24,000 bases of DNA, taken from the NCBI GenBank assembly GCA_036149055.1, contig JAYZQJ010000235.1:1-24000 (forward strand), written 5' to 3'. Positions 1-24,000 of the stretch are shown here, piece after piece; within the stretch, counting starts at the first letter, position 1, and the number at the start of each line of letters is the position of its first letter. A program made the translations under genes and the position numbers. Under the pieces are notes generated by a model, which was given only the letters and a program-made list of their open reading frames with translations, searched no databases and was not told the DNA's origin. Source of the DNA: Myxococcota bacterium (GTDB taxonomy: Bacteria > Myxococcota_A > Polyangia > Polyangiales > Sandaracinaceae).

Positions 1-1
1 A

Positions 2-787
2 GCCGCCGCGCCGCAGGCCGCCCAGGCTCAGCCGGCGCCCGAGCCCGCCGCGCGCCCGGCCTCGGAGCCGGTCCCCGCGAGCCGCGCGCCCTCCGAGCGC
101 CCCCGGCCGGTCGCCACCGCCGACGGCAGCGCGCAGGCGAGCCTCGTCTCCATCCTCAAGGACGGCTCGGACGGGCGGCGCTACCCGATCTACGGCGAGG
201 TCACCGACATCGGACGCGAGGAGGGGCAGATCATCCTCGGCGACGATCCCTACCTCTCGCCCCGCCACGCGCGGCTGTCGCAGAAGAACGGCCAGCTGCT
301 CATCCGGGATCTCGACAGCGTCAACGGCGTCTACGTGCGGATCCGGGAGCCCGTGGACCTGTCCGACGGTGATATGATGCTGCTCGGTCAGCAGGTCCTC
401 CGCTTCGAGGTCCTCGCCGAGACGGAGCTACCGCTGGGTCCCGCGACGCAACATGGGGTGATGGTCTTCGGGACGCCGGAGGTGCAGCGCATCGCGCGGC
501 TGCTCCAGTACACGACGGAAGGGGTGGGCCGCGACGTCCATTACCTGTATCGTGACGAGACCGTGATCGGCCGCGAACAGGGTGACCTGGTCTTCACGGA
601 CGACCCCTTCATGTCCCGACGACACGCCGCGATCACCATCGATCGAGCGAGCCGCCGCTTCGTGCTCCGCGACCTCGGCTCGTCGAACGGCACGGCGGTG
701 CGCTTCCGCGGCGAGCGGGCGCTCCGCCCCGGCGACCAGTTCCGGGTGGGCCGGCATCTCTTCCGCTTCGAGGGAGGCGCGACGTGA
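2..787 (+). CDS. Tandem-FHA domain protein (5'-truncated by the window)
   Basis: Frame is open from base 2, upstream of the listed 335 start. A Pro/Ala linker is followed by two FHA domains with canonical motifs: IGR..SPRHA..SVNG and IGR..SRRHA..SSNG. The stop overlaps the next start (GTGA). Confidence 0.92.
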   Translation, partial: AAAPQAAQAQPAPEPAARPASEPVPASRAPSERPRPVATADGSAQASLVSILKDGSDGRRYPIYGEVTDIGREEGQIILGDDPYLSPRHARLSQKNGQLLIRDLDSVNGVYVRIREPVDLSDGDMMLLGQQVLRFEVLAETELPLGPATQHGVMVFGTPEVQRIARLLQYTTEGVGRDVHYLYRDETVIGREQGDLVFTDDPFMSRRHAAITIDRASRRFVLRDLGSSNGTAVRFRGERALRPGDQFRVGRHLFRFEGGAT

Positions 788-2916
788 GCGGGAAGAAGCC
801 GTCCAAGCGGCCGCATTCGGGCTCGAGCCTCACCGACGCGGTGGTCGCCGCGCTGGCCGAGGTCGAAGACAAGACCGAGCCGAAGGGCGAGCCTCCGCCC
901 GCGGCCGAGGCCGGCTGCGCGCAGACCGACCAGCAGAAGAAGGGCGCCGCGCCGCCCCCGATGGTCGCCGACGCCCCGGGCGCCGCGGCCGAGCCTGCGC
1001 CGGCTGGCCTGAACGGCGCCAACGGGTTCCGCAGCGGGCCCGGCTCGTTCGCCGACCTCGCGCGGCGCTGGGCCGGTGGCGCCCCGATGGCCGTGCCCAC
1101 GGCGGAGGCCGGCGCAGCCGCCGCCGAGCCGCCCCCCGCCGAGCCCGCGCCCGAGCCGCCGCTCGCCAAGGCGGAGCCCGAGCCGGCCGCCGAGCCCGCC
1201 CCCGAGCCGGCGAGGGTGCAGACCGAGGCCGCCGACGAGCCGCCTCCGGCCGATGACCCGACCGCGACCATCGAAGACGCCTCCCTCGAGATCTCCTCCA
1301 GCGAGGAGCCGGGGCCCATCGAGGTCGTCTACTACGGGCGCACCGACGTCGGCCTCGTGCGCGAGCACAACGAGGACAACTTCACCGTCGCCGACCTCGA
1401 CGCCGAGGTGCGGGACAACGAGACCCCCCGCGAGACGGTGGTCGGCGATCGCGGCCTCGTCTTCGCGGTGTGCGACGGCATGGGCGGTGCGGCCGCCGGT
1501 GAGGTCGCCAGCCAGATGGCGGTCGACACCGTGCACGAGGTGATGAGCGGCACGCCCCCGGCGGACCGCGACGACTTCGCGCGCCGGCTCGTCCGCGCCA
1601 TCGAGGAGGCGGGCTACCGGATCTTCAGCGCCGCCAAGATGGACCGCACCCGCCGCGGCATGGGGACCACGGCGACGGTCGCCGGCCTGGTCGACAACGT
1701 GCTCTTCGTGGGTCAGGTGGGCGACAGCCGCGCCTACGTCCTGCGCGGCGATCAGTTCGAGATGATCACCAAGGACCAGTCCCTGGTGAACCAGCTGATC
1801 GAGGCCGGGCAGCTGACCGAGGAGGAGGCCGAGGCCTTCGAGCACTCGAACATCATCCTCCAGGCGCTCGGCACGACCGAGGAGGTCACGGTCGACCTGA
1901 CCTTCCTCGAGGTCCGCAAGGGTGACCGCCTGATGATGTGCTCGGACGGCCTCTGCGGGCTCGTGCACGCCGACATGATGAAGGAGGTGCTCCAGGGCAC
2001 GCCTTCGCAGGAGGAGGCGGCGCAGAAGCTCATCCAGATGGCCAACGCCGGCGGCGGCCACGACAACATCACGGTCATCATCGCCGACTTCACCGGCGAC
2101 GGGCTCTCCGAGGCCGAGAGCGCCAAGGTGCTCTACCAGCAGTACCCGCTCCCGCCCGACGAGTCGGGGCGCGACCCCTCGATGCCGCCGCGCGAGACCT
2201 CGATGAAGGCCGGCGCGACCAAGCCGGGCGCCGACGTGAAGCGCAACGGCGACGACGTCGAGATCGCCACGCCTTCGAGCGGCGGCGGCAAGGCGTGGAT
2301 CCTCCTGCTCCTGGTGATCGTGCTGCTCGCGCTGATCGCCGGCGCGTGGCTCGCGATGAACAACATGGAGGGCGCGGACGCCGACGCCGATCCGGAGACG
2401 CCGCCCGCGCCGATCGTCGAGGAGGAGCTCCCGCCGGAGGAGGAGCTGCTCGACGATCCGATCATCGAGGAGGTCCCGCCGGCCACGGCCGAGCGCGGCT
2501 CCGTCGCGATCAGCACCGACCTCGAGGAGGGGACCCTCTACGTGAACGGGCTGGTGCACGGGCCGCTCACGGACGGCATGGAGCTGGAGCTGCCGCCGGG
2601 CGCGTACGAGCTCTCGGCGCGGGACGGCGAGGCGCTGGTGGCGAGCCAGACGGTGACGCTGGAGGCGGGCTCGGCGGTGGACGTGAGCCTCAGCATGCCC
2701 GCGGGCGAGCTGGACGCGCCGCCCGAGGAGGCGGCCCCGGCGGAGACGCAGGAGCCCGAGACGACGGAGCCGCCGCGGAACGGCACCGACCGCAATGACA
2801 CCGGTCGCAATGGCGCTGGCCGCAATGGTCGCGGTGGCAACGGGCGCAGTGGCAACGGACGCGGTGGCCGCGGTCAGCGCGGCGACGGCCCCCTCCCCAA
2901 CAACCCCTTCCTCTGA
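784..2916 (+). CDS. Membrane-anchored PP2C/PPM (Stp1-type) Ser/Thr phosphatase with PEGA-like external domain
   Basis: PPM motifs REHNED, VCDGMGG, VGDSRAY, CSDGL and HDNIT are present. TM helix WILLLLVIVLLALIAGAWL. PEGA-like segment (LYVNG..LELPPGAYEL). Long Pro/Ala/Glu-rich N-terminus. Confidence 0.93.
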   Translation: MSGKKPSKRPHSGSSLTDAVVAALAEVEDKTEPKGEPPPAAEAGCAQTDQQKKGAAPPPMVADAPGAAAEPAPAGLNGANGFRSGPGSFADLARRWAGGAPMAVPTAEAGAAAAEPPPAEPAPEPPLAKAEPEPAAEPAPEPARVQTEAADEPPPADDPTATIEDASLEISSSEEPGPIEVVYYGRTDVGLVREHNEDNFTVADLDAEVRDNETPRETVVGDRGLVFAVCDGMGGAAAGEVASQMAVDTVHEVMSGTPPADRDDFARRLVRAIEEAGYRIFSAAKMDRTRRGMGTTATVAGLVDNVLFVGQVGDSRAYVLRGDQFEMITKDQSLVNQLIEAGQLTEEEAEAFEHSNIILQALGTTEEVTVDLTFLEVRKGDRLMMCSDGLCGLVHADMMKEVLQGTPSQEEAAQKLIQMANAGGGHDNITVIIADFTGDGLSEAESAKVLYQQYPLPPDESGRDPSMPPRETSMKAGATKPGADVKRNGDDVEIATPSSGGGKAWILLLLVIVLLALIAGAWLAMNNMEGADADADPETPPAPIVEEELPPEEELLDDPIIEEVPPATAERGSVAISTDLEEGTLYVNGLVHGPLTDGMELELPPGAYELSARDGEALVASQTVTLEAGSAVDVSLSMPAGELDAPPEEAAPAETQEPETTEPPRNGTDRNDTGRNGAGRNGRGGNGRSGNGRGGRGQRGDGPLPNNPFL
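2775..2883 (+). repeat. Degenerate 15-nt (5-aa) tandem repeat in the phosphatase C-tail
   Basis: Encodes RNGTD RNDTG RNGAG RNGRG GNGRS GNGRG GRGQR. Units begin cggaac/cgcaat/ggcaac at 15-nt intervals. Confidence 0.75.
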
Positions 2917-2933
2917 CCGCCGGGCGGGCCGCG

Positions 2934-4622
2934 ATGATCCGCCTGCACCAGACGTTCGGCGCGCACACGGGGCGAGTGCTGGAGCTCGACCGGGACGTGA
3001 TCCGGCTCGGCCGGCTGCCCGACAACGAGGTCTCGTTCGACCCGCACGCCGACCTGGACGCGTCGGGGCGCCACGCCGAGATCCGGCGGGAGGGCCCGCA
3101 GTGGGTCCTCGTGGACGTCGGCAGCCGCAACGGCACCCTGGTCCGCGGGCAGCCGGTCACCCGCCACGTGCTCGCGAGCGGGGACGAGATCGAGTTCGGG
3201 GTCGGTGGGCCGCGCATCCGCGTCGAGCTCCCGGGCGCCTCGAGGGGCCCTCAGATGACGGCGGAGGCGACGCCGGTCCAGGCCTACGCGACCGGCCCGG
3301 CGACCCCGATGGGGCACTCCGGGGACGGCTTCGCCGCGCCGAGCCTCCCGCAGATGCAGCACCCGACGCCGCCGCCTTCGCCGTTCGCGGGGCAGCCGAG
3401 CCCGGCGCCGATCTCGGCCCCCGGGATGACGCCCCAGCCGATCTCGTACCCGGGCCAGGCCCCCCAGTCGCAGCCGCCCCCGCACGGCTACCCGAGCCCG
3501 AGCGCGCCCTCGATGCCGGCCGCGACGCCGGGGCAGGGCGAGCGCCGCTACGGGCAGCGCACGGTGGGCATGATGATCCAGGCGGCCCTCCAGCAGGCCG
3601 ACGCGCAGCGCCAGCAGGGGGGCAACCGCTCGACCGCCTTCATCCGGGCGGTCGCGCACGAGGCGGCGCAGTCGAGCTCGCGCGGGCTGAAGATCGCGGT
3701 GGTCCTGCTCGCGCTGCTGCTCCTGCTGACCCTCGGCGCGGTCATCGCGGTGTTCTTCTACGCCCGCTGGCAGGAGCAGGAGCTGCGCGACGAGAACGTG
3801 CGACTGCAGCACGAGATCGCCCAGCTCGGCGAGGGGGAGTCGGCCGAGCGGCAGCAGCTCGAGCAGCGCATCCAGTCGCTCAACGAGCAGCTCTCGGAGG
3901 AGGAGGCCGCCACGGGGACCACCATCGCCGAGCAGAACGACCAGGCGGTCTGGGTGCTGCTCTCGACCCGGACCGGTGGCCAGCGCTCGGTGGTCTGCAG
4001 TGCCTTCGCGGTGCGGCCCCGCGTGCTCGCCACCGCGGCCCACTGCGTCGGGGCGCTCGAGCGGGAGATGAGCCGCAGCCGCGAGGTGCGGGCGGTGCCG
4101 AACCGCGGCGGCGACGGGCTGCAGATCGAGCGCATGTGGCGCCACCCGCAGTACACCGCCGACGCGCCGGCGAGCCCGGACGTGGGGCTGCTCCGGGTGA
4201 GCGCGCCGACCTCGCAGCAGGTCCAGGTGGCCGACATGGGGCAGCTCACCGGGCTCCGCACCGGAGACGACGTGTTCGTGCTCGGCTTCCCGGCCGCGAT
4301 CGCCGACGAGGGCGCGCCGGCCGCCGGCATCTCGACCGGGGTGGTCGGTCGGCTCACCGCGTTCGATGGCAGCGACCCCGGCAACGCGGCGCTCCGTCAC
4401 CTGGTCTCCCACAGCGCGTTCTCCGACGAGGGCACCGCGGGCTCGCCGATCTTCGACCGGCAGGGGCGGGTGGTGGCGATCAACGCGGGCAACTTCCGGG
4501 CGCGGCGCCGGGTCGTCGACACCCAGACCCGGGTGACCCGCACCGTCGAGAGCGACACCCCCTACGCGTGGGGCGTGCGCGCGGACCTGCTCCTCCAGCT
4601 CCTCGCCGGCTTGCCGGAGTGA
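2934..4622 (+). CDS. FHA + Pro-rich linker + TM + coiled coil + trypsin-like (S1) domain, probably catalytically inactive
   Basis: FHA motifs LGR..SGRHA..SRNG. TM helix IAVVLLALLLLLTLGAVIAVFFY. Protease His motif TAAHC and Asp motif DVGLL are present, but the nucleophile motif reads GTAGSP. Confidence 0.88.
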   Translation: MIRLHQTFGAHTGRVLELDRDVIRLGRLPDNEVSFDPHADLDASGRHAEIRREGPQWVLVDVGSRNGTLVRGQPVTRHVLASGDEIEFGVGGPRIRVELPGASRGPQMTAEATPVQAYATGPATPMGHSGDGFAAPSLPQMQHPTPPPSPFAGQPSPAPISAPGMTPQPISYPGQAPQSQPPPHGYPSPSAPSMPAATPGQGERRYGQRTVGMMIQAALQQADAQRQQGGNRSTAFIRAVAHEAAQSSSRGLKIAVVLLALLLLLTLGAVIAVFFYARWQEQELRDENVRLQHEIAQLGEGESAERQQLEQRIQSLNEQLSEEEAATGTTIAEQNDQAVWVLLSTRTGGQRSVVCSAFAVRPRVLATAAHCVGALEREMSRSREVRAVPNRGGDGLQIERMWRHPQYTADAPASPDVGLLRVSAPTSQQVQVADMGQLTGLRTGDDVFVLGFPAAIADEGAPAAGISTGVVGRLTAFDGSDPGNAALRHLVSHSAFSDEGTAGSPIFDRQGRVVAINAGNFRARRRVVDTQTRVTRTVESDTPYAWGVRADLLLQLLAGLPE

Positions 4623-4683
4623 GCGGCGCCCGGTAGGTGGACCGGGAACGTCGGCCGGGGTGCCGACGTACCAGGGGGTCGAG

Positions 4684-6675
4684 ATGACGAGGATCTGGCA
4701 GGTGGGCTGCCTGGCGCTGCTGTGCGCGCTGCCGAGCGCCGCCCCGAGCGTGGGCCACGCGCAGAGCGCCGGGGTGGTGCGGCGGCTGGTGTCGCAGGGG
4801 CGCATGGAGCGGCCGATGGCCCGCGCGGTGGCCGAGCGGCTCCACGAGGTCTTGCTGGAGAACGCGCGGGCCGGCGGCGACCGCTACGATCCGCTGCGGC
4901 AGCGCCTCGGGGCCCGCATGTTCGGCGGGCCGGGCGCGACCCGGGCCGAGTACGACGCGCGCCTCCGTCAGGTCGTGGAGCGCCTCGGGCGCGGGCTGAC
5001 GGACGAGAACCTCGACGATCTGTTCTCGGGCGGGGAGGAGCCGGCGCTGTTCTGCGCGCGGGTGACCGGCCTGCCGATGGGGGACTGCGACGCGGTGGTG
5101 GCGGCGGCGACCCGGGCGCCGGCCGATCTCCCGCACCTGCCGCCCGACGACGGCGCCGCGCTCGAGGCGGAGCTGACCGGCGCCGGGATCGACGCGGCCC
5201 AGGCCCGGGAGATCCGGGAGGCGATGGCGCGCACCCTGCTGTCGGTGCCCGCGTCGGTGGATCGCAGCCCGCGCGGTCGGCGGCTCGGCGCGTTGCTCGA
5301 GGCGTGCCCGGGCGGGCTGGGCGACCTCGGCGCCCAGGTGCGGGCCTGGCACCTCGGCCCGACGAGCGGGATGGTGCAGTGCGTGGTGCGCGAGGTGGCA
5401 CGCCGGGCGGGGCGCGACGCCCCCGCCCTGGTCCGGGAGACGTTCGGCGTGCGGGCCGCGGTGCCGCTCCTCCGGTGGGCGCACGGTCAGCCGGTGGTCG
5501 AGCCGATGTCGCGAGACGCGCTGATGCGCCGCGCGCGCGACCACTACCAGGCGCGCCGCTGGGCGGCCGCCGCGCAGGACTACGCGCAGGTCACCGAGCG
5601 CGAGCCGGGCTACGTCGGCGGCTGGCAGGGCCTCGCGGTGAGCCGCATGCAGGCGGGGGACGCGGCCGCGGCGGCCGACGCGTACCGTCGCGCGACCCGG
5701 CTCGCGCCGCGGGACGCGGACCTCCAGGTCGGGCTCGCCCGGGCGCTCGCGCGGGCCGGAGATCGCGCCGGCGCCGAGGCGGCCTATCGGATGGCGCTCA
5801 CCCTGCAGCCGGGCCGGCCGGACGCCGAGCGAGAGCTCGCGGTGTTGACGCGCCCGAGCGCGGCCGAGGAGGCGGCTCGGTGGCGGGCGCAGGCCCGGGA
5901 GCACTTCCGCGCCCGGCGCTTCCCGCTCGCGGTCGCCGCCTATCGTGAGGTGGTGAGCCGCTCGCCCGAGGACGCCGCCGCCCACGCCGGCCTCGGCGCC
6001 TCGCTCCTGGCCCAGGGCGACGCGGCCAGCGCGGCGCAGGCCTACGTCCGGGCCACCCAGCTCGCGCCCACCCAGGCCGCCTACTTCGCCGCCCTCGGCG
6101 CGGCCCAGGAGCGGGCCCGGGACGTCGCCGCCGCGACCGCCGCCTACCAGCGCGCGCTCGCCCTCGACCCGAGCGCCCGCCTCGCCCGCGAGGGGCTCGC
6201 TCGCCTGGCGCCCGCTCCGCCTCCGCCCGCCCTGCCTCTGCCCGCGCCGCATCCTGGAGCTGCCCCGGCGGCGCCGCCCGCCCCTCCGCCCGCTCGGCCG
6301 GCCCCGAGCGAGCCCGCCTTCGCGAGCGGGATCCCGGCGCGGCCTGCGCCACCGCCGAGCAGGGCGCCGACTGGGCCGCAGCTCCCCGAGACGCCGGCGC
6401 GCGCCGACATCGTGCGCACCCTCGGGCCGGTCGCGGCCCGGCTCGGCGCGTGCGCGCCGGAGCTCAGCGGCACGCTCCGCTTCCGGCTCGTCATCGTCGG
6501 CGGCACCGGCGAGGTGCGCGAGGCCGAGCTCGTCGGGGATCAGGCCGGCGCCGAGTTCGCGGGCTGCATGGAGGGCCACGTGCGGGGCGTCCGCTTCCCG
6601 CGCTTCAGCCGCGAGACCCTCGAGATCCAGTACCCCTTCGAGGTCACCGCCAGCGCGCCGCCGCCGAGCGAGTAG
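4684..6675 (+). CDS. Exported TPR protein with Pro-rich linker and AgmX/PglI (TonB-C-like) C-terminal domain
   Basis: ATG at 4684 gives a signal peptide (MTRIWQVGCLALLCAL..GHA/Q). Two blocks of TPR-like repeats (AYRRATRLAP, AYQRALALDP). C-terminus has LGAC..GEV..AGCMEGHVRGVRFPRF..IQYPF. Confidence 0.8.
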   Translation: MTRIWQVGCLALLCALPSAAPSVGHAQSAGVVRRLVSQGRMERPMARAVAERLHEVLLENARAGGDRYDPLRQRLGARMFGGPGATRAEYDARLRQVVERLGRGLTDENLDDLFSGGEEPALFCARVTGLPMGDCDAVVAAATRAPADLPHLPPDDGAALEAELTGAGIDAAQAREIREAMARTLLSVPASVDRSPRGRRLGALLEACPGGLGDLGAQVRAWHLGPTSGMVQCVVREVARRAGRDAPALVRETFGVRAAVPLLRWAHGQPVVEPMSRDALMRRARDHYQARRWAAAAQDYAQVTEREPGYVGGWQGLAVSRMQAGDAAAAADAYRRATRLAPRDADLQVGLARALARAGDRAGAEAAYRMALTLQPGRPDAERELAVLTRPSAAEEAARWRAQAREHFRARRFPLAVAAYREVVSRSPEDAAAHAGLGASLLAQGDAASAAQAYVRATQLAPTQAAYFAALGAAQERARDVAAATAAYQRALALDPSARLAREGLARLAPAPPPPALPLPAPHPGAAPAAPPAPPPARPAPSEPAFASGIPARPAPPPSRAPTGPQLPETPARADIVRTLGPVAARLGACAPELSGTLRFRLVIVGGTGEVREAELVGDQAGAEFAGCMEGHVRGVRFPRFSRETLEIQYPFEVTASAPPPSE

Positions 6676-6685
6676 CGGCTTTTTT
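6660..6685 (+). terminator. Possible weak intrinsic terminator
   Basis: 5-bp gccgc/gcggc stem with a 10-nt loop, overlapping the stop codon and followed by T6, a rare run in this GC-rich DNA. Confidence 0.3.
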
Positions 6686-6731
6686 GACCGGGAGGCGTCC
6701 GGCGGGCGAAAGAGGCGTCGGAGGTCGACGC

Positions 6732-7334
6732 ATGTTCGAAGGGTCCAGAGTCACGGACGCGGTCAGCTTCCACGCGCGGCGCGGGGAGCTGAAGAACGCT
6801 GTGCGCGTGGTGCGCGGGCGGACGCCGGAGCGCTTCCGCTGGAAGAAGGCCGTCGCGGGGGTCAGCCAGGTGACCGGCAAGCTCCGGGGCCTCGAGCGCA
6901 TGCGCGTCGAGGAGCCGATCCGCGAGCTCGTGATCGAGCTGCCGGACGCGAACCTCAGGCGCGAGGTCGTGCTCGACGCGCGCAAGGCGGGCGTCGACCT
7001 CGACCGCGGCGAGATCCTCCCGCACCTCACCCTGGCCGACCTCCGGCGCCTGTCGTTCCTGGTGCAGGTCGACGTGCGTCGCTTCCGTCGCCACATGAAG
7101 CTCCCCGGTGACTTCCACGAGCCGATCGACACCGCCGGCGCCGTCGTCGTCGGCCGCGCGATCAGCGAGTACCACCGCAGCCGCGCGCACAAGCTCTGGC
7201 TCAGCGTGCCCGACCCGGACGGCCCCAACGCCCTCCGACGTCACCACCAGCTGATGCTCCAGAACGCCGACAAGGAGCGCCGCGAAGCCGAGAAGTGGGG
7301 CGCGCTCGCCAAGGCCCTCATCGAAGGCAAGTAG
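6732..7334 (+). CDS. Hypothetical basic cytoplasmic protein (200 aa)
   Basis: GGAGG at 6720-6724 precedes ATG 6732. Strong GC3 codon bias and globular-looking sequence. No family recognised. Confidence 0.75.
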   Translation: MFEGSRVTDAVSFHARRGELKNAVRVVRGRTPERFRWKKAVAGVSQVTGKLRGLERMRVEEPIRELVIELPDANLRREVVLDARKAGVDLDRGEILPHLTLADLRRLSFLVQVDVRRFRRHMKLPGDFHEPIDTAGAVVVGRAISEYHRSRAHKLWLSVPDPDGPNALRRHHQLMLQNADKERREAEKWGALAKALIEGK

Positions 7335-7342
7335 GTCGCGTC

Positions 7343-8059
7343 TCAGCGCGTCGCGCGGACGCGCTCGAGGCGAGCGCGGTCGGCGCGGAGCGGGGCGAGG
7401 TCCGGGTCGATCTCCATCGCGCGCCGGTAGTGCCCGGGCGGGCGGCGCTGGTCGACCAGGAAGTCCGGCACCGCGTCCTCCGTACGGAGCGCGCGGGTCA
7501 GCTCGCGCTCGCAGCCGTCGAGGTCGCCGGTGCGGCACAGCGCGCAGGCGAGGTTGTAGCGGGTCGGGGTGGCGTCGGGGTGCTCGGCGAGCGACCCGCG
7601 CAGCAGCGGGATGGCGGCCGCGTAGTCGCCGGCCATCGCGTGGGCGTGGGCGATCCCCTCGCGCGCCGCCCAGCGATCCCGCGGGCCCAGCGTGCAGCCC
7701 TCGTCGTGCAGGGCCAGCGCGCGCTCGAAGAACGGGCGGGCCCGCTGGGGCGCACCGTCGCGGAGCAGCAGCTCGCCGAGGCGGACTCGCGCGGTGGCCG
7801 AGCCCGGGTGCTCGCCGACCAGCGCCTCGAGGCCGGCGATGGCGCCCGCGAGGTCGCGGTCCGCGCTCTCCACGAACAGCGCGATCTGGGACGGGTCGTC
7901 GGAGCCGCCCTCGCATCGTCGCGCGCCGCCGCCGCGGGGAGGCCGGGGCGCGTCTTCGGCCTCCGGCGCCTCGGCGGGCGCCGCGGGAGGAGGCTCCACC
8001 TCGCACCCCGCCAGCGCCCCGGCCAGGAGCAGCGCCATCGCGAGCCGGATCGAAGGCAC
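7343..8059 (-). CDS. TPR lipoprotein
   Basis: GTG at 8059 lies 2 nt after the upstream stop. Lipobox LAGC. TPR-like helices end in the YNLACAL..DPDLAPLR cap motif. Confidence 0.8.
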   Translation of the reverse strand: MPSIRLAMALLLAGALAGCEVEPPPAAPAEAPEAEDAPRPPRGGGARRCEGGSDDPSQIALFVESADRDLAGAIAGLEALVGEHPGSATARVRLGELLLRDGAPQRARPFFERALALHDEGCTLGPRDRWAAREGIAHAHAMAGDYAAAIPLLRGSLAEHPDATPTRYNLACALCRTGDLDGCERELTRALRTEDAVPDFLVDQRRPPGHYRRAMEIDPDLAPLRADRARLERVRATR

Positions 8060-8061
8060 GC

Positions 8062-8955
8062 TCAGAATTCGACCTGCATCAGGCTCACGGTCCCGAGGGT
8101 GCCCGGCTCCGGGCCGCTCTGCGAGGTGCCGATGAGCACGCCGGCGGTGACGCCGCCGCCGATGACGAGCACCGCGAGCAGCGTCCAGAACCACCACTCC
8201 TCGGCGACGCTCCCGCCGCCCGAGGGCTCGACCGGCGCCGGGGTGGGGCTCTGCTGCACGATCACGCGCGCGTCGCCCGGCGCCTCGGCCGGGATGCGCA
8301 CCTGGAGCGGCTCGGCCGCCGAGCCGATGCCCCCGATGCGCGCCTGCGAGGGGGCGAGCGCGATCACGTGGTAGGCGACGTCGGTGGGGCTGGAGGCGTC
8401 GCCGACCACCGGGATGCGCGCCTGGTAGATCCCGTCGGGGCGGCGGCTCATCACCGCGCGGGACTCGCCCTCGCCGGCGATGCGGTAGACCAGCCGGAGC
8501 TCCGCGACGGCGTCCGCGCCCTCGCCGACCTGGACCTCGATCGTGGGCGGCTCGCGCCGGGTCGGGGTCGGCGGCCGATGCGACAGCGCGACCTCGATCG
8601 GCGTGGGCTGCGACTCCCGGGCCCGGGCGAACGCGCTGATCACCGGCGGGCTCGCGTCGGGGTCGGTGAGGCGATGATCGGGGTCGCGCGCGTAGAGGCG
8701 CCGGAGCGTCTCGGTCGCGTCGCGCTCCTGCCGGTTGGCGATCTGCGCGGTGGCGAGGACCTCGAGCGCGGCGTTCCGGTCGGCGGCCGAGAGATCGGTC
8801 CGCGCGAGCAGCGCCTGCGACTGCTCGATCGCGTCCTCGAAGCGGGCCTGGAAGATGAGCTCGCGGATCGCGGACAGCTCGGCCTCCTGCGCGGACGCCG
8901 AGCGCGGCGCGAGGCAGGTGAGCAACAGGGCCAGCGAGAGCGCCGTACGCAGCAT
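8062..8955 (-). CDS. Exported TPR-like protein with C-terminal WWFW membrane anchor
   Basis: ATG 8955 gives signal peptide MLRTALSLALLLTC..ASA/Q. Helical N-domain, beta-rich middle domain, and C-terminal EEWWFWTLLAVLVIGGGVTAGVLI. Confidence 0.8.
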   Translation of the reverse strand: MLRTALSLALLLTCLAPRSASAQEAELSAIRELIFQARFEDAIEQSQALLARTDLSAADRNAALEVLATAQIANRQERDATETLRRLYARDPDHRLTDPDASPPVISAFARARESQPTPIEVALSHRPPTPTRREPPTIEVQVGEGADAVAELRLVYRIAGEGESRAVMSRRPDGIYQARIPVVGDASSPTDVAYHVIALAPSQARIGGIGSAAEPLQVRIPAEAPGDARVIVQQSPTPAPVEPSGGGSVAEEWWFWTLLAVLVIGGGVTAGVLIGTSQSGPEPGTLGTVSLMQVEF

Positions 8956-8962
8956 GGTCGCG

Positions 8963-8991
8963 AGCCTACCCCCGCAGCCCCTCGGCGCCAA
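8963..8991 (-). promoter_or_regulatory. Putative sigma70-type promoter (leaderless)
   Basis: TTGGCG-N17-TAGGCT, ending 7 nt before ATG 8955. No Shine-Dalgarno. Confidence 0.55.
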
Positions 8992-9019
8992 CGACACCTC
9001 TGCGACGTCGCCGAGCCGT

Positions 9020-10762
9020 TCAGCCCGTGAGCTTCGCGAGGTCGGCGGCGAGCGCGTCGAGCAGGGCCTCGCCGCGCGCCTTCGCGGCGTCGACCGTCTC
9101 GCCGTCCTGCATGTCGACGCGCACGTCGAAGTAGTACTTGATCTTGGGCTCGGTGCCGCTCGGGCGGAGCATCACGCGGTGGCCGCCGGCGAGCTCGTAG
9201 GCGAGCACGTTGCCCTTCGGCAGCTCGATCGCGCTCGTCGCTCCGTCCTTGGTGACCCGCTCGGCGGTGAGGATGTCCATGCGGGCGAGCACCTCGTGGC
9301 CGCCGATCGAGGTGGGCGGGGCGCCGCGCACCTTCTCCATGATGCCGCCGATCTTCCGGGCGCCCTCGACCCCCGGGTGCACCTCGGAGATCTGGCGGCT
9401 GAGGTACATGCCGTAGCGGCGCCACGCGCTCTCGAGCTCGTCGAGCAGGGTGCGCTCCCGGCTCTTGCACCACGCGGCCATGTCGGCGAACACCACCGCG
9501 GTGCCGATGCCGTCCTTGTCGCGCACGAGCCGGCCGACGGTGTAGCCGAGCGCCTCCTCGTAGCCGAACACGAAGCGCGCCTCGCCCTTCTTGTTCAGCT
9601 CCATCGCCCGGTTGGCGATCCACTTGAAGCCGGTGAGGGTCTGCTCCCAGCGCGCGCCGTGCTGCTCCGCGATCGCGCCGAGCATCGGCGAGCTGACGAT
9701 GGTGTTGATCACGACGCGGCCGTCGCCGGCGGGCCCCTGATCGAGCAGGTAGTGGCCGAGCAGCGCGCCGACCTCGTTGCCGGTGAGCTGCACGTAGGCG
9801 CCGCTCCGATCGCGCACCGCGACCGCGAGCCGATCGGCGTCGGGATCGTTCGCCATCACCACGTCGGCGCTGCGCTTCTCCGCGAGGGCGAGCACGAGAT
9901 CCATCGCGCCGTCCTCCTCGGGGTTGGGGAACTCGACGGTCGGGAAGGCGCCGTCGGGCTCCGCCTGCTCCGGGACGGAGTGCACGTCGGTGAACCCGGC
10001 GTCGGCCAGCGCCGCGAGCGCGAGCGCGTTGCCCACGCCGTGCATCGCCGTGTAGGCGATCGAGACGTCGCGCGGCAGCCCCGGGTGGATCTGCAGCGCG
10101 CGCACCCCGTCGAGGTAGCGGCGCTCGAGCGACTCGCCGAGCAGCGCGTAGAGGCCCTCGTCCTCGGCCTCGCCGAGATCCTTCTGCGGGATCGACGCCA
10201 CCCCGCCCACCGCGGCGATGGCCTTCGCGATGCCGCCGTCGATCGGCGGGATGATCTGGGCGCCGTTCTCCCAGTAGACCTTGTAGCCGTTGTAGGCGGG
10301 CGGGTTGTGGCTCGCGGTGACCATGATGCCGGCGGCGGCGCGCCGGTCGAGGCAGCTGAAGGCGAGCACCGGGGTCGGCACGACGTGATCGAAGGCGTGC
10401 ACGCGGATGCCGAAGCCGGCGACCACCCGGGCGGCGTCGTCGGCGAAGACCCGGCTGTTCTTCCGGCCGTCGAAGCCGATGCAGACGCCGCGCTCCTTCG
10501 CGTCCGGCACCGTCTCGAGCAGGTGCGCGCAGAGCCCGGCGGTGGCCCGGAGCACCACCTTCCGGTTCATGCGGTTGGGCCCCGCGCCGAGGAGCCCGCG
10601 CAGGCCGGCGGTGCCGAACTGCAGGGCGCCCCGGAATCGGTCGGTCAGCCCGTCCGCGTCGGCGCTCGCGAGGAGCTGATCCAGCTCGCCCACGGTCTCC
10701 GCGTCCGGGTCGTCGGCCTTCCAGGCCTCGACGTTGCGCTTCAGCTCCTCGGTGATGCTCAT
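9020..10762 (-). CDS. Phospho-sugar mutase (phosphomannomutase/phosphoglucomutase)
   Basis: Motifs FGTAGLRG, catalytic TASHNP, metal loop DPDADR, sugar loop FGYEE and RPSGTEPK. Start is 10762 or 10780. Confidence 0.95.
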   Translation of the reverse strand: MSITEELKRNVEAWKADDPDAETVGELDQLLASADADGLTDRFRGALQFGTAGLRGLLGAGPNRMNRKVVLRATAGLCAHLLETVPDAKERGVCIGFDGRKNSRVFADDAARVVAGFGIRVHAFDHVVPTPVLAFSCLDRRAAAGIMVTASHNPPAYNGYKVYWENGAQIIPPIDGGIAKAIAAVGGVASIPQKDLGEAEDEGLYALLGESLERRYLDGVRALQIHPGLPRDVSIAYTAMHGVGNALALAALADAGFTDVHSVPEQAEPDGAFPTVEFPNPEEDGAMDLVLALAEKRSADVVMANDPDADRLAVAVRDRSGAYVQLTGNEVGALLGHYLLDQGPAGDGRVVINTIVSSPMLGAIAEQHGARWEQTLTGFKWIANRAMELNKKGEARFVFGYEEALGYTVGRLVRDKDGIGTAVVFADMAAWCKSRERTLLDELESAWRRYGMYLSRQISEVHPGVEGARKIGGIMEKVRGAPPTSIGGHEVLARMDILTAERVTKDGATSAIELPKGNVLAYELAGGHRVMLRPSGTEPKIKYYFDVRVDMQDGETVDAAKARGEALLDALAADLAKLTG

Positions 10763-10814
10763 CTCGCCGGATTCTTTCATGCCCCGGCCGCCCGGGGAAA
10801 GAGGGAGGTCCCCC

Positions 10815-11155
10815 TCAGCGAACGACGATCGCGCCGTCGTACATGTCCATGCCGCAGGTGAACCGCAGCTCGCCCGCCTCGGCGGGGGTGATCGTCACCT
10901 CCACCGGCTCGTTCAGCGGGAGGCGGCGGCGGATGTCGTGGGCGGGGATCGCCAGCTCCTGACCGCAGCCCTCGTCGGTCGTGCGGGTGAAGACCAGGGT
11001 CAGCGGCTGGCCGGCGGTGGCCTGCACCTGGGCCGGGTCGTAGCCGCTCGCGTTCACCTCGATCTCCACGCGCGAGTCGTCCCCGCTCGCCGCCTCCTCT
11101 CCGCCGCAGGCAACGAGGGGGAGGGCGAGGAGCGCGAGGATCCACAGGAGGTTCT

Positions 11156-11159
<4 letters not shown>
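10815..11159 (-). CDS. Cupredoxin-domain lipoprotein (CupA-like)
   Basis: This is the real 114-aa end of the 727-aa shadow ORF. Lipobox LVAC, then EGC..FTCGMDM copper motif. ATGA overlap with the cusA stop. Confidence 0.9.
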
Positions 11160-14967
<3,808 letters not shown>

Positions 14968-14971
<4 letters not shown>

Positions 14972-16746
14972 CGCGCGCCCTCCGCCGACAGGAAGCCGCC
15001 CGGCGGCACCGTCTCGCGCACCGATCCGCAGGTGAGCATCGAGGCGCCGAAGTAGGCGTTGTCCACCGCCTCTCCGGCCTGCACCCACGCCGCGCCGCGG
15101 TCGTCGAAGGCCATCGGGCAGTGGGTCAGCCGGAGCGGCGCGTCGAGCGGGTTGCCGAAGGCGCGGAGCACGTCGGCGATCGCGGCGCTCAGCGGCTCGA
15201 AGGCGCCGCGGGCCGCCTCGAGCGACGCCGCGGACCCGATCCGCGCGGCCTCGGCCCGGATCCGCCCCGAGAGCTCGGCCCAGCGCGCCGCGGCGGCCTC
15301 GGGCGCGTCGGGGGTGAAGGCGGCGGTCGCGTCGTCGGCGGCGCCGGCCGAGCGCCGCGCGGCCTCCAGGTCGTCGTCCGCGAGCGCCCGCTGCACGTCG
15401 AGGTAGCGCTCGACGACGGGCCCGAGCCCGGCGCGGAACGCCGCAGGCAACTCGGCGTGCACGTCCGCGAAGGGATCGGCCTCGGACGCGGTCATGAGGC
15501 TGTCGCCGCCGCGGATTTGCAGATCGGCGTCGAGCGCGAACGCGCCCTCGGTGACCACGCGCTCACCCTCGGCGAGGCCGGCGACGACCGGGTAGTGATC
15601 GCCCGCGCGCGGCCCGAGGCGGACGGGGCGCGCGACGTAGGTGGGCGCGGGCCCGCCCTCGACCTCGACGTAGACGAGGGCGCGCCGTCCGGTGAAGAGC
15701 GGCGCGCTCGCCGGGACCACGAGGGGCTGGGTCGCGCCCGCCTCGGCGCTCGCGTCGAGGGTGGCCTCGACGAACATGCCCGGGCGGAGGCGGCCGTCCG
15801 GGTTGGCGACCTCGACCCGCACCCGGGCGGTCCGGGTGCGCGGATCGACGACCGGGTCGAGGAAGGCGACGCGTCCGTCCAGGGGCTCGCCGGAGAGGCC
15901 CTGCACCTCGAGGCGCACGCTCTGGCCGACCTCGAGGCGCGCGAGGTCCTGTTCGTACGCGTCGAGCTGCACCCACAGGCGATCGAGGTCGGCCAACCGG
16001 TAGAGCGGGGTGCCGGTCTGCACGTAGGCGCCCTCGGTCGTGAGCCGCTCGATGACGGTGCCGCCGAAGGGGCTGCGGATCGTGATCCGCCGGGCGGGCG
16101 ACTCGGCGGCCTCGAGACGCGTCAGCTCCGCGTCGGGCACACCGAGGAGCCGGAGGCGCTGCCGCGCCGCCTCGAGGGTCGCGCGCGCGCCGGACCGGGC
16201 CAGCTCGCTCGCGCCCTCCAGCCGCTCGAGCTGTCGTCGCGCGGTGATGAGGTCCTGCTGCGCCGCGTAGATCTCGGGGCTGTAGAGGGTCGCCACCGCC
16301 TGGCCGCGGCGGATCCGCTGCCCCGTGACCCGGACGTGGAGGCGCTCGATGCGCCCGCCGACCCAGGCGGTGACGGTGTCGAGGGTGGTCTCGTCGAGCG
16401 CCACCCGACCGAGCAGCCGGAGCGCGCCGCCGCCGCCGAGCCGTCGGACCGGCGTGGTGCGCACGCGCGCGAGGGCGGCCGCGCGGGGGCTGAGGGTGAC
16501 CTCGCCCGGCCCGGGCGCGTCGCCCGCGCGGAGCGGGATGAGGTCCATGCCGCAGATCGGGCAGAGGCCGGGCTCCGGCTGGCGCACCTGGGGATGCATC
16601 GCGCAGGTCCAGGTGGTCTCGGTCTCGTCGTGGGTGTGCTCGGCGTTGCCGTCGGGCGCGGTGCAGCGACCGACGGCGAAGGCGGCGAGCGCGGCGAGTC
16701 CCAGCGCTGCCAGCCAAGGAGCGGACCGCTTCAGCGCGGGCTTCAT
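14968..16746 (-). CDS. cusB: CusB-type periplasmic adaptor with N-terminal heavy-metal-binding domain and C-terminal DUF3347-like domain
   Basis: WTCAMHP..CPICGMDL, YSPEI..AQ, LRPGMFV, and C-terminal HCPMAFD..W..NAYFGASMLTCG. ATGA overlap with the cusC stop. Confidence 0.92.
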
Positions 16747-18074
16747 CGGCTCCTCCCGAGCTCGCTGCGTGGCGCGCCGACGAGGGCCTCGAGCCGGGCC
16801 CAGGCGGCGCCGTGGGCCGCGCGGGCGCGGGCCGCCTCGACGCTGATCTCGAGCAGCTCGCGCTGAGCGAGCAGGACCGCGGCGACCGGGGCGCGGCCGG
16901 TGACCTGGGCGCCGATCACCGACTCGTAGGCGCCGCGCGCCTGGGGGATCAGGGTGCGCTCGTAGAGGCGCAGGCGGCGGTGGGTGTCGCGGATGCGGCT
17001 CGTCGCCTCGGCCAGGGCGGCCCGGGCCGACAGCAGCGCGGCCTCGGCGTCGGCGCGCTCGGCCACGCCCTCCGCCTCCGCCGCGCGCTGGCGGTCCTCG
17101 TAGGCGCCCTGCCAGAGCGGGATCGAGACGCCGACGTCGAAGACGAGCGCGTCGTCCCCGCTCCCCGGCACCGGGCTCGCGGCCTCGCCGGTCTCGATCC
17201 AGTCGACGCCGACCACGAACCGCGGGAGGCGCTCGGCCTCGAAGGCGCGGGCTCGGGCGTCGTGCGCCTCGGCGCGGGCCGCGAACGCGAGCAGCTCCGG
17301 GTGGGCGGTGAGCCGCGCCTCGAGCGCGGAGGCGTCGGGGGGGAGCGCGGGGTCGGCCGCCTCGCGCGTGGTCGGGAGCGGCTCGTCGGGCCCGGCCGCG
17401 ATCGAGGCGCGCAGCGCCGCCTCGGCCGCGCGCTCCTCCTCGTCGAGCCCGGCGAGCGCGTCGTCGAGCCGGGCCCGGCGCAGCTCCAGCTGGGCCGCGT
17501 CGGCGAGCGTCGCCTGCCCCACCTCGATGCGAGCCCGGACCGACTCGGCCGCCGCCTCCAGGAGCGAGACCTGCTCGCGCTGCGCGTCGCGGACCGCGCG
17601 CAGGGCCCAGAGCCGCCACCACGCGTCGGCCACCTCGGCGCGGAGCCGGAGCGCGCGCGCCTCGAACGCGCGCTGGGCGGCGCGCGCCGCGTGGGACTGC
17701 GCGTCCGCCGCCGCGGTCAGCCGGGTGGGCCAGGGGAAGGACTGGCGCACCATGACGCGGTGCCGCTGCGGCCCGACGCGGGTCTGGACCGGGAGCGCGT
17801 AGAAGCCGTAGCTCACCGTCGGGTCCGGCAGCGCGCGCGCCGCGCCGATGCGCAGCGTCTCCGCGCGCCAGCGCTGGTAGCCGGCGCGGAGCGAGGGGCT
17901 CCGGGCGAGCGCGCGCGCGACGTAGCCGTCGAGGCTGCCGTCGAGCGGCGCCTCCTCTTCGGCGGGACGCAGGCGGGCGCGGGCTTCACCGAGGTCGCGG
18001 TGGAGCGCGTCTTCGTGGACCGCGCCGCAGCCCACGAGGGCCAGCGCGATCATCCAGGGGATCGATCGAGGCAA
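16743..18074 (-). CDS. TolC-family outer-membrane factor (CusC-like lipoprotein)
   Basis: OMF motifs ALPDP, QSFPWP, SIPLW and LIPQA. TTG at 18074 has GGAG 7 nt upstream and gives MPRSIPWMIALALVGC (lipobox). Alternative starts are 18125 and 18053. Confidence 0.88.
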   Translation of the reverse strand: MPRSIPWMIALALVGCGAVHEDALHRDLGEARARLRPAEEEAPLDGSLDGYVARALARSPSLRAGYQRWRAETLRIGAARALPDPTVSYGFYALPVQTRVGPQRHRVMVRQSFPWPTRLTAAADAQSHAARAAQRAFEARALRLRAEVADAWWRLWALRAVRDAQREQVSLLEAAAESVRARIEVGQATLADAAQLELRRARLDDALAGLDEEERAAEAALRASIAAGPDEPLPTTREAADPALPPDASALEARLTAHPELLAFAARAEAHDARARAFEAERLPRFVVGVDWIETGEAASPVPGSGDDALVFDVGVSIPLWQGAYEDRQRAAEAEGVAERADAEAALLSARAALAEATSRIRDTHRRLRLYERTLIPQARGAYESVIGAQVTGRAPVAAVLLAQRELLEISVEAARARAAHGAAWARLEALVGAPRSELGRSR

Positions 18075-18078
18075 GGTT

Positions 18079-18180
18079 CTTCTCCGAGACGGAATGCGGC
18101 TCGGCGCCTCCGGACGGAGGCGCACGGATCGAGCCCTCGCGCGCAGGTCGCGCGGGGCTCGCCGCGTCTCAGATCAGAAG
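18079..18180 (-). promoter_or_regulatory. Predicted multi-branch mRNA structure sequestering the cusC Shine-Dalgarno
   Basis: Outer stem pairs 18165-18180 with 18079-18091. Inner hairpins at 18130-18161 (13 bp, one bulge) and 18104-18123 (8 bp, perfect). Confidence 0.65.
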
Positions 18181-18546
18181 GACGGTCGCTCGGAGCGCGC
18201 GGTCCGGTGGTCGCTCCGGCACGCTCTGGAGGGGCGTGCGAACGACCCGCGCCGGCGCCGGCGGGACCGACACCGCGGCCGCGATCCGGACCGACGGAGC
18301 AGGCGCCACCGAGAGGGCGGTGCTCGAGGCGTGAGGATCGCGCTCGTCGACCCAGCCGTAGTCGCAGCAGTCGCCGCCCGGCTGGGTGAAGCGCGTCTCG
18401 CTCGAGAGGTGGCAGCAGGCCCGCTCGCGATGCTCGAGCGTCCAGACGTCCGCGCACGCCTCCGGGTGCCCGATGGCCGCGAACACGACCGCCTGCACGC
18501 CGAGGAGCGTGAAGAACATCAGTCGTCGTGCCCGGGCCGGCGGCAT
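18169..18546 (-). CDS. Cys-pair/RPP leader protein upstream of the metal efflux operon (DUF2946/CruR/CutF-like layout)
   Basis: Signal-like N-terminus, ACCH and DCCD motifs, Pro/Ala linker, and C-terminal ERPPDRALRATVLLI. First gene of the operon. Confidence 0.75.
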   Translation of the reverse strand: MPPARARRLMFFTLLGVQAVVFAAIGHPEACADVWTLEHRERACCHLSSETRFTQPGGDCCDYGWVDERDPHASSTALSVAPAPSVRIAAAVSVPPAPARVVRTPLQSVPERPPDRALRATVLLI

Positions 18547-18553
18547 CGCTCGG

Positions 18554-18582
18554 ATCCTATGGACGCGTCACCGCCGCCGCAA
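18554..18582 (-). promoter_or_regulatory. Putative sigma70-type promoter of the leader-cus operon
   Basis: TTGCGG-N17-TAGGAT, ending 7 nt before ATG 18546. Confidence 0.6.
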
Positions 18583-18588
18583 GTCGGG

Positions 18589-18987
18589 TCATTCGGGGAG
18601 CCCGGCTTCGAGCCAGGCGACGAGGCGCTCGCGGGAGGCGTCGTCGGGGTAGGGGCCCGGGCCGACCGGGAACTGTCCGGCGGCCGGGGAGCCGCCGCAG
18701 CCGTCGGCGGTCGTCGGGCTGACGCCGCAGCGGATGCGGTCCATGTCGCGGCGCACGTGGGTGAGGGTGGTGTAGTCGCGGGACGCGCCGTCGTGGCACT
18801 CGTTGCAGTAGGTCGCGAACCAGTCGGCGGCGAACGTCTCCCAGGTGTCGGGAGGCGGACCGGCGTCCTCCATCGAGCCCGAGTCGGCGCTCCCCGCGTC
18901 GGTCGAGGGCGCGCCCGCGTCGGGGGCGGGTGCCTCACCGTCGCAGGCCGAGGCGAGGAGGAGGGCGATCGCGAAGAGGCGGCTCAT
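18589..18987 (-). CDS. Monohaem c-type cytochrome lipoprotein
   Basis: ATG 18987, lipobox ASAC, DAG-rich linker, CNECH haem motif, C-terminal LVAWLEAGLPE. Confidence 0.8.
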   Translation of the reverse strand: MSRLFAIALLLASACDGEAPAPDAGAPSTDAGSADSGSMEDAGPPPDTWETFAADWFATYCNECHDGASRDYTTLTHVRRDMDRIRCGVSPTTADGCGGSPAAGQFPVGPGPYPDDASRERLVAWLEAGLPE

Positions 18988-19062
18988 GCGCGCCGTCTTA
19001 TCACGCGTCGGGCGACGGATCGCGCGCGCACCCATGCCGGTGGTGGGTCCGCGATCGCCCCC

Positions 19063-19078
19063 ACACCACATCTTGGGG
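19063..19078. promoter_or_regulatory. NrdR-box-like site
   Basis: ACACCACATCTTGGGG resembles the NrdR consensus acaCwAtATaTwGtgt. It lies in a divergent intergenic region. No convincing second box was found. Confidence 0.45.
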
Positions 19079-19161
19079 TGTCGGAAGCGCCTCCGGAATC
19101 ATGCGAGATCCATTGCGTTTTCTGGATCGACGAAGCGGATCCGGTGTGATCTAAAGCGCTG

Positions 19162-21609
19162 GTGCATCAGCCCTCGGACAGCAGCACCGACCGGGATCTG
19201 ACCTGGGACGAGATCGACGCGCTGATCGGCGGCGAGGACGACTCGCTCGGCGATACCGGCACCCATTCGGTGATCCGCGGTGAGGACGAGCGCCTCGAGA
19301 CCCTCACCCCGACCCCGCGCGCCATCCTCCGCACCGAGCAGGTGACGGTGGATCGGAGCGGCGGCTACGGCGCGATGATGGAGACCTTCGCCTGCCCGGT
19401 GGTCGAGCTCTTCTTCGACTACGGCGGCCAGCGCATCAACGCCTCCGACCCCCGCGACCGCTTCTTCAAGGCGGCGGCGGGCGGCATGAAGGTCGTGCGC
19501 CGCGACTTCGCGACCGAGACCCGGGCGCGCTGCCTGCTCGAGAGCTTCGGCGCGGTCGACCTCGAGTGCATGACGGAGTGGGCGGTCCCGCCGGGCAGCC
19601 GCGCGCACTACCTGCTCAAGTGCGACGGCGACGTGCACGACTACTGCGGGTTCACCGCCTGGGTCGTGCCGCAGCTCCGCAAGGTCGGCTGGGCGGTCGA
19701 GCTCGAGAGCGGCTACCCCTACCAGGTCGTCGGCGCCGACGCGCCCGACTGGTACGCCCGGGTCGAGCCCGACGAGCAGCGCCCCGACTGGTTCGGGCTC
19801 GAGCTCGGCGTCGAGCTGTCGGGCCGGCGGGTGAACCTGCTCCCGGCGCTGGTCGACCTCCTCGGCACCACCGCGGACGGCTCCACCCTCGCGAGCCTCG
19901 CCTCGCGCAAGAAGGCGATCGCGGTGCCGCTCCCCGACGGGCGCTACCTGACCGTGCCGCCCGAGCAGATCCAGGCGCTCCTGCGCGTGATCAGCGAGCT
20001 CTACGAGGGCGATGACGTCGACCCCGAGGTGCTCTCGTTCAGCAAGCTGCAGGCGGCCGCGCTCCCGCGCCTCGACGAGATCTTCCTCGACCCGGCGGAC
20101 GGCGTCAGCGACCTCCGCTGGGAGGGCGCGTCCTCGCACACGATGCGCGAGGTCGGCGAGATCCTCTCCACGCCGGTCTCGAAGATCGAGGCGCCGACCG
20201 GCCTGCGCGCCACCCTGCGCAGCTACCAGCAGACCGGCGTCGAGTGGCTCCAGCACCTCCGCACCTGCGAGGTCGGCGGCGTGCTCGCCGACGACATGGG
20301 CCTCGGCAAGACGCTCCAGACCATCGCCCACCTCGCGATCGAGAAGGAGAGCGGCCGGCTCGAGAAGCCCGCGCTCGTGGTCGCGCCGACCAGCCTCTGC
20401 CGCAACTGGGAGCGGGAGATCGCGAAGTTCGCGCCCTCCCTCTCGACGGTGGTCCTGCAGGGGAGCAAGCGCCACGCGCTCTTCGACGAGATCGAGAAGA
20501 CCGACGTCGTCATCACGAGCTACCCGATCCTGGTGCGCGACGAGGAGCGCTTCGCCGAGCACGAGTGGCACCTCCTCATCCTCGACGAGGCGCACACCAT
20601 CAAGAACACGCGCAGCCAGGCGCACCAGGCGGCCAAGCGGCAGGAGGCGACGCACCGCCTCTGCATCACCGGCACCCCGGTCGAGAACCACCTGGGCGAG
20701 CTCTGGGCGCTCTTCGACTTCCTGAACCCGGGCCTGCTCGGCGACGAGCTGAGCTTCCGGCGCTGGTACCGCATCCCGATCGAGCAGCTCGGCGACGAGG
20801 AGCGGCTCGCGACGCTGCGGCAGATGGTGAGCCCGTACATGATGCGGCGCCTCAAGCAGGAGGTCGCCACCGAGCTGCCGCCGAAGACGGAGCTGCTGCG
20901 CCCGGTCACGCTCGGCGGCAAGCAGCGAGAGCTCTACGAGAGCATCCGGGTCGCCGCCCACGGGGACATCCGCAAGCTCATCCAGAAGAAGGGCCTCGCC
21001 GCCTCGACGGTCCCGATCCTCGACGCGCTGACCAAGCTGCGCCAGGTCTGCTGCGATCCGCGCCTCGTGCCGATGCGGGCCGCGCGCGAGGTGAAGCGCT
21101 CGGCGAAGTACGAGCTGCTGATGGAGCTGGTCGAGAGCCAGCTCGGCCGCGGCCACCGCATCCTGATCTTCAGCCAGTTCACCCGGATGCTCGCGCTGAT
21201 CGCGCGGGGCCTCGACGAGCGCAAGATCGGCTACCTCTCGCTGACCGGCCAGAGCAAGGACCGCCAGGGGCTCGTCGACGCCTTCGAGGGGGGCCAGGCG
21301 GACGTCTTCCTGATCAGCCTCAAGGCGGGCGGCGTGGGCCTGACGCTCACCAGCGCCGACACCGTGATCCACTACGACCCGTGGTGGAACCCGGCGGCCC
21401 AGGACCAGGCCACCGACCGCGCCTACCGCATCGGGCAGAAGAAGCCGGTGCACGCCTACAACCTCTTCGTCCAGGGCAGCGTCGAGGAGCGCATGCTCGC
21501 GCTCCAGGAGCGGAAGCGCCGCCTGGCGCAGGGGATCCTCAGCGGCGCCGGCGGGGGGCTGGCCCTGAGCGAGGACGACCTGGAGGAGCTCTTTGCCCCG
21601 CTGGGGTGA
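19162..21609 (+). CDS. SNF2-family (SF2) helicase/ATPase
   Basis: Motifs LADDMGLGKT, LDEAH, TGTPVEN, FSQF, SLKAGGVGL, DPWWNPA and QATDRAYRIGQ. Exact start is uncertain. Confidence 0.95.
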   Translation: MHQPSDSSTDRDLTWDEIDALIGGEDDSLGDTGTHSVIRGEDERLETLTPTPRAILRTEQVTVDRSGGYGAMMETFACPVVELFFDYGGQRINASDPRDRFFKAAAGGMKVVRRDFATETRARCLLESFGAVDLECMTEWAVPPGSRAHYLLKCDGDVHDYCGFTAWVVPQLRKVGWAVELESGYPYQVVGADAPDWYARVEPDEQRPDWFGLELGVELSGRRVNLLPALVDLLGTTADGSTLASLASRKKAIAVPLPDGRYLTVPPEQIQALLRVISELYEGDDVDPEVLSFSKLQAAALPRLDEIFLDPADGVSDLRWEGASSHTMREVGEILSTPVSKIEAPTGLRATLRSYQQTGVEWLQHLRTCEVGGVLADDMGLGKTLQTIAHLAIEKESGRLEKPALVVAPTSLCRNWEREIAKFAPSLSTVVLQGSKRHALFDEIEKTDVVITSYPILVRDEERFAEHEWHLLILDEAHTIKNTRSQAHQAAKRQEATHRLCITGTPVENHLGELWALFDFLNPGLLGDELSFRRWYRIPIEQLGDEERLATLRQMVSPYMMRRLKQEVATELPPKTELLRPVTLGGKQRELYESIRVAAHGDIRKLIQKKGLAASTVPILDALTKLRQVCCDPRLVPMRAAREVKRSAKYELLMELVESQLGRGHRILIFSQFTRMLALIARGLDERKIGYLSLTGQSKDRQGLVDAFEGGQADVFLISLKAGGVGLTLTSADTVIHYDPWWNPAAQDQATDRAYRIGQKKPVHAYNLFVQGSVEERMLALQERKRRLAQGILSGAGGGLALSEDDLEELFAPLG

Positions 21610-21632
21610 CGAGCCGACGGATCTCGCCGCGC

Positions 21633-21654
21633 GTCGTAGGCTCGCCCCTACGAC
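21633..21654. other. Intergenic hairpin
   Basis: gtcgtagg-ctcgcc-cctacgac, a perfect 8-bp stem just after the helicase stop. No U-tract. Confidence 0.4.
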
Positions 21655-21742
21655 CCTCGTTCCGCGTGCCCCCATCGGGCCCCGGCGTCGGGTCGGCCCG
21701 CATCTTGCGGCTGGTCACGGCGGTGCGGGCGGAGAACGTCTG

Positions 21743-22603
21743 ATGGAGAACGACAGCTCAAGCATGCGCCTCACGCGGGTGACCCCGCGTCGAGGACGCG
21801 CGCTCCTGGCGAACAAATACGAGCTGCGCGACCTGGTCGCGGTCGGCACGCTGACCGAGCTCGCGGTCGCGCATCAGCCCCTCATCGATCGGCGGGTCGC
21901 GCTCGACCTCGCGACCGGGAGCGGCCGGCGCGCGCCCTCGCGCTCGGGGGTGCGGAGCTACTTCCCGCTCGAGGTGGCCAAGCTCGAGCACCCCGCCCTC
22001 GCCAAGGTCTACGAGCTCTGCTGCGACGGTGACGCGGGCGCGTTCGTGGTGCTCGAGCACCTCGACGGGCCGACCCTGCAGGAGCAGGTGACCGAAGACG
22101 GGCCGCTCCGTCCCGCCGATGCCATCGCGCTCGGCCGGGCCCTGCTCGAGGTCGTCGCGGTGTTCCACGAGGCGGGGCTCGCCCACGCCGACCTGACCCC
22201 GAGCCACGTGGTCGCCGGCCGCCGGGGCACCCGGCTGCGTCACCACCCGCTCCGGGAGCTGATGGCGAGCGGCGAGGGGCCGCGGAGCAGCAGCTACAAC
22301 GCGCCCGAGCAGATCCTGCGGGAGCCGGCCAAGGCGACGACCGACCTGTTCCGGATCGCCTCGGTGCTGTTCTTCGCCATGACCGGCGCGCCCCCCTTCG
22401 CGGGCGACGACCTCGACGTGGCGGTGCTGCGGGGAAGCCGGCCGGCGGCGTCGGAGCTGCGCCCGGGGCTGTCGCGGGACGTCGACGACTTCTTCGACCG
22501 GGCGCTCGCCCGCGATCCCATCGACCGCTTCGGCACCGCCGCCGAGATGCGCGAGGCGCTTCGACTCCTCGCCCTCTTCTCCGGCTATGCTCGTCACGCA
22601 TGA
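21743..22603 (+). CDS. Hanks-type pseudokinase
   Basis: GGAG precedes ATG 21743. Kinase fold cues are present (KYEL, LEHPAL, LEHLDG, YNAPEQ, TGAPPF, DPIDRF), but it has VALD for VAxK, HADLTPSH for HRDxKPxN, and no DFG. Confidence 0.85.
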   Translation: MENDSSSMRLTRVTPRRGRALLANKYELRDLVAVGTLTELAVAHQPLIDRRVALDLATGSGRRAPSRSGVRSYFPLEVAKLEHPALAKVYELCCDGDAGAFVVLEHLDGPTLQEQVTEDGPLRPADAIALGRALLEVVAVFHEAGLAHADLTPSHVVAGRRGTRLRHHPLRELMASGEGPRSSSYNAPEQILREPAKATTDLFRIASVLFFAMTGAPPFAGDDLDVAVLRGSRPAASELRPGLSRDVDDFFDRALARDPIDRFGTAAEMREALRLLALFSGYARHA

Positions 22604-23700
22604 GCAGCGGCGAATGGAGCGCGCCCGCGTTCGGGAGGTTTCGCCTCCTCGGCGTCGCGGGTCGGGGCGGCATGGCCGTCGTCTACCGGGCGCAGACCGT
22701 CGGCGCGTCCGGCTTCTCGCGGCCCGTCGCGCTGAAGCAGCTGCTCCCCAAGCTCGTCCTGCAGGAGGACTTCGTCCGGCTCTTCGTCGAGGAGGCGCGG
22801 GTCTCGGCCCGGCTCGATCACCCGAACATCGTGCAGGTGCACGACTTCGGCACCGACGCGCACGGCCACTACTTCCTCGTGCTCGAGTGGGTCGAGGGGC
22901 TCGACCTCGGGCGCTGGCTGGACGGCCTGCCGCGCGGCGTGAAGCCGGAGTGGACGCACGTGGCCTCGCTGGGCTTGCAGATCCTCGACGCGCTCGACTT
23001 CGCGCACCGTCACACCGGGGACGCGGGCGAGTCGGCTCCGGTGATCCACCGCGACATCAGCCCCGGCAACATCCTCCTCGGCGCGCACGGTCACGTGAAG
23101 CTCGCGGACTTCGGCCTCGCGCGGGCGATGGACCGGACCCGCATGACCGACGAGGGGGTGATCAAAGGCAAGGTCTCTTACGTCGCGCCCGAGCTGGCGA
23201 AGGGCGCCGAGCCGAGCCCCCGCACCGATCTCTTCTCGCTGGGCGCCACGCTCTGGGAGACGCTCGCCCGCCGGCGCCTGTTCGACGGACCGAACGACCT
23301 GACGGTGTTGATGAAGATCCTGCGGGAGCCCATCCCGAAGCTCGCCAGCGCCCGCCCCGAGCTGCCCGCCGCGCTCTGCGCGGTGATCGACAAGGCGCTC
23401 GCCAAGGCGCCCGACGACCGCTGGCCGACCGCGCGGGCGATGCGCCGGGCCCTCGTCGAGGTCCTTCTCGACGCGCGTCGCCTCCCGGAGCCGCTCGAGA
23501 TCGCGCGCACCGTCGCGGCGGCGCGCGGCGCGAAGCGGCCCCCGTCCGAGCCGAGCCACGTGGTGCACACGCCCTCGCTGATGACCGACCTGCAGGCCCT
23601 CGCGCCGGACGACAGCGACGAGATCCCCTTCGACCTCGTCCCCGCCCAGGCGAACTCGGAGCCCTTCGAGCTCATCCCGCTCATCGATCCAGACTCCTGA
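22600..23700 (+). CDS. Cytoplasmic Ser/Thr protein kinase
   Basis: GRGGMAVV, VALK, HRDISPGN, DFG and APE are all intact. No TM segment. ATGA overlap with the pseudokinase. Confidence 0.95.
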   Translation: MSSGEWSAPAFGRFRLLGVAGRGGMAVVYRAQTVGASGFSRPVALKQLLPKLVLQEDFVRLFVEEARVSARLDHPNIVQVHDFGTDAHGHYFLVLEWVEGLDLGRWLDGLPRGVKPEWTHVASLGLQILDALDFAHRHTGDAGESAPVIHRDISPGNILLGAHGHVKLADFGLARAMDRTRMTDEGVIKGKVSYVAPELAKGAEPSPRTDLFSLGATLWETLARRRLFDGPNDLTVLMKILREPIPKLASARPELPAALCAVIDKALAKAPDDRWPTARAMRRALVEVLLDARRLPEPLEIARTVAAARGAKRPPSEPSHVVHTPSLMTDLQALAPDDSDEIPFDLVPAQANSEPFELIPLIDPDS

Positions 23701-23704
23701 CGCC

Positions 23705-24000
23705 GCGACGAGCGCAGCGAGGTCGCCGCCCGCGCCACTCGAGTCGTTCGATCCCGCGCCAGCGGGCGGCCAGCGAGCGCGAGCCGCGACGGCAGGCGAC
23801 GAGCGCAGCGAGGTCGCCGCCCGCGCGATGCCACCGTTCGATCCCGCGGCAGCCGGGCGGCCAGCGAGCGCAACGCGCGAGCGCGAGCCGCAGGGCCCCC
23901 CGCGCCCCGCGCTGGGGTCGCGGCGCGAGCGCGAAGCGCGAGGCGCCGGCGGAGTCGGGAGGGGGGCCATTGGCGCTTTGCCCAATGGGGGGAGGGTTTG
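23705..24000. repeat. REP-like intergenic repeat/hairpin region
   Basis: Two imperfect direct copies start at 23705 and 23796 (91 nt apart; first 31 nt identical). Hairpins at 23921-23948 and 23967-23988. Probably continues past the window. Confidence 0.75.

Follow-up and report, generated by a model that had tools for sequence, protein, structure and literature searches.

The closest described systems are copper-responsive arrest-type leaders. In the available text of PMC8456105, PMC9973294 and bioRxiv 10.1101/2025.02.05.636593, CutF of Rhodobacter capsulatus is a small exported first ORF with a Cys motif (CxxxC), a C-terminal Pro-Pro (PP) and a stem over the next Shine-Dalgarno sequence (SD); the distance of 2 codons between its core and the stop was derived from the mutant name PP115P and the length of 118 residues (bioRxiv 10.1101/2025.02.05.636593; PMC8456105). 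A spacing of 45 is argued to put the CutF motif just outside the membrane (PMC9973294), and copper is reported to induce stalling (bioRxiv 10.1101/2025.02.05.636593), so that the copper-induced stall switches an oxidase on. For CruR (Bp2923), the accessible part of PMC9426467 gives a conserved spacing of 45 from Cys motif to core and a core 3 residues from the end; arrest at its RAPP was shown in PMC12992588, relief by copper was proposed (PMC9426467), and release turns an importer off via Rho. In SecM, ApdA and ApdP (PMC12992588, PMC10987492), as far as these sources were available, an N-terminal export signal is combined with a stem over the downstream SD, and the stalled ribosome itself opens the stem. 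The cores RAPP, RGPP and RAGP support ribosome arrest and are avoided by proteomes (portions of PMC12992588); for the tested arrest peptide of Fujiwara et al., a non-stalling ribosome gave just basal downstream expression (PMC10987492, in part).

Small ORFs are also found upstream of heavy-metal RND operons in Cupriavidus metallidurans (CzcI, CusD and SilD). In the available text of Ozturk et al. 2023 (PMC9973294), CutF-like ORFs have outer-membrane efflux (OEP) genes of the CusC/CzcC/SilC type beside them more often than any other gene, and CusD and SilD are labelled. The setting of a leader before an RND pump was thus already known from this catalogue, and the novelty attached to it in an earlier note on this DNA was overstated; the leader family described below may already be among the published CutF-like ORFs, which form 29 sequence clusters. 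In the literature search, no test of a CutF- or CruR-type leader before an RND pump and no release-on arrest switch was found, nor, in the sources as available, a mechanistic test of CusD or SilD.

The window analysed here was an entire contig of 24,000 nucleotides, to which the view of the operon's surroundings is limited. Its cusCBA unit on the reverse strand is headed by a short leader ORF (Table 1). The earlier note had described a 125-aa first ORF with a signal-like N-terminus, two Cys-Cys pairs and an RPP motif 11 codons before the stop, and both coordinates and translation were confirmed: R112-P113-P114 occupies 18213-18205 (codons CGA CCA CCG) and is followed by 11 sense codons (D115-I125) and TGA, with ALRATVLLI as the tail. 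The N-terminus carries 3 Arg and an 18-residue hydrophobic stretch. In the AlphaFold2 model (whole leader: pLDDT 67.6, pTM 0.30) helix 4-25 had a pLDDT of about 90 and the remainder was mostly unstructured; the model was too poor for a fold search to be based on it. GC content by codon position was 0.74/0.59/0.89, comparison with the same-genus copy gave 31 synonymous and 16 non-synonymous codon changes, and C31, CC, CC, RPPDR and T..LLI were all invariant in nine close homologues (44-87% identity, one labelled Sandaracinaceae at its source); the ORF is therefore coding, and the leader is a real, well conserved gene.

Table 1. Features of the leader-cusCBA locus (positions in the window)
Feature	Position	Strand	Basis
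Promoter-like TTGCGG-17 nt-TAGGAT, 7 nt before ATG	18554..18582	-	Layout common to 5/47 loci
Leader ORF, 125 aa, first gene of cusCBA unit	18169..18546	-	Sequence, homologue conservation
N-terminal helix, basic then hydrophobic, residues 4-25; predicted signal peptide or anchor	18472..18537	-	Sequence and AlphaFold2
Cysteine cluster C31, C44-C45, C60-C61; candidate metal site	18364..18456	-	Conservation and spacing
R-P-P-D, candidate arrest core	18202..18213	-	Motif alignment across relatives
5' arm of predicted blocking helix: L123-I125 codons, TGA, next 3 nt	18166..18179	-	Pair probabilities
Intergenic region, 94 nt, two internal hairpins inside blocking helix	18075..18168	-	Fold prediction
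3' arm of predicted blocking helix: Shine-Dalgarno GGAGA (18085-18081), likely cusC start TTG (18074-18072)	18072..18090	-	SD and lipoprotein signal
cusC, outer-membrane efflux lipoprotein	16743..18074	-	PF02321, E 4e-34
cusB adaptor, start overlapping cusC stop	14968..16746	-	HMBD, HlyD_D23, DUF3347 domains
cusA, HME-RND pump	11156..14971	-	TIGR00914, 764 bits vs cut-off 701

Of 401 genomes from the order, 25 were hit in profile searches with a first alignment and 48 with a wider one. A phylum-wide draw of 401 genomes gave matches in eight; the single match outside the order was judged false, so that no leader relative was gained outside the order by this search. A pattern scan of metagenomes returned 70 stretches, six of them family members (one cut by a contig end). 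From 65 HMM rows, 12 false rows, two contig-end cuts, two rows of one frameshifted copy and two near-duplicates were removed, leaving 47 distinct leader loci including the present one, mostly from Polyangiales; none of the conclusions depends on the one genome that is flagged as unpublished. An OEP gene directly follows the leader in 41/47 loci (40 of the 46 others and the present locus), a small lipoprotein gene and then an adaptor gene follow in four, and the remaining two have an unknown gene followed by an OEP gene (one) or an unknown gene and a second leader (one). The gap between leader and next gene is 59-310 nt across the 47 loci, and TGA is the leader stop in 46. Among 44 aligned sequences, C31, C60 and C61 are invariant and C44 and C45 are at least 90% conserved. 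Comparative evidence thus supports the idea that a conserved leader acting in cis stands before a pump of the CusA type. In the host genome, a relaxed scan for similar leaders gave the present leader and two unconvincing ORFs, which left no comparison of geometry inside the genome; of the two other heavy-metal RND operons there, one lies at a contig end and one beside a two-component pair.

The earlier note had also compared the leader with the DUF2946 proteins CruR and CutF. The leader gave no match to DUF2946 (PF11162; gathering cut-off 23.7 bits), and the HMM check spoke against membership; among its relatives, one of 44 members matched at E 0.31 and one of 26 distant relatives at 14.3 bits. 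No family was assigned to the leader in Pfam and NCBIfam. HYC_CC_PP (NF047658) resembles the leader in its hydrophobic start, C, CC, CC, PP and short hydrophobic tail; neither the leader nor the 44 aligned members matched it, three of 26 distant relatives matched weakly and below the cut-off of 28 bits (14-17.8 bits, E 0.004-0.05), and a full-text literature search for the family name gave no paper. In an atlas the leader neighboured hypothetical proteins; DUF8199 (47% of members) and DUF2946 (23%) can serve there only as leads.

Held against the rules for CutF-like ORFs in the available text of PMC9973294, the leader is shorter than 150 aa (125), has PP within its last 15 residues (113-114) and has a same-strand gene less than 1000 nt away (94-nt gap); for the Sec signal peptide it shows the basic and hydrophobic helix 4-25 in sequence and AlphaFold2 model. 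As in CutF, a stem is computed to hide the downstream SD; the putative stall site, however, lies too far from the stem to melt it. In place of the CxxxC of CutF with PP 2 codons from the stop, as the available sources give it, the leader has C..CC..CC with PP 11 codons from the stop; moreover, its predicted anti-SD arm overlaps the stop codon and its target is an RND pump, not an oxidase. With CruR, again as the sources could be consulted, it has in common a candidate RAPP-type arrest with proposed relief by copper, a conserved Cys-to-core spacing, a poorly structured product and a nonpolar C-terminus; it differs in that CXXC and a RAPP about 3 residues before the C-terminus are absent, RPPD taking the place of RAPP 11 codons before the stop, and in that it has no DUF2946 HMM match.

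At the position of RPPD, the 47 loci carry RAPP (14), RAGP (10), RGPP (7), RPPD (7), RPPP (3) or other Pro motifs (6). CC..CC..RPP..LLI is conserved among the nine close homologues; a known arrest core (RAPP, RGPP or RAGP) stands in 31/47 family members, at the place where the present copy has RPPD. In 46/47 loci, 11-17 codons separate the core from the stop, and in 42/47 the last CC stands 49-54 residues ahead of the P-site Pro (51 ahead of P113 in the present copy). These alignments support a candidate arrest-type motif in the leader family. RPPD is not the canonical RAPP/RGPP core: its A-site residue is Asp, in contrast to the Pro or Gly of known cores. With Pro as the second residue, ApdA and ApdP still show partial arrest (PMC12992588, in part), and PPD is an EF-P-dependent (EF-P-relieved) pause in E. 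coli according to the available text of PMC4140641, so arrest by the RPPD copy may be weaker and its motif may be only an EF-P-sensitive pause. Two codons of the RPP motif had been called rare, and in the host genome CGA accounts for 11.5% of Arg codons and CCA for 4.5% of Pro codons (CCG being the most frequent Pro codon); this is nevertheless a minor point, as the Arg codon differs among nine RPPD loci (CGT 3, CGG 3, CGA 2, CGC 1; first Pro CCA in 5/9). Rare codons were rejected as the stalling mechanism because of this variation and because the RAPP of CruR has frequent codons.

By prediction, the end of the leader (its last codons and the stop) base-pairs with the ribosome-binding site (RBS) of cusC, and the complementarity is matched locus by locus. 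At the present locus, pair probabilities were 0.91-1.0 for 18173-18166 with 18083-18090 and 0.54-0.95 for 18179-18176 with 18077-18080, and the predicted pairing covers most of the SD GGAGA before the likely cusC TTG. The 201 nt around the leader stop had a fold z-score of -4.25 (0/200 shuffles equally stable). Across the 47 loci, pairing with the next gene's RBS was strongest at the stop (-20.6 vs -13.8 to -17.5 kcal/mol upstream), and leader tails paired better with their own RBS (-20.0 kcal/mol) than with foreign ones (-15.3 kcal/mol; 0/20000 permutations), an advantage that was absent in four upstream control windows of the family loci; P-values are overstated here because the 47 loci share kinship. 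The helix arms are compensated between loci, with UCUGAGACG pairing with CGUCUCGGA at the present locus and UCCGAGGCG with CGCCUCGGA in another (L008). The start codons of the next genes were picked by hand, with the SD and signal features as guide. The absolute duplex energy was not accepted as support for the helix because control pairs reach the same values (-20 or lower in 48% of 300 loosely chosen pairs), and contrasts and opening energies were used instead; the contrast of the present locus was matched by 6% of 150 strict controls. The own RBS was the best of 47 for just six tails, and native codons beat synonymous recoding in just 27/47 leaders, so that synonymous-codon selection for the anti-SD sequence is weak.

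The leading edge of a ribosome lies about 15 nt past the P site. With the edge placed at this distance from a P site stalled at the core, the helix still had a pair probability of 0.98-1.0. Over the 47 loci, the mean energy for opening the RBS fell from 13.5 kcal/mol with the ribosome stalled at the core to 8.0 with the ribosome at the stop; the drop exceeded 1 kcal/mol in 38/47 leaders and 3 kcal/mol in 30/47, as against 22/70 and 7/70 control gene pairs (mean change in the 70 controls, 0.3), and no gain above 1 kcal/mol was seen in 9/47 loci. At the present locus, opening energy was 11-15 kcal/mol with one of codons 108-114 in the P site and 6-8 with one of codons 121-125 there. For 41 loci with shorter gaps, the mean was 13-14 until 11 codons from the stop, 12.0 at nine and 9.8 at seven, and in these computations the helix weakened only once the ribosome was about 7 codons or less from the stop. 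The core is thus too far from the stop for a stalled ribosome to melt the helix, which favours stall as the off state and run-through as the on state, much like translational coupling by RNA unfolding (PMC12548453, in part). This polarity had already been proposed, and it fits the computed mRNA helix geometry, which the earlier note had overlooked. As an exporter must be on in copper, the stall should give way when copper is present, in line with the proposal for CruR; it is from the geometry and this need to switch the exporter on that we infer the direction in which the metal acts.

The reading preferred for the locus is accordingly an arrest-type leader of the CruR/CutF kind that acts in cis on a Cu/Ag RND pump, set apart by its long tail and its stop-codon helix, which predict inverted logic. 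In the switch that is put forward here at the level of translation, with a probability of roughly 0.55, a ribosome would stall in the metal-free state at the Arg-Pro-Pro core and leave the anti-SD helix closed, keeping cusC off; copper or silver would bind the likely exported cysteine cluster and free the ribosome, through folding of or pulling force on the nascent chain; the freed ribosome would then run through to the stop and melt the helix, and the pump would be translated. Export, arrest, metal binding and release by folding or pulling force would operate here by analogy with CruR, CutF and RAPP-type peptides. The basal downstream expression seen with a non-stalling ribosome in PMC10987492 and the copper-induced stalling of CutF speak against this switch. 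The wider proposal is held a little more tentatively, at somewhat under even odds: myxobacterial leaders of this kind would be exported Cys-rich arrest peptides of inverted logic, in which arrest 11-17 codons upstream holds a stop-codon anti-SD helix shut and release triggered by metal leads to read-through and pump expression. In the available descriptions, release of CruR turns an importer off via Rho, whereas release here would turn an exporter on via an RBS helix; likewise, SecM, ApdA and ApdP share with the leader family its cores (31/47), the predicted N-terminal export signal and the computed stem over the downstream SD, but their stalled ribosome itself opens the stem; the leader family has its core too far upstream for this and carries a Cys cluster in addition.

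The strongest alternative, though an unlikely one, is the polarity of CutF, in which a metal-induced stall would open the helix (stall on, where release is predicted to be on here). The pause would then have to occur near the stop, for example by slow termination with Arg-Pro-Pro in the exit tunnel or by queuing ribosomes. Opening of the RBS would be more effective with a ribosome that stays than with one that moves through, CutF does stall on copper and so opens the stem over the cutO SD, and both the tail T..LLI, invariant in close homologues, and the TGA stop in 46/47 loci could be taken as signs of such a pause. The cores, however, correspond to motifs whose site of action is the peptidyl transferase centre, a core-to-stop distance varying over 11-17 codons is hard to reconcile with a tunnel contact that is fixed during termination, and the mean opening energy does not leave 13-14 kcal/mol before the P site has come to about 9 codons from the stop.

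Somewhat less probable is a function of the leader product itself as a periplasmic metal-binding helper (a chaperone or a CzcI-like pump modulator), the helix serving ordinary translational coupling and the Pro motif a pause or linker. This explanation stays alive because CzcI, which lies upstream of czcCBA, is described in the available text of PMC10127602 as a periplasmic pump modulator that quenches the pump, with czcI mRNA exceeding czcC mRNA; coupling by RNA unfolding is a known mechanism (PMC12548453, in part), and cysteines are the best-conserved residues of the leader. CzcI, however, has no C-terminal Pro motif, the mature part of the leader is predicted to be unstructured, and cores avoided by proteomes stand in 31/47 loci at a fixed distance from the cysteines.

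A control at the level of RNA was considered slightly less probable again: leader and polarity would be unchanged, and an upstream stall would leave mRNA untranslated and expose it to Rho termination or decay, the helix being secondary. CruR acts via Rho, the intergenic regions are long (59-310 nt), and no intrinsic terminator was found at the locus, where a consensus scanner called neither a promoter nor a terminator, the TTGCGG-17-TAGGAT element included. TAnnnT was found 4-9 nt before the start in 11/47 loci, as against 0-5 at other offsets, and the leader transcript is possibly leaderless. Contigs from RNA libraries of two studies cover the leader at 18164-18533, 18168-18501 and 18180-18528 (two overlapping contigs), so that they stop near the leader stop codon in three of four runs, and one contig of the fourth run spans 18037-18983. 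These contigs hint weakly at a transcript rich in leader sequence, which would also lend slight support to the preferred switch; assembled contigs give neither ends nor levels and the libraries may contain DNA; missing RNA cover over cusC was left out of the evidence. Contig ends can also arise from a strong hairpin or from low depth, and a pairing matched locus by locus and aimed at the RBS would be unnecessary for Rho, both of which speak against this alternative.

The pump itself points to copper or silver. Three methionines of the encoded CusA align, in an alignment to CusA structure chains, to M573, M623 and M672 of E. coli CusA, which we take to be its Cu(I)/Ag(I) site. Among 20 longer family regions, 15 had a scorable RND gene (two were cut by contig ends, one was split and two had no pump in range), and the Met triad was kept in 14 of these 15 pumps; one Sorangium-type leader locus heads a pump without it. 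A signal other than copper (the redox or disulfide state of the envelope, a different soft metal such as Ag, Au, Zn or Cd, or the capacity for Sec export) is improbable, given the 14/15 CusA-type pumps and the HMBD domain of CusB, even though paired cysteines are able to form disulfide bonds, as has been suggested for CutF, RAGP-bearing peptides of the SecM type monitor export and the Sorangium-type locus departs from the triad. The claim that no cusRS, cueR or csoR gene lies near the operon was upheld within the ORFs covered: a Pfam scan of 26 of the 85 window ORFs showed no regulator gene near cusCBA, no match to CusR/CopR-type regulators or CueR lay above cut-off in the genome (96% complete), and one CsoR-family gene of the host lies on another contig. 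A long ORF adjoining that gene reads like a P-type ATPase, judged from its sequence.

If the wider proposal is true, the leader would stand in for a regulator of the CusRS or CueR type, and RPPD would be a further natural arrest core. CruR and CutF disagree as to whether copper releases or induces stalling, and the leader family offers a sharp test: the inverted logic predicts a pump that is on when PP is lost and off when the leader stops early, contrary to what holds for SecM and CutF. A CruR-like sensing step would then give on or off depending only on the core-to-stop distance, and spacing alone would set the sign of a metal-sensing arrest switch; such leaders would also offer an explanation for many metal efflux operons that lack a regulator.

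Directly upstream of the 125-aa cysteine-rich leader lies a predicted lipoprotein gene, whose stop codon is separated from the leader ATG by 42 nt and which is spanned together with the leader by one RNA contig. The protein carries a single CxxCH heme-type motif and two more cysteines, and it was searched against Pfam with no match. The window CusA exceeds that of E. coli by ~220 aa, and an insertion separates the two aligned halves. The helicase, kinase-like, FHA and PP2C genes of the window are signalling genes typical of myxobacteria, with no apparent link to the pump. Elsewhere in the genome, the CsoR-family gene was the only copper-type transcription factor above the cut-off; the long ORF that follows it was read as heavy-metal P-type ATPase-like.

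Features in the window, elsewhere in its genome (G000) and among leader relatives
Feature	Location	Strand	Remark
FHA and PP2C genes	window 2-2916	+	left end of window
CusA, 1271 aa	window 11156-14971	-	aligned to E. coli CusA
Predicted lipoprotein, 132 aa	window 18589-18987	-	directly upstream of leader
SNF2 helicase and two Ser/Thr kinase-like ORFs	window 19162-23700	+	upstream of leader and pump
CsoR-family gene and long ORF	G000:C77:2523-5332		CsoR-family gene directly 5' of ORF
Tandem leader paralogues (L126, L131)	G324:C139:22262-23911
Close leader homologue	L002:6001-6362

In the tandem pair, the first paralogue is followed by an exported protein of 153 aa and unknown family, the second by the outer-membrane efflux gene. 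Two other leaders (L119 and L023) hold RPPD and RAPP together in a single tail, a possible intermediate between the two cores. The L002 homologue is frameshifted in both leader and cusC at a contig end, and its contig record is titled Alphaproteobacteria; this copy is possibly an assembly or binning artefact.

A leader subgroup was seen in 13-Mb genomes (L124, L133, L135 and L137; first 1.9 kb of each locus), with an RAGP core, more His/Asp and a spacing of 61 residues. A small lipoprotein gene and then an adaptor gene lie 3' of these leaders, and the sole pump scored in the subgroup is CzcA-like in appearance and without the methionine triad of CusA. The subgroup is possibly a version of the leader for a different metal.
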